64,000 nt of DNA. Source: Desulfobacterales bacterium. GTDB taxonomy: Bacteria > Desulfobacterota > Desulfobacteria > Desulfobacterales > UBA5852. Location of the stretch: assembly GCA_963674755.2 (NCBI GenBank), contig CAXXVS010000002.1:704001-768000 (forward strand), given 5' to 3'. Numbering within the stretch: the first letter of the stretch is position 1; every line of letters begins with the position of its first letter. Shown here piece after piece: positions 1 to 64,000 of the stretch. The position numbers and the translations under genes are program-made. Under the pieces are notes generated by a model. The model had not been told where the DNA came from, ran no database searches, and worked only from the letters and a program-made list of their open reading frames with translations.

Positions 1-1057
1 CGCCCGCATCGAGCACCTGGATGATGCGCCGGACCGGCTTGGTGATGGATCTGATGAAAATGAATCCGATGATTCCCCCCAGAAGACAGGCGATGACCGT
101 GACCACGATGGCGGACCATCGCGCGCCGGATCCGGTTGAACGCATGCGCTCTTTCGCCGTTGTCTGAATCTGAGTCATGCGATCGATAATGCCACCAAGT
201 TTCACCTTGACCGCATCAATGGCGGCGACAGTATCGGTATTGAGGATCTCGTGAGCTTTCGCCTGGGCGGCATCAATGGCCTCTTCCGCCTCGATGACCG
301 TCTGGAAGTGATTTTGAACCTGTTCCAGGGCCGGGATGGTCACGGTCTTATAAAGCGCGACGCTCCGGGCATAATCCCCCTGCCGCACCGAGGCGGCGAT
401 GCTGCCGGCGGATGCATGCAGCTTTTCATGGGGGCCTTTGATCGCCTCCATCGCGGAGCGCAGTTCAGGAAAATCCTGCGCATACCGTTCATATTCCCCG
501 CTTGACAGGAATTTCCCCAGTCCGCAAAGGTGATGATCCAGTTGCACTTTGCGATCGGGATTGCGCTCGATGACGATCAGCGCGACCTGCGCCGCCCATT
601 GACGGTGGGCGTCCAGCAGGTCCTTTAATTTGATCAGCAGTCCGTCATGCCGCTGCCGCCACGTTTTTTTGATGGCCATGCCGGAATCATGGAGGCGTTT
701 GTGAGGCGCTTTGATCTCATTCAAAAGAGCCGCGAGTTCGGGGTCGCTTTTGGCTAATTTCTCAGCCTCCTCTCCATAAAGGAATTTGCCGAGGCCGCAT
801 TGGGTGTGATCAAGCTCAACCTCAAGGGTTTTGGCGTTTTCCATGAACATGTCTTCAACGCTGGCCAACCAACTAAGATGATCCGCTTCCTTCTCAAGCA
901 GAAAAGCCTGGCGATCCGCTGCATCGGAAAACTGGTTGCTGGATGAAAGGATGTTGTTGATGGACCAGATGGAACTGGCCGCGACAATCCCGACCGCCAA
1001 CAGCAACAAACCGGTGAAGCCCCATAGTTTCGTACCGAGCTTGTATCGCTTTCGCAT
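1..1057 (-). CDS. Methyl-accepting chemotaxis protein (5' part, runs off window) with two tandem CZB domains between TM1 and TM2
   Basis: Hand translation from ATG 1057 (SD GGAGAGG): MRKRYKLGTKLWGF-TM; DHLSW..DHTQCGLGKFLY..PHKRLH; AHRQW..DHHLCGLGKFL..PHEKLH; second TM then RSITKPVRRII (HAMP start). Not in ORF track because no stop is in the window; the signalling domain itself lies outside the window. Confidence 0.85.
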   Translation of the reverse strand, partial: MRKRYKLGTKLWGFTGLLLLAVGIVAASSIWSINNILSSSNQFSDAADRQAFLLEKEADHLSWLASVEDMFMENAKTLEVELDHTQCGLGKFLYGEEAEKLAKSDPELAALLNEIKAPHKRLHDSGMAIKKTWRQRHDGLLIKLKDLLDAHRQWAAQVALIVIERNPDRKVQLDHHLCGLGKFLSSGEYERYAQDFPELRSAMEAIKGPHEKLHASAGSIAASVRQGDYARSVALYKTVTIPALEQVQNHFQTVIEAEEAIDAAQAKAHEILNTDTVAAIDAVKVKLGGIIDRMTQIQTTAKERMRSTGSGARWSAIVVTVIACLLGGIIGFIFIRSITKPVRRIIQVLDAG

Positions 1058-1549
1058 GATATTTTTACCTCTCCCGCGAGTCTGATGGTGGGTACAAGCG
1101 GCGGGTTGCCCGCCAGCCGGCTTAACGGTCCGTCATTGCAACGGACCTGAGTGTTTCGTGTTTCGCCCGTTTTTAGGAAAAACATTAGGAAAATTGAGAT
1201 CTCCGGGAAATCCCAACGAAAAACTAACAATGGAGAAAACGGCGGGGAATGGGGAGTTGGAAGGCCGGGTGTCGACCGGGACAAATTTTCTGCTTTCCAA
1301 CCCGTTAAGGGAAGGGTGGAAGGCAATGAGGTCGCTTTGGGAAACGGTCGCCGGGGTAAACCGCTTCCCATGCAATGGCGCCTGCAAGACACCTCCCAGA
1401 TGCCGCCGGAGCTGGCCGAAAAGCGCCTTTTTCCGGGCGAGTCTCCCCGGCTTAGCCGGGGGGTTACCCAGGTCAATTATGGTTGAATATGCATAAAAAA
1501 TATGACCTCTGGGGAATGGTGGTTTGAGGTCCGGAAGAGAGTAGGTATG

Positions 1550-1591
1550 CCGTATTTTTGCAGGGGAGCTGGTACTTGTCTCTCGTGGCTA
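1550..1591. repeat. 42-bp direct repeat, copy 1
   Basis: ccgtatttttgcaggggagctggtacttgtctctcgtggcta; copy 2 at 2620-2661 differs at 2 positions. Confidence 0.95.
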
Positions 1592-1614
1592 TGTGAACTG
1601 CAACAGTGAACAGT

Positions 1615-1836
1615 TCAATTTCTTAAAATTACACCGATAAACATGATTAAAGAGGCAACAAAGCACATAGAGATCCCAATTATTAATATGTTCCCGTATT
1701 CTTCTACGCGTCTGGCTCTTCGCTTTTCCTTTTTTCCAGTCCAATTGAACCAGCCGTTATAATAAGATAACCCCCAAATTCCTCCCCCAAAAGAAATTAG
1801 AGTTTCAATAATATTTATAATTGTAGAGGAATCCAT
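1615..1836 (-). CDS. Small 2-TM membrane protein, cassette-like
   Basis: AT-rich ORF with two hydrophobic segments; ATG 1836 lies 13 nt beyond the attC R' box. Confidence 0.65.
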   Translation of the reverse strand: MDSSTIINIIETLISFGGGIWGLSYYNGWFNWTGKKEKRRARRVEEYGNILIIGISMCFVASLIMFIGVILRN

Positions 1837-1848
1837 ATAATATTTTTC

Positions 1849-1911
1849 ACATATCACTTAGCTGTGTGGTTGTGCGGGTGTTTGCGCATCCACACCAGCG
1901 CCATGTTGTGC
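1849..1911 (-). mobile_element. Integron attC site (63 bp, degenerate R')
   Basis: Minus strand: R'' GCACAAC-5nt-L'' GCTGGTGT...L' ACACAGC-5nt-R' GATATGT; L''/L' pair with one extrahelical base, inner TGCG/CGCA stem. Confidence 0.8.
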
Positions 1912-2282
1912 TTTTTTGGTAGCATCTTTTCTATTTCGAAGCCTTAATCCAACAAACCCACTTATAAGGATAACAGGCAATGATAAAACCATAATAAATA
2001 AAATCTCAAAACCCCAAAGATTCCTATCGATGCTCACATCAGTTATTGCATCAGCATATATTCCGAAAGGAATCAAAATATATATTATTGCAGGACAAAG
2101 TAACGGGATATTGGAGTCTTTACAGATAATATCAATACAACTGGTAAAATGATGATTACCAGAAAAAGTATCGTGCCTGTGATTGTGTCGGATACAGCAT
2201 TCAAATAGAAACCGATAGAGAATCCAACTGTTGCAGAGACTACCCAAATCACTATTGAAAGATAAATTTTCTTATTTTTCAT
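1858..2282 (-). pseudogene. Frameshifted ~4-TM membrane protein cassette gene
   Basis: ORF 2085-2282 (N-half) and ORF 1858-2247 (C-half) join at ...TPISRYF/CPAIIYIL near 2100; the C-half reads through the attC to TAA at 1858. Confidence 0.65.
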
Positions 2283-2290
2283 ATTTCAGA

Positions 2291-2345
2291 GTACAACTAA
2301 TGATTAACAGGAATTTATGCCGAATATTGAATATTGGCGGAAATT
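2291..2345 (-). mobile_element. attI-like recombination site
   Basis: Minus strand ...aatattcggcataaattcctgttaatcattaGTTGTAC, 8 nt before ATG 2282; GTTGTAC matches the complement of this cassette's own R'' (GTTGTGC) at 6/7. Confidence 0.45.
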
Positions 2346-2366
2346 TGGTTTTAGCCCGACCTTAGC

Positions 2367-2564
2367 TTAGGCATCGTGAATGATTTTTGGCAGTATATAT
2401 TTGCCGTCTTTAATGTATACTATGCCTTGTTCTACGTATTGGTCCATGAGGCTGAAAAACAGATCTTCATCGCTGCGTGGATCATTGGGATAACTTTTTC
2501 GGTATTCATCTATTGCGTGCTTAATGAAAGCCACCCAATTTTGTTTATCTGTTTTATCCTGCAT
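2367..2564 (-). CDS. Hypothetical 65-aa protein
   Basis: AT-rich ORF co-oriented with its neighbours and bounded by junction motifs. Confidence 0.6.
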   Translation of the reverse strand: MQDKTDKQNWVAFIKHAIDEYRKSYPNDPRSDEDLFFSLMDQYVEQGIVYIKDGKYILPKIIHDA

Positions 2565-2619
2565 AAAATAGTTCGGTCACTACTAAAGATTAGAGGTTAA
2601 GGGCGTCCCCTCGATTCTC

Positions 2620-2661
2620 CCGTATTTTTGCAGGGGAGCTGGTACTTTTCTATCGTGGCTA
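2620..2661. repeat. 42-bp direct repeat, copy 2
   Basis: ccgtatttttgcaggggagctggtacttttctatcgtggcta. Confidence 0.95.
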
Positions 2662-2700
2662 AGCTATATTTATATATGAATGGACGTCCCTAGAACGGCC

Positions 2701-3369
2701 CTATTCAGTTTCAAAATGCGGCGATATAATATCCCATAAATCACCTATTAATGTATCATAGTCCTCTTTTGATTTGATGTTGGCAAAACGCATCTTTACA
2801 CCTTGTAGCTCTCTATAACTAATAAAACAGGCAGCAGTGGCGGAAATTCGATCGAAATAAATAATTCTAGCATGGATAGTAATCCTGCGTAAAGTCTCAA
2901 ATAAAATAACATTAAAAATGATTGCCATTAAAATGAGTAGATAATTAGCAGTAATTTTGGAAATGGATTTTAATCGCCTTGCCGTCTCCTCATCTACAGC
3001 TTGATTAAAAGCCTTTATATCTTTAATGTCCATTCCCGCATCCATTTCCTGGGATATCTTTTGCCTGAATTCCTCCTTAAAATTATCATGCAAAGCTAAG
3101 CGAGCTACAAAGCTGAGACCAATTGAGAAAAAAAAGAACGTCAATAATAAGATGATCTGTTGGCCATAAAATGCTGACCGCCTTGCAACCTGACGATATA
3201 AAGAGTTTTGTAACTTTTTAATACCTAGTGTGGAAATCCGGCCCAAAGTATTAATTAGTTTTTTTGATGGGTCCTCAAGCACTAAATTCCAAAGACCACT
3301 ACCTAAAGCCCCTAAAATAATTGTGCCCAGTATTCCACCAATCCACAATAAAGACGTCGGTATTTCCAC
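2701..3369 (-). CDS. Hypothetical 3-TM membrane protein (222 aa)
   Basis: Long AT-rich ORF, three hydrophobic helices, GGGGGA SD before GTG. Confidence 0.8.
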   Translation of the reverse strand: MEIPTSLLWIGGILGTIILGALGSGLWNLVLEDPSKKLINTLGRISTLGIKKLQNSLYRQVARRSAFYGQQIILLLTFFFFSIGLSFVARLALHDNFKEEFRQKISQEMDAGMDIKDIKAFNQAVDEETARRLKSISKITANYLLILMAIIFNVILFETLRRITIHARIIYFDRISATAACFISYRELQGVKMRFANIKSKEDYDTLIGDLWDIISPHFETE

Positions 3370-3511
3370 TAATTAATCCCCCGCTATTCGTTAAAAATAA
3401 TCGATCCTATACGGGAAATGGTATTTTGCGGCGTCTGGGTCTGATAGCCATTTGGTTATTGAATCCATAATTTAAAACAAATATTATTGCGAATAATTAA
3501 TAATTAAGATG

Positions 3512-3545
3512 CGACCCTATTCAGTTCCCGACCCTATTCAGTTCC
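3512..3545. repeat. Tandem 17-bp duplication cgaccctattcagttcc x2; related copy at 2696-2710
   Basis: Direct reading; 2696-2710 cggccctattcagtt matches 14/15. Confidence 0.95.
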
Positions 3546-3564
3546 TCCTCCAGAATGGTTCATC

Positions 3565-5334
3565 TTAGGCGTTTATAAGCTCATCAATTTGATCAAAAAG
3601 TAATCTAAAACTTTGAAACTCAGAAGCATCAACATTGTCAACTAATTTTTCAGCGAATTCGGTTTTGTTTTTCTTTCTAATACCAAAAATATTTGAGTCA
3701 GGTGCAATTTTGTCACCCTTCAATTTATATTTATTAATAATCTTATTATCAAAATAATGTTCTAGTACTAAATATCTATGAATTATTTTACCCCCAACAA
3801 AGTCAATCCTAATATCGGGAACAGGTAAAATTAGACCATAAATTTTCTTTTTTTTATGTTTTCGATAAATCTTACTCAAAGCGTGATCGTGAAATATCTT
3901 TTTGCTTAAACCCTTAAACTGTTCATTGCCTTCACGATCATTGTCAAAAAGTCCAATAATTGTTTTTGCATCATCAATCATTGGAGAAATAAGTTCTATA
4001 GATCTTTTAACCTGATCTGCATTCCCATCGCTTTCATTAAAACACAGATACACACCTGAAGGATATATCTCATAAGGAATAGTATGGTTAGGATGTAGCT
4101 TATACCAAGCCTTTTCAATTAACAGTTTATCAGTTTTTCCTTCGACTATAATTATTGGCGCAGAATATGTTTTTATTTTTTCTGCCAATAATTCTTTTTC
4201 CTTAACGATATTTCGATAATCTTGAATAAATTCCTTCTGTGCTAATAATATTCCAAGTTCATCATATAATTTTAGCTTAGTTTCATTTTTAAATAGATTT
4301 TCCATATTTTCTAACTGAGTTGACCCATAATTATCCTTAACCAACTTAAAAATTTCAGGAACATTTTTGATATTTTCAGGGGGATTTATAAATGCAAGAG
4401 AATGTGTCGTCAAAAATATTTGATTAGATGTTGAATAGTCATTAAAAAACAGTCGGGCCAATTTATCTGCCAAGCCAAATTCTAAAGAGTTTTCAGGCTC
4501 ATCAATACCCCAGATAAACTCCTTAGTTTTATCATTGTTGTCCAACCATTTCAACAGTGGTGGAATATATTTGCTTTTTAAGCCTTCTCCACGATTCAAT
4601 AATGATATGAAAAATTGAGAAGGGTTCAATTTCTTTTTGCTATTGCTTCCCTTGATTTCAAGATTAAGTCTTTCAAATTGTTCATACGATGTGTTGACAG
4701 TTAATTTTTGCCAAAAATCTGAAAGCAATGTTGGCAATCCGAAATTAGTTCCAATATGTATTTCAGACTTATTTAGGATCTCTTTAAGGTCCTTAGTTTT
4801 ATCAGAAATATTATTGTTTAAAGACATAATATCTTGATCAGTTATAAGTTGCTGCTCTCCAATAAGGGAAAGGAGATATTGTAAAACAAATTCTCCTTTT
4901 AATGCCGGGATATAAACATATTTAATTTTGTTTATTATCCGTTTAATAGAGGTCTTCTTTTTTATATCATCGGTACTAAACCGTTCTGATCGTTCCCCTG
5001 CTCGATCATACTGTCTCTCAATAAAAACATTCTTTTCATCGGACAAGCTTATATACGTTGCTGGTGGGTTTAAAAATAACCTTATTCTTATAAGTTGCTT
5101 CATTTTTGTAGAGCGGGTGGCTTTAGCCCTAGAAACTTTATTGTAATCATCTTCAAATTTAAGCGGTTTAAAAAAATCTGTCTGATTGTTAAAAAATAAA
5201 TTTAATGCTTTTAAAATATTTGATTTACCAATATCATTAGACCCTGAAAATACATTGATCTCTTTAACTTCAAAAGATACACTTTCAATTGACCTGAAAC
5301 TATTAATTTCAATTTTATTTATTAGGTCATTCAT
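3565..5334 (-). CDS. OLD-family-like ABC ATPase + TOPRIM nuclease, candidate defence protein
   Basis: IEINSFRSI N-terminus, Walker A GSNDIGKS, Walker B IDEPENSL, H-loop LTTHS, TOPRIM IIVEGKTD and FDND. Confidence 0.85.
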   Translation of the reverse strand: MNDLINKIEINSFRSIESVSFEVKEINVFSGSNDIGKSNILKALNLFFNNQTDFFKPLKFEDDYNKVSRAKATRSTKMKQLIRIRLFLNPPATYISLSDEKNVFIERQYDRAGERSERFSTDDIKKKTSIKRIINKIKYVYIPALKGEFVLQYLLSLIGEQQLITDQDIMSLNNNISDKTKDLKEILNKSEIHIGTNFGLPTLLSDFWQKLTVNTSYEQFERLNLEIKGSNSKKKLNPSQFFISLLNRGEGLKSKYIPPLLKWLDNNDKTKEFIWGIDEPENSLEFGLADKLARLFFNDYSTSNQIFLTTHSLAFINPPENIKNVPEIFKLVKDNYGSTQLENMENLFKNETKLKLYDELGILLAQKEFIQDYRNIVKEKELLAEKIKTYSAPIIIVEGKTDKLLIEKAWYKLHPNHTIPYEIYPSGVYLCFNESDGNADQVKRSIELISPMIDDAKTIIGLFDNDREGNEQFKGLSKKIFHDHALSKIYRKHKKKKIYGLILPVPDIRIDFVGGKIIHRYLVLEHYFDNKIINKYKLKGDKIAPDSNIFGIRKKNKTEFAEKLVDNVDASEFQSFRLLFDQIDELINA

Positions 5335-5387
5335 AAATTTTTCATTTCTGATAATCTGATTGTCAAAAAGGCTTGTGATAGTTTTGA

Positions 5388-5738
5388 TTATATTTCACTC
5401 TGGCTAATATCTTCTGCGAAAACATCTATGTGCTGTTTGTTATTGTGAGCACAACCACAAAAAAAGGCAGTTCCCGGTTGGTTTATCGTTATTGAAAGTG
5501 TTTTTTCGGTTTCGGCCAGGACTGATTGTTTTATTGCCGAGTCCTGGGAATCGGCGATGGCTGGTTTTATTTGTGGGGCTGGGATCTGGGTGGAGATGGG
5601 GGTTTGGGTTACTGATAGCGGGATGGTCGCGAGTATTAGGACTGTAGCCAGTTTGAGGTAGTGGCTTTGGGGTTTGGATATGGGTTTGGCCTCTTTGAAA
5701 AGCCTTTCCACGCGGGCTTCTATGGTAGCGGGGTCCAT
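5388..5738 (-). CDS. Hypothetical exported protein, possibly a truncated remnant
   Basis: GGAGGT SD before ATG 5738; hydrophobic stretch, then Pro/Gln/Thr-rich linker and FFCGC. Confidence 0.4.
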   Translation of the reverse strand: MDPATIEARVERLFKEAKPISKPQSHYLKLATVLILATIPLSVTQTPISTQIPAPQIKPAIADSQDSAIKQSVLAETEKTLSITINQPGTAFFCGCAHNNKQHIDVFAEDISQSEI

Positions 5739-5925
5739 GCATACCTCCACATCAGATTAATGGTTTGAGGTATCTTATCGTTTGGACCGCGTTGCGCGGG
5801 TATGACGAGGAGCCGGCTTTTGAGATGTATCAGCAGGGGATCGCGAGAACACTACCAAAATCGACGCTGAAATGCAAATTTTTGCATCAATTTCGAAAGG
5901 AATTGGAGTAAGTGGCAAAAAGTGT

Positions 5926-6001
5926 TGGTGCCCCCGGCAAGAATCGAACTTGCGGCACATGGATTAGGAATCCAATGCTCTATCCACTGAGCTACGGGGG
6001 C
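5926..6001 (-). tRNA. tRNA-Arg(CCT)
   Basis: GCCCCCGTAGCTCAGTGGATAGAGCA...TTCCTAA...GTTCGATTC...GGGGGCACCA cloverleaf. Confidence 0.97.
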
Positions 6002-6139
6002 TTGGAAGTGCTGTAGAGGTCCTGCGGATACCAGATTGCGGGATTTTATGCAAGCCCTCAGAACCCCTTAAATCAGGTCGCATAGATACATTCCCTAAGC
6101 CATTTGTTGAAGCGCCGGCCATTATGGCTGCAATCCAAT

Positions 6140-6187
6140 AAAAGACAAAGGCCCCACCGTGAATACGGCGGAGCCTTTGTCTTTTTG
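6140..6187. terminator. Bidirectional intrinsic terminator
   Basis: aaaagacaaagg...cctttgtcttttt stem with A/T tails. Confidence 0.75.
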
Positions 6188-6219
6188 TCAGAATTTACGA
6201 TTGCGTCAAAGCCACCAAG

Positions 6220-6738
6220 TTATTTTGGAGGCAGCTTATAAGATCCAGTGACTTTGACCACCTGATCTCCTTTGGTCACTTTGTTGTAAGGGGTAATGTA
6301 GTAGCCGGAAAACGAAAAATCCCCTTCAATACCTTCATACGCTCCGGTCCCTTTATTCCATCTACCTGTACCTTCAAGGGCCGGCATCTTTTTGCCCTTG
6401 GGTATCCCTACGGTCAGCGTCCATTTGGAAAATGCTTGGGATTTGTCCATAAAGGTCAAATCCGAATAGCCTTCGCAAGGGCCCATCCCTTTTGATACAT
6501 CACAAGTGTAACTTGTGTGATAAGCAGCCACTCTGCCATCCTCAAAGTTTGCCACCCCCCTACGCTCGCCAAGCATGAGCACATGCCCCTCGGCATCGGC
6601 CAAGGGGATGGTTTCAACCTTGGTTACATAGGAGTCGATCGTAAAATTTATCTCTTCTGCCCAGGCGAAACTTGAAGCAATACCCAAAGTGAAAATTATG
6701 GCTGCGGCAAAAACAATAGATTTAAACGTTGTTTTCAT
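6220..6738 (-). CDS. Secreted beta-rich hypothetical protein
   Basis: Signal peptide MKTTFKSIVFAAAIIF..AWA; GTGAYEGIEG motif. Confidence 0.8.
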   Translation of the reverse strand: MKTTFKSIVFAAAIIFTLGIASSFAWAEEINFTIDSYVTKVETIPLADAEGHVLMLGERRGVANFEDGRVAAYHTSYTCDVSKGMGPCEGYSDLTFMDKSQAFSKWTLTVGIPKGKKMPALEGTGRWNKGTGAYEGIEGDFSFSGYYITPYNKVTKGDQVVKVTGSYKLPPK

Positions 6739-6831
6739 CGATATCACCCCTTATGTTTCTATCCACGTAAAGGCCGGCTATCGCAACTAATGAATGGTTC
6801 GATAAGGATTACCGTCCTTACAATACCCATG

Positions 6832-7155
6832 CTATTTGGGCAGCGCCATGCCGAGCATGCCAAGGGCCTCTTCGACACTCCAGTTGATTTCGATCGTATA
6901 TTCGAACCCCGGAATCGTTTGAAACATTATCATGAAATCGGTCAGTCGTTTTAGAGCACCCTCCAGCTTACCCTCCTTTACCTCCAGGACACCCATGACT
7001 TTGAGCCCTTGATTTGTCGATTTAACGGCGGCCGGAATGAGCTCCTTAACCTGGTTCTCATCGACAGGGTGTTTTTGTAAGGCTTCAAAATACCTTTCGG
7101 CAACCTGCGTGGCTATATCACTGGGATAGGTCGATGTTGTGACAAGGTAAGGCAT
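6832..7155 (-). CDS. Hypothetical protein (107 aa)
   Basis: AAGGAGG SD before ATG 7155; globular composition. Confidence 0.75.
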   Translation of the reverse strand: MPYLVTTSTYPSDIATQVAERYFEALQKHPVDENQVKELIPAAVKSTNQGLKVMGVLEVKEGKLEGALKRLTDFMIMFQTIPGFEYTIEINWSVEEALGMLGMALPK

Positions 7156-7467
7156 GATGACCTCCTTTGGCTTCATAGATGGGTAGGAAGGATGAATTTG
7201 CAGTGAACCTTTCGTTCCCAAAGCCCCCAGAGGCAGGTCACCCCTGGAGGCCACGTAAAGGCAGTTTCAGGTGCCCTCGTATCATGGCCCTATCCTTTGT
7301 TAAGACAAATTTTGCCGGCTTTTTGGTGGGGGTTTTGATGGTTCAGCAGGTGTGGATCAAGCAGAGGATGTGAATTCTGGGGCGGGTTTAAAATAATTCG
7401 TGATTTAGAGGCAGGGCATGTCGTGCGTCGGATTTATTGCCTGTAAACCAAGTCGTATCAGGCTGTC

Positions 7468-7510
7468 AAATAGAAATGTGGCTCCCACTGTTCTTATCAG
7501 CAGGAGCCAT
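7468..7510 (-). terminator. Probable intrinsic terminator
   Basis: tggctcc...ggagcca stem with T-rich tail on the minus strand. Confidence 0.45.
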
Positions 7511-7553
7511 CTCGGGCCGGCGGCGTGGAAAATTTTCAGCACAGAAAGATTGA

Positions 7554-7859
7554 TCAGAGCCTGAACCTCCGCTCCTCCAGCGGCTGTTCCTCATCATCAC
7601 GATTATACGAAAAGGCGATCTGGGGGGTGGTGCTCCTGAGCATCATGGTGCCGATTATCGCGAGCAGGATTCCGACAAGTAGGCCGGCAATAGAGGACCA
7701 CTTTTTCCTCTCAATAAGCCTGTGGGCATTGAAGCCTCCAAGGCTGCCGGATGCATGTAGGCCAAAATTTCTGGTAAAGGATTGCTCCTCAGCGATCAGA
7801 ACGTCGCCGGCGACTGCAAGCTTATGGTAGTTATTGACCCCTCCAGGAAAGCCAAGCAC
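7554..7859 (-). CDS. Small hypothetical membrane protein
   Basis: ORF with one TM helix, 11 nt downstream of the preceding ORF. Confidence 0.4.
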   Translation of the reverse strand: MLGFPGGVNNYHKLAVAGDVLIAEEQSFTRNFGLHASGSLGGFNAHRLIERKKWSSIAGLLVGILLAIIGTMMLRSTTPQIAFSYNRDDEEQPLEERRFRL

Positions 7860-7870
7860 ACCCAGGACGA

Positions 7871-8110
7871 TTACACGCTTCTGATCGCATTAAACTCCTT
7901 GCGAACGGTTTCATAGTCAACGGCACCGGACGGCAATTTAGAACCACAGGGTCTTAAAAGAGCTGACCAAAAGCTTTCCTTTACCGCATACGCGTAGGCA
8001 TCCAATCCCATACCTCCGAAGGGCCCCTTCGGGATGATTAAGGCTCTTTTCTTTCCAAGCATCTGTAGTATCTTATCGCCAATGCTGGGATCTGGGATTT
8101 TAATCGTCAA
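7871..8110 (-). CDS. Hypothetical protein (79 aa)
   Basis: ORF with AAGG SD, co-oriented with neighbours. Confidence 0.55.
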   Translation of the reverse strand: MTIKIPDPSIGDKILQMLGKKRALIIPKGPFGGMGLDAYAYAVKESFWSALLRPCGSKLPSGAVDYETVRKEFNAIRSV

Positions 8111-8174
8111 TTTACACGACCTTTTTTGAGGAGATATGTTAATTTATAGAAAGATTTGTTCATACCAAAATCAG

Positions 8175-9254
8175 TTATACGGCACCTGCGCTTAACTTCG
8201 CTGCTGTAACGCCTGTCTTGACGGCTGCTTTTGCTGCCTTTTTCGTTTGCTGACCAGCTATTTCGATGCTTTCTTTCACAAGCTCTTTATCGACATGCGT
8301 CTTTTTGAACATTGAGTTTGCAAAATTGCCGAAATCGTCAAAAAAACTTGCTGATTGAAATCCAATGCCAATGAATGCTGAAAATATGAAGGGATATGCC
8401 CGCCATCCGATTCTGATATCAATGGCATGCAACTTATAGATAAAAAGAATAAAAAATCCGATAAAGGCAAAACCGATAACTTCTTTTATACCAAGCCATA
8501 AAACTAATATTAAACCAAAAAATACAATTTCGGTTATTGTTTTTTCTATTTCACCGCGCCCAATAATATGCATCGAAATATAGGATAGGAGGGCGATATT
8601 CACGGCGGAAAAAATGATGTTTCTAAAATTCTTGGGAACCGGTAGATAACCACGGAAACATAAGGCTGAAAAGATTAATAACCCGCATACCATGTGGACG
8701 GTTTCAGGATAAACCCAATTCGTATATTCGCCTAAATGAATCAATCTGTTATCTATTAGATGGCTCGTCCATTGAGCTCCGAAAATACATGCCAAAGAGG
8801 TAAAAACAACCGCCAGAACTTGTCGCGCAATGGGGCTAACATCATCCTTACCCCATAAATATCCAAACTCTAAAAAGATATCTTTTATAAACCTTTTGGG
8901 ACTAAATTTAATATTTTTTAACTCTGATTCAGCTGCTAGATTAATGGCCTCCAGCATCGCCCCCTCAAAGTCCGGATCAATACCATGCGTTTCAGCGTAT
9001 GCATAAGCTAATTTCTTGGCTCTCTGGAGATTGGCCTTACTTTCAAATACCGAGATAATTCGACACACATCCTCATTTTCAGCGTTTTTCACAAAATTCT
9101 CATTGGTTTTGAGTTTAGTATGATTCAAATAGTCTAAAAGGCTATCCTTTTCATCCTGCGATATGTCGCCATCAGATGATGCGATTTTTATCATCAGTTT
9201 CAATGCCGCGATTTTTTCTTTCTGATTGAAATTTCTTGTCAGGGTCAAATTCAC
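8175..9254 (-). CDS. TerB-like domain fused to a multi-pass membrane domain
   Basis: LMIKIASSDGDISQDEK TerB-type motif, about 7 TM segments; AAGGAG SD before GTG 9254. Confidence 0.7.
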   Translation of the reverse strand: MNLTLTRNFNQKEKIAALKLMIKIASSDGDISQDEKDSLLDYLNHTKLKTNENFVKNAENEDVCRIISVFESKANLQRAKKLAYAYAETHGIDPDFEGAMLEAINLAAESELKNIKFSPKRFIKDIFLEFGYLWGKDDVSPIARQVLAVVFTSLACIFGAQWTSHLIDNRLIHLGEYTNWVYPETVHMVCGLLIFSALCFRGYLPVPKNFRNIIFSAVNIALLSYISMHIIGRGEIEKTITEIVFFGLILVLWLGIKEVIGFAFIGFFILFIYKLHAIDIRIGWRAYPFIFSAFIGIGFQSASFFDDFGNFANSMFKKTHVDKELVKESIEIAGQQTKKAAKAAVKTGVTAAKLSAGAV

Positions 9255-9384
9255 AATTATCTCCTTTGCATTTGCTTGCAAGTCCGCAGCTCTGAAAAGC
9301 TTCTGATTTCTTATCGTTATTCAATTTTCCGCAGCTAATTCTTTGCCAAAGAGGTTTTACCGATCCGGGGTGGCTTTACATCAA

Positions 9385-9646
9385 TTGGTTCCTTCATTTT
9401 CTTTCACGTGAAAGAAAACAGAAGCAAAAGAAAACGCCCGTGTCCCGCTTAATCCTGCGCGTCGTCGAGGTGGCCGGAGCGCGCGGAAACTCGCTTCGCT
9501 CAAACAGTCCGCGCGCTTTTATCCGGCCGCATCGCCGATGCTCGGCGCGGGACAAAGGGAAATTCAAAACCAAAACCTCAAAAACTGTTTTCAAGCCCCC
9601 TTCGAGGGGGTTTCCTGAGGCCTCCTGCTAAGCGGGAGGAGGCTCA
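9385..9646. repeat. Highly structured GC-rich REP/MITE-like intergenic element
   Basis: 22-bp perfect palindrome 9397-9418, nested long hairpin centred on aactcgcttcgctcaaac, two further hairpins 9594-9646. Confidence 0.7.
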
Positions 9647-9922
9647 TTTGTTCTAAATGAATGTGCCACAAATTGTCTGTATAGTTGACGGACTGCGTCA
9701 CATTGAAAACACGGCTAGAACGTTATCGTCCCGATCGCCCCTCTACATTATGTCCCTTTTCGCAGTTCACCGATATTTTTTCATCATCTCTTGCGACTTG
9801 TTGTAATCATATGGAAATACATGCTGATACTTCTCTATTCCCCCTCTATAAAGAAGAGGGGTCTTGCGGCTGTTGTGGCAAGGAGTGGATGCCATGGTGA
9901 TACTGGGATTGGGGAAGGTTGT

Positions 9923-12442
9923 TTAGGGGGTGAACAACACCTTTGCGGATAAGGCCGGATTCAGCAGTTCTTTGAGCAGGGTCTGCCGTTGGCTGGTGTC
10001 CTGATTTTTTACGGCCATGGCCAGGGCCTTCCGCGTCCCCACCAGGACAGCCAGCTTCCGGGCCCGGGTCAGCCCGGTATAGATCAGATTGCGGAACAGC
10101 ATTTTGAAATGCTGGGTCAGGACCGGCATGATGACGGCCTCGAATTCGCTCCCCTGGGATTTATGGATCGTGATGGCATAGGCCAGGTCGAGCTCGGGGA
10201 TGGCGTCGCGCGTGTAGTCCACGACCCGGCCGTCCGGGTAGAAGGCGACCGCCAGCGTCAGATTCTCGGTATCGATTGCGCGGATGGTGCCGATGTCGCC
10301 GTTGAACACGTTGAGGTCGTAGTTGTTCCGGCGGTGGATCACCCGGTCGCCCACCCGGAAAACCCGCTCGCCCACGGTCAGTTGATGTTTGCCCGCCTGG
10401 GCGGGATTGGCCGCTTCCTGGATCATCCTGTTCAAACTGATCGTCCCCAGACTGCCCCTGGTCATGGGGGAGAGAACCTGGATCTCGGTATTTTCACCGA
10501 AGTATTTGGGGATCCATTCCATATAGAGCTTTCGCACAATCTCCGATGCCGAAAGGCCGTAATGCAGCGATGACCAGGGATGGACCTTTTTCAGGACGGA
10601 GCGCAATTCCGCGACCTCGCCTTCGGCCTCGGCGACTTTTTCCAGGTCGACGTGCTGGAATTTCGGGGGGACGATCAATTCGGTTTCATAGGGCACGACC
10701 GCCTCATTGATTCGGAACTCGTAGAGGTTGGCGGCCGGGTCCGCCGCGGCATCCGGTTCAGGGGTCTGGAAATCATAGAACCGCTTGACCCGGGCGATGA
10801 AGTTGAGCTGTTCCTGGGTGGCTTCGTCCGAGTCCATGAACAGGCAGTCCAGTTGTTGCTGCCAGATTTCGGGCTTTTTGAAGGGCGAATCGATGAACGG
10901 CATCTCGCCTTTGTTGATCTGGTGGGCATACTTGATGATGAAGGATTCCTGGGCCTGCCGGAAAACCGTCTTGAGCTCGAAGCAGCGCACCGCGCCCGAG
11001 GCGATGATATCGCGCAGCACGTTGCCGGCCCCGACCGAGGGGAGCTGGTCCGCGTCGCCGATGAAAAGGATCTGGCTGGTCCGCGGAATGGCTTTCAACA
11101 GGGAGGCGGCCAGGTTGATGTCCAGCATGGAGCATTCGTCGATGATGACGAAATCCGCATCGAGGGGATGATCCTCGTTGCGTTTGAAACTGCCGATCTG
11201 CCACTCCAACATTCGATGGATGGTTTTGGCTTCTCTGCCGATGACATCCATCATGCGCTGGGCCGCCCGGCCGGTGGGGGCGGCCAGCAGGATTTTCTTC
11301 TGCATGGCCTCCAGCAATTTCACCAGCACCAGGGTGGCCGTGGTTTTCCCGCACCCCGGGCCACCGGTCAGCACGGCAAATTTTTGGGAGACGATGCCCC
11401 TGATGGCGTCCAATTGCTCCTCGCTCAGGGCAAATTGCTTGGATGCGCAGTAGCGCCCGAGCCAAGCCTCGACACGCGCATGGTCGACGTGCGGGGGATA
11501 ATCCGCATCGGAAACCCGCCTGGCGACGTACAGCTCATCGAAATAGAGGGATTTGGAATAGTAGCAGGTTTCGGCGGCACCGTCCGGAAGCGCCAATTCA
11601 CGGACCATGACAAGCCCGTCCTGCTGCATCTGGTCGAGATAGCCGGTGATCCGGTCATCGAGCCGCAATTCGAGCAGTTCATCGACCTGGGCGGTAATCT
11701 GGGCCTGCGTCAGGTAGCAGTGGCCGAACTCCCGGCTGGCGGCCAGGACGTGGTTGATGCCGGCCCTGATCCGCTGGGGGCTGTCGGTTCCGAGGCCCAG
11801 ACTGAGAGCCACCTTGTCCGCCGAAAAGAAGCCGATGCCGTAAAAATCCTGGGCCAGGCGGTAGGGATCCGCGTTGACGTTGGCAATGGCATCGTTCCCG
11901 TATTCCTTGTAGATCCTTACGGCGAAAAGGGTGCTGATGCCGTGGGACTGCAGGAACATCATCACGTTGCGGATGGCCCGGTGTTCGACCCAGGCCTCGC
12001 TGATCATGGTTAGTTTCTTCTGGGCAATCCCGGTAATCTCGGTCAAGCGTTCGATCTCGTTTTCAAACACGTCAAGGGTGTCGTGGCCGAAGTATTTGAC
12101 GATTTTCTTGGCGGTCTTGGGCCCCACCCCCTTGATGAGTCCGGACCCCAGGTATTTCTCCAATGCGGCGGTGGTGGCGGGTTTCTTTTCAACCGCCTTG
12201 ACGGCCTTGAACTGGCGGCCGAATTTGGGATGAACGGTCCATGCCCCGTGGAACTCCATGGTGGCCCCGGCAAAGACCTTGGTCTGGTGAACCGTGACGG
12301 TTTCTGTCTGGTGGGGGTTGCCGAAAGGGAAGACCCGCAGAACGGACCAGCCGTTATCCGGGTTGTGGTAGGTGACCCGGTCCACGATGCCGGTAAGGGA
12401 TTCGACGATCGCCGCGGGCCGATGTATGGGCGGTTTCATCAT
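9923..12442 (-). CDS. recD2: RecD2 (RecD/TraA family SF1B) helicase
   Basis: N-terminal OB and HhH (GLIKGVGPKTA), GGPGCGKT, DECSM, GDADQLPSVG, AYAITIHKSQGSE, YTGLTRA. Confidence 0.95.
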   Translation of the reverse strand: MMKPPIHRPAAIVESLTGIVDRVTYHNPDNGWSVLRVFPFGNPHQTETVTVHQTKVFAGATMEFHGAWTVHPKFGRQFKAVKAVEKKPATTAALEKYLGSGLIKGVGPKTAKKIVKYFGHDTLDVFENEIERLTEITGIAQKKLTMISEAWVEHRAIRNVMMFLQSHGISTLFAVRIYKEYGNDAIANVNADPYRLAQDFYGIGFFSADKVALSLGLGTDSPQRIRAGINHVLAASREFGHCYLTQAQITAQVDELLELRLDDRITGYLDQMQQDGLVMVRELALPDGAAETCYYSKSLYFDELYVARRVSDADYPPHVDHARVEAWLGRYCASKQFALSEEQLDAIRGIVSQKFAVLTGGPGCGKTTATLVLVKLLEAMQKKILLAAPTGRAAQRMMDVIGREAKTIHRMLEWQIGSFKRNEDHPLDADFVIIDECSMLDINLAASLLKAIPRTSQILFIGDADQLPSVGAGNVLRDIIASGAVRCFELKTVFRQAQESFIIKYAHQINKGEMPFIDSPFKKPEIWQQQLDCLFMDSDEATQEQLNFIARVKRFYDFQTPEPDAAADPAANLYEFRINEAVVPYETELIVPPKFQHVDLEKVAEAEGEVAELRSVLKKVHPWSSLHYGLSASEIVRKLYMEWIPKYFGENTEIQVLSPMTRGSLGTISLNRMIQEAANPAQAGKHQLTVGERVFRVGDRVIHRRNNYDLNVFNGDIGTIRAIDTENLTLAVAFYPDGRVVDYTRDAIPELDLAYAITIHKSQGSEFEAVIMPVLTQHFKMLFRNLIYTGLTRARKLAVLVGTRKALAMAVKNQDTSQRQTLLKELLNPALSAKVLFTP

Positions 12443-12719
12443 TTTGGACGGTTATCGATAGCCTCTGAAGATTGGGGGATCGTACCATTTCCGTTTTCCT
12501 TGTCAATAAACCCGACAGGGAATCCCGACACGGCCGCCTGATCGATCGGATGGGATTGGTTATCAATAGTGCCGGTTGGCGTTGACAACCAAACCACAAT
12601 CGGCTTACTGGAATTTTCATCCCATCACCATTGCAGCGGTTTCCGCTGCGGCCTTTCCGATACCACGATCACCGCAGATCACGTTTCATGGGCCCACAGC
12701 GGAGGAAGGAGGTCGGCCA

Positions 12720-13694
12720 ATGAAGGTATTTGTCACAGGAGGTACCGGTTTCATTGGTAGGAACACGATTGCACGCCTTGTTGGAGCCGGGCACCAATGC
12801 CTGTGCCTGATTCGAAACCCTCAAAAACAAGCCTTGCTGAAGGATCTTGGTGTCCGATTCGCAAAAGGGGACGTCACGGACAAGCAATCCCTGAACGAGG
12901 CGATGAAAGGATGCGATGCCGTCATCAATTTGGCCAACCTCTATTCGCTCTGGGAAGCGGATACTTCCATTTACACAAAGATAAACGTCGATGGTACCCG
13001 GAACGTAATGGAGGCGGCACTGCAAGCGCAAATTCAAAAGGTCGTGCATGTGAGCTCAATCGTCACCTGGGGGCGGTCGCCCGACGTCCCCTTTAACGAA
13101 GACAGCCCCGCCGGAGAGCTTCCAACCGACTATGCGCGGACCAAATATGCGGGGGACCAGGTGGCCTGGGAGCTATTTGAAAACGAGGGATTGCCCCTGG
13201 TGATGATTTACCCCAGCGCTGTCATGGGGGCCGGCGATACCAAAGCAACCGGCAATCACATCAATTTGCTGATCAACAGGAAAATGCCCTTGCGGGCACT
13301 GGAATCGGCGGTATTCACCTTCGTGCATGTCGATGATGTCGCTGAGGCAATCGTTCGTGCCTTGGACAAAGAAGGCAACATCGGCGAAAAATACATCGTC
13401 GGTAAAGAACAATGCACGTATGGGGAAATCAATCGGTGGGTAAGCGAGCTATCGGGCGTTCCGCTGCCGTTCCTATCCATTCCTGACGTTATCGTTAAAT
13501 GGAACGCCTTCTTTCTCACGGCTTTGGCCAATCTAACCAAACGCCCACCCCTATGGGGATTGTCGGCGGAAATGGTCAGAAGCTCTTTGACGCCGCTAAG
13601 AGCCGATGGGACCAAGGCCGAAAGGGAATTAGGCCTATCTTACAAACCCGTTCGGCAAGCGATTGAGGAGTGCATTGCGTCTTTACGGCAATGA
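12720..13694 (+). CDS. NAD-dependent epimerase/dehydratase (extended SDR, HpnA/DFR-like)
   Basis: MKVFVTGGTGFIG, YARTK; AGGAGG SD. Confidence 0.92.
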   Translation: MKVFVTGGTGFIGRNTIARLVGAGHQCLCLIRNPQKQALLKDLGVRFAKGDVTDKQSLNEAMKGCDAVINLANLYSLWEADTSIYTKINVDGTRNVMEAALQAQIQKVVHVSSIVTWGRSPDVPFNEDSPAGELPTDYARTKYAGDQVAWELFENEGLPLVMIYPSAVMGAGDTKATGNHINLLINRKMPLRALESAVFTFVHVDDVAEAIVRALDKEGNIGEKYIVGKEQCTYGEINRWVSELSGVPLPFLSIPDVIVKWNAFFLTALANLTKRPPLWGLSAEMVRSSLTPLRADGTKAERELGLSYKPVRQAIEECIASLRQ

Positions 13695-13712
13695 GATTGT
13701 GAGGGGATACGG

Positions 13713-14198
13713 ATGAAAATCGGAAACAAACGAAAGCGCCGGCTGACCGAATTCACCATAAGGGAATACGGGATCAACGGCGTCCTGCTCACCATCCTCT
13801 TCCTGCTCGGGCTGTTCCTGAGTTGGAAGCTGTCCTGGTTCGCCGGACTGCTCTATCTGGTGTTCTGGGCGGCTTCCTATGCCGTCCTTTACGCGGTGAC
13901 ATGCCGGAACTGCACAAACTATGGGAAATCGTGCCCGGTGCCTTTCGAGGGTAGTTGCGTGCAGCGTTTCTTCGGCCGGGGGGAAAAATTTGGATTTATG
14001 GCGGGGTTAGGGGCGGTATCGGCCTACTTTCTCAGAGTGTGCATTCCCTATGCAGCCATATTCCTGATGGGATCGATGCTTGACTTCATACTTTACACCG
14101 GACTATTCGCGGGATTCTTTTACGTCCTGCTGTATCACACGGGATGCCCGAACTGTGTAAATGTCCGCTGCCCGTTCAACCCGGATTTCGGTACCTGA
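13713..14198 (+). CDS. 4-TM membrane protein with two Cys clusters
   Basis: CRNCTNYGKSC..C and CPNCVNVRCPFN. Confidence 0.75.
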   Translation: MKIGNKRKRRLTEFTIREYGINGVLLTILFLLGLFLSWKLSWFAGLLYLVFWAASYAVLYAVTCRNCTNYGKSCPVPFEGSCVQRFFGRGEKFGFMAGLGAVSAYFLRVCIPYAAIFLMGSMLDFILYTGLFAGFFYVLLYHTGCPNCVNVRCPFNPDFGT

Positions 14199-14238
14199 CA
14201 GACGGATTCGTTGCCCGGCCTAGCGTCCGTGAAGCACG

Positions 14239-14601
14239 TCAGCCGCCGGCCATTTTCACGGTGAATCCCTGCCGGGTCAGTTCCGTCTTGACCGTTTCCC
14301 GGTGGTCCCCCTGAATGATAATGATGCCGTCTTTGCAGGAACCTCCGGTCCCGCATCGGTTTTTCAGATCTGAGGCGATCATCTTGAGGACGGTATCCTT
14401 CTCCTGGAATCCCGAGATGGTCGTCACGGTTTTTCCCTTGCGGCCCTTTGATTCGCGCCTGATACGGATGATGCCGTCGGACGCCTTGCCGGGCGCCGGT
14501 TTCGTTGGCTTCCTTTGGCACACACATTTGGATTGCGGCCGGCCGCACTTCGGGCACATGCGTCCTGTCTCGGTCGAATAGACCAGCGTCGATTCGTTCA
14601 T
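14239..14601 (-). CDS. yciH: SUI1-family translation factor
   Basis: LVYSTETG, RRESKGRKGKTVT, CGTGGSCKDG, IQGDHRE. Confidence 0.95.
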   Translation of the reverse strand: MNESTLVYSTETGRMCPKCGRPQSKCVCQRKPTKPAPGKASDGIIRIRRESKGRKGKTVTTISGFQEKDTVLKMIASDLKNRCGTGGSCKDGIIIIQGDHRETVKTELTRQGFTVKMAGG

Positions 14602-14828
14602 TCATCAAATCCTTAAGCAACAAGTTCGATCGGAGAATAACACTATTACACCGACGGGAATTAAAGCCCAAGAACGCACTGTAACATAATAAGGCGGGTA
14701 TTTGTGCTGATTTCGAATCCCCTTCAATTGCAGGGAGGGCCATCGCATGAACAGGCCAATGGGTTGGTGCGGCACGCAGGCCGACGGCAGGCTTGCCTTA
14801 CCCGCCAAATGATATTAAAACATAAGGC

Positions 14829-15266
14829 ATGCCCATCGAGTTCCGCTACATTGAAGAATTGGGATGCCTGCACGCCATCGGACAGGGGCGGTTGTCGCTG
14901 AAGGATTTCCTAGACTATCACTGCGCCGTCGATATTGCCAACCCGCCTTCCGAGCTCTTGATCCTTTCCGACTACCGCGCGACGGACCCTTCCGGCCTTT
15001 CGTCGTCGGATATCGAGAAGATCCGCACCAATGCCATCGGCCACACGGAATACAAATATCAATCCGTCAAAGAAGCCATCGTGGTTTCCGAAGCCCTTGC
15101 CTATGGCCTTTCACGCATGTATGACGGGGTGGTGTATTCGGAAAAATATGCCCTCAGCGTGTTCACCGATATCGATGCCGCCAAGGAATGGCTGGGACTG
15201 GAAACGGATGCACTGTCGGAGAACCGCGCTGCTTCTCCGGAGAGACCGACCGCCCAGACCCCCTGA
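14829..15266 (+). CDS. Hypothetical STAS/SpoIIAA-like protein
   Basis: AYGLSRMY..VFTDIDAAKEWLG C-terminal pattern. Confidence 0.7.
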   Translation: MPIEFRYIEELGCLHAIGQGRLSLKDFLDYHCAVDIANPPSELLILSDYRATDPSGLSSSDIEKIRTNAIGHTEYKYQSVKEAIVVSEALAYGLSRMYDGVVYSEKYALSVFTDIDAAKEWLGLETDALSENRAASPERPTAQTP

Positions 15267-15474
15267 AAACGATCCAAATCCCCGCCGACCTTTGCTCCGA
15301 TCAAATCGCCGCGCGCCGTCGCTTCCGGTTGCCTTTCAAAACTTCCCTGTGCTATAGAGCCATCCATTGGCAAAGGCCTTTCCAGCCTGACCTGATGTGC
15401 CCTCAACATCCCTGTATCATTATCTTTCCCGGCTGATCCAATCGGCCAACAACTCTCAGCAACGGAGGACCCTC

Positions 15475-15978
15475 ATGGATTCGAAGCGGTGGCGGAACAA
15501 TGTGGCAGGTTATCTCATCCTGGCAGTCCTGGTCATGACCCTGGCGGCCTGCTCGAGCATGAATGCGACATCCAGCGGATCAGGAGCGGATAGTGCGGCC
15601 CAAACGTCCTCCCCCACGCTCTACCGCGACTTTGACGACATTCTGCTGCCCAGCGAAATGAAAGTCGATTCCAAACGAACCTATATCGTCCAGGGTTCCG
15701 GCATGACCACGGGCATCCTGACCGTCAAAGGCTGGGTGGACCGCACGTCGCTGATGGATTTTTTCAAGAGTGCCATGGCGCGCGAAAAGTGGCAGGAGCT
15801 GGCCTCCTTCAAGTCGCCCTCGGCCGACACCAGCTCGATTATGGTGTTCCAGAAAGCCGGCCGTACGACCGTGATCAGTATCAGCGAAGGCTGGATCTAC
15901 ACCTATGCCGAAATTGCCGTGGCGCCTTCGGCCAGGGGGATCGGCAGCGGGTTGCTCCGGGATGGCGAAGCCCAATAG
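15475..15978 (+). CDS. Lipoprotein
   Basis: Lipobox LAAC; GGAGG SD. Confidence 0.85.
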   Translation: MDSKRWRNNVAGYLILAVLVMTLAACSSMNATSSGSGADSAAQTSSPTLYRDFDDILLPSEMKVDSKRTYIVQGSGMTTGILTVKGWVDRTSLMDFFKSAMAREKWQELASFKSPSADTSSIMVFQKAGRTTVISISEGWIYTYAEIAVAPSARGIGSGLLRDGEAQ

Positions 15979-16094
15979 CCGGCCCACCTCCGCGAGATAC
16001 CGGGAATAGGAACAGATTGATGCGCAACGGTGGCTTCCGTTGCGGGTCGTGACAGTTTGGCCGTCAGCCGCGCATGGCAATCCAAAGGAGCGCT

Positions 16095-17297
16095 ATGGAG
16101 CCCTTATTCAATGATAAAAACGTGACCCTGGGCGTGACCGGGGGGATTGCGGCCTATAAAAGCGTCGAGTTGCTGCGCCTGCTGTCCAAAGCCGGGGCCA
16201 GGGTGCGGGTGATCATGACGGAAAACGCGCGCTGGTTCGTGGGGCCGGGCACGTTTCAGGCCCTTTCCGGGCAGCCGGTCTGCACCAGTGTGTTTGCCGA
16301 GGGGGATGCCGCCATCCGGCACATCGAATGGGCCCAGGCCACCGACCTGGCGGTGATCGCGCCGGCCACGGCCAACTGCGTCGCCAAACTGGCCAACGGC
16401 ATTGCCGACGATGCCTTGTCGACCTATATGCTGGCCGTCACGGCGCCGGTGGTGGTGTGCCCGGCCATGAACACCAACATGTTCCAGCACCCCGCCACCC
16501 AGCGCAATCTGGCCCGCCTGCAGGAGTACGGCCATATCCTGATCGACCCGGACGCCGGCCAACTGGCCTGCGGCACGGTGGGGCCCGGGCGCCTGCCCGA
16601 GCCGGCCTTCATCATGGAAAAACTGGCGGCCGTCATGGCGCCCAAGGATTTGGCGGGCCTGACCGTCCTCGTCACGGCCGGCCCCACCCGGGAATCCATC
16701 GATCCGGTGCGCTTTATCAGCAACCCGTCCTCCGGCAAGATGGGGTTTGCCGTGGCCCGGGCGGCCTGCCAGCGCGGGGCCAGGGTCCACCTGGTGAGCG
16801 GACCGGTGGGGTTGCCGGATCCGATGGATGTGGCCGTGCACCGGGTCACGTCCGCCCGGGAGATGTATGACCGGGTCCTGGAACTGCTGGAGAAGGCCGA
16901 CGTCGTCATCAAGACCGCGGCGGTTTCCGACTACCGTCCCGTTGCACCGGAAGAGCACAAAATCAAAAAGAACGCCGAGCGCCTCACGCTGGAGCTGGAA
17001 AAGACCCGCGACATCCTGCGAACCATCGGCGAGCGTAAAGGACCGCGCCTGGTGGTGGGGTTTGCCGCGGAAACCCGCGATCTGAAACAAAACGCCGTCC
17101 AGAAGCTGCAGGCCAAGCACCTGGATCTCATCGTCGGCAACGTCATCGGGGCGCCGGGCACCGGTTTTGCCGGCGATACCAACCAGGTGACGTTCTTTTA
17201 CCCGGACGGGTCCACGGAAGCCATGGCGCTGATGGCCAAGGAAGACCTGGCCCATTGCCTGCTGGATCGCGTCGCTTCCCTGATGAAGAAAGGATGA
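16095..17297 (+). CDS. coaBC: Phosphopantothenoylcysteine decarboxylase/synthetase
   Basis: [43 protein letters not shown]. Confidence 0.97.
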
Positions 17298-17398
17298 ACC
17301 ATAAGAGGACCGCGCTTGCGGGCAGGCTCGCCATGCCTTGGGCGGCGCCTGACATGAACACCGATGCCGCCGCAGCGGCCTGTATGCGATGATACGCC

Positions 17399-18103
17399 AT
17401 GGAAACCGCCCCCCCCGATATCCTGTCCGTCATGGACGACATCCTGCATACCTTGCGTGCCTGCCGGCAAGACGGCCTGAGCGGCTACGACTGTTCGGAG
17501 CAGGCCCGCGACGTACTGGCGGCCTGGCATCTGCCCCTGACCAAGCCGGTGGAGAGCCTCGATACCATCCGGAAAGATCTGGGGAACTGCGAGCGTTGCA
17601 GCCTATGCCGCATGCGCCATCATATCGTCTTCGGAGCCGGCGATCCCAAAGCCCGTCTGGTATTTGTGGGCGAAGGCCCGGGAAAGGATGAAGATCTCCA
17701 GGGGGAGCCCTTCGTGGGGGCGGCCGGCGAATTGCTCACGCGCATCATCCAGGCCATTCATCTTACCCGCGACGAGGTTTATATCTGCAATATCGTGAAA
17801 TGCCGGCCCCCGGGAAACCGCAATCCCCAGCCGGAAGAGGTGGATGCCTGCCGGCCCTTTCTGCAGCGCCAGCTGGAGGCCATCAAGCCGGACTTCATCG
17901 TGGCGCTGGGCAAAGTCGCCGCCCAAACCCTGCTGGGGACCGACCAGACCATCTCCCGCTTGCGGGGACGGTTTCACGACTATCACGGTATGCGTTTGCT
18001 GCCGACCTATCATCCGGCCTATCTGCTGCGCAACCCGGAGAAGAAGCGCGACGTATGGGAAGACATGAAAATGCTTATGAGGGAATTCGGCCATGCGATT
18101 TAG
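17399..18103 (+). CDS. Uracil-DNA glycosylase family 4 (Fe-S)
   Basis: CxxCxL, GEGPG, KCRPPGNR, YHPAYLLRNP. Confidence 0.95.
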   Translation: METAPPDILSVMDDILHTLRACRQDGLSGYDCSEQARDVLAAWHLPLTKPVESLDTIRKDLGNCERCSLCRMRHHIVFGAGDPKARLVFVGEGPGKDEDLQGEPFVGAAGELLTRIIQAIHLTRDEVYICNIVKCRPPGNRNPQPEEVDACRPFLQRQLEAIKPDFIVALGKVAAQTLLGTDQTISRLRGRFHDYHGMRLLPTYHPAYLLRNPEKKRDVWEDMKMLMREFGHAI

Positions 18104-19379
18104 ACGATTTGCGGCGGCGCTGATCTTCTTGCTGCTATTGCCGGGCGGGCAGGCTGCGGCTGAGCCTTCGGCCGTTCACATTCTTACCGTGCAGGCGCCC
18201 ATTGGCCCCGGTGTAGCGGATTATATCGACGGCGCCATCGAGGCGGCCGATCAGGCGCAGGCGGCCTGCGTTGTCATCCAGCTCGATACCCCCGGCGGCT
18301 TGATGGAATCCATGCGCCAAATCGTTCAGAAGATCATGTCGGCCCGCACGCCGATCGTGGTGTATGTGGCCCCCTCCGGGGCCCGGGCCGCATCGGCCGG
18401 GGTGCTGATCACCGTCGCCGCCGATATCGCCGCCATGGCGCCGGGCACCAATATCGGGGCCGCCCATCCGGTGAGCGCCGGAGGAGGGGATATCCCCGAC
18501 ACCATGTCCGAAAAGGTGGTCAACGATATGGTGGCCCAGGCCCGCAGCATCGCCCAAGAGCGGGGCCGCAATGCCGACTGGGTGGAGGATGCGATTCGCT
18601 ACAGCGAGTCGATTACCGAGACCCAGGCCCTGCGCGAGAATGTGATCGACCTGATCGCCAATGACCTGGACAGCCTGCTGAACATGATCGACGGACGCAC
18701 CGTCAAGGGCAAGGGGGTTCTGCACGTCAAGGATGCCCCCCGCCAATTCGTCGAAGAGGGGCTGCGCATCAAGGTGTTAAAGGCGATCAGCAATCCGAAT
18801 ATCGCCTTTGTGCTCTTCCTCATCGGTGCGGCAGGGCTCTTTTTTGAACTCTCCCATCCCGGTGCCATATTGCCGGGGGTGCTCGGCGGCATCTGTTTGA
18901 TTCTATCGATCTACGCCTTCCAGATGCTGCCGGTCAACTATGTGGGCATTCTGATGCTGGGGTTGGCCCTGATCTTCTTTTTGCTGGAAATCAAGGTCAC
19001 CAGCTATGGCATGTTGAGCGTGGCGGGCGCCATAGCCCTCTTCATGGGCGGTTTGATGCTCTACCAGGGCTCGGATTATGGGGTCCGGCTGTCCATGGGC
19101 GTCCTGATCCCGGCCGTGGTGATCGTGTCCCTTTTTTTCGCCGCCGTTGCCAGCCTGGCTTTCAAGGCCCAGGTCACCCGGACCCGCACCGGCCTCCAGG
19201 GGCTGATCGGTGAGATTGGAACGGTCAAGCAGACCATCGATCCGGAGGGCCGGGTGCTGGTGCATGGTGAGTTGTGGCGTGCGCGCTCCGCAGCGGTTCT
19301 GGAGGTCGGTTGCAAAGTGCGCGTGGTTGCTGTGGATGGCCTGACAGCGACTGTGGAGGCAATGCCGCCCGAGGCTTAG
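18093..19379 (+). CDS. nfeD: NfeD membrane-bound ClpP-class protease
   Basis: LDTPGG, RAASAG, IGAAHPV, C-terminal OB GELWRA. Confidence 0.93.
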   Translation: MRFRRFAAALIFLLLLPGGQAAAEPSAVHILTVQAPIGPGVADYIDGAIEAADQAQAACVVIQLDTPGGLMESMRQIVQKIMSARTPIVVYVAPSGARAASAGVLITVAADIAAMAPGTNIGAAHPVSAGGGDIPDTMSEKVVNDMVAQARSIAQERGRNADWVEDAIRYSESITETQALRENVIDLIANDLDSLLNMIDGRTVKGKGVLHVKDAPRQFVEEGLRIKVLKAISNPNIAFVLFLIGAAGLFFELSHPGAILPGVLGGICLILSIYAFQMLPVNYVGILMLGLALIFFLLEIKVTSYGMLSVAGAIALFMGGLMLYQGSDYGVRLSMGVLIPAVVIVSLFFAAVASLAFKAQVTRTRTGLQGLIGEIGTVKQTIDPEGRVLVHGELWRARSAAVLEVGCKVRVVAVDGLTATVEAMPPEA

Positions 19380-19616
19380 TGTCCGTCCATAAACGGCATC
19401 TTTTGGCCCCCGGCCCGCCGCCGGTGGACCAAATCCACCTTTGGCGGACAAGCTGGCGTTCGCGCCTCCTGTCGGTCCTCGGCGTAGCCTGAGCTACGCC
19501 TGTGGGCGCCCGTCGGCGGCGGTTTGTTGAACACCGATGTGTTTAAAGATCAGGCGTGAAATCCCGCGCCGTGCGGCGGGACCAGGAACCAAAATCTCCC
19601 GTTTATGGACGGACAC
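19379..19616. mobile_element. MITE with 18-bp perfect terminal inverted repeats
   Basis: gtgtccgtccataaacgg (19379-19396) and ccgtttatggacggacac (19599-19616); internal ggcgtagc-ctga-gctacgcc hairpin. Confidence 0.8.
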
Positions 19617-19701
19617 GGGCGAACCCTCCGCCTCTGATAGGGATGATTCAGGGCGGTTATACTGATCCTATTAGACTTTTTATTATTAACGGGGAGGACC
19701 C

Positions 19702-20481
19702 ATGTATACAAGCATTCTCATCATTGTTCTGGTCGTTTTTTTTCTGTCGGCGGCCATCAAGATTCTCAATGAGTACGAGCGGGGCGTGATATTCCGGCTG
19801 GGGAGGGTTATCAATGCCAAAGGACCGGGATTGATCATCCTGATTCCGATCATCGACAAGATGGTCAAGGTCAGCCTGCGGCTGGTGGCACTCGATGTGG
19901 ACCCCCAGGACGTCATCACCCGGGACAATGTCTCGGTGAAGGTCAATGCCGTGATTTACTTCCGCGTGATCGATCCCACCAAGGCTATCATCGAGGTGGA
20001 AAATTACAGCTATGCCATGTCCCAGTTGGCCCAGACCACCATCCGCAGCGTCTGCGGGCAGGCGGAACTGGACGATTTGCTCTCGGAAAGGGATAAGATC
20101 AATGCCGAGCTGCAGGAGATCCTCGATACCCACACCGATCCCTGGGGCATCAAGGTGGCCACGGTGGAGCTCAAGCACATCGACCTGCCCCAGGAAATGC
20201 AGCGCGCCATGGCGCGCCAGGCCGAGGCCGAGCGTGACCGGCGTGCCAAGGTCATCAACGCCGAAGGCGAGCGGCAGGCCGCTGACAAACTGTCCGAGGC
20301 CGCCGCTATTATTGAAAAATATCCCATTGCCCTCCAGCTGCGCTACCTGCAGACGGTCAACGAGATGGCCAGCGAGAGCAATGCCACCACCATTTTTCCG
20401 ATCCCGATAGACCTTTTCCGGCCGCTGTTGGGAGGCTACGATAAGCAAGCGAAGGATCCGAAACCATCGGAGGAGAGTTGA
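19702..20481 (+). CDS. SPFH/stomatin (slipin) protein
   Basis: [38 protein letters not shown]; paired with nfeD. Confidence 0.96.
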
Positions 20482-20579
20482 CACCCGTGGGGGCGGTGGT
20501 TTATCTAATGCGTTTCGCTGATGCTTGACGGAGGCCGAGCGGCCTCCGCTTGTACTTTGAAGAAAGGAGAAAACAGCGT

Positions 20580-20906
20580 ATGGGTGGTAAAAAAAAGGAA
20601 GCCAAGGAAAAACCGCTTGAGAAAATGACGGCGACCGAGCTGCGCGAAATTGCCAAGGAAACCCCCGGCATAACCGGGGCGCACGGCATGAACAAAGCCG
20701 AACTGGTGGCGGAGATCAAAAAGGCGCGCGGCATCGAAGAAACCGGCAGCAAGAAAAAAGACACCTCGCTTCGCGAGATCAAGGTCATGATCAAGGCCCT
20801 GAAAGAAAAGCGCTCCGCCGCGCTGGAGGCCGACGACCGCCGCATGGCCACCATTTATAAACGCCAGATATCCCGCCTCAAGAGCCGGGCGCGGCGGGCC
20901 GCCTGA
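20580..20906 (+). CDS. Small basic protein with Rho-N-terminal-like domain
   Basis: LEKMTATELREIAK..GMNKAELV. Confidence 0.8.
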   Translation: MGGKKKEAKEKPLEKMTATELREIAKETPGITGAHGMNKAELVAEIKKARGIEETGSKKKDTSLREIKVMIKALKEKRSAALEADDRRMATIYKRQISRLKSRARRAA

Positions 20907-20922
20907 GACGGAACCGACAGCC

Positions 20923-21561
20923 GTGGATGCTCCAATCGAAAATGCTTATATCGCCGATCGTTACAAACAGGGGCAAGAGCACACCTTTCGGGGGCTTGCC
21001 CCCGCTACCACGGCCTTCGATGTGGATGGTGTCATCGCCGACACCATGCGGCTGTTCATCGACATCGCCCGGGAGTCGTTTCAGATAGACCATCTGCGGT
21101 ATGAGGACATCACGACCTATCATCTGGACGAATGCCTCCACCTGGCACCGGATACCATCGAGGCCATCATCCGGCAGATTCTCGACGGCGGCCATGGCTT
21201 GCCGCTGCATACGATCAGCGGCTGCCGCCGGGCCATGGCCCGATTTGCGGCCGACGGGCAGCCGGTACGATTCGTGACCGCCCGTCCGGGGGCGGATGTG
21301 ATCCGCCCCTGGCTGGTGCAAAATCTACCGTTGCGGCCCGATCAGATCGAGGTGGTGGCGACCGGTTCCTTCGAAGCCAAGGTGGATGTTCTGCATGCCG
21401 AGGGCATACGGGTATTTGTGGAGGATCGGCTGGAGACCTGCTTCTTGCTGAGCCGGAGCGGTATTACGCCGATTCTTTTTGTTCAGCCCTGGAATCGTTT
21501 TCCGCACCCGTTCCGGGAAGTCGCTTCCTGGGAAGAGTTGGCCGCGATGATGGCGGGCTGA
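20923..21561 (+). CDS. HAD-superfamily 5'(3')-nucleotidase-like protein
   Basis: AFDVDGVIAD, FVTAR, FVEDR, QPWNR. Confidence 0.85.
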   Translation: MDAPIENAYIADRYKQGQEHTFRGLAPATTAFDVDGVIADTMRLFIDIARESFQIDHLRYEDITTYHLDECLHLAPDTIEAIIRQILDGGHGLPLHTISGCRRAMARFAADGQPVRFVTARPGADVIRPWLVQNLPLRPDQIEVVATGSFEAKVDVLHAEGIRVFVEDRLETCFLLSRSGITPILFVQPWNRFPHPFREVASWEELAAMMAG

Positions 21562-21573
21562 TCCTGCACTGAC

Positions 21574-22551
21574 ATGGGACAGCCACGGGAAGACCGGGCA
21601 AGGGCGGGAAGATTGGCAACGCATTCAGCTCCCATAGCGCTTGTGACGACGTTTCTGGAATCCCTGTCGGCCGAAAAAGGCTATTCGGCACATACGATCC
21701 GGGCCTATCGCAACGATTTGCTGGAATTTGCCGGCCTGGTTACGGACGAGGGAGAAAAGACGGACGACGGCCGGCCGACGGCGGCCCGGTTCGATCCCCG
21801 GCAGGTGGACAACCTGGCCATTCGGGGCTATCTGACCGTGTTGTACCGGAAGAACAGCAAGGCCACGATCGCCCGCAAATTATCGGCGATACGGTCCTTT
21901 TTCAGGTTTCTCATGCGCCAGGGCGTTATCGCGACCAATCCGGCCGAAGGGGTGCTGACACCCAAACAGGAAAAGAAGATTCCGTCCCATCTGACCGTGG
22001 ACGATATGTTCCGTCTGCTGGATGCCGTGCCGGATGAGCGCCTTTATGACTTGCGCAACCGGGCGATCTTCGAAACCCTGTATGCCACCGGCGTGCGGAT
22101 TTCGGAACTGGCCGGGCTGGATACCATCGATGTGGATTTGCACGCCAAACGGATCAGGGTCCACGGCAAGGGCAACAAGGAGCGTATGGCGCTTTTGGGG
22201 GAAAAGGCCGCCCGGGCGATCAGGACCTATCGGGAGCGCCTGTATCAGGAGACCGGCATCGCCCCCGAACATGGAGGGCCGCTGTTTCTCAACAAATTCA
22301 AGGGGCGTCTGACCACGCGCTCCATGGCGCGCTGCCTGGATCAGCTGGTGCGATCCTGCGGGATGCGGGTGCCGGTGTCACCCCACACCCTGCGGCATAG
22401 TTTTGCGACCCACATGCTCAATGCCGGCGCGGATCTGCGGGCCGTGCAGGAATTGCTCGGCCATGAAAGCCTTTCCACGACCCAGAAATATACCCACGTC
22501 AGCATTGACCGCCTGATGGAGGCCTACGACAAGGCCCATCCGCGGAAATAG
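21574..22551 (+). CDS. xerC: Tyrosine recombinase XerC
   Basis: TIRAYRNDL, GVRISEL, GKGNKER, HTLRHSFATH, LGHESLSTTQKY; upstream of hslVU. Confidence 0.92.
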   Translation: MGQPREDRARAGRLATHSAPIALVTTFLESLSAEKGYSAHTIRAYRNDLLEFAGLVTDEGEKTDDGRPTAARFDPRQVDNLAIRGYLTVLYRKNSKATIARKLSAIRSFFRFLMRQGVIATNPAEGVLTPKQEKKIPSHLTVDDMFRLLDAVPDERLYDLRNRAIFETLYATGVRISELAGLDTIDVDLHAKRIRVHGKGNKERMALLGEKAARAIRTYRERLYQETGIAPEHGGPLFLNKFKGRLTTRSMARCLDQLVRSCGMRVPVSPHTLRHSFATHMLNAGADLRAVQELLGHESLSTTQKYTHVSIDRLMEAYDKAHPRK

Positions 22552-22584
22552 GGCGGCCTGGCCGCCGGGGGAGAAATCGGTATC

Positions 22585-23115
22585 ATGAAAATTCGGGGAA
22601 CCACCATACTGGCCGTGCGGCACCAGGGCCGATTGGCGCTGGCCGGCGACGGGCAGGTGAGCATGAACAACACGGTGGTCAAACACCATGCCCGCAAAGT
22701 CCGGCGGATTTACAACGAGCGCATCATCGTCGGTTTCGCGGGCGCCACGGCCGACGCCCTGACCCTGTCGGAAAAGCTGGAGGGCAAGCTTGAGCGCTAT
22801 AACGGCAATTTGATCCGCAGTGCCGTGGAGCTGGCCCGGGAATGGCGCACGGACAAATATTTGAGGCGCCTGGAAGCCCTGATGATCGCGGCCGACGAGA
22901 CGAGCACCCTGCTGATTTCGGGCAATGGCGACGTCATTGAGCCGGACGACGGGATTCTGGCCATCGGATCCGGCGGGGTGGCGGCCCAGGCCGCCGCCCG
23001 GGCCCTGGTGAGCCATACCACCCTGAGTGCGCGCGAAATCGTGGAAGCCGCCATGCAGATTGCAGGCGATATTTGTGTGTTCACCAATCACCACCTGACC
23101 ATCGAAGAAGCCTGA
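22585..23115 (+). CDS. hslV: ATP-dependent protease subunit HslV
   Basis: [28 protein letters not shown]. Confidence 0.97.
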
Positions 23116-23170
23116 TCGGGCAAGGCCGCCACACGTTGGCGGCAATGCTGCAAAGAACCGAGGATCCGTA

Positions 23171-24565
23171 ATGACAATGGATAGCATGGAGAACCTGAAA
23201 CCGGCCGATACGGTACGGCAGCTGGACAAATACATCATCGGGCAGCACCAGGCCAAGCGTTCCGTGGCCATCGCCCTGCGCAACCGCTGGCGCCGCCAGA
23301 ACGTTCAGGAAGAGCTGCGGGATGAAATCGCCCCCAAGAACATCATCCTGATCGGGCCCACCGGGGTGGGCAAGACCGAGATCGCCCGTCGCATTTCCCT
23401 GCTGGCGGACGCGCCCTTTTATAAGGTGGAAGCCTCCAAGTTTACCGAGGTGGGCTACGTGGGCCGTGATGTGGAGTCGATGGTGCGGGATTTGCTGGAA
23501 CTGACCATCACCCAGATGAAAATCCGGTCCCAGGAAGAGGTGCAGCCCAAGGCCCGGGAGCTGGCCGAGGATCGTCTGCTGGACATCCTGTTGCCCAAAC
23601 CGGCGGCCGCCCCGCGCGGTTTTCAGCTCCGCCCGGCAGAGGCCGCGGAGGCGCCCCGCCCGGCCGAGGCCACGCCGGAGGTCTCCACGGGGACCCGCGA
23701 AAAACTGCGCCGCATGCTCAAGGACGGCAAGCTGGACGAACGCGAGGTGGAGGTCTCGGTTGCCGATCGATCAACGCCCATGGTGGAGATCTTCTCCAAT
23801 TCCGGCATGGAGGAGATGGGCTTCAACTTCAAGGATATGCTGGGGGGGCTGCTTCCCAAGAACACCAAGAAGCGCAAGATGAAGGTACACGAAGCCCGCG
23901 AGCTGCTCATCCAGGAAGAGGCCCAGAGTCTGGTGGATATGGACAAGGTGGTCAAAAGCGCCATCGAGAAGGTGGAACAGTCCGGGATTATCTTTCTCGA
24001 CGAGATCGACAAGATCGTCGGCACGGGCCAGAAACAGGGCCCCGACATCTCCCGGGAAGGCGTGCAGCGCGACCTGCTGCCCATCGTGGAGGGCAGTACG
24101 GTGAACACCAAGTACGGTCCGGTCAAGACCGATCACATCCTCTTCATCGGGGCCGGCGCGTTTCACACCATCAAGCCCTCGGACATGATCCCGGAACTGC
24201 AGGGGCGTTTTCCCATCCGCGTGGAGTTGAGCTCCCTGGGCAAGGACGACTTTTACCGCATCCTCAAGGAACCCCGCAATGCCCTGCTGCTGCAATACCA
24301 GGCCATGCTGGAGACCGAGGGCGTCACCCTGACCTTTAGCGACGATGCCGTGCAGACCATCGCCGCCATTGCCGAAGAGGTCAACGCCCGCACCGAGGAT
24401 ATCGGCGCCCGGCGCCTGCACACCCTGATGGAGCGGTTGCTGGAAGACATCCTTTTCGAAGCGCCCGATATCGACACCAAGCACATCGACATCGACCGCG
24501 ACTATGTCTTGGCGCACCTGGAAAGCGTCAAAGACGACGAAGATTTGAGCCGCTATATCCTCTAG
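23171..24565 (+). CDS. hslU: ATP-dependent protease ATPase HslU
   Basis: [32 protein letters not shown]. Confidence 0.98.
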
Positions 24566-24595
24566 CGGCCCCCCTTTAGCCAAGGAGCTGAGGCG

Positions 24596-25492
24596 ATGGC
24601 GTCTGACAATAGGGCCCCGTCCCCGAGTGTGGCGGATATCCTGGTGGAAGCCCTGCCGTATATCCGCCGCTTTTCCGGCATGACCATCGTTATCAAGTAT
24701 GGCGGCCATGCCATGGTGGATCCCCAATTGCGGGACGATTTCGCGCGTGATGTCACCCTGCTGAAATTCATCGGACTCAACCCGGTGGTGGTGCACGGCG
24801 GCGGCCCCCAGATCAATTCGGTACTGGACCAGATGGGCATCCGTCCCAAGTTCGTGCGCGGCATGCGCATGACCGACGAGCGCACCATGGACGTGGTCGA
24901 AATGGTCCTGGGGGGCAAGGTCAACAAGAGCATCGTGGCCCTGATCAACCGCCACGGGGGGCGCGCCGTGGGGCTGAGCGGCAAGGACGGCGGTTTGATC
25001 GAGGCCGAAAAGCTGCAGATCGTCAAGCAGGACACCGTCGATTCCCCGCCGGAAATCATCGATCCCGGCCTGGTGGGCAAGGTGACCCGCATCCGCCCCG
25101 AGATCATCCACACCCTCACCACCCAGGGCTTCATTCCCATCGTGGCGCCGGTGGGCACGGGGCCCAACGGGGAGACCTTCAACATCAACGCCGACCTGGT
25201 GGCCAGCCATATCGCCCGGGCCCTCGAAGCCCGGCGGCTGGTCTATCTGACCGATGTGGACGGCGTATTGGACAAAGAGGGCCGCTTGATCTCCTCCATC
25301 GGCCGGACTGAAATTCAGACCCTGATTGCCGACGGGACGGTATCGGGCGGCATGATTCCCAAAATCGAGCATGCCCTGGCGGCCCTCGAGGGCGGGGTCA
25401 AAAAGGTTCCCATTATCAACGGTACCCAACGCCATGCCTTGCTGCTGGAGCTCTTCACCGACAGCGGCATCGGAACGGAAGTGACGGAATGA
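24596..25492 (+). CDS. argB: Acetylglutamate kinase
   Basis: [28 protein letters not shown]. Confidence 0.97.
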
Positions 25493-26679
25493 ACCAGACC
25501 ACGATCGATACGGCGGAAAAAGTGCTGGCAACGACGTACGCCCGTTTGCCGGTGGTGTTTGAAAAAGGGCAGGGCGCCACCCTGTGGGATACGGAAGGCC
25601 GCCGCTACACCGACTTCCTGGCCGGGATTGCGGTGTGCGGGCTCGGACACGCTCACCCGGCCGTGCAGGCCGCCCTGGCGGAACAGGCCGGCCGCCTGCT
25701 GCATGTCTCCAATCTCTTCTATACCCGGCCCCAGACCGAGCTGGCCGAGTGGCTGACCCGCCACAGTTTTGCGGACCGCGTATTCTTCTGCAACAGCGGG
25801 GCCGAGGCCAACGAGGCCGCCATAAAGCTGGCCCGTAAATACTTCTACGACCAGGGGGAGGTCGGGCGCTACCGCATCATCGCCATGGAACAGTCGTTTC
25901 ACGGCCGCACCATGGGCAGTCTTTCGGCCACCGGCCAGACCAAAATCCGCAAGGGCTTCGAACCGGTCCTGGAGGGCTTCGAATTCGTGCCCTTCAACGA
26001 TATCGATGCCCTGCAGGCCGCCCTGGATCCGAGCGTGGGGGCGGTCATGCTGGAACCGCTCCAGGGCGAGGGCGGGATCATCTGCCCGGATCCCGGCTAT
26101 CTGCCGGCGGTACGGCGCCTGTGTGACCAGACCGGCACCCTGCTGATCCTGGACGAGGTCCAGACCGGCATGGGCCGCACCGGCAAACTCTTCGCCCACG
26201 AGCACGACGGCATCGTGCCGGACATCATGACCCTGGCCAAGGCCCTCGGCAATGGCTTGCCCATCGGCGCCATGCTGGCCCGGGAAGGCGTGGCCGAGGC
26301 CTTCGGACCCGGGGCCCATGCCACCACCTTCGGCGGGACCCCCATCATGGCGGCCGGTGCCCTGGCGGTGGTGCGGACCATGGAGGCCGAGGATATCGTC
26401 GGCCAGGCGGCCAAGACCGGCGCCTATTTCAAGGCGCGTTTAGAAGAACTGAAGGACCGGCACGTCCGGATCAAAGAAGTCCGCGGCCGCGGTCTGCTGC
26501 TGGGGCTGAGGCTCAGGGGCGAGGGCGCCCCTGTGGTCAGGGCCTGCCTGGAACGCGGCTTTATCATCAATTGTGTGCAGGGGGACGTGCTGCGCTTTGC
26601 GCCCCCGCTGATCATTGCGCCCCGTGAGATCGACGCGCTGATCGAATGCCTGGATGCTATTTTTTCAACGGAGGAGTAA
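25489..26679 (+). CDS. argD: Acetylornithine aminotransferase
   Basis: [32 protein letters not shown]; position in arg cluster. Confidence 0.93.
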
Positions 26680-26684
26680 TCAAA

Positions 26685-27893
<1,209 letters not shown>

Positions 27894-27973
27894 ACAAGCA
27901 AGCCTGCCGTGCGGGTCGCCCCACGGCAGGTCGCAGGCCTTTGGATTAAAAAGGATAGGGCAGGGAGACGACC

Positions 27974-29380
27974 ATGACGCATAAACCCTGGGACGGCCGT
28001 TTTGCTGAAGCGACGGACAAGACGGTGGAGGCTTTCACCTCGTCCATCGCCATCGATCGGCGGCTCTACCGGCACGATATTAACGGCAGTATCGCCCATT
28101 GCCGCATGCTGGCCCGGGCCGCGATCATTTCGGAAGAGGACGCCCGGCAGCTGGTGGCCGGGCTCGAACAGATCCGGGAAGAGATCGAGGACGGGCGCTT
28201 TGTCTACGACGACCGCCTGGAAGACATCCACATGCACGTGGAAAACCGTCTGGCCGAGATCGTGGGGGCGGTGGCCCGCAAGCTGCACACCGCCCGCAGC
28301 CGCAACGACCAGGTGGCCCTGGATGCCCGCCTCTACCTGGCAGAGGAAACCCGCCGCATCGTTTGCCAGTTGCACGGCCTCAGGCAGGTGCTGGTGGATG
28401 CGGCCAAGGCCAATCTCGGCACGATCATGCCGGGCTACACCCATATGCAGCGGGCCCAGCCGGTTTTGCTGTCCCATCACCTGATGGCCTATTATGAGAT
28501 GTTCACCCGTGACAGCGAACGGTTCCGGGACGCGCTGGTGCGCATCGCGGTCAACCCGCTGGGCGCAGCCGCGCTGGCCGGCACCACCTTTGCCATCGAC
28601 CGCGCCGATACGGCCGCCCAGCTGGGCCTGCCCCGGATTTGTGCCAACAGCATGGATGCCGTGGCGGACCGGGACTTCATGCTGGAATTCCTGGCGGCGG
28701 CCAGCATCGGCATGGTGCATTTCAGCCGCTTGTCGGAAGAGCTGGTCTTGTGGGCCAGCAGCGAATTCAATTTCATCGAAATGCCGGATGCCTTTGCCAC
28801 CGGGAGCAGCATCATGCCCCAGAAGAAAAACCCGGACGTGCCGGAATTGATCCGGGGCAAAGCCGGGCGGGTCTTCGGTGATCTGGTGGCCCTGCTCACC
28901 ACCATGAAAGGCCTGCCGCTGGCCTACAACCGGGACATGCAGGAAGACAAGACCCCGCTTTTCAGTACGGTGGACACCCTGCAGGCCTGCATTGCCATCA
29001 TGACCGCCATGCTGCCGCGGGTGACCTTTAAGAAAGCGGTCATGCGCCGGGCCACCGCGAGCGGTTTCCTCAACGCGACGGACATGGCCGATTATCTCGT
29101 GGGCCGGGGTCTTCCCTTCCGCGAGGCCCACGGCGTGGTGGGCCGCGCCGTGGCCTACGCCCTCGAAAAGGGCAAGGAGCTGGAACAGCTTTCCCTGGAA
29201 GAGCTGCAAACCTTTTCGGACGCCATCGACAAGACGCTCTTTGAAGCCCTGGCGGTGGAGCAGGTCGTCAACCGGCGCACATCAGCGGGCGGAACGGCCG
29301 CCGCCCTGGTGGAGGCGGCTGTCCAGCAGGCGGCGCAGCAATTGGCCGGTGAAGATTTGCCCGAAACGGAGCCGGCGTGA
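27974..29380 (+). CDS. argH: Argininosuccinate lyase
   Basis: HTARSRNDQ, PGYTHMQRAQP, GSSIMPQKKNPD. Confidence 0.98.
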   Translation: MTHKPWDGRFAEATDKTVEAFTSSIAIDRRLYRHDINGSIAHCRMLARAAIISEEDARQLVAGLEQIREEIEDGRFVYDDRLEDIHMHVENRLAEIVGAVARKLHTARSRNDQVALDARLYLAEETRRIVCQLHGLRQVLVDAAKANLGTIMPGYTHMQRAQPVLLSHHLMAYYEMFTRDSERFRDALVRIAVNPLGAAALAGTTFAIDRADTAAQLGLPRICANSMDAVADRDFMLEFLAAASIGMVHFSRLSEELVLWASSEFNFIEMPDAFATGSSIMPQKKNPDVPELIRGKAGRVFGDLVALLTTMKGLPLAYNRDMQEDKTPLFSTVDTLQACIAIMTAMLPRVTFKKAVMRRATASGFLNATDMADYLVGRGLPFREAHGVVGRAVAYALEKGKELEQLSLEELQTFSDAIDKTLFEALAVEQVVNRRTSAGGTAAALVEAAVQQAAQQLAGEDLPETEPA

Positions 29381-29832
29381 TGACGCTCCGATCCTTCAAG
29401 CATGCGCCGAATGTCCGGCAATCCACCATTCTGGGGCTGTGCGCGCTGGTCGTCATGGCCGGACTGGCGGCCGGGTGCGGTAAAAAAGGCCCGCCCACAT
29501 TGCCGAAAACCGCGACACCGGCCGGGGTGACGAACCTGGCGGCAGTCCAGCAGGGGGAGGAGATCGTGCTGACCTGGACGGGACCTGCCGCAGCCGGTTA
29601 TCAGGTCTACCGGTCCGCGGAACCCGTGGCCGATGGGGACTGCGAGGGCTGCCCGATATTGTTCGAACGCCTGGCCAAACTGCCAACCGCCGGCGAAGGC
29701 GAAACCCCGCCGCCCATGACCTATCGGGAGCCGAGCATGCCCGGAACGCGCTACCATTTCAAAGTGGTGCCCTACGATGCCCAGGGACAGCTCGGTCCGG
29801 ACTCCAATATCGCCACCATCATCACGGAATAG
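29377..29832 (+). CDS. Lipoprotein with Fn3-like domain
   Basis: AGCGKKGPP lipobox, CEGCP motif. Confidence 0.85.
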   Translation: MMTLRSFKHAPNVRQSTILGLCALVVMAGLAAGCGKKGPPTLPKTATPAGVTNLAAVQQGEEIVLTWTGPAAAGYQVYRSAEPVADGDCEGCPILFERLAKLPTAGEGETPPPMTYREPSMPGTRYHFKVVPYDAQGQLGPDSNIATIITE

Positions 29833-29880
29833 GCGCGCGGGCGGTGCTGCCCAGCCATAAAAACACACGGGGAGATCATC

Positions 29881-29970
29881 ATGCCTCATTCCCATTTCGT
29901 CCGCAATCATCCGGCGTATGACGATCCGGCCAGCGCTGACGCCGTCCCCGATATTCCCGAAACGAGGTGA
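29881..29970 (+). pseudogene. 29-codon mini-ORF, possible lysA deletion scar
   Basis: GGGGAG SD, MPHSHFVRNHPAYDDPASADAVPDIPETR*, stop 3 nt before dapF ATG. Confidence 0.35.
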
Positions 29971-29973
29971 CCC

Positions 29974-30801
29974 ATGTCCACGCCGATCCCCTTTTTCAAG
30001 ATGAATGGCTGCGGCAACGATTTTATCGTGATCGACAACCGTACGGCGCGGCTGGCATCCGATCCGGCCGCCTTCAGTCGGAGCGTCTGCCGCCGCAAAC
30101 TGTCTGTGGGCGCGGACGGCCTGATCCTGATCGAGCCTTCCGATACCTTCGATTTCCAATGGCAATTCTACAACGCCGATGGCAGCCGGGCGGAAATGTG
30201 CGGCAATGGGGCCCGTTGCGCCGCCCGGTTGGCCCACCTCCTGGGCATCGCCGGCCAAAAGATGGTGTTCCTGACCGATGCCGGCCCCATCGAAGCCGGG
30301 ATACGCGGCGATCAGGTTAAAATTAAAATGACGCCGCCCTCGGATTGCCGGACGGACGTGGCCATCGATCTGAGTATCGGGTGCCGCACGGTCAGCAGCA
30401 TCAACACCGGCGTTCCCCATGTGGTGCTGGAAACAAACCGTTTGGCGGAAGCGGACGTTGTGTCCTTGGGACGGGAAATCCGCCGCCACGCCCACTTCGC
30501 GCCGGCCGGCACGAACGTCAATTTTGTTCAGCCGGATGACGAAAAGCGCCTGCAGGTAAGGACGTACGAACGCGGCGTGGAGGATGAAACCCTGGCCTGC
30601 GGGACGGGCTGCGTCGCTGCGGCCCTGGTGACAGCCCTCCGACAGGGCTGGCCTTCCCCCATTCCGGTCGTCACCCGCAGCGGGGGGATTCTGACCATCC
30701 ATTTTCAGAAGGGCGGCGATCGCTTCCACGATGTCTATCTGGAGGGCGACGCCCGCTTGGTCTATACCGGCGAGATTCAACCGGATGCACTGCGCCCCTG
30801 A
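29974..30801 (+). CDS. dapF: Diaminopimelate epimerase
   Basis: GNDFI, EMCGNG, RTYERGVEDETLACGTG. Confidence 0.97.
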   Translation: MSTPIPFFKMNGCGNDFIVIDNRTARLASDPAAFSRSVCRRKLSVGADGLILIEPSDTFDFQWQFYNADGSRAEMCGNGARCAARLAHLLGIAGQKMVFLTDAGPIEAGIRGDQVKIKMTPPSDCRTDVAIDLSIGCRTVSSINTGVPHVVLETNRLAEADVVSLGREIRRHAHFAPAGTNVNFVQPDDEKRLQVRTYERGVEDETLACGTGCVAAALVTALRQGWPSPIPVVTRSGGILTIHFQKGGDRFHDVYLEGDARLVYTGEIQPDALRP

Positions 30802-31331
30802 TGCGCCCCGAAGATAATATATCGGCCTCGGCGCATGGCCATACGGTATTCCTGTCCGTGGGCTCCAATCTGGGCGACAAGATGGCCCATTGCCGTTTCG
30901 GCATCGCCCAACTGGCGGCCCACCCGCAAGTCACCGTGACGGGGACCTCGCCGTTTTATCGCACCGCTCCGGTGGATTTTACCGACCAGGACTGGTTCGT
31001 CAACGCGGCCTTGCGTATCGTCACCCGCCTGCCCCCTCTCGATTTGCTGGGGGTTACCCAGGCCGTCCAGACTGCGGCCGGACAGGGCGCCAAAGCGGTT
31101 CGCTTCGGTCCCCGCGTCCTTGACCTGGATCTCATTTTTTATGGCCAGGTGACGATGCGGCATGCCGATCTTGAACTGCCCCATCCCCGCATGCACAAAA
31201 GGCGTTTCGTGTTGCAACCTATCTGTGATATAGATCCCCAATTTGTGCATCCGGCATTCGGATGCCGCGTCAGGGACTTGCTCGCCAACCTGCATGACGA
31301 TCAACAGGAGGTCGTCCCGATCGATGCTTAA
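30801..31331 (+). CDS. folK: HPPK (7,8-dihydro-6-hydroxymethylpterin pyrophosphokinase)
   Basis: GSNLGD, GPRVLDLD, LPHPRMHKRRFVL. Confidence 0.96.
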   Translation: MRPEDNISASAHGHTVFLSVGSNLGDKMAHCRFGIAQLAAHPQVTVTGTSPFYRTAPVDFTDQDWFVNAALRIVTRLPPLDLLGVTQAVQTAAGQGAKAVRFGPRVLDLDLIFYGQVTMRHADLELPHPRMHKRRFVLQPICDIDPQFVHPAFGCRVRDLLANLHDDQQEVVPIDA

Positions 31332-31584
31332 ACTCATTATTCTGGCGGTGGTGGGGTATCTGTTCTACCGGGCGCTCAAATCCATGATCATCGGTTCCGG
31401 GGCGTCTTCCTCCGAAAGGAACGAGCGCGGCCCAAACGAGGTGGACGATGTTCTGGTGCAGGATCCAGTCTGCAAGACCTACGTCCCCCAGCACGGCAGC
31501 ATTCACATCCGGCGCCACGGCCAGCTGATGTACTTTTGCAGCGAGGAATGCCGGGACCGCTATCTCCAGGACCATCCGGAGTAG
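31324..31584 (+). CDS. Small membrane-anchored YHS/TRASH protein
   Basis: TM, QDPVCKTY, YFCSEECRD. Confidence 0.85.
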   Translation: MLKLIILAVVGYLFYRALKSMIIGSGASSSERNERGPNEVDDVLVQDPVCKTYVPQHGSIHIRRHGQLMYFCSEECRDRYLQDHPE

Positions 31585-31641
31585 AGCCGAACAGCGTTAG
31601 ACGACAACACTTACGTTAGTGAGAAGGAGGATGACTGCTAA

Positions 31642-32286
31642 ATGAAATTTTTCATTGATACCGCGAACATCGATGAGATTAAAGAAGCCAATGCCATGGG
31701 GATGGTGGATGGTGTCACCACGAATCCGACGCTGATTGCCCGTGAAAAAGGCGCTTTCAAGGACATTATCGCCGAGATCTGCCGCATCGTGGACGGACCC
31801 ATCAGTGCGGAAGTCATCAGCCTGGCAACCGACGGCATGGTGGCCGAGGCGCGCGATCTGGCCAAAATTCATGACAACATCGTGGTCAAGATTCCCATGA
31901 CCACCGATGGACTCAAGGCCGTGCGCATTCTGGCCGCCGAGGGCATTCACACCAATGTGACCCTCATCTTTTCGGCGCTGCAGGCCCTCATGGCGGCCAA
32001 GGCGGGGGCCAGCTACGTCAGCCCGTTTGTGGGACGGCTGGACGATCTGTCCCAGGAGGGCATGCAACTGGTGGAACAGGTGGCCGATATCTACAGCAAC
32101 TATGCTTACGACACCGAAATCATCGTGGCCAGCATCCGCAACCCCATGCATGTCCTGGATGCGGCCCTGATCGGTGCGGATATCGCCACCATTCCTTTCA
32201 ATGTTCTCAAGAAGCTGGCCGCCCACCCGTTGACTGACAAGGGCATCGAAGCCTTTTTGAATGACTGGAAAAAGGCGGGCAACTAA
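31642..32286 (+). CDS. tal: Transaldolase / fructose-6-phosphate aldolase family
   Basis: [33 protein letters not shown]. Confidence 0.93.
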
Positions 32287-32478
32287 AGTGGCCCTATGCA
32301 TCATCGCTACGCTGACCCGCGCGCGCCGATTCATCCTGTCTGACGGTGTTGTGAAACCAGGGCCGCTTCCAGATATGCCTAAGGTTGCGCGCCTTGTCAG
32401 CCAGGCGGCTTGACGCTCGTATAATATCACCATTTTTACGAACAGGACCACCAAGATTCGGCAAAGCGAGGCGCGGAC

Positions 32479-33045
32479 ATGGATCTTGCGCAACGGTTAA
32501 AAAATCATTTCAGCAATCCCAATGTACTGACCATGTATCGGGTGGTGGCCATCCCCGGTCTCGTGGTGCTCCTGATGTTTCCGAATCGTTTGACCACCTT
32601 TTTGGCGGCCTTTTTCTTCAGCATTGCTTCCGTTACCGATGCCCTGGACGGCTTTTTCGCCCGACGACGGGGGATGGAGTCGAGTTTCGGCAAAGTCATG
32701 GACCCGGTGGCGGACAAGCTCCTGGTTTCATCGGCGTTCATCATGATGACGTCGCTGGGGTGGGTGCCGGCCTGGATCGTATGCATCATCATCGGACGCG
32801 AACTGGCGGTAACCGGACTGCGCAACCTGATGGCCGAAAGTCGTGAGGATGTTTCGGCCTCCAATCTTGGCAAATATAAAACCGGCTTCCAGATTGCGGC
32901 CATCATCCCTTTACTGCTGCATTACACTTACCTTGGCATCCAGTTTCACGTGGTGGGCATGTTTTTTCTCTGGTGCGCGCTGCTGCTGACGGTTTGGTCG
33001 GGTGCCGACTACTTCCTGCGGTTTCGGGATGTGCTGAAATTCTAA
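32479..33045 (+). CDS. pgsA: Phosphatidylglycerophosphate synthase
   Basis: PNVLT, TDALDGFFAR, DPVADK, RELAVTGLR. Confidence 0.95.
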   Translation: MDLAQRLKNHFSNPNVLTMYRVVAIPGLVVLLMFPNRLTTFLAAFFFSIASVTDALDGFFARRRGMESSFGKVMDPVADKLLVSSAFIMMTSLGWVPAWIVCIIIGRELAVTGLRNLMAESREDVSASNLGKYKTGFQIAAIIPLLLHYTYLGIQFHVVGMFFLWCALLLTVWSGADYFLRFRDVLKF

Positions 33046-33053
33046 ATTTTTTG

Positions 33054-33082
33054 TTGACATCCGGACGGCAAATCGTTAAAAA
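33054..33082 (+). promoter_or_regulatory. Sigma70-type promoter for the tRNA pair
   Basis: TTGACA-N17-TAAAAA ending 16 nt before tRNA-Gly. Confidence 0.5.
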
Positions 33083-33098
33083 ACGTTTTCTTAACTGA

Positions 33099-33173
33099 GC
33101 GGGAATAACTCAGTGGTAGAGTGCGACCTTGCCAAGGTCGAAGTCGCGGGTTCAAATCCCGTTTCCCGCTCCA
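33099..33173 (+). tRNA. tRNA-Gly(GCC)
   Basis: GCGGGAATAACTCAGTGG..TTGCCAA..TTCAAATC..CCCGCTCCA. Confidence 0.98.
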
Positions 33174-33184
33174 TTTTTTTTTCT

Positions 33185-33259
33185 GGCGGCATAGCCAAGT
33201 GGTAAGGCAGCGGCCTGCAAAGCCGTTATTCGCCAGTTCGAATCTGGCTGCCGCCTCCA
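33185..33259 (+). tRNA. tRNA-Cys(GCA)
   Basis: GGCGGCATAGCCAAGTGG..CTGCAAA..TTCGAATC..GCCGCCTCCA. Confidence 0.98.
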
Positions 33260-33269
33260 GAACCAATTC

Positions 33270-33310
33270 AAGGGCTTGTAAGAATTCCAATATCTTACAA
33301 GCCCTTTTTG
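33270..33310 (+). terminator. Terminator after tRNA-Cys
   Basis: aagggcttgtaag...cttacaagccctttttg. Confidence 0.8.
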
Positions 33311-33405
33311 CTTTTTTGCGCTATTTTACGACACACTCTAATCTTGTGGGGCGTATTCTTTTTGAGGGGCAAGGCTGGTTGGTAAATAGGGTTTCCGGGA
33401 GTCCT

Positions 33406-33633
33406 TCATCCTGCGAGGCGATGCACGAAATGGTAGACCAGATACCATAAAAGCGCGGATAGGGGCAGCGCCAGACAGATACCGCCGAAGAAGCGGTTGC
33501 GTTGGTAGGGGGTATGGGAAAGGCTGCCTTGGCTGAGGATCTGCAGGGTATCAGCCATTTCATGGCTATCGTTGAGGTCGCCAGGCGGCAGTTCGGACAT
33601 GCGAAAAGGCCTGTCTTCCGGTTCGTCGTTCAT
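33406..33633 (-). CDS. Small hypothetical protein with C-terminal TM
   Basis: ORF downstream of the response regulator; start uncertain. Confidence 0.35.
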   Translation of the reverse strand: MNDEPEDRPFRMSELPPGDLNDSHEMADTLQILSQGSLSHTPYQRNRFFGGICLALPLSALLWYLVYHFVHRLAG

Positions 33634-33682
33634 TGTATAACTGCGCTGCAATCGGTAGGGCATGGCGTTGTTTCCTTGGCGT

Positions 33683-34072
33683 CTAGTGGCAGGCGGCATT
33701 GCCGAAATGGTTGAGATGATCGTAGAGGTCGTCCAGTGAGAAAGGTTTCGGCAAAAAGGCCACCGAGCAGGCGTCGCGCTCCGATTGCCGGCGGTTTTCC
33801 AATTTGTCCGAATAACCGCTCATGAAAATGACTTTGACTTCCGGGTCGATGGACCTGATATCTTCCACCAGTTCGATGCCGCTTCGCTCGCCCATCTCGA
33901 TGTCCGTAATGACGATATCCGGTTTGAACTGGAGATAGGTGCGGTAGCCATCGTCCGCGCTGCAGGCGGTCTTGACGGTATAATTGATGTCTTCGATGGC
34001 TTCCTTGACGAGCAATGCAACGCCTTCGAAATCATCGACGACGAGTACCTTTTTAAGTAATTGCGGGGCCAT
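33683..34072 (-). CDS. Single-domain response regulator
   Basis: VLVVDD, PDIVITDIEM, MSGY, FLPKPF. Confidence 0.92.
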   Translation of the reverse strand: MAPQLLKKVLVVDDFEGVALLVKEAIEDINYTVKTACSADDGYRTYLQFKPDIVITDIEMGERSGIELVEDIRSIDPEVKVIFMSGYSDKLENRRQSERDACSVAFLPKPFSLDDLYDHLNHFGNAACH

Positions 34073-34129
34073 TTTTTGTCATCCGGGTTGTGGCAAATTG
34101 GAGGAAGGGACATTCAGGAGCAAAAGAAC

Positions 34130-34144
34130 GCAATTCCCGTGCCG
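34130..34144 (-). promoter_or_regulatory. Sigma54 (-24/-12) promoter
   Basis: CGGCACG-GGAA-TTGC, 58 nt upstream of the receiver gene. Confidence 0.6.
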
Positions 34145-34369
34145 GATGCCCCATAAATGCACAACCCACGGATAATGCGTCAAAAGATCAGTGCCAGACA
34201 GGCAAACGCTAGTAAAGTGTGTGCTTTTTAAGATAAACGGCGGGAAACAAAATCATACGGACCGGAAAGAACGGCCCCGCGGGACCGCGATCCAAGGCAA
34301 CGGGGCGACAGTTCTTCCCGGATGGCCGGATCGGCACAACGCACGCAGCAGATGAAGGACGCGCTATGC

Positions 34370-34903
34370 CTAGAATTCATATTCGGGGATGCCGTCTCCC
34401 AATTCGAAGACATGGTCCTGGCCCTCGCCGGGCCGCGAGGCGTTGGCCTTGAGAGACAGGGGAACATAATAGTAGGCCAGCTTGGCCGTGGCGCCATTGA
34501 GGGGCTGCTTCAGCTTGATCTTAACGTTCAGGTAGTCCCAGATAAAAATCGTTTCATGGAGGCGCAGCTGGGCACGGGCCGGGTCATAGACTTTATCGAG
34601 GAAGTTTTTGATGGGGCCCACATTATCCGGGTCGGTGATCTTTAGATAGACGGAAAAGAATTTTCCCTTATAAAATCCGTAGACAATATCGGTCAGGGCA
34701 ACATCCCCGATGCCGTAAATGTCTTTGTCACGTTTGTAGAATGTGAAATCCCCGCTGCGAGCCGATTGATGAACGCCCTGGAAGGCCTCGACGGTGCTGC
34801 CCCATGGGATGCCGGAGAAGACCTGCTGCACGTCTTCGGCGGCCAGTGGGTTTATCAGGCCGAAGAACAACGCCATAGCGCACAGGATGGTGTTTATTTT
34901 CAT
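34370..34903 (-). CDS. Secreted hypothetical protein
   Basis: Signal peptide; FSGIPWG motif. Confidence 0.8.
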   Translation of the reverse strand: MKINTILCAMALFFGLINPLAAEDVQQVFSGIPWGSTVEAFQGVHQSARSGDFTFYKRDKDIYGIGDVALTDIVYGFYKGKFFSVYLKITDPDNVGPIKNFLDKVYDPARAQLRLHETIFIWDYLNVKIKLKQPLNGATAKLAYYYVPLSLKANASRPGEGQDHVFELGDGIPEYEF

Positions 34904-35077
34904 CTAGGGAAGTCCTCTCGGGAAAGTGGAGTAGTCAGGGCCGACCCGCTATCAAGATCCTGTGATTTCATAGCATAGCGACCGACCTGTGCCAAGCCCA
35001 CAATTGATCTGGGGCCATGGGGCGGGTACGGAAAGGGACCGGGCGGTATTCTTGTGAAAGGAGACCGCCGGTCCGGA

Positions 35078-36412
35078 TCAGCGATCGAAGACAAGCGGCA
35101 TCCCTGAGGGGGGCGCCGTGATCGTTCCATTTTCATAAACGATGCCTCCGTTGACCATGGTGAGGTCCACTGCCGATTGAAAGCGCAGATTCTCGAAGGG
35201 CGACCAGCCGCAGCGGCTTAAAACCGTGTCGGCCGTGACCGTGCCGGGACGCTTCAGGTCGACCAGCACGAGATCGGCCCAATAGCCCTCGCGGATATAG
35301 CCGCGATCTTTTATCTCGAACAGACGTGCCACCGTATGGCTTGTTTTCGCGACGATACGGGTCAGCGACAACACGCCCCGGTGATGGTGTTCCAAAAGGG
35401 CCGGCAGGGCATGCTGCACCAGTGGAAGACCGGACGGCGCCTGAAAATAGGGCTGTTGTTTCTCCGCCAGGGTATGGGGGGCGTGGTCCGTGGCGATGAC
35501 ATCGATCCGGTCCTCGTTCAGCGCCTCGATCAAGGCCCGGCGGTCGGCTTCCAGTTTGATGGCGGGGTTGCATTTGATGCGGGTGCCCAACCGATCGTAG
35601 TCGGAAACACTGAAGTAGAGGTGATGCACACAGGCTTCCGCCGTGATCTGCTTCGCGTCGGACGGGCCGGGTTCCAGGAGCTTTAATTCATCGCCCGTCG
35701 TGAGGTGGAGGAGATGCAGGCGGGTGCCGTGCTGTTTGGCCAGGGCGACCGCCAGCGAAGAAGACTTAAGGCATGCTTCGCGGCTGCGGATGTCGGGATG
35801 ATGGCGCATGGGAACCGCGTCGCCGTATTGGGCGCGGTAACGGGCCTCGTTGGCCAGGATGGTCGGGGTGTCTTCGCAATGGGTGGCCACCAGAAGAGGG
35901 GATTGGGCAAAGATGGCTTCCAGGGTGTGGGGATCGTCCACCAGCATGTCGCCCGTGGAGGCGCCCATAAAGACTTTGACGCCGCAGGCCTTTTGGGGGT
36001 CGAGGGCTTTGACGGCTTCGATATTGGTGTTGGTGGCGCCCAGGTAAAACCCGTAGTTGGCATAGGCGCGGCCAGAGGCGGCGGCCCGTTTGGCTTCCAG
36101 GGTTTTGTGATCGGTCGTGGTCGGTTGGGTATTGGGCATGTCCATGAAGCTGGTGATGCCGCCGGCTACGGCCGCCCGTGATTCCGAGCAGATATCCCCT
36201 TTGTGGGTCAGGCCCGGTTCCCGGAAATGCACCTGGTCATCGATCAGACCGGGCAGCAGGGCTCGCCCGGCGGCCTCGATGGTTCGACCGTGGGGGCGGG
36301 AGGTTAACGCGCCCCCCACCATTTCGATCCGGCCGTTGGAGACCAGCACGTCACCGTGTTTGGTCTCATCCTCATTGACGATCATGGCATTGGCGATGAC
36401 AATGCGATGCAT
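35078..36412 (-). CDS. pyrC: Dihydroorotase (multifunctional-complex type)
   Basis: DQVHFREPG, DMPNT, KCNP, TDHAPH; start placed at ATG 36412. Confidence 0.9.
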   Translation of the reverse strand: MHRIVIANAMIVNEDETKHGDVLVSNGRIEMVGGALTSRPHGRTIEAAGRALLPGLIDDQVHFREPGLTHKGDICSESRAAVAGGITSFMDMPNTQPTTTDHKTLEAKRAAASGRAYANYGFYLGATNTNIEAVKALDPQKACGVKVFMGASTGDMLVDDPHTLEAIFAQSPLLVATHCEDTPTILANEARYRAQYGDAVPMRHHPDIRSREACLKSSSLAVALAKQHGTRLHLLHLTTGDELKLLEPGPSDAKQITAEACVHHLYFSVSDYDRLGTRIKCNPAIKLEADRRALIEALNEDRIDVIATDHAPHTLAEKQQPYFQAPSGLPLVQHALPALLEHHHRGVLSLTRIVAKTSHTVARLFEIKDRGYIREGYWADLVLVDLKRPGTVTADTVLSRCGWSPFENLRFQSAVDLTMVNGGIVYENGTITAPPSGMPLVFDR

Positions 36413-36650
36413 GGGCAGCGATACTCCCGGGCAGGCCGTGGTTGGGCAAGGCAATCTCGGGGCGTCATAGCATGGGGTGGGACCATATGCAACGCAGGGC
36501 CGCGGTTCATTGCTTCGAAAGACTTTGGCAAACCGTTTGCCATTGGAAAGTATTCCCGCTATGGTGGCGGTCCGCCACCTGATCAGGCTTGAGGCCCTGG
36601 CGCCATGCGCGTCAGCAGGCTGGTTTACCACCCCATAAGGAGATAGCGCC

Positions 36651-37898
36651 ATGCAGGCCGAAATTCTTTCCACCGGCGATGAGGTGCGCACGGGGGCTGT
36701 CGTGGATACCAATGCCGCTTTTATGGCGGAAGCGCTCGAATCCCATGGCATTGCCGTAGGCCGGCACACAACGATCGGCGATGATGTCAGTCTCATCGCG
36801 GAAACCCTGCAGGCGATCGCCGGACGGGTTGACGTGGCCCTGGTCAGCGGCGGCTTGGGGCCTACGGCCGACGACCTGACCGCGGAAGCGGCTGCGCGGG
36901 CGGCCGGAGTGCGTTTGGTAGAGATGCCGGAGGCCCTGGCACAGGTGGAGCGCTTTTTTAAATCCCGCGGTCTGGCCATGTCGGCGGCCAACCGCAAGCA
37001 GGCCCTCCTGCCGGAAGGGGCGGCGGTGCTGGATAACCCCGAGGGATCCGCCCCCGGTTTCCGGATGATGATTGGTCGCTGCCGCTTTTATTTCCTGCCG
37101 GGTGTTCCCAGGGAGATGAAGCCCATGATGGCGCGATGTGTGCTGCCGGATGTCGATGAGGACCAACGGGCCGATGGCATGGTGCACCGGGTGGCCGTTG
37201 TCACCACCTTCGGACTCCCCGAGTCGGTGGTGGGTGAAAAACTGCAGGATCTGGCGCTGCCGGACGATGATGGCCTGCGCATCGGGCTGCGGGTCCTGTT
37301 TCCCGAAATCCATGTACGTATTTACGGCCGGGACCGCCAGCCGGACCGCCTGGAAGACGCCATGGGGCGGCTCAAAGGCGCTATTTGCGAGCGATTGGGG
37401 AAAAGGGTGGTATCCACCGACGGGGAACGCCTGCCTGCTGCGCTGGGCCGGATGCTGATTGCGCGCCAGGCTACCCTGGCCCTGGCCGAAAGCTGCACCG
37501 GCGGTCTGCTGGCCAAGCAATTGACGGATGTGCCGGGCAGTTCCGGGTTTTTCCGTCTGTCGGCGGTGACCTATGCCAATGAAGCCAAGATGGCGGTTTT
37601 GGGGGTCGCGTCGGAGACCCTGAGGCAACACGGCGCCGTGCATGAAACCACGGCCCGTGAAATGGCCGAAGGTGCCCGCCGTGTGGCCCGGACCGATTTT
37701 GCCCTTTCCACGACCGGCATTGCCGGCCCGGATGGGGGCAGCGAAGAAAAGCCGGTGGGAACCATTTGCATCGGGTTGGCCACGCCGGCGCAATGTTTCA
37801 CCTATCGTTATGTGTTCCCCTTCGGTGATCGGGATTTGAATCGCCGCATTTTCGCGGCGATGGCCCTGGATCGCCTGCGGCAATACCTGATGCCCTGA
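36651..37898 (+). CDS. cinA: CinA (MoCF domain + NMN deamidase)
   Basis: GGLGPTADD, LPGVP, AESCTGG, TGIAGP. Confidence 0.95.
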   Translation: MQAEILSTGDEVRTGAVVDTNAAFMAEALESHGIAVGRHTTIGDDVSLIAETLQAIAGRVDVALVSGGLGPTADDLTAEAAARAAGVRLVEMPEALAQVERFFKSRGLAMSAANRKQALLPEGAAVLDNPEGSAPGFRMMIGRCRFYFLPGVPREMKPMMARCVLPDVDEDQRADGMVHRVAVVTTFGLPESVVGEKLQDLALPDDDGLRIGLRVLFPEIHVRIYGRDRQPDRLEDAMGRLKGAICERLGKRVVSTDGERLPAALGRMLIARQATLALAESCTGGLLAKQLTDVPGSSGFFRLSAVTYANEAKMAVLGVASETLRQHGAVHETTAREMAEGARRVARTDFALSTTGIAGPDGGSEEKPVGTICIGLATPAQCFTYRYVFPFGDRDLNRRIFAAMALDRLRQYLMP

Positions 37899-37924
37899 TT
37901 TCCGAAAAACAAGGAAAGCCGCCC

Positions 37925-38806
37925 ATGACGATCCTCACAGGACTGATCATCCTGGCAAGTCTCTATGGCACTGTGACCCTGGTATTGACCTATCTGGTGC
38001 AGCAATACCCCCGCAACCCTGTGCACGACCCGCCCGACTGGGGGCATGTCGAAGATTTGCGGCTTAGCGCGGCTGACGGAGGATTCATCGAAGTCTGGCG
38101 CATCCGGCCGGACGGCCCCTCCTGCGGAACCGTTCTTTTCATGCACGGCTGGGGGCGCAACCGTGACCGCATGGTGGCGCGGGCCCGCCTGTTCGCCGCC
38201 TGGGGATTCACGGCTGTCATCCACAGCGCCCGGGATCATGGCAACAGCTCACCCAGCCCCATGATGAACATCATGAAGTTTGCCCAGGATATCGAGACCG
38301 TGCTGAACTGGCTGGATGAACCCGTCATCCTGTACGGGCACTCGGCTGGCTCCGGCGGCGCGCTGATTGCGGCTGTACGGCATCCGGATCGCATTCGGCT
38401 GTTGTTTCTGGAAGCGGTTTTCGCCGACACCCATGAAGCGCTGATGCACCTCTATACCTGGGTCAATCCGATTTTCGGCCGTTGTTTCGGCCCCATGATC
38501 CTGTTCTGGATGAATCTTTTCTATGGCGGACGCCTGCGGCGCATGACACCCTGCCGGCTGGCGCAATCATTAAAAATGCCCGTCATGTTGATGCATGGCG
38601 AGCAGGATCGCCGTTTTCCGGTGCGTTTTGCCTATGCCTTGCAAGCCTGTTTCCGGGAAGCTCCGGTGAGCCTCTACGTGGCGCCGGGGGCCGGGCACAG
38701 TGATGCCTCCCAGACGCCGGGGTATCTTCCGGCCGTGCAGGCTTTTCTGGAACGACACCATGCGCTTCCCAAACCCCGAACGAATGCCGAGCGCGCCGCC
38801 AACTGA
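37925..38806 (+). CDS. Membrane-anchored alpha/beta hydrolase
   Basis: HGWG, GHSAG, HGEQD, GH. Confidence 0.88.
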   Translation: MTILTGLIILASLYGTVTLVLTYLVQQYPRNPVHDPPDWGHVEDLRLSAADGGFIEVWRIRPDGPSCGTVLFMHGWGRNRDRMVARARLFAAWGFTAVIHSARDHGNSSPSPMMNIMKFAQDIETVLNWLDEPVILYGHSAGSGGALIAAVRHPDRIRLLFLEAVFADTHEALMHLYTWVNPIFGRCFGPMILFWMNLFYGGRLRRMTPCRLAQSLKMPVMLMHGEQDRRFPVRFAYALQACFREAPVSLYVAPGAGHSDASQTPGYLPAVQAFLERHHALPKPRTNAERAAN

Positions 38807-38823
38807 CCCGGTTGCCACCCCCA

Positions 38824-39156
38824 TCAAAAATCGTCGACGAGGGGAACGCTCAGGCGGATACGAATGGGACGCTTGTGGAGCGCTTTGCCTTTGGGGGAGT
38901 TCAAAAAGGATTTGAGGGCCGCCTTGGCGACATGGGCATCTTCATGGCTTCGAAAAAAGGCCCGCAAATCGTCGATCTCTGGAAAGACGTGATCGACACG
39001 TTCCCAGCGGTTGGGCGCCATTTTGGCCTCCAAGACGTAAAGGGCACCTTCTTTTTCAACCGCCAGAAGGCAGACCTTATCCCCCAGCGATTTTTCAAGC
39101 TCGCGAATTGCCTTAAGATTTTCTTCGGTTAAACGGGCTACTTTAATGTTCAGCAT
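38824..39156 (-). CDS. Hypothetical protein
   Basis: 110-aa ORF with AGGA SD. Confidence 0.7.
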   Translation of the reverse strand: MLNIKVARLTEENLKAIRELEKSLGDKVCLLAVEKEGALYVLEAKMAPNRWERVDHVFPEIDDLRAFFRSHEDAHVAKAALKSFLNSPKGKALHKRPIRIRLSVPLVDDF

Positions 39157-39168
39157 GAGGTCCTGCGG

Positions 39169-39918
39169 TTATTTTTTTAGGGGCCTCAAAGGACGAAACC
39201 AATCCAGCGTCGCGTCCATGAAGCGTTGTTGATGGTCCTTTTGACTCAGGCGGTGATCCCCGCCGGGAATGGCGAGCAGTTTTTTAGGGTCCCTGACGCC
39301 ATTGTAAATCAAGCGCGCATGGCTGGCAGGGATGACCGTGTCGTCATCACCGTGAATCACCAGTAGGTTGCCAATAGAACGGAGACTGTCGCCCAAATCG
39401 AACTGCACGGCGGCGTCCAGAAAGGGCGGCGCCACCGGAGGGGCCGCTTCATTGGCCGCCAAGATGGAGCGGCTGTCGACAGGGGCGGCCAAGGTGACCA
39501 TGCGGTTCGGTTCCAGGCGAGGGGCGGCCGCAAGGCAGGTGGCTCCGCCGAAGCTGCTGCCAAACAGGCCCAGTCCGCTTCCCAGGTGGAATTCGGTGCG
39601 CAAAAACGCCACCGCCTCGATCAGATCCCGGCGGCGTCCTCCCAGGCTGGTAACCGCTTCAAAGCGTCCCTCACTCCGGCCGCAGCCGCGGTGGTCGAAG
39701 CGGAAATAGGCGATTCCCATCCGGCTGCAGGCGCGGGCCAGGGCCACTTGTTTGGGAGAATCTCCGCTGCTGTAGAGGCCATGTGATCCCACGATCAGAT
39801 TGGGGTGGGGCTGCTCCGGGAGATGCAGCGTGCCCTGCAGGCGAAAGTCGTCTGATGAGAACGTGCACCCGATTGGCGGTGGTGGTGCGCCATCTTGTTC
39901 CTGCTTCAGGTTTGGCAT
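39169..39918 (-). CDS. Alpha/beta hydrolase
   Basis: FDHRGCGRSEG, GSSFGG, HGDDD, GDH; start uncertain. Confidence 0.88.
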   Translation of the reverse strand: MPNLKQEQDGAPPPPIGCTFSSDDFRLQGTLHLPEQPHPNLIVGSHGLYSSGDSPKQVALARACSRMGIAYFRFDHRGCGRSEGRFEAVTSLGGRRRDLIEAVAFLRTEFHLGSGLGLFGSSFGGATCLAAAPRLEPNRMVTLAAPVDSRSILAANEAAPPVAPPFLDAAVQFDLGDSLRSIGNLLVIHGDDDTVIPASHARLIYNGVRDPKKLLAIPGGDHRLSQKDHQQRFMDATLDWFRPLRPLKK

Positions 39919-40068
39919 ACCGTCCTTCATTGATGGATCGCGCAACCGGCATTGATTTGACCGGCGGACTCGTATAAAGGAGATTCCCGTCGCCGCCGCA
40001 TGACAGGGCGGTTGGTTTCCCAAAAACTCCGGCCGATTAGGGGCCTAACGAATCAGGCGCATTCAACC

Positions 40069-41457
40069 ATGACAGTTAAAAAAGGTCAAATTCTAGAAAT
40101 TGAGGTGACAGACCTGGCCTTTGGCGGCAAAGGGCTGGCGCGGATCGACGGGATGGCGGTTTTCATCGACCAGGCCGTGCCCGGCGATCAGGTGCAGGTC
40201 CGGATCGTCAAAAGACGCAAACAATACGCCGAGGCGCGGGTCACCCAACTGATCCGCCCTTCGGCGGACCGGGTGCCGGCCCCCTGTGAATACAGCGGGT
40301 TTTGCGGCGGCTGCAAATGGCAGTTCCTGCGCTATGAGCGACAACTGGCCTATAAGCGGCAGCACGTGGCCGAAGCCCTCGGGCATATCGGCGGACTCGA
40401 AGCACCGCTGGTCCACCCGACCCTGCCGGCTGATCCGATTTTCGGCTATCGCAATAAAATGGAATTTTCCTGTTCGGATCGCCGCTGGCTGCTGCCGTCG
40501 GAATTGGGGCGGGAGGACGAGGATATCAGCTTTGCCTTGGGGTTGCACGTGCCCGGCACCTTCCATAAGGTTCTCGACACCCGGGCCTGCCTGCTTCAGC
40601 CGGAGCAGGGCAACCGCATCCTTGCGGATATCCGCCGGGAGATGCGGTCTTCGGGCCGACCGCCCTATGGCCTGCGCAGCCACACCGGTTTCTGGCGTTT
40701 TCTCATGCTGCGCCACTCCGTGGCCCGGGATCAATGGATGATCAACCTGATTACCGCGGACGAGGACCAGCCCATGATGAAGTCCATGGCCGCGAGGCTC
40801 ATGGCCGCCCATCCGGAAGTGGTTGCCGTGGTGAACAACGTGACCGCCCGCAAGGCGGCCATCGCTGTGGGGGAGTATGAGGTCCCAATAGCGGGTGAAA
40901 GCCAGCTGATAGACCGCATCGGCGGGTTTGAATTCGCGATTTCAGCCAATTCCTTTTTCCAGACCAACACACGTTCGGCGGCGTTGCTCTATGAGCAGGT
41001 CAAGGGCTTTGCCCGGCTGGGCGGAACGGAAACCGTGGTGGACCTTTACAGCGGCACCGGAACCATTGCCATTTTTCTGGCGGCGCAGGCCCGGGAGGTG
41101 GTGGGCATGGAGATCGTGGCCAGTGCCGTCCAGGATGCGGCGCGCAACTGCCGCCGCAACCGCATTGACAATTGCCGCTTCATCCAAGGGGATATCCGTG
41201 AACAATTGGCCGGCCTGACAATGTCACCGGATGTCATGGTGATCGATCCGCCCCGGGACGGCATGCACCAGGATGTTCTCAAACAGGTGATCCGGAGCGG
41301 GCCGCAACGGATTGTCTATGTATCCTGCAATCCGGCCACCTTAGCCCGTGATGTCGTCCAGCTTAAGGACCATTATTACATTGCCGAGGTCCAGCCGGTG
41401 GACATGTTCCCCCACACCTGGCACATCGAGAGCGTGGCCCGTTTGGAGCGGCGCTAG
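40069..41457 (+). CDS. rlmD: 23S rRNA m5U1939 methyltransferase
   Basis: TRAM domain, CGGC, SFFQTN, DPPR, YVSCNPAT, DMFPHT. Confidence 0.95.
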   Translation: MTVKKGQILEIEVTDLAFGGKGLARIDGMAVFIDQAVPGDQVQVRIVKRRKQYAEARVTQLIRPSADRVPAPCEYSGFCGGCKWQFLRYERQLAYKRQHVAEALGHIGGLEAPLVHPTLPADPIFGYRNKMEFSCSDRRWLLPSELGREDEDISFALGLHVPGTFHKVLDTRACLLQPEQGNRILADIRREMRSSGRPPYGLRSHTGFWRFLMLRHSVARDQWMINLITADEDQPMMKSMAARLMAAHPEVVAVVNNVTARKAAIAVGEYEVPIAGESQLIDRIGGFEFAISANSFFQTNTRSAALLYEQVKGFARLGGTETVVDLYSGTGTIAIFLAAQAREVVGMEIVASAVQDAARNCRRNRIDNCRFIQGDIREQLAGLTMSPDVMVIDPPRDGMHQDVLKQVIRSGPQRIVYVSCNPATLARDVVQLKDHYYIAEVQPVDMFPHTWHIESVARLERR

Positions 41458-41508
41458 CCGCCCGTCAAACTTGGAGCCGGTAAAAAAGTTTGTCTTGCCA
41501 AATAAATA

Positions 41509-41559
41509 TTGACACGCCATGCCGAGTGTCCTATGAGTTCGTCAACGATAACCTTGACG
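41509..41559 (+). promoter_or_regulatory. Promoter plus palindromic operator upstream of feoA
   Basis: TTGACA-N17-TATGAG then CGTCAA-N8-TTGACG (41540-41559). Confidence 0.45.
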
Positions 41560-41577
41560 TGATCGAATGGGGTAAAC

Positions 41578-41802
41578 ATGCCGCAGATGCCACTCACCAT
41601 GGCTGCCCGGGGAAGCAAAGTCCGCCTGGTGGCGGTCAATGGCGGAAAACAGGTCACCTCCCGGCTGGCCGCCATGGGCCTGCTGCCGGGGGTGGAAGTC
41701 GAGATTATCAGCAATTCCCCGGGTGATCCCTTCATTCTCGATGTCCGGGGCAGTCGGCTGGTTTTGGGGCGCGGCATGGCCCATAAAATTTTTGTCAGTT
41801 GA
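41578..41802 (+). CDS. feoA: FeoA family protein
   Basis: RLAAMGLLPG, GSRLVLGRGMAHKI. Confidence 0.92.
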   Translation: MPQMPLTMAARGSKVRLVAVNGGKQVTSRLAAMGLLPGVEVEIISNSPGDPFILDVRGSRLVLGRGMAHKIFVS

Positions 41803-42141
41803 TCTGACGGGATCCAGTTGCGATCCCCCCACCCATATTCCTATTTCCCTCATGAACAGACATTCTCTACCGAGCCTATGACTTTATGCCCAAGCTTTCT
41901 TTGCAAGGCGGCTGATCAAGCCGTTTTCGGGAAAGATGCGAAGGGAAGAGGGATGTAGTGGTCATCCGGCGATGGTAGATTTTGCTTTCGGCCAAAGCCG
42001 CCGTGATTTGTCCCGCGTTGCGGGACTTTCCGTCTGATCCAACCCCGCTGGGGGTGGAAGCCAAAGGCGTAACCGGGCTACCGCGAGGATTTCCAAAGCG
42101 TTCGCCGGCCGGGGCCCAAAGATGTCATTTATGGAGGTACA

Positions 42142-44328
42142 CTAGGCAAGGCCCAGCAGCTGTCCGCCATTGTATACGATGAAGGACATGATCCAGGCCA
42201 CCAGCGTGGTGTAGCCGACGCTGAAGAACATCCAGCGGTAGGAATTGGACTCCCGGCGAATGGTCGCCACGGTGGCGATGCAGGGGATGTAGAGCAGAAC
42301 GAAAATCATCATGGAAAACGCGGACAGGGGGGTCATGCCCGAATTTAGGAGGGCTTGGCCAAGGGCCGCGGAGCCCTCTTCGTCGACGGCATGCAGAACC
42401 CCCAGGGTGCTGACCACGATTTCTTTGGCCACGAAGCCTGTCAGGAGGGAAACGCCGCCGCGCCAGTCGATGCCGATGGGGGCAAAGACCGGTGCAATGG
42501 CTCTGCCAATCATGCCCATAAAGGAATTGGCGGTTTCCTCGGCCCGCATGGCGCGTTGCATCTCCCGCATGCGCGCCTGCCGTTGCGTTTCCAGCGCGGC
42601 TTTTTCAGCGGGCCCCGCATCGGCGCTCTTTTGGGCATAAGCGGCTTCCAGATGGGCCATGGCCGCCGGGTAGTCATGGCTATAGCGAACGGTGCGGGGA
42701 AACGCGGATAAGGCCCAGATGATGATGGATCCGATCAGGATGATGCCACCCATCTTGCGCAGAAACATTTTGCTGCGGTCCCACATGTGGATCAGCAACG
42801 ATTTGAGCATGGGAACGCGGTAGGGCGGTAGTTCCATGACGAAGGGCGCATCGGCCCCGCGCAGAAGGGTGGTGCGGAAAAGGCGTCCGGAAATGACGGC
42901 GATCAGTATGCCCATAAGGTAGATGATAAAGATGACGCTGCCCGCCCGGGGGCCGAAAAAGGTTCCGGCCAGAATGATATAGATGGGCAGTTTGGCTGAG
43001 CAGGACATGAAGGGGGTGATAAGGATCGTCAACAGGCGGTCCTTTTCACTTTCAAGGGTGCGCGCAGCCATGATGGCGGGCACATTGCAGCCAAAACCCA
43101 TCAGCATCGGGATGAAGGATTTGCCGTGCAGCCCGATTAGATGCATGATTTTATCCATGAGAAAGGCGCAGCGGGACATGTAGCCGGTATCTTCGAATAG
43201 GGCGATGCAAAAAAAAAGGATGAGGATATTCGGTAAAAAAACGATGACGCTGCCCACACCGGCCAGAATACCGTTGATGAGCAGATCCTTGAGCAGGCTT
43301 TCCGGAAGGGCCCGCCCCAGAAAGGTCGCTAACCCGGTTACGCCGGTATCGATCCAGTCCATGGGGTAGGCCCCCAGGGTGAAGGTGAGTTGAAACATGG
43401 CCCAGATAAAAAGGAGGAAAATCGGGAAACCGACGAAGCGATTGGTCAGCACCCTGTCGATATTGCGCGACATGTCGATGCGTTTGCGTGGCGAAGTGGT
43501 GAAGACTTCCTTCATGATGCCGGCAATATAGCCATAACGTTCGTCGGTCAGAACGATTTCCGGATCTTCATTATAGCGCTGCTGAAGGATTTCCCGCCAC
43601 GAAGCCGCCTTTTCCTGCAAAAGGGTGAAGGCCCCTTCCGGCAGCGCCGTTTTGAGGCGGTTCAAAATGACCTGATCGTTTTCGAGAAGTTTGACCGAGG
43701 CCCAGCGCGGCTCGCAAAGCCCTTCAGGCTGGAGATGGGGTGTCAGGAGAAGGATGAGATCGTCGATGGCCGCTTCGACGTCGTTGGAGTAGCGAACCTT
43801 GCGCTCCCTGGACGGCTTCACTTCAGATTCCGCCATTGTGACAGCTTTCTGCAGAAGCGCGTCCACCCCCTGATTCTTGTTTCCGACCGTTTCCAGAACG
43901 GGGACATCGAGGAGTTCCGATAGCTTGGCACAGTCGATTTTAAAGCCCCGGGCACGTGCCACATCGGACATGTTCAAGGCAAAGAGGACGTTGGAGCGGC
44001 CCAACTCACGCAATTGGGTGGCCAGATAAAGGCTTCTTTCAAGGTTGGAGGCATCGATAATGTCGATGACCACATCCGGGCACTCATCAAGGATGTAGTC
44101 GCGCGCGACGATTTCTTCGATCGAAAACGGCGTTAGGCTGTAAATGCCGGGAAGGTCGATAATTTTAAGATCATAGCCGAATTTCTTGATCCGGCCTTCT
44201 TTTTTTTCAACGGTAACCCCCGGCCAGTTGCCAACTTTTTGGCGGGTTCCGGTGATGTTGTTGAAGATCGTGGTCTTGCCCGAATTCGGATTTCCGGCCA
44301 GTGCTATGGTAATCTCCGCATGTGACAT
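42142..44328 (-). CDS. feoB: Ferrous iron transporter B
   Basis: GNPNSGKT, GNWPGVTVE, DLPG, GFGCNVP, MSCSAK, KEIVV. Confidence 0.98.
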   Translation of the reverse strand: MSHAEITIALAGNPNSGKTTIFNNITGTRQKVGNWPGVTVEKKEGRIKKFGYDLKIIDLPGIYSLTPFSIEEIVARDYILDECPDVVIDIIDASNLERSLYLATQLRELGRSNVLFALNMSDVARARGFKIDCAKLSELLDVPVLETVGNKNQGVDALLQKAVTMAESEVKPSRERKVRYSNDVEAAIDDLILLLTPHLQPEGLCEPRWASVKLLENDQVILNRLKTALPEGAFTLLQEKAASWREILQQRYNEDPEIVLTDERYGYIAGIMKEVFTTSPRKRIDMSRNIDRVLTNRFVGFPIFLLFIWAMFQLTFTLGAYPMDWIDTGVTGLATFLGRALPESLLKDLLINGILAGVGSVIVFLPNILILFFCIALFEDTGYMSRCAFLMDKIMHLIGLHGKSFIPMLMGFGCNVPAIMAARTLESEKDRLLTILITPFMSCSAKLPIYIILAGTFFGPRAGSVIFIIYLMGILIAVISGRLFRTTLLRGADAPFVMELPPYRVPMLKSLLIHMWDRSKMFLRKMGGIILIGSIIIWALSAFPRTVRYSHDYPAAMAHLEAAYAQKSADAGPAEKAALETQRQARMREMQRAMRAEETANSFMGMIGRAIAPVFAPIGIDWRGGVSLLTGFVAKEIVVSTLGVLHAVDEEGSAALGQALLNSGMTPLSAFSMMIFVLLYIPCIATVATIRRESNSYRWMFFSVGYTTLVAWIMSFIVYNGGQLLGLA

Positions 44329-44337
44329 CGAATCGGG

Positions 44338-44589
44338 CTACTCCACTATTTCAACGGTAATTTCCGAGGCCTCTTCCACACGAAGGGAAATATGAAACCC
44401 CTTGACGATGATTTCCAAGGGATCCCGCAGGGGAGCGTATTTTTCAACCAGCAGCTCGGTGCCTTTGGTCATCCCCATTTCCAGAATGCGGCGGCGTAGT
44501 GCGCCGCTGCCACCTACGGCGACGATGCGGGCCCGCTGCCCTTCGGCGATTTTGCTGAGTCGCGTGGCATTAATATCCGGATGATTCAT
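44338..44589 (-). CDS. feoA: FeoA family protein
   Basis: RRILEMG, APLRDP, ISLRVEEA. Confidence 0.95.
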   Translation of the reverse strand: MNHPDINATRLSKIAEGQRARIVAVGGSGALRRRILEMGMTKGTELLVEKYAPLRDPLEIIVKGFHISLRVEEASEITVEIVE

Positions 44590-44828
44590 ATATCCTGTCT
44601 CGCACAGCGCTGAATGGTGGTCAATGCAACGGCATCAAACTGGCGTATATGGGGGAAAAAAAACTTTTTTGCAATATATTTTTGGATACGTGAACTTTTT
44701 TTGCGGGTTTAAATAAATTTAAAAAAGTAAATATTAAAGATAGTTGGATACGTTTTGGGGATGGCGGGGCGGGAATATGGCGATATTTTCAGGGCGGAAA
44801 ACTGGCATCGTAAAAAAATGTAACTATT

Positions 44829-44882
44829 CTACAATCGTGGTCTCAATAGGATCATTGAAAGCAACTGCCATATTGCTTTCAT
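44829..44882 (-). CDS. Candidate 17-aa peptide MKAIWQLLSMILLRPRL
   Basis: GGAGGAAGGAGGT SD directly before ATG; below the ORF-track cutoff. Confidence 0.45.
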   Translation of the reverse strand: MKAIWQLLSMILLRPRL

Positions 44883-45082
44883 CTTACCTCCTTCCTCCAT
44901 AGCGGCTCCGGGCAACCGGAGCCGCAAACTTTTCGGGCGGCACCACGCCCTGGGTGTCCCAAAACCGAACGGTTTCCCCCAGATGGACGGGCGATCTTCC
45001 TCTCAGGCGGCAATGGCCCTGCGACATCATTCCTAAGCCGCGCCGCCGTGACTCAGACCGAATTTCCTCTGCCGGTTGCCTG

Positions 45083-45322
45083 TCAAGCGGTCATTGTGCT
45101 GACACAACAGGGATCGGCATCGTTGATGGAATTGGAGTAATGCTTGCATATCGGGCAGAACTTACGGGGGATACCCCTGCCGGTCCACAGGAGCTTCACG
45201 CGGTGGCGTGTACCGCATTTGGGACAGATGCATTCCGTCGATTTTTCACTGAGACAAATGGACTGGATACACTCGATTCCCTTTTCGGCATCACTGTTTC
45301 CCTTTTCTGTCTTCACTGTCAT
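45083..45322 (-). CDS. Small Cys-rich zinc-ribbon protein
   Basis: CICPKCG..H..W.GRG.PRKFCPIC; GGAG SD. Confidence 0.7.
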   Translation of the reverse strand: MTVKTEKGNSDAEKGIECIQSICLSEKSTECICPKCGTRHRVKLLWTGRGIPRKFCPICKHYSNSINDADPCCVSTMTA

Positions 45323-45471
45323 TTCTCCACGCTAAAGTTTGGGGTGGGGAGGCCGATGGGCCCCGCGCTGGCCGATATACAGTAAAAATTGAAGCCGATT
45401 GCCATGTCACCGCTGCATGGCGCTAAATGAGACGACGATCCGAAAAGACAAATGAAAACGACGGACGCTAT

Positions 45472-45735
45472 TCAGCAATAACGGGCGCCGGCCCCGTAGC
45501 GACACTCTGTGGTTTTGCCTTCCAGGGACTTTGACCAGCGGACCTCTGCGCAACAGCCGCCACCATCGGGACACGCCAGGGTCGCTTCATTGCGTATTCT
45601 TACGATGACGCCCTGACTGACATCCCAATTCGATTCGAAATAAAGGCCGTTCTTGCTGTAATTCATGACCATGGCGCCGATCAGATCGCCTTCCTGCGTT
45701 TCCAAAATGACGGGTTCTTCATGAGTGAAGCGCAT
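45472..45735 (-). CDS. Stand-alone PilZ-like protein
   Basis: RF..., NYSKNGLYF, EVRW, YGAGARY; start uncertain (an upstream start would add EKRLAMR, the RxxxR motif). Confidence 0.7.
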   Translation of the reverse strand: MRFTHEEPVILETQEGDLIGAMVMNYSKNGLYFESNWDVSQGVIVRIRNEATLACPDGGGCCAEVRWSKSLEGKTTECRYGAGARYC

Positions 45736-45845
45736 GGCAAGCCGTTTTTCCTTAGGCGGCGTTGCCTGGCATTCCCCCTGGTCGTGAAATGAGCAAAAGT
45801 TCGCTTCATGGAGTCGTCTTGCGCATAATAGTCCCGCGCTTCGGG

Positions 45846-46004
45846 TCATGATCTGATTCCTTTCTTCTCATATTTGCGCACCAAGTCTGCGATCGCCTCC
45901 TCCAACAGAACACCAAGCGATTTATCCGTATCCACCGCGAGATGCTTCAACGCCTTGATCCGGCCTTCATCAACCCGGGTGGAAAATGTCTTTTTTTGCG
46001 CCAT
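45846..46004 (-). CDS. Ribbon-helix-helix DNA-binding protein
   Basis: KKTFSTRVD beta-ribbon followed by two helices (LLEEAIADLVRKY). Confidence 0.8.
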   Translation of the reverse strand: MAQKKTFSTRVDEGRIKALKHLAVDTDKSLGVLLEEAIADLVRKYEKKGIRS

Positions 46005-46010
46005 GTAAGA

Positions 46011-46092
46011 ATTAATACAATAAATAAAACAATAAAACAATAAAAAAATATATAAAAATATAACAAATAAAATAAAATAATAAAAATATAAT
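46011..46092. repeat. G-free A-rich degenerate tandem array
   Basis: 82 nt without a G on the plus strand; repeats of aataaaac/aataaaat-like units. Confidence 0.85.
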
Positions 46093-46741
46093 GTCAGAAA
46101 TCTTACAACAAAAATTGTAAGCATTCAACTGGGAATTCAGTTCGATAGTCTGTACCGGCCGATTTCATCCTATTCACCGAGGACGTGCTGGGAATCGTTG
46201 GTGAATTTCAACGGAGAAGGCGACAAGGGAAAAAAGACCGGAAAGACGATGAGGGTTCCGCAATGGAAACGGCGTTGTTTGCGGTCTTGCCAATTATGGC
46301 TGGTTTACGTTACTCAGCAGGCATCACCACGAAGTTTGGAAAAGCCCTCGATGCCGCCGGACATGGGTTTGCCGAAGGTTGCTTCTTGAACGGACGAGTT
46401 CGATGGCCGGTGTAAAGGGAGGGAATCGCCTTTCAATATTAGGGCCTGGACCTGATAGCGATGGCGCGCCACAATCGTTAAGAAAACGGCCTGTTGAAAC
46501 GGGTGTCGTGGCAAATGGTCAAACGGTTTGCGGCCGGTCATTCCGGGACCCATGAGGCGTGAAGGCGAATGCCTGTCCGGATGACGCGGGTCAACGTCCC
46601 GATTTTACCTGCGGGATTGCCCTATTGGCCGGTGCGCACCACCTGTTCTGCTTTGCGATAGGTCTTTTGCACTCGGATGCATTGGCTGAAATTGCATTTG
46701 CAGAACACTTCTATCCACAAAACAAAAAAGATGGGTGATCC

Positions 46742-48133
46742 GTGACTGCAACAAATCCAACTAAGGAAGGTGATCAAGGCGCAACGCCATCCGCTGGGGA
46801 GACCGCGTTCCACGAGAAATACAGCGTGAGTTCGGGCCGCAGAAAAAAATTCTTGTGGGGCATAGCCGGCATTGTTTCCCTGGCGGTACTGGTTTTCGCC
46901 GTATCCGAATATATTTATGCGAGGGCGCATGAGGCCACCGACGATGCCTTTATCGATGGTAATATTGTCCCGCTCAGTCCGAGGGTGAACGGACACGTGG
47001 TCAAGGTCTACGTGCACGACAACCAATGGGTCGCGACCGGCGATTTGATCGTGGCGTTGGATCCCCGCGATTTCCAGGCGCGGTTTGATGCGGCCGAAGC
47101 GGCGCTCAAAGCGGCTCGGGCCGCTTATCAGGCTCAAAACGCCGGCGCGGAACTGACTCAGATTACCGCCACGGCGGATCAGGATGAGGCCCGCGAAGGG
47201 GTGACGGCGGCCCTATCCGCGGTTCAGGAATCCGAGGCTCAGTTGACCCTGGCCCAGGCGGCCCTTGACCAGGCCGGCGCCGAAGCCGATGCGGCCCATG
47301 TGCGGCATCAGCGTGACGCCACCGATCTGGAGCGGTATCGCCAGGTGGCCGAGACCCAGGCCGTTTCGGCCCAGGAATTGGACCACGTGCGTGCCGCCGC
47401 GCAGATTGCCGCGGCTGATCTGGCGGCGGCCCGCAAGAAGGTTGCAACGCAACAGGCGAAGGTGCGGCAAACCGAAGCCATGCTGGCCGCATCGAGGGCC
47501 CAGCTTCTGCAAGCCCGGGCACGTCTGGCAGCGGCGCAGTCCGCACCGCAACGCATCCAGCAGAGCCGCTCCCAGGCCAATGTGTCCCAGGCTGATATCG
47601 ACAAGGCCGGAGCTGAAATGACCCAGGCTCGTCTGGCGTTGTCCTACACAAAAATCTATGCGCCGCGCGACGGTTTTGTGACCAAGAAGAGCGTTGAACC
47701 GGGCCAGTTCGTGCAGGCCGGGCAATCGATTCTGGCGATCGTACCACGCCAGGTATGGGTTACGGCCAATTTCAAAGAGACCCAGCTTACCCGCATGCAG
47801 CCCGGTCAGCCGGTCGAAATCACGGTGGATGCCTACCCGGACCTGGTTTTTCATGGCCATGTGGACAGCCTCCAGCACGGTACGGGAGCCCGCTTCAGCC
47901 TCCTGCCGCCGGAAAATGCCACCGGCAACTATGTCAAGGTCGTCCAACGGGTGCCGGTCAAGATTGTCTTCAGTCAGCCTGAAGAAATCGCCCAGGTCCT
48001 CCTGGCACCGGGAATGTCGGTGGTGCCGGAGGTGAATGTCAGTGCCGAAGGGCGTAAGGACAAGGCGTATGACGATGGGGCCAACGATAAACGGTCGTCC
48101 CCGATGACAAAAGGATCGGCGCCGGCATCATGA
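46742..48133 (+). CDS. EmrA/HlyD membrane fusion protein
   Basis: TDDAFIDG, ANFKETQL, LLPPENATGNYVKVVQRVPV. Confidence 0.95.
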   Translation: MTATNPTKEGDQGATPSAGETAFHEKYSVSSGRRKKFLWGIAGIVSLAVLVFAVSEYIYARAHEATDDAFIDGNIVPLSPRVNGHVVKVYVHDNQWVATGDLIVALDPRDFQARFDAAEAALKAARAAYQAQNAGAELTQITATADQDEAREGVTAALSAVQESEAQLTLAQAALDQAGAEADAAHVRHQRDATDLERYRQVAETQAVSAQELDHVRAAAQIAAADLAAARKKVATQQAKVRQTEAMLAASRAQLLQARARLAAAQSAPQRIQQSRSQANVSQADIDKAGAEMTQARLALSYTKIYAPRDGFVTKKSVEPGQFVQAGQSILAIVPRQVWVTANFKETQLTRMQPGQPVEITVDAYPDLVFHGHVDSLQHGTGARFSLLPPENATGNYVKVVQRVPVKIVFSQPEEIAQVLLAPGMSVVPEVNVSAEGRKDKAYDDGANDKRSSPMTKGSAPAS

Positions 48134-49701
48134 CAGACCCTTCCGCACAAACCGATCCCGCTCCGGTCGTCCACGTCAACAAATGGCTGATGGCCGTCAC
48201 CGTCATGTTCGGTGCGTTCATCGCGGTGATGGACATCAGCGTCGTCAATGTGGCCATGCCGCACATGATGGGTTCTTTTTCCGAAGATCTGTCGTCCATC
48301 ACCTGGGTCGCCACGGCCTACAGCATCGCGGAAATTATCATGGTCACGATGGCCGGTTGGTTCAGCACCTTGATCGGCCGCAAACGGCTTTATTTATGGT
48401 CGATCGGGCTGTTTACGCTGGGCTCCGTTCTTTGCGGAACAGCGGTGACGTTTCCCCAAATGCTTTGCTACCGGGTTCTGCAGGGCCTGGGCGGCGGCTC
48501 CCTGATTCCGGTTTCCCAGGCCATCCTACGGGAATCCTTCCCCCAGGAGGAGCAGGGGATGGCCATGGCCATCTTCGGCATGGGGGTTGTACTGGCACCG
48601 GCCATCGGACCCATTGTGGGGGGCTGGCTGACGGACAACTACGGCTGGCCATGGATTTTTTTCATCAACATTCCGGTCAGTATCATCGGAATCCTCATGG
48701 TCGGTGCTTTTGTCCATGACCCCTCTTATCTGCGCCGGGGCGTGCGAAAAATCGACTGGCTTGGCATCAGCCTGCTGGCTGTCGCGCTCACCAGCATGCA
48801 GGTCGTTCTGGAACGGGGTCAGCGCGAGAACTGGTTTGATTCACGTCTGATCATCTTCGGGACCGTCATCTGCGTGGGGGCCCTGATCGCTCTGATCTAC
48901 TGGGAGCTAAAAACGGCGGAGCCGGTGATCAACCTCCGGATTTTGCGCAATTTACCACTCACTCTCGGATCGGCCATGGGAATTATCTTCGGCGTGGCGC
49001 TCTTCGGCACCACCTTCATCCTACCCCAGTTTACCCAGGACCTACTGGGGTACCCCGCCTTCCAGGCCGGGCTGGTGCTGGCCCCGCGGGCCTTCATGCT
49101 GATGCTCTGCATGCCCGTCGTGGGGCGCCTCTACAACCACGTCGATGCGCGAATCCTGGTGCTGGTGGGAGTAGGGGTCACTTTCTGGTCCTATTATGAT
49201 TTGGCGGGACTTTCCCTTGCGGCGGGATTTTGGAGCCTCGTACCCATCTTGCTGATCATGGGTATCGGCATGCCGTTTATGTTCGTCACCCTGAGCACGC
49301 TTTCCCTGGGCACGGTGCCGCGGTCGGATATGACCGATGCCGCCAGCATCTATACCCTGGCACGCCGGATCGGCGGCAACATCGGCTATGCACTGGCCGC
49401 CACCATGGTGGCGCGCGGCCAGCAGATTCATCGCGCCTACCTGGTCGAGCACGTCAATCCCTTCAACCCTATTTTTTCTGAGTTTTACCGAACCGCCGGC
49501 AATCTGCTGGGGCACGCAGGGCTTACGACCCCGAACATACCGCTCATGGTTGAGGCGCTAACGAACCGGATCGTGAATATGCAGGCCACCATGCAGGCGT
49601 ATAACGACGTTTCCTGGCTCTTCGGCCTTTTATTTCTAGGCACCATACCCCTGGTGCTCCTCCTGCCGGGGCGGGCCGCACTGGAGGGCAAATCCTCCTG
49701 A
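48130..49701 (+). CDS. EmrB/QacA DHA2 MFS efflux permease
   Basis: MDISVVNVAMP, RVLQGLGGG, LAPAIGP.VGGWLTD, WIFFINIP. Confidence 0.95.
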   Translation: MTDPSAQTDPAPVVHVNKWLMAVTVMFGAFIAVMDISVVNVAMPHMMGSFSEDLSSITWVATAYSIAEIIMVTMAGWFSTLIGRKRLYLWSIGLFTLGSVLCGTAVTFPQMLCYRVLQGLGGGSLIPVSQAILRESFPQEEQGMAMAIFGMGVVLAPAIGPIVGGWLTDNYGWPWIFFINIPVSIIGILMVGAFVHDPSYLRRGVRKIDWLGISLLAVALTSMQVVLERGQRENWFDSRLIIFGTVICVGALIALIYWELKTAEPVINLRILRNLPLTLGSAMGIIFGVALFGTTFILPQFTQDLLGYPAFQAGLVLAPRAFMLMLCMPVVGRLYNHVDARILVLVGVGVTFWSYYDLAGLSLAAGFWSLVPILLIMGIGMPFMFVTLSTLSLGTVPRSDMTDAASIYTLARRIGGNIGYALAATMVARGQQIHRAYLVEHVNPFNPIFSEFYRTAGNLLGHAGLTTPNIPLMVEALTNRIVNMQATMQAYNDVSWLFGLLFLGTIPLVLLLPGRAALEGKSS

Positions 49702-49746
49702 TGACGCCCCCTGATGGCGCCATGGATAGAAAAGGAGATATTCTCA

Positions 49747-50943
49747 ATGGGAGACGCTATGGATAACATGATCTGGATGTCCGGGCATGAACGGCTTGTG
49801 GATGACATTGTGCGCGCTGCGAACTGCTCGCTCTACGATGCGGAGGGAAAGCGCTATGTGGATCTGGAGTCCGGCGTCTGGTGCACGCCGATCGGGCACG
49901 CCCATCCGGCCGTGTTGCGCGCCATGGCCGACCAGGCCGCCCGCATCGTGCATAGCGGTTTCTGCTACGGCAATCCCGGCGTTGCGGCCGCCGCTGCCGC
50001 GGTCCTGGAACTGCACGGCATGACAGGGGGCCGATGCGTCTTCCTGTGTTCAGGCAGCGAGGCCGTGGAATACGGGGTGCGTGTAGCGCAGCATCTCAGC
50101 GACCGGCCCCTGTTGATGACCATGCACGATTCCTATTTCGGCGCCTATGGGTCGGCCCACCGCCGGGAGGCCGCAAGCTGGTTTTCCTTCGATTGGAGCG
50201 ATTGCGCCCGTTGCGGACATACGGACGCCTGCCGTCACTCCTGCGCGCGCTGGGCGGCGATTCCCTTCGAGCGCATCGGTGGTTTCCTTTTCGAGCCGGG
50301 CAGTTCCTCTGGACTGGTGCGCTTTCCGCCCGCCAACCTGATCCGCAGCATCGTCCGGGAGATCAAAACCCGGGGTGGTTTTCTGCTCGTCAACGAAGTC
50401 ACCACCGGTATGGGACGCACCGGCGAATGGTTCGGCTACCAGCACTACGGCCTGAGACCCGATATCGTGGCCATGGGCAAGGGCCTCGGCAACGGCTACC
50501 CGGTCAGCGCCACCGCACTGGCCCCTCCCATGGCCGAATGCCTTGCAGCGCAGCCCGTCCCCTACGCCCAATCCCACATGAACGATCCCTTGGGGGCTGT
50601 CGTGGCGTCCACGGTCATCGAAGTGATTCGTGAAGAGAGGCTAATCGAGCGGGGGCGGGAGATTGCCGCCCTGCTGGCGGAGGGATTGGCGCGCATCCAG
50701 GCCAAGTCGGGCCGCATCCAGGCGATACGCTGGCGCGGCCCCATGATGGCGGTGGAACTGCGCGACGACGATCAGGCCCGCCGGACGACCCGCGTCCACC
50801 GGGAACTGGTCAGGCGCGGCTACATCATGGCCCAGCGGCCGGGCTTGAACGTGCTGCGGCTGGACCCCAGCCTTACCATCGAAAAGCGCGACATCGAGGG
50901 CTTCCTCAAGGTCTTCGAAGACGTTTTGGCGCACGATGCCTAA
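49747..50943 (+). CDS. Class III aminotransferase
   Basis: SGSEAVE, NEVTTGMGRTG, GKGLGNG. Confidence 0.9.
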   Translation: MGDAMDNMIWMSGHERLVDDIVRAANCSLYDAEGKRYVDLESGVWCTPIGHAHPAVLRAMADQAARIVHSGFCYGNPGVAAAAAAVLELHGMTGGRCVFLCSGSEAVEYGVRVAQHLSDRPLLMTMHDSYFGAYGSAHRREAASWFSFDWSDCARCGHTDACRHSCARWAAIPFERIGGFLFEPGSSSGLVRFPPANLIRSIVREIKTRGGFLLVNEVTTGMGRTGEWFGYQHYGLRPDIVAMGKGLGNGYPVSATALAPPMAECLAAQPVPYAQSHMNDPLGAVVASTVIEVIREERLIERGREIAALLAEGLARIQAKSGRIQAIRWRGPMMAVELRDDDQARRTTRVHRELVRRGYIMAQRPGLNVLRLDPSLTIEKRDIEGFLKVFEDVLAHDA

Positions 50944-51152
50944 AAGATGGATGCGGAAGGAAGCCGGCTTGCGCATGGCGCCGATTCAACGGCTGGCTTT
51001 TGGGCGGCGGCGCGGGCCTTCCCGGCTCCGCAACAGAATGGGGTGACGACAATATAGGACTGGCGGCAAGAAACCAGCAGTAGGTAAGTCGCGCGAGTGC
51101 TTAATGCGCGATCAACAGGTCGGCGGCTTCTTCCCCGGTTGCTCTTGCAGGG

Positions 51153-52055
51153 TTACTTCATGGACCGCATGGAAACGACAAGCCCGGTTGCGATCAGGGC
51201 GATGCCCACCCAATGAAACCAGAGAAACGCTTCCCCCAATAATCCAACGGCCATGAGACTGCCGAACACCGGCATGAGGTAGAGGAACAGGCCGGCCCGA
51301 TTGGCGCCAAGGGCTTCCACGCCGCGGTTATAGCAGAGATAGGAGATGATGGACGGGAAGATGGCCACATAAAGGATGGCCAAAATTGTCACCCGGTTCA
51401 GCGCCAGGGAGCGAATCGTGAGGGTTTCCCAAAGATAGAGGGGCAGCAGCATCATAGTGCCCGCCACGAAGGTCACCGCCACGAAGCTTAAGGGATGGAT
51501 CGGAGGGCGTTGGCGCAGCAGAACCGAATAGGCGGCGTAGCACAGCACGGCCAGAAGCACCAGCAGATCCCCCGGGTTCAATGAAAGGGTGGCCACCACC
51601 TGCCAATCTCCCCGAACGATGATGATGATGGCTCCGGCCAGACAGATTGCCACTCCGGCCACCTGGCGCCGGTTGATGCGCACCCGGAAGAGGAGAAAAG
51701 AAAACACCACAATGAAAACCGGCATCAGGGTCTGCATCAAAAAGGCATTGATGGCGACGGTGTACTGCAGGCCCGAATACGCCAGCGTGTTGAAGGCGGC
51801 TACACCGGTGCCCGCCAGCACCATTAAAATCGGACCGCTGCGGCGGATGGTGCTCCAGTCGCGTTTAAGGGGGCCCAGGGCCGGGCCCAGCACCAGCAGG
51901 GACGCTATGGCCCACCGCCAGAAGGCCAGGGCGATCGGGGGAACATCCATCCGCACGGCCCGGCCCAGAATGAAGTTGCCCGCCCAGAACAGGACGGCCA
52001 GGGTCATCAGCAGGTAGGGCAGGCGTGCGGATGAACGCTTCGGGGGAGATGGCAT
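51153..52055 (-). CDS. DMT/EamA transporter
   Basis: 10 TM, WAGNF, GDLL. Confidence 0.92.
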   Translation of the reverse strand: MPSPPKRSSARLPYLLMTLAVLFWAGNFILGRAVRMDVPPIALAFWRWAIASLLVLGPALGPLKRDWSTIRRSGPILMVLAGTGVAAFNTLAYSGLQYTVAINAFLMQTLMPVFIVVFSFLLFRVRINRRQVAGVAICLAGAIIIIVRGDWQVVATLSLNPGDLLVLLAVLCYAAYSVLLRQRPPIHPLSFVAVTFVAGTMMLLPLYLWETLTIRSLALNRVTILAILYVAIFPSIISYLCYNRGVEALGANRAGLFLYLMPVFGSLMAVGLLGEAFLWFHWVGIALIATGLVVSMRSMK

Positions 52056-52192
52056 GGCGCAGCCATAGCACCGAATCTGACAAAGGGCAAATTCGCTGAT
52101 GGCGGCAATGGTTGATGTTTTGCACCGGCTGGAGTAGGGTGCCTGGGACTTCTGATGACGGTCCGGTAACGACGAAAAGCGGAGTAGACGAT

Positions 52193-53488
52193 ATGGACAT
52201 TCAAGATATGGCCCTTCAGGCCAAGCGCGCTGCCATCCGGATGGCGGCCCTGGACAGCGCAGTGAAAAACCAGGCTCTGGCCGCTATTGCCGATGCCCTG
52301 GAAAGCCGACAGGCCGAGATCGTTGCGGCCAATGCGTCGGATCTCGAACGTTCCGCCCAAGAGGCGCTGGCCGCCCCCCTGCTCAAACGGCTCAAGTTCG
52401 ACCAATCCAAAATCGGCGAGGCGTGCGACGGGCTGCGCAGCATGATCGCCCTGCCGGATCCGGTGGGCCGCACCCTGGGCGCCATCGAGTTGGACGAAGG
52501 GCTCGAACTCTTCCGTGTGAGCTGTCCCATCGGGGTCATCGGCGTCATTTTTGAATCCCGACCCGATGCGTTGGTGCAAATCTCCTGCCTGTGCCTGAAG
52601 AGCGGCAATGCCGTGCTGCTCAAGGGAGGAAGTGAAGCCACTGAGACCAATCGGATCCTGGCCGACATCATCGACCGGGCCGGCCGGTCCGCCGGGATTC
52701 CGGAGGGCTGGCTGGGGCTGTTGGAAACCCGCGACGATGTCGCGGAAATGCTCCGTTTGGATGGCGCCATCGATCTGATCGTTCCCCGGGGCAGCAACGC
52801 TTTTGTCCAACATATCATGGCCAACACCACCATTCCGGTTATGGGTCATGCGGACGGTATCTGCCATGTCTTCGTAGACCGGGTGGCGGACCTGGATATG
52901 GCCGAGCGCATCGTCGTGGACAGCAAAACCCAGTATGTGGCGGTGTGCAATGCCGCTGAAACCCTGCTGGTACACCGGGATGTGGCTGACGCTTTCCTGC
53001 CGCGCGTCCGGGCGGCTCTGGAGGCCAAGGGCGTCGAGATCCGCGGCTGTGCCCGGACGACGTCCATTATTGACGTCCAGCCGGCCAGCGAGGAAGATTG
53101 GCGCACCGAGTACCTGGATTACATCCTCTCCATCCGGGTGGTGGACCATTTCCAGGACGCCATCGATCATATCAATCGCTATGGCTCGGGACACACCGAC
53201 GTGATTGTCAGCCGGGACCGGGAAAGAGGCCTGCGTTTCATGAGCGCCGTGGACTCGGCTGATGTGTTTTACAACTGCAGCAGCCGTTTCAGTGACGGCT
53301 TCCGCTATGGGCTGGGGGCCGAGGTGGGCATCAGCACGAACAAGACCCATGCCCGCGGCCCGGTCGGCCTGGAGGGATTGGTGATTTACCAGTGGCGTAT
53401 GATGGGGAGTGGACAGATCGTGGCCGATTATGCCGGGCCCAGGGCCCGCCGGTTTACCCACCGCCCGCTTGACAAAGCGTTCGGGTAA
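52193..53488 (+). CDS. proA: Gamma-glutamyl phosphate reductase
   Basis: FESRP, KSGNAVLLKGG, VCNAAE, GAEVGIST, HARGPVGL. Confidence 0.97.
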   Translation: MDIQDMALQAKRAAIRMAALDSAVKNQALAAIADALESRQAEIVAANASDLERSAQEALAAPLLKRLKFDQSKIGEACDGLRSMIALPDPVGRTLGAIELDEGLELFRVSCPIGVIGVIFESRPDALVQISCLCLKSGNAVLLKGGSEATETNRILADIIDRAGRSAGIPEGWLGLLETRDDVAEMLRLDGAIDLIVPRGSNAFVQHIMANTTIPVMGHADGICHVFVDRVADLDMAERIVVDSKTQYVAVCNAAETLLVHRDVADAFLPRVRAALEAKGVEIRGCARTTSIIDVQPASEEDWRTEYLDYILSIRVVDHFQDAIDHINRYGSGHTDVIVSRDRERGLRFMSAVDSADVFYNCSSRFSDGFRYGLGAEVGISTNKTHARGPVGLEGLVIYQWRMMGSGQIVADYAGPRARRFTHRPLDKAFG

Positions 53489-53520
53489 AGGCGGCTTATC
53501 GGGGACGGTATGGCGTCTTG

Positions 53521-54606
53521 TCAGGGTTTCAGTACGAAGCTTCCCACGTGGTCCTTGGCCAGGAAGGCCGTCTGGGCTTCATGGATGGCGGCCAGCGGGA
53601 ATTCGCCGGCCAGCAGGGGACGAATCTCGCTGCGCTCGATATAGCCCACCAGCCGGTCGAAAAGACCCTTCGGCAGCACGGTGGCGCCATGCAGTTCAAG
53701 ATCTTTCAGGTAGAGCTGGCGCAGGTCCAAGGCCACCCTGGGCCCTGCGATGGCCCCCGCGGCGACGTAACGCCCGCCCCGTTTCAGGGCATCGATAAGG
53801 GCCGGAAATGCGCTTCCCCCCACCACGTCCGCCACGGCATCGACCGCGCCATCCGGCAGCATTCCCTTCAGCGCCCCCGGGGAGACCGTTTCCCGATCGA
53901 TGACCCGGTCCGCCCCCAGGGCGGCCACGGCCTCTATCTTGGGGGCCGTCGTCAAGGCCAGCACCCTGGCCCCCCGCCGCTTGGCCAGTTGGACAAGGGC
54001 CGAGCCCACCCCGCCGGAAGCCCCCGTCACCAGCAACGTATCCTGCCGCGTCACCCGGATGCGGGTCAGCATGTTCTCCGCGGTGGAATAGGAACAGGGA
54101 AAGGTGGCCAGTTCGGCATCACTCAGGTCCGAAACGATGGGGAAGGCGTTGTCGGCCGGAACGGTCAGATAAGCGGCGAAACCGCCGTCGCGCTCGCTGC
54201 CCAGATACCCGCTGCGCTGCAGATCATCGGGGAAACGGGGATCCCGCAACAGCGGTTCCACAATGACCCGTTCGCCGATCCGGGCCACAGGGACGCCGCG
54301 GCCCACAGCGGCGATATGGCCGGCCACGTCGGCGCCCTGGATGCGTGGGAAGGCCAGCGGGCCGCTCCAGCCGCCGGGAGCATCGTCCGCCGGGGGGGCA
54401 TCCCCCCTGGCCGCTTCCTGTGCCGTGGGGGCATACCAGCCCAGGCGCGTATTGATGTCCGTATTGTTGACGCCGCAGGCGCCCACGCGGATCAGCACTT
54501 CACCGGGGCCGGGGGATGGCACGGGGACAGCGTGGTGGATGGCGAGTTTGTCAAAACCGCCATAGCCGGTCAGCACGACGGCCGTCATCCGGGCGGGGAT
54601 TCTCAC
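53521..54606 (-). CDS. MDR-family alcohol dehydrogenase/quinone oxidoreductase
   Basis: GVNNTD, FPRIQGAD, TGASGGVG. Confidence 0.92.
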   Translation of the reverse strand: MRIPARMTAVVLTGYGGFDKLAIHHAVPVPSPGPGEVLIRVGACGVNNTDINTRLGWYAPTAQEAARGDAPPADDAPGGWSGPLAFPRIQGADVAGHIAAVGRGVPVARIGERVIVEPLLRDPRFPDDLQRSGYLGSERDGGFAAYLTVPADNAFPIVSDLSDAELATFPCSYSTAENMLTRIRVTRQDTLLVTGASGGVGSALVQLAKRRGARVLALTTAPKIEAVAALGADRVIDRETVSPGALKGMLPDGAVDAVADVVGGSAFPALIDALKRGGRYVAAGAIAGPRVALDLRQLYLKDLELHGATVLPKGLFDRLVGYIERSEIRPLLAGEFPLAAIHEAQTAFLAKDHVGSFVLKP

Positions 54607-54652
54607 AAGGGACCTCTATCTTCTGACGGACCCGTGATGGAGCGGAAGGCGA

Positions 54653-55372
54653 TTATTCGATTTCAAACACCATGGTGACTTCCGCTTCGATGGTCAGGTC
54701 GCCGATTTCGATCGGGGTGCGGCTGGCTGCCAGGGACGCCTTCTCGTAGAATATGCCCGGAAGGCCCTGGGGGGCGTAACGGATTTGTTTGACGCGGATA
54801 ACGCGGACCCCGGCGGCCTGGGCCAGCTTCTGCGCTTCGAGGCGCGCCTGGCTGACGGCCAAAACAGCCGCCTGGGTGCGATATTCCCCCTCTTGGGACG
54901 AACGAAACTGCAGACTGCTGATCATGCCGGCTCCGGCTTCGGCGGCCTGATCGATGAACTGGCCGATTTTTTTCATCTGGGTGGTTTCGAGGCTTACCCG
55001 GTTGCTGACCCGGTAGCCGGAGGGGCGCAGGCGGTCATCTTTCTCATAAACCGCCTGCAAGTTGAAACTGGCGGTCTGCAGCCTATCCTCGTCGTCCATG
55101 ATCTTGCGCAGGGCGGCCATCAGCTTTTCTGTTTTTTGGGCATTGCCGGCCACGGCTTCCTGGGCCTGGCGCGCGTTGGTTTCCACCGTGAAAGCCAGCA
55201 GGGCCATGTCGGGCTGGACCATGACCGATGCCCGGCCGGAGACCTCGAGCGTTGCCGGATCGGGTCGGGAGACCGTTTGCGCGGCGGGGTCCTCGGGGTT
55301 GGCATAGGCAGGCAGGGCCACAAGGGCTGCCAGCATCAGGATCAGCATGGTGTTCGACAGAAACCTTCGCAT
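54653..55372 (-). CDS. SIMPL/YggE domain periplasmic protein
   Basis: Signal peptide, VSGRASVMVQPD, GYRVSN. Confidence 0.9.
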   Translation of the reverse strand: MRRFLSNTMLILMLAALVALPAYANPEDPAAQTVSRPDPATLEVSGRASVMVQPDMALLAFTVETNARQAQEAVAGNAQKTEKLMAALRKIMDDEDRLQTASFNLQAVYEKDDRLRPSGYRVSNRVSLETTQMKKIGQFIDQAAEAGAGMISSLQFRSSQEGEYRTQAAVLAVSQARLEAQKLAQAAGVRVIRVKQIRYAPQGLPGIFYEKASLAASRTPIEIGDLTIEAEVTMVFEIE

Positions 55373-55502
55373 GGCACAATCCTTTCACATATTCGGTGGT
55401 ATAAGCGCTTCCAAGGGTTCGTATGGGATATACACCGTTTTGACGCCCTGCGCCACCTCTTCCTTTTCGCTGGAATGTCATCGGTCGGCCGAATATACGG
55501 CG

Positions 55503-56354
55503 CTACCGTTGGTTCTTCGAAGCAGGCCTGATCCAGGCGCCATCCTGGCGATAGCCGCTGCTGATGGCTTTCAGACGGTCTTTCTGATCGCGAAAGCGTG
55601 ATTTCATGGACAACAGCCACTCGCGATGGGCAAGCGCCTCCTGCTGGCTCAGGAAGAGTTCGTGGTCACTGCGCTGGATATGCAGCCGCGTCTGTCCCTC
55701 TTTGGATTCCAGGGTACCGGCATTGCTGCAAAGCATGCAGCGCACCCGGTCATGGGACAGGAACCGGAAGGTGCGTCCGCCGCACAGCGGACAACGCGGT
55801 CCGGCGTCCGGCGGCGGAGCGTCCAGCAGGGCTTCTGCCAGGGCGCGGGCCGTTTCCCGGTTCTGGCGGTTGAGAAAGATTTCGCCGGGCAGGGCGCCGT
55901 AGATCATGCGGCCGGCGCGAATGTCGGCAAACAACAGCGTCAGGAAATTCTCCAGCCCCAGCAGGGTATAACCTTCTTTGCCCGGGAGGCCGGCAATGCC
56001 CACGGCCACCGCCGGTTTGCCCCACAGGGCTTCGATATGGGGATAAAGGGCCAGCCCGCGGTCGGTAAAGCGCTTCAGGCAGGCGTTGGGGCCCAGGAAA
56101 TAGGTCGGTGCGGCCACGATGAGGGCATCGGCCGCGAGAATCGCCTGGCACACGGCTTGGTAGTCGTCTTCAATGGGGCACTGTCCTTTGAGCAAACACA
56201 GGTAGCATCCGCGGCAGGCTGCGATGTTGAACTCCGGCAGACGCAGGAGTGTCAAATCGTGGGCCATGGGCAGCTGCCGACTGATTTCCTTGGCCATAAG
56301 CTCGCAGTTGCCGAGCCGGCGCGGCGAGCCTAAAAGGGCCAGTATGGTTTTCAA
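55503..56354 (-). CDS. Flavodoxin-family (NADPH-dependent FMN reductase / Fe-S flavoprotein) with C-terminal Zn ribbon
   Basis: GSPR, CRGCYLC..C, APTYF, CPLC..CMLC. Confidence 0.88.
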   Translation of the reverse strand: MKTILALLGSPRRLGNCELMAKEISRQLPMAHDLTLLRLPEFNIAACRGCYLCLLKGQCPIEDDYQAVCQAILAADALIVAAPTYFLGPNACLKRFTDRGLALYPHIEALWGKPAVAVGIAGLPGKEGYTLLGLENFLTLLFADIRAGRMIYGALPGEIFLNRQNRETARALAEALLDAPPPDAGPRCPLCGGRTFRFLSHDRVRCMLCSNAGTLESKEGQTRLHIQRSDHELFLSQQEALAHREWLLSMKSRFRDQKDRLKAISSGYRQDGAWIRPASKNQR

Positions 56355-56800
56355 GAGGACTCCTTTCCCGCAAGGGCGGCAAGGCACTTCCTGATGCTGA
56401 CCGCCACCACCTGCTGCACCATATGGGGGAGCGGCTCTGCCGTGAGTCCGACGAGGGTCACATCCTCCTGGGAAAGGGGCAGCAGTATTTTAGGGGCCCG
56501 GCTGCTGGTAACGGCTTCGGCCATACGGGAGGTAACTTCTCCGAGCATGGCGTTGGCCCAGGTGATGGCAACCGTCCCCACGATGAGATCTGCTTGGGCC
56601 GCGGTGCGGACGATGGCGTTTTCGCCGGAGGCACCGCGGTTGGCACCGGCTTTCATCATCTGCGCGGTGGCGATGGCATTGGTTCCCAGGGCCAGGATTT
56701 CCACCTGGTCCCGATAGTGCCGCTGGATGGACTTGATCAGGGTGGCGCCAATGCCGCCGCCCTGGCCATCGATGACACAGATTCGGACACGACCGGGCAC
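56351..56800 (-). CDS. DUF3842 family protein
   Basis: VIDGQGGGIG, GTNAIAT, ASGENA. Confidence 0.88.
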   Translation of the reverse strand: MPGRVRICVIDGQGGGIGATLIKSIQRHYRDQVEILALGTNAIATAQMMKAGANRGASGENAIVRTAAQADLIVGTVAITWANAMLGEVTSRMAEAVTSSRAPKILLPLSQEDVTLVGLTAEPLPHMVQQVVAVSIRKCLAALAGKESS

Positions 56801-56908
56801 ACCCCCTCCTTTTCGGTCCATGGTTTTTATCAATTCCCGCAATCCTCTGTCGGTGCGGAACTCCCTGAGGTCATGCCGGCCATAGCGCCGTGGGCCGCCA
56901 TCCCTTTT

Positions 56909-57256
56909 TCAACGCCGCAGCAGCATGGGGCCCAGAGGGCGGCCGCCGAAAAGATGCATATGCAGATGGAAGACTTCCTGCCCGCCGTGTTTGTTGCAGT
57001 TGATCAGCAGGCGATACCCGTCTTCGGCAATCCCCTCCTGGGCGGCGATTTTACGGGCCGCCGTGAACATCTTGCCGATCAGGCGTTCGTCTTCTTGTCC
57101 GATATCGTTGACCGTGGGGATCTCCTTGTTGGGCACGATCAGGATGTGGACCGGCGCTTGGGGTTCGATGTCGCGGAAGGCGGTGATATCCTCATCCTGG
57201 TACACCATGTCCGATGGAATTTCCTTATTGATGATCTTGCTGAAGATCGTCGCCAT
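56909..57256 (-). CDS. hinT: HIT-family nucleotide hydrolase
   Basis: [17 protein letters not shown]. Confidence 0.95.
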
Positions 57257-57450
57257 TGCGTTGTCCCTCCCATGGATGATGAAGTTCGGTCGATGCGGTC
57301 ATTAGCGTATAGAGACCTTGCGCGGCAACGCGCATTCCGCAAAGGGCTACTGAAACAGTCCGGACCTGTCAAGCACGATTTGTTGGCGGGCCGAGCGTTG
57401 CTTGGTTAGCCGGCAGCGGGGTGGACGATGAGGCACTGCCTTTGGTCATG

Positions 57451-58944
57451 TCAGCCGGCGGGATCAAGATCCGAGAAACGGTTTATGCTTTCCAGGCGGG
57501 CCACCTCGCGGCGATAGCGCCCTTTCCAGCCATACTTCTTTTGCGCCCGGGCAACCACCCATTTCATCAGAGGCCGGAAAGCGAAGCGCCAAATGGAGGT
57601 CCACAGCCGTCCCTGCCGTCGGATACGCTCCGAAGGTTCCCACCATCCCATGACCTTCAGCCGATGATACCAGCAAAGGTAGTGCAATCGCTCGGAACTT
57701 AGATGGCGGGTGCGCACGTTGGCCCACATGCCGTTGTAACGGGTGAAATTGTCGGAGTTGGTCACGAGACCGGCCGTGGTGAGTTCCTCGCGAATGCCGG
57801 TTTTCGGGTAGGGGGTCAAAATCTGGCAATAGGCCGTATCCGCTCCGGTGGATTTCAGGAACTGGTAGTTGGCGATAATGTCGGCCTCATCATCGTCCGG
57901 GAACCCGAAGATCATGCCGCCGACCACCATGATGCCGTATTGGTGGCAGAGGGCCACCGCCCGGCGGGAATAGTCCGGTGTATTGCCTTTCCGGGCGACC
58001 GCCAGGTTATGGGCGGAGGCATTCTCAATGCCTAGGAAAACCGATTTGAACCCGGCCCGGGCCATCATGCGGACCATGGGTTCGTTGCGCGCCATGGTAA
58101 CGCAGTCGGCCTGGACGACGAAGTACAGGTTGCGGTAGCCGCGGGCGATAATGGCTTTGCACATGGTGATCACGCGATCGGGGTCCAGGACCATGTTGTC
58201 ATCCGCCACAAAGATCCAGCGGACATGACGGCGATAGTAGATATCGTCGATATCGGCCAGAATGCGTTCAAGCGGAAAGGGGCGGAAGGCGCGCCCGTAC
58301 ATGTGCCGGATGCTGCAGAAGTTGCAGGTTCGGGTGCAACCGCGGGACGTCTCCATGACCTCGCAGTGGCGATTCATGATATGGTAGCCCCGGGTTAGGC
58401 GCCGGTTATCGCGTATCGGCAGTTTCAATCCCGCCAGATCAAGCAGTTCGCCCTGCTGATTATGAATGAAATGCCCTTCGTGCCTGTAGGAGAGAGAGGC
58501 AATATCCGCCAGGTGAGCCTTGCCTTCCAAGGCGGATACCAGGGCCTGAAAGGCGGCTTCCCCCTCTCCTCGGATCAGAAAATCGATCTGGGCCGCATCC
58601 GGAGAAGCACCGATTTCCTGATACATTAGGGTGGCGTGGTAGCCACCAAGCACTATCCTGGCCTCCGGCAGCAGCCGTTTGACAAGGGCGATGATTTTCA
58701 GACAAGTGGCATATTGCCAGGTCATGGCAGAAAACCCTATCAATTGCGGTTTGATGTGCCGCAGGGTCTTCGTCAGGTAGCGTCTTAATTGGCGCCGCTT
58801 GCGGATAAGGTCGATCAGATGGACCTCGTGGCGTTCTTCCAGGTTGGCGCCGAGGCTGGCAATACCGAGGTTGGGCATGTGAAAGGCCGCGGGGTGCATG
58901 ATAACCGGCGCCACATCCGGCATTGAGAGAAGAACGATCTTCAT
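57451..58944 (-). CDS. B12-binding radical SAM protein
   Basis: LGGYHAT, GEGE, SRGCTRTCNFC. Confidence 0.93.
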   Translation of the reverse strand: MKIVLLSMPDVAPVIMHPAAFHMPNLGIASLGANLEERHEVHLIDLIRKRRQLRRYLTKTLRHIKPQLIGFSAMTWQYATCLKIIALVKRLLPEARIVLGGYHATLMYQEIGASPDAAQIDFLIRGEGEAAFQALVSALEGKAHLADIASLSYRHEGHFIHNQQGELLDLAGLKLPIRDNRRLTRGYHIMNRHCEVMETSRGCTRTCNFCSIRHMYGRAFRPFPLERILADIDDIYYRRHVRWIFVADDNMVLDPDRVITMCKAIIARGYRNLYFVVQADCVTMARNEPMVRMMARAGFKSVFLGIENASAHNLAVARKGNTPDYSRRAVALCHQYGIMVVGGMIFGFPDDDEADIIANYQFLKSTGADTAYCQILTPYPKTGIREELTTAGLVTNSDNFTRYNGMWANVRTRHLSSERLHYLCWYHRLKVMGWWEPSERIRRQGRLWTSIWRFAFRPLMKWVVARAQKKYGWKGRYRREVARLESINRFSDLDPAG

Positions 58945-59291
58945 AGAATCCTCCAATGGCAAAGCAGTGGGTTCCATAATGCCATAGGGTGCAGACGTAT
59001 ACCTGGATCAGGAGAAAACGCGGGCGTGCTTTCGAATCGAGAATTGCCCTTCACCATAGCACAGTAAGGCCGAGATAACAGGACGTTTTACGATCTTGCT
59101 GCCCCCGGGCATGCGACAGAAGCCTCTCGGACGAAGCGCATACCGCACAAGGGAATCTGAACGGCCGACGTATCGCTTGGCGGCAGGGGCCAGAACATCG
59201 GCAGGACGAGCAGGCGTGGGGAGATGGCCCGCCGCAGGCTCGTTGGGCATCGCAATGCCGAATTGCGGAGCCCGGCAAAACAAACCGATGA

Positions 59292-59738
59292 TTAGGGGCG
59301 GGGGTTAGGGGTCGGGCCGGAAGTATCCGGGACATCTTTCGGGGCGGCCCCCGACAACTGCGCCATGACCACCATCACCGCCCACCTGAGATCCAAATCA
59401 AGATGCTCGGGATCCTTGTAGAAGGTATCCAGTGCTTCCAGCAGATGCTGCCGATCCCATTTCCCGATTTGCCGTTCTAAGACGTTGGCGATGCCGGCCA
59501 CGGCGCGCTGGCATTCGGGGGCCAATGCTTTGTCGCCCTGGTCGGCCTGCCCGTAGCGGACCACCCGGTCCTGGCCGAACAGGATCCCGTTTATGACACC
59601 GTGTACGAACAGACGTTTTTGGTCGACCGAACACGTTCGCCAATAGTGGCCGTCAAAGGTGGTGTCGGCAGCCTCGGCGATGGCGGCGATACTGAGAAAC
59701 AGGGTGATCATAGCGATGCATAACGGCTTTCGTGGCAT
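59292..59738 (-). CDS. Secreted hypothetical protein
   Basis: Signal peptide; DGHYW motif. Confidence 0.7.
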   Translation of the reverse strand: MPRKPLCIAMITLFLSIAAIAEAADTTFDGHYWRTCSVDQKRLFVHGVINGILFGQDRVVRYGQADQGDKALAPECQRAVAGIANVLERQIGKWDRQHLLEALDTFYKDPEHLDLDLRWAVMVVMAQLSGAAPKDVPDTSGPTPNPRP

Positions 59739-60118
59739 GACTGTTCTTTTCTTTCAGAGGGTTCAAAGGGCATCGCCCAAGCGTTACCTATCGGCGAACG
59801 GGACCCGATTCCGACACAAGAAGCATTGCTTCGGGCCGGGTTCGCCGAGCAGGCGGTTTCATCCAGGGACGATACTGGAAGTTGTCGTTTGGGGCGCTTC
59901 AGGGGAATGGCGGATAAGGCCCATCCAATCCTGCTCCAGCGATCAGCGTTATTCTTCTATAACAAATGGACCGTGGTGACAAGGGACGGCGGATAGGATG
60001 ATAGACGACCGCTTAGGCGATTCGCAGAAGAAGATCGGGCGCGCGTTGAAAGGCGGGTGGCGGCGGGAAAACGTTTTTTGAAAAACGGAAAGCGACCGTC
60101 ACGCCAGGGCTTTCGGGA

Positions 60119-60295
60119 TCAGCAGCGACCGTTTGCCAGGCAAAAGCGCAGATACTGGCGTTCGGCTTCATGGAAATCAGCCTCGGAGTAATATTCGAGA
60201 TTTTCGGTCACCCGGAATTTTCGGCGGTATTTGGCGACAATTCGGTCGATACCCTGGCGGTCGCCGCTGGCGGTGTCTTTTTCTTGCAAGACCAT
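60119..60295 (-). CDS. Small hypothetical protein (58 aa)
   Basis: GAGGA SD; YRRKFRVTENLEYYS. Confidence 0.6.
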   Translation of the reverse strand: MVLQEKDTASGDRQGIDRIVAKYRRKFRVTENLEYYSEADFHEAERQYLRFCLANGRC

Positions 60296-60735
60296 AAGTA
60301 TCCTCTCTTGGATTGCCCCTATCAGACGGGAGAGCAAAGCCCTGCAGCGTTTCGTGGTTAAGGGGCGGCTTTCCCGACCTGGTCCCTTACGCCACCCTAC
60401 AGAGCTGCGGGTGAAGGCGTACCGGTCGTGGAACGTCATGGAGGCCTTAAGCCCTTTGTAGGGAATCTGGTTAGCAGGGAACATGCCAGCCGACCGCAAT
60501 AGGCTTAAGATGCCGAAATTAAGAAAAATATAGAAATGACGGGTATCGGCAAGGCGCAGGAGTGTGGAAACGTTTCATCAAAACTGGGTAATACAGATGC
60601 CACTGTCCGATCTTACGATCCGGCCACCGATGACGTTGTCAAAAGAATCCGATGGAAGCAAAAGGAGGGGAGAATATATTGTCAGTGAATGCGGCCTGGC
60701 AGCGCAGCGATACCACCAGGCCGCACTAGAAAGTT

Positions 60736-61008
60736 TTACACGGCATCCTGGAGTTTTTTGCCGGCTTTGAACTTCACGACATTTTTGGCCTTGATTTTAA
60801 TGGCCTCGCCCGTCTGGGGATTGCGACCCTTGCGGGCTTTGCGGCGAACCTTGGAGAAGGTGCCGAAGCCGACCAAGGTAACTTTGCCGTCTTTTTTCTT
60901 CAATGCCTTGGTAACACTGCCGACAAAAGAATCCAAAGCCGTTCCGGCAGCGGCTTTGGTGATACCGGCATCACTCGCCATTTTTTCAATCAATTCCGCT
61001 TTTGTCAT
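60736..61008 (-). CDS. hup: DNA-binding protein HU
   Basis: [20 protein letters not shown]. Confidence 0.97.
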
Positions 61009-61419
61009 CTGTCGTCATCCTCCTGTTGTTCGAAAATGTTGATGGTGCCACCTGTTTCTGAAAATGGCATCTACTGGATGAAACGCCAATTGTCAACACT
61101 TCACATGCGTGGCAGCATGTTTTTTTTTCATTGGTAATGATTTCCGTCGGTCGGTTCGACCAAACTACGATGTACACTGGGTTCTGGAAGATCGGATATT
61201 TTGGCTATCGATGGGGGCCACCGTGTCCGGAGGGTGACTGCCCACGGTGGCCCGAAACGGCGCTGTCTAATTCTATCCATCTGTTATGACTGTTATAATA
61301 AAGTTATGCGGAGAAAAAGAAGACGGATTCCAACCACATCGATGGCGATCGGGAATAAGCAGAACGGGCTGGTGGATACTATTGGCCGGGGACCTGGCGA
61401 TAGGCACGTCGCGAGGATC

Positions 61420-61833
61420 TCACAGCCGTTTTCCCAGACTGACGACCTCATCTTCGTTGAAGCCCAGGGCGCGGTAAAAGGCAATCACAGACGAATTGGT
61501 TCGGCGCACTTGCAGGTTGATCTTGGGGCAGCCCAGGGCGCGCAAGGCCGTCTCGGCTGCGCCCATCAAGGCTTTGCCCACGCCCTGGCGCCGGCGGTCC
61601 GGTGCCACGGCAAGGTAGTTGATCCATCCGCGATGGCCTTCATAGCCGGCCATGATCGTACCCACCAGGCGACCATCCAGCAGGGCGACCAGGAACAGGT
61701 CGGGTTGAAAGCGCACTTTGGCGGCGATATCCATGACCGGGTCGTTTTGCGGCACCACCAGGCGGCAGTCCTGCCACAGTGCTATGAGCGCGTCTTGATC
61801 ATCGGCTGTAAAGGGGCGGATGGTGAGTGTCAT
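61420..61833 (-). CDS. GNAT acetyltransferase (YpeA-like)
   Basis: GYEGHRGWINYLAV, CPKINLQVR, VSLGKRL. Confidence 0.93.
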   Translation of the reverse strand: MTLTIRPFTADDQDALIALWQDCRLVVPQNDPVMDIAAKVRFQPDLFLVALLDGRLVGTIMAGYEGHRGWINYLAVAPDRRRQGVGKALMGAAETALRALGCPKINLQVRRTNSSVIAFYRALGFNEDEVVSLGKRL

Positions 61834-61852
61834 TGGCATTCTCCCCGACAGG

Positions 61853-62635
61853 TTATGATTTATCGCCTTCAATCAGGGCCAGCACTTGTGGCAGAAGGGT
61901 TCGGGTTGTGCTAAGGCCCTCCTTCCCGTAGATGGTTTCGTTGCCGGACCAGTCCCCGAAATACCCCCCGGCTTCGCGCATGATCGGTGGGAAAGGGGCG
62001 CAGTCGTAAGGATTCAAGACCGGATCCAGCATGATCTCCATGCGTCCTGTGGCCACGAGGGCATACCCGTAGGCATCCGACCAGCCGACACTGCAATAGC
62101 TCGCGTCCACTAGTCGTTGCCAGGCGTCGAAGCGTCCGGCGGGCGCGAAGCTTTCCGCGCCCGTAAACCCGACATAACTGCGCTCCAGACGGTCGGTGGC
62201 GGCGACCCGCGCCCGCCGTCCGTTCCAGAAGCATCCCAGACCGCTCGCGGCGAAGATCATATCGTTCAAGGCCGGGAAATACGCCACGCCTACCTCGCAG
62301 CGGCCGGCGATTTCAAGGCCGATCAGCACCGCATAAAGGGGCACGCCGCGAATAAAGGCCTTGGTACCGTCGATGGGGTCGATGATCCAGCGAAATTCTT
62401 CGTCTTCGCCCGTCTTGACACCCTGTTCTTCGCCGAGGATGGCATGGCGGGGATAACGCGCTTCGATGCGCTCCCGGATCAATGTTTCGGCTTGGCGGTC
62501 CGCCACGGTTACCGGGGTGTCGTCGGGTTTGTAGTCCGGGCGCACCTCATTTTGGAAATAGCCCAGCGTCAGACGGCCGGCGGCATGGGCGGTTTGAACG
62601 GCGAAGTCAAGATAGGCTTGCAGCGATGATGCCAT
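61853..62635 (-). CDS. hisN: Histidinol-phosphatase, inositol monophosphatase family
   Basis: PVTVADR, GEE, WIIDPIDGTKAFIRG. Confidence 0.85.
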   Translation of the reverse strand: MASSLQAYLDFAVQTAHAAGRLTLGYFQNEVRPDYKPDDTPVTVADRQAETLIRERIEARYPRHAILGEEQGVKTGEDEEFRWIIDPIDGTKAFIRGVPLYAVLIGLEIAGRCEVGVAYFPALNDMIFAASGLGCFWNGRRARVAATDRLERSYVGFTGAESFAPAGRFDAWQRLVDASYCSVGWSDAYGYALVATGRMEIMLDPVLNPYDCAPFPPIMREAGGYFGDWSGNETIYGKEGLSTTRTLLPQVLALIEGDKS

Positions 62636-62777
62636 AAGAAGACCTCTTTTCTTTAATCCGCCCGAGGCGGATGCGGGTTTGATTCTCCGGCGCGGGCCGT
62701 GTTGGATGACTTATGCCGCCGGTCCATCAGGGTGCGGCGGGGCTGCGCATTCGTATACGGGTAACGTGCTTCGGATA

Positions 62778-63728
62778 TCACGGCGGCGTAATCAGCCGCA
62801 AGCGCCCGGGCAGGATACCGATTTCCAGCCAGTCCATCGCCGGCAAGGGGTCGCCGTCCATCTGGACGGATAGGGGGCGATCGGACCAGCAGCAAACATG
62901 CTGCCCCTGGCGATAGCGGCTGAAACCCGGAGGCGGGCGGCGCCCCCGCAGCGCGGCCTGGAACGCACGGAACCATACGCCGGGTGTGGATCGCCGGCGG
63001 GTCACCAAGTCCAGCCGGCCGTCGTTCATGCGCGCCTCCGGCGCCATGGCCCACCCTTTGGCATAGCAGCGCGTGTTGGCGATCACGGCGGCCCGGCAAA
63101 CATCGGGTTGATCGGCCCTATTCGTACAGATATGGAAAAGGGGTTCGGCCGGAGATCGAAGGGCTTTTAAAGCGGCCGCCAGATATACCGGATCACCCCA
63201 ACGGCGATAGAGGGCTTCCAAGGTGCCGTAACGCAGCTCCTGGGTCAGGTGCACCACGCGTGCGCCGAAGCCGATTTCAACCATGGCCAGAAACACGAGC
63301 GCATCCCTGCTGTGGGGTCGGATGCGCAAGGTGCCGATGTCCAGGCGGCGGATGCGGCCTTCGGTCAGCAGCGCAATCGCCGCTTCCGGCCGCAAAGGGA
63401 TGCCCTGGTCGCGTGCCACCACATTGGCGTTGCCCGTGGGCACAAAGCCGATGGGCAAGGGGGCCGGCATTTGGCACAACCCGGCGCATACATCCCGCAG
63501 GGTACCGTCGCCGGCGATGACCACCAGAAGATCGGAACGCTCCGCCAGGCGGGGCACCACTTGGTTGCGGGTGCGGCTCGGCGCTTGGGTCCTTTCGCAG
63601 GCCACGATTTGCCAACCGCAGGCTTGGAGTCGCCGACGCACCGGTGCGATCAGGTCGGGGGCCTGGCATCGCCCGGCGCCGGCATGGTATAAAATAGCCG
63701 CTTTACCAGGAGTCAAAATGACCCTCAA
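62778..63728 (-). CDS. Diacylglycerol/lipid kinase family protein
   Basis: AGDGT, PTGNANV, DGRLD, QMDGD. Confidence 0.88.
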   Translation of the reverse strand: MRVILTPGKAAILYHAGAGRCQAPDLIAPVRRRLQACGWQIVACERTQAPSRTRNQVVPRLAERSDLLVVIAGDGTLRDVCAGLCQMPAPLPIGFVPTGNANVVARDQGIPLRPEAAIALLTEGRIRRLDIGTLRIRPHSRDALVFLAMVEIGFGARVVHLTQELRYGTLEALYRRWGDPVYLAAALKALRSPAEPLFHICTNRADQPDVCRAAVIANTRCYAKGWAMAPEARMNDGRLDLVTRRRSTPGVWFRAFQAALRGRRPPPGFSRYRQGQHVCCWSDRPLSVQMDGDPLPAMDWLEIGILPGRLRLITPP

Positions 63729-64000
63729 TCCGTGAGAGAAGGGTTGTTAACCGCCGTGCGGGTCTGACTTTCCGAAAGGCGGGACGCTAAGGTCACCCTT
63801 TACTGCACATCCTCTCGGTTCGCAAGCGGCCATCCAGGAAAGCCGCCCGCGCGGCCTGAGGGCCGGGAGGGGTGCATGGCGCTTCGCTGTCCTCACGTCT
63901 GCCCTATTGAGGATCCGTCCGGCGATCGTCGCTTTGGGTTCCGGCGCAGACCAAAAATCAGCTTGAATTTTACGGCCGCTTTCAATAATGGAGATAGGGT

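Follow-up and report, generated by a model that had tools for sequence, protein, structure and literature searches.

The GC-rich core that recurs in the gene array at 2341-3565 most probably represents the outer tip of terminal inverted repeats (TIRs) of TIRtron-type elements, its solo copies being non-autonomous remnants of such elements or the ends of gene modules. The corresponding transposases are likely to be IS200-like Y1/HUH tyrosine enzymes (TIRYT, TnpA_REP subclass 2.1) with a DnaA_C-like HTH, each having a TIR family of its own. The motif is a real signal from a known, little-studied transposon class and not, as an earlier note on this DNA had proposed, a new gene-capture system: the repeats are of the TIRtron/TIRYT kind set out in the part of the 2013 description used here (PMC3733652), and no excised cassette form was seen. 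Gene capture is a candidate only and is not demonstrated. Positions are those of the window, the whole stretch of 64,000 nucleotides that was analysed (C2:704001-768000), unless a contig of the source genome (C1 to C3) is named.

Motif instances and solo TIR copies

All six motif strings listed in the earlier note are present where it placed them. Read on the gene (minus) strand, the GC-rich core is GGG(G)WCG; the consensus in which it had been written, CG(A/T)CC(C)T, proved too loose, since the instances include one with G at position 3, one with four Cs and one with only CC. The strict core CGWCCCT shows no excess across the full 64-kb window, with 13 matches against 16.5 expected, a count reached by 82 of 100 shuffles. 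Within 2341-3565, by contrast, it occurs three times on the plus strand and never on the minus strand, with 0.10 expected, and none of 1000 first-order Markov simulations, used as the local null, reached three. The looser pattern of the earlier note occurs five times against 0.40 expected (0 of 1000 simulations reach five). The local test is post hoc, and two of the instances are tandem duplicates of each other.

Five of the six instances are parts of longer repeats, extending into 15-25-nt matches to repeat families. Between 2.6 and 3.5 kb, a single solo copy is present of each of three TIR families (F1, F2 and F3), always in gene orientation. The F1 copy (3493..3517, minus strand; GGGTCGCATCTTAATTATTAATTAT) has 0 mismatches to the 25-nt core of its family, and its tip is the CGACCCT at 3512. 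The CGACCCT at 3529 is a 17-nt tandem duplicate of this tip plus its flank, the two copies of the flank-and-tip unit occupying 3512..3545 on the minus strand (GGAACTGAATAGGGTCG on the gene strand). The instance at 2696 belongs to a third copy, 88% identical, of the same 17-mer (2696..2712, minus strand), which overlaps the stop codon of the ORF at 2701-3369 and provides its TAG. The instance at 2604 (CGTCCCCT) is the tip of the F2 copy GGGGACGCCCTTAAC (2596..2610, minus strand), a tip also seen in the inverted repeats of the Y1_Tnp genes at C1:1285445 and C3:764740. Finally, the CGTCCCT at 2685 is the tip of the F3 copy GGGACGTCCATTCATA (2675..2690, minus strand), whose 16-nt core recurs exactly in the inverted repeat upstream of the Y1_Tnp gene at C1:626353; the downstream arm of that gene differs inside this core.

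The remaining string, the CGACCT at 2357..2362 (plus strand) with which the earlier note began, is a member of no repeat family and sits just outside a repeated promoter-like segment. Since three paralogous segments (C2:2428910, C2:1188905 and C2:1566199) have no tip at the equivalent place, we treat it as a presumed chance occurrence. The recurrence of the motif is thus upheld in part, for five instances and not for the sixth.

All five real instances are co-oriented with the genes. The proximity of the junctions to stop codons was confirmed, the distances being 5 nt in one case, an overlap in another, and 30-47 nt. On reading the sequence, ORFs run into the F1 flank or tip, where stops are found in all three frames. 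The duplication of flank plus tip is not confined to this locus, and other genomes show such stutter in 11 of 128 copies and the source genome in 2 of 15, compared with 1 and 0 of 128 in the controls.

The island, its gene modules and related organisms

The array is situated within a 4-kb AT-rich variable island (about 1500-5445, from the GC profile), on the 3' side of a tRNA-Arg(CCT) gene (5926..6001, minus strand; ARAGORN, and Rfam at 69 bits). An Rfam scan of window positions 1-8000 returned the tRNA alone, and five related loci gave no match at E up to 0.1. The island itself probably arose by ordinary turnover at a tRNA-side hotspot. Its cargo includes an OLD-family ATPase-Toprim gene (3565..5334, minus strand; 589 aa), a candidate defence gene whose product matches Pfam AAA_15, AAA_21, DUF2813 and, weakly, Toprim, and the PADLOC AriA, GajA, Old and ATPase-Toprim models. 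A 222-aa ORF (2701..3369, minus strand) is likewise cargo; it is missing from the contig of organism B, and has nothing above threshold in Pfam or PADLOC. No Pfam family scored above threshold for the small ORF of 78 aa or for the 65-aa ORF.

We identified a 146-nt unit, uninterrupted at C2:698599-698744, in two partial copies on the plus strand of the window. The first (1473..1591; 97.5% identity to C2:698599-698716) contains one copy of a 42-nt repeat at 1550-1591, and the second (2620..2693; 92% identity to C2:698675-698744) contains the other at 2620-2661 and has the F3 TIR at its end. These two direct repeats bracket a 1028-nt gene module (1592..2619, minus strand) with small ORFs at 2367-2564, 2085-2282 and 1615-1857, which has the F2 tip at one end and no tip at the other (1592). 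A 42-nt direct repeat of this sort is, for its part, not a known trace of HUH transposition.

The F2-tipped junction interrupts two unrelated repeats, namely the 146-nt unit in the window and a class B unit at C2:1188780, where the junction AGAATCGAGGGGACGCC recurs, and the DNA on its inner side differs between the two. The class B interior in the window (3370..3492, minus strand) is a truncated 5' fragment of a repeated small ORF, with 76-77% identity to C2:1187381-1187503, C2:1189219-1189341 and C1:1288332-1288480; fragments of this type were found in 7 of the 31 genomes searched, the source genome counted. A reading of this interior as an antisense remnant of a TIRYT gene is at most a candidate, as only the last 10-15 codons matched, and weakly (E 0.1-0.2).

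Contigs of two related organisms, B and C, both short-read assemblies read in part, are 98-99% identical over about 1524-2621 and 90-94% identical in the module flanks. One point of divergence, 2604, falls inside the F2 tip, and another, 2621, is 11 nt beyond it. In organism B, 3314 other letters replace 3527-5445, with the break 9 nt outside the F1 tip, and a joint 2621->3413 in X4 skips the ORF at 2701-3369. Of five distinct breakpoints in these two organisms, three are no more than 11 nt from a TIR tip and the other two (3413 and 5446) are away from any tip, so that the comparison with relatives proposed in the earlier note partly favours its idea. A joint in the source sample, 2690->3491 (depth 2, side 21), links an F1 and an F3 TIR, both of them whole, and is too weak to use.

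At the DNA level, a wider set of GTDB relatives (30 plus the source genome) showed matches confined to the tRNA and a handful of short repeats, with no further synteny. The tRNA-Arg loci of G004, G001, G010 and G003 have nothing else in common with the island and give no empty-site comparison; that of G010, another species of the genus, is also AT-rich on the same side.

In this variable island beside the tRNA gene, solo tips stand at borders of accessory and defence-type gene modules, and it is exactly at borders so marked that related organisms differ. In a TIRtron origin of the tips, TIRYT enzymes would move or cut solo TIRs, whether remnants or module ends, in trans and on single-stranded DNA. 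Module boundaries and rearrangement breakpoints would gather at the tips because cleavage and short homology would both be located there. Although TIRYT elements have been named in published work, the way they act, the point at which they cut and their influence on genomes are all putative; this locus offers GGG(G)WCG, or the position immediately following it, as a candidate for cleavage, since this tip is common to three TIR families and the duplication of flank plus tip is recurrent.

Transposase genes and TIR families across genomes

A Y1 transposase query gave 12 matches in the source genome and 0 in C2:704001-768000, in agreement with the earlier statement that no such gene is present in the window. 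As none is encoded there, the enzyme would have to act in trans, as had been supposed. The cognate transposase genes of F2 and F3 are located elsewhere in the source genome, with inverted repeats of these families flanking C3:764740, C1:1285445 and C1:626353, and the window copies align to the paralog repeats with GGG and C invariant. The likeness to Y1/HUH (RAYT-like) ends that the earlier note had proposed is therefore substantiated, as Y1_Tnp genes have the same repeats, inverted, on either side. At six of eight Y1_Tnp paralogs examined in the source genome, the flanking inverted repeats begin with GGG(G)ACG or GGGGTCA. Pfam scans of four paralogs identified Y1_Tnp in all four and Bac_DnaA_C in three.

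For F1, we found no cognate transposase in the source genome, the best paralog being 38% identical. The 25-nt core of this family nonetheless has about 19 copies there, as singlets and as 123-nt inverted doublets, and at least 126 stretches from other genomes contain its 21-nt core without a mismatch. Exact copies extend across many genomes and, by record title, several phyla, an identity that suggests horizontal spread and not purely vertical descent. Inverted F1 copies lie 1018-1118 nt apart at nine loci among the matches listed from other genomes, and the enclosed ORF of 319-327 aa contains Y1_Tnp plus Bac_DnaA_C at all three loci scanned with Pfam; among these proteins and the scanned paralogs of the source genome, several of the Bac_DnaA_C scores are under the Pfam cut-off. 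In six elements read, the 3' TIR ends in AAT(A/G)(A/G)TTAATAATTAA, and five of the six have TTGACA just inside the 5' TIR; in three elements with ORFs listed, the transposase gene ends within the 3' repeat. No target-site duplications were seen by eye at the complete elements L110, L053 and L046. Because the window has no such transposase gene and the source genome no F1 cognate that we could find, mobility of F1 in this genome is putative and unproven.

At set mismatch limits, the source genome contains 15 copies of F1 (against the about 19 for the 25-nt core), 8 of F2a, 6 of F2b, 4 of F3, 2 of F4, 17 of F5 and 31 of F6. TIR doublets occur at C1:727-729 kb and at C2:1564 and 1572 kb, and groups in the window and at C2:1652-1654 kb, the latter forming a second cluster in which co-oriented F5, F2 and F3 TIRs surround an AT-rich gene. 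Solo TIRs of all families show no significant bias for replication strand (24 lagging, 17 leading; p=0.35), nor for orientation relative to the upstream ORF (24 same, 15 opposite; p=0.2), with crude stop-to-stop frames of 80 aa or more taken as ORFs, which 2 of 41 TIRs lacked. F1 alone is biased, with 10 of 11 singlets downstream of a co-oriented ORF. Thus, the co-orientation in the window is not a general rule.

Alternative explanations and known systems

We weighed the TIRtron reading against four others. That a short GC-rich word should cluster by chance in AT-rich DNA is scarcely credible; the 7-mer is at expectation over the whole window, its consensus was drawn post hoc and the 2357 instance is unsupported, but for five of the six instances the local excess (0 of 1000 simulations) and the 15-25-nt repeat-family matches refute it. 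A decayed integron array lacking its integrase, in which the cores would be degenerate attC boxes, is highly improbable. The genome does contain a single intact integron integrase (415 bits, the cut-off being 265) as well as several fragments, and an AT-rich cassette array adjoins each of them; F1 and F6 TIR doublets are found inside these arrays, and a lone attC lies about 220 nt from a paralogous 146-nt unit. However, an attC covariance model (R1), built from 8 attCs of the source genome, had 0 matches in the 64-kb window, L002 and L003 with E allowed up to 1, and 11 in the integrase-adjacent arrays L174 and L175, both held out of its training, in keeping with the earlier view that the motifs are not attC sites. 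A motif-plus-hairpin scan likewise found 0 in the window, and the tips, as read, lack the AAC...GTT order of attC boxes. With TIGR02249, the window gave only XerC/D-like matches below threshold, located about 18 kb away from the array at C2:725793-726503 (74.7 and 51.2 bits, the cut-off again being 265). It is very unlikely that a tyrosine integrase built up the island at tRNA-Arg(CCT), with the junctions as att copies from successive integrations and the 42-nt repeat as attL/attR. Such accretion would fit the island's place on the tRNA 3' side, with the G010 locus similarly AT-rich there, the bracketing of module 1592-2619 by the 42-nt repeat, with its uninterrupted target at C2:698599-698744, and class B arrays that start right after tyrosine-integrase genes or 3' fragments (C2:1183917-1186155 and C1:1291586-1291897). 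Yet neither the island nor the DNA beside it contains an integrase ORF, a second copy of the tRNA 3' end is absent from 1-5925 and so from the far border, and the match of the core to the TIRs of Y1 transposase genes would be left unexplained.

Cassette exchange by an HUH enzyme, which would give the idea of the earlier note a concrete form, is unlikely. Here, a TIRYT would cut two co-oriented tips on one strand, swap partners and excise a circle of tip plus cargo, and the circle would re-enter another tip, amounting to integron-like capture and shuffling of genes by a Y1 enzyme. We consider it improbable that, in genomes of the sulfate-reducer type, a Y1/HUH cassette system like this operates alongside integrons and within their arrays, with the stutter as its footprint. 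In its favour are the gene orientation of the five real instances, the three-frame stops at the F1 flank or tip, the F1 singlet bias and the recurrent stutter; the F2-tipped junction with differing inner DNA in two repeats; the greater identity of module 1592-2619 than of its flanks in two organisms, with divergence at the tip; and F1 doublets that fill inter-cassette gaps without a canonical attC in a true integron array. Against this, no circle, excised cassette or clean tip-to-tip deletion was seen, and the 2690->3491 joint, which connects whole TIRs, is not the predicted product. The tips are of three families, each presumably with its own enzyme, the gene-orientation bias across all families is not significant, and the module has no tip at 1592. 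If short non-autonomous elements had inserted independently and repeats had recombined, solo tips in one orientation and breakpoints at repeat edges would arise as well. If the tips are active exchange points, they would constitute a second single-strand-DNA route for shuffling accessory genes, beside integrons; otherwise, puzzling GC-rich words in AT-rich islands would be explained as ordinary transposon ends.

The preferred reading, TIRtron ends, agrees with published systems in several respects. In the portions of the two papers used here, some TIRs of TIRtrons share GGGGWSAS and occur as single, dimeric or grouped copies (Di Nocera, De Gregorio, Rocco 2013, PMC3733652), TnpA_REP subclass 2.1 carries a C-terminal HTH of the Bac_DnaA_C, HTH_23 or HTH_28 type (Quentin et al. 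2018, PMC6006769), and the two are equated. To that extent, our elements are alike in having a Y1/HUH gene between long inverted repeats with tips starting GGGG, a C-terminal Bac_DnaA_C-like HTH, and TIRs dispersed singly, as dimers and in groups, in moderate number. The tips of the window families (GGGGTCGC, GGGGACGC and GGGACGTC) fit GGGGWSAS at positions 1-6 and have G instead of A at 7, giving GGGGWCGY in contrast to the form that "some TIRs" share in the consulted portion (PMC3733652). They differ further in being, in the window, solo tips of three families without a transposase gene, with no cognate found in the genome for one family (F1), and in coinciding with accessory-module boundaries and relatives' breakpoints, a feature absent from the portion of the TIRtron description consulted.

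As in integrons, a repeat follows each co-oriented gene, often overlapping its stop codon, with a single-strand-DNA logic, and the same TIR doublets are found inside true cassette arrays of the source genome; unlike in integrons, there is no R''/R' box order, match to the genome's attC model or adjoining integrase. In IS91/ISCR rolling-circle elements, an HUH enzyme acts and one-ended events can carry adjacent genes beside a single conserved end. The HUH enzyme and the polarised cargo by a single end recall this, whereas the enzyme family and ends are others and no sign of one-ended transposition was seen here. We rejected an IS200/IS605 insertion sequence, which has subterminal hairpins, no TIRs and an internal transposase, as the ends here are inverted repeats and the window copies have no transposase.

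REP/REPIN repeats, reportedly treated together with RAYT by Nunvar in 2010 and by Bertels and Rainey in 2011, are short repeats on either side of a gene for a tyrosine transposase of single-stranded DNA, and presumably move in trans. Our repeats are similar as intergenic singlets and inverted doublets around single-strand-DNA transposase genes. The classical REP/RAYT unit is a palindrome of 20-40 nt with a GTAG tag; this tag is absent from the three window TIRs, the singlets are not self-complementary, and only doublets fold, via a 22-25-bp stem. In further contrast to REP/RAYT, copies here number in tens and not hundreds, each genome has many transposase paralogs, and the F1 core is letter-perfect from one genome to the next.

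The junction motif as a terminal-repeat tip

We found all six strings of the recurring CG(A/T)CC(C)T motif reported in the earlier note at the positions it gave. Over the whole window CGWCCCT is at expectation (13 observed vs 16.5 expected); within 2341-3565 it occurs three times, all on one strand, vs 0.10 expected (0 of 1000 simulations held as many), and the looser pattern of the note five times vs 0.40, in a local test that was post hoc and that includes a pair of duplicated instances. Stronger evidence than this enrichment is that the instances form part of longer repeats: the 17-mer CGRCCCTATTCAGTTYC has three copies (2696, 3512 and 3529), the 25-mer at 3493-3517, which on the gene strand reads GGGTCGCATCTTAATTATTAATTAT and defines family F1, about 19 copies in the genome, and the 15-16-mers at 2596-2610 and 2675-2690 further copies elsewhere. 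The instance at 2357 is set aside as chance, since the promoter-like segment that it adjoins is repeated and the other copies have no such tip. This ~55-nt segment, with a near-palindrome CCAATAT..ATATTGG, is found in four AT-rich islands, in front of unrelated small ORFs (2295-2351 in the window, and C2:2428910-2428966, C2:1188905-1188955 and C2:1566199-1566236).

The motif is the conserved tip (GGG(G)WCG on the gene strand) of TIRYT-type terminal inverted repeats, those that flank Y1/HUH tyrosine transposase genes, from three families, an identification that we consider correct and useful. The window tips are solo copies; they mark where modules of accessory genes end on the downstream side, within a variable island next to a tRNA gene, and the enzymes are encoded elsewhere in the genome or, for F1, outside the source genome.

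F1 copies in the source genome are either singlets or ~123-nt inverted doublets that fold into a 22-25-bp stem. When each species was represented by one genome, the 21-nt F1 core was recovered letter-perfect in at least 126 stretches; those listed belong mostly to records titled Desulfobacterales and Desulfobulbales MAGs, with single listed records titled Pirellulales, Brocadiaceae, Nitrospirota, Patescibacteria and Geobacteraceae. In nine loci among the matches listed, two inverted F1 copies stand 1018-1118 nt apart, and the ORF between them (319-327 aa) carries Y1_Tnp (PF01797) and a Bac_DnaA_C-like HTH in all three proteins scanned; the NCBIfam model for REP-associated tyrosine transposases scores slightly below its cut-off on the enclosed proteins. 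The 3' repeat ends AAT(A/G)(A/G)TTAATAATTAA in all six elements whose ends were read, the transposase gene terminates within it (3/3 elements with ORFs listed), and TTGACA lies immediately inside the 5' repeat in five of six.

The source genome (6.7 Mb, contigs C1 to C3, with the window at C2:704001-768000) encodes at least ten Y1_Tnp paralogs. The best of them is 38% identical to the F1-flanked protein, and none lies inside the window, as the earlier note had stated. Six of the eight paralogs examined have inverted repeats of their own on either side, starting with GGG(G)ACG or GGGGTCA, and domain scans of four found Y1_Tnp in each and Bac_DnaA_C in three. The window's F3 core GGGACGTCCATTCATA matches the repeat flanking the Y1_Tnp gene at C1:626353, and its F2 core GGGGACGCCCTT... 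matches repeats flanking the genes at C1:1285445 and C3:764740. When three window copies were aligned with seven transposase-flanking repeats, the GGG-C columns were invariant and were followed by an AT-rich arm.

Such RAYT-like genes, bordered by long TIRs instead of REPs, have been named TIRYTs and their elements TIRtrons; in the account of Di Nocera et al. (2013, PMC3733652) the TIRs share GGGGWSAS and make up families of moderate abundance, with single, dimeric or grouped copies, and Quentin et al. (2018, PMC6006769) assign most TIRYTs to TnpA_REP subclass 2.1, carrying Bac_DnaA_C or related HTH domains. On the features described there, our repeats resemble TIRtrons in gene type, domain, inverted flanking and dispersal, although the tips studied here read GGGGWCGY and differ from the published GGGGWSAS at one position. 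We rejected classical REP/RAYT units, as the GTAG tag is absent and singlets are non-palindromic, and IS200/IS605, which the window repeats do not fit. Integron attC sites were likewise rejected: a covariance model trained on eight attCs from the source genome detects attCs in each of the four arrays that adjoin an integrase, with 11 matches in two held-out arrays, and finds none in L002 and L003, two further loci of the source genome, and none in the window, bearing out the earlier note's view that the cores are not attC.

Module borders in the tRNA-side island

The GC profile falls to 26-42% at positions about 1500-5400 vs 50-60% in the surroundings, and this AT-rich stretch is located 3' of tRNA-Arg(CCT) (5926-6001, minus strand). 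Every plausible island gene is on the minus strand, comprising small ORFs at 1615-1857, 2085-2282 and 2367-2564, a 222-aa ORF at 2701-3369, and a 589-aa OLD-family ATPase-Toprim gene at 3565-5334, with AriA, NsnB, ATPase-Toprim_I-B and GajA as best PADLOC models and no obvious partner gene beside it. At the DNA level, the tRNA alone is common to the GTDB relatives searched at this locus. We additionally identified a 46-nt, 100% identical copy of the tRNA 3' half at C2:1972153-1972198, 1.26 Mb from the gene, possibly the distal att site of some integrated element.

A 146-nt unit that is uninterrupted at C2:698599-698744 is split in the window (1473-1591 and 2620-2693, overlapping by a 42-nt direct repeat) and encloses a 1028-nt insert, 1592-2619, with three small ORFs. 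The inner border of the insert consists of GAGAATCGA and the F2 tip, and this junction recurs at C2:1188780, where it splits another repeat and is backed by other DNA. The uninterrupted unit is followed by an AT-rich C-terminal GNAT-like ORF fragment and a lone canonical attC (40 bits), and this locus (L001 8599-9030, C2:698599-699030) resembles a stray cassette and lies ~5 kb upstream of the window.

Short-read contigs of two related organisms, B (X4) and C (X6), were aligned to 1-7300 and their aligned parts compared. The flanks are about 90% (862-1231) and 91% (5446-5954) identical in B, and about 93% (862-1584) and 92% (5542-5954) in C; the module is 98-99% identical in B (1524-2391 and 2382-2621) and about 99% in C (1562-2604). 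Organism B diverges at 2621, 11 nt outside the F2 tip, and organism C at 2604, inside it. One B contig runs from 5954 to 5446, through 3314 unrelated letters, then from 3526 to 3413 and from 2621 onward, an order indicating that B is without the OLD gene, in whose place it has 3.3 kb of other DNA, and without the segment of the 222-aa ORF; one break in B is found 9 nt outside the F1 tip. The comparison of relatives proposed in the earlier note thus comes out partly in its favour: three of five distinct breakpoints are within 11 nt of a tip and two, 3413 and 5446, are not, a count to be read knowing that homology to a repeat necessarily ends at the repeat edge.

Possible strand cleavage and segment exchange at the tips

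At 3512-3545, directly outside the F1 TIR, a 17-nt tandem duplicate repeats the local flank together with the first tip bases. Such duplicates include the first 3-7 tip bases at a period of 10-20 nt, and about half end exactly after GGGTCG. Scored as an exact 8-mer repeated within 45 nt, this stutter is present in 11/128 F1 copies of other genomes and 2/15 of the source genome, vs 1/128 and 0/128 for controls placed elsewhere; the sites are the window copy, C1:1288430-1288480, and loci L043, L068, L079, L083, L091, L093, L099, L110, L125 and L146. No target-site duplications were seen at three complete F1 elements. By analogy with their family, TIRYT enzymes would cleave single strands at the tips, and the stutter, as a sequence pattern, hints at cleavage or rejoining at the GGGTCG end, of which it is a possible footprint.

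Solo TIRs of all families show no bias to a replication strand (24 vs 17, p=0.35) and no overall bias to the orientation of the upstream ORF (24 vs 15, p=0.2); F1 alone follows that ORF (10/11). The clustering of module borders and of inter-strain breakpoints at tips is, in our view, partly shown. The capture idea of the earlier note, an active exchange of gene segments from tip to tip, is unlikely; insertions and recombination at short repeats may be all that the clustering reflects.

Tips and gene arrays elsewhere in the genome

A second mosaic (L176 2300-4400, C2:1652300-1654400) contains three F5, one F2 and one F3 tip, all co-oriented, surrounding an AT-rich 288-aa gene, and two N-terminal TIRYT-gene fragments, one exactly truncated by an F3 TIR.

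TIR doublets also lie between cassettes in the integron arrays of this genome. Across the loci L015 (C2:2324001-2342000), L006, L174 and L175, one integron integrase is intact, upstream of and co-oriented with its cassettes, and at least three decayed copies adjoin cassette arrays. At C1:726-729 kb, F1 doublets separate several consecutive cassettes, with no canonical attC in those gaps.

At L002 3917-6155 (C2:1183917-1186155) and L003 8586-8897 (C1:1291586-1291897), a tyrosine integrase gene or a 3' fragment, ending ...HTNINLHRGIVENLP, immediately precedes two AT-rich arrays of co-oriented genes, among them those for a TIR-domain-like protein, an RNase H-like protein, MqsR/MqsA with a SecB-like gene, and ABC-three-component-like proteins. 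An integron type was rejected for this integrase (44 bits vs a cut-off of 265).

Finally, an F1 tip joined to an ORF of 78 aa, which is richer in GC and belongs to no known family, forms a recurrent unit that may be a gene, an att-like target or an element end (window 3370-3528; L002 7380-7700 and 9215-9560; C1:1288275-1288470). Most copies of the ORF are 5' fragments of 19-51 codons, and 7 of the 31 genomes searched, the source included, have several each.
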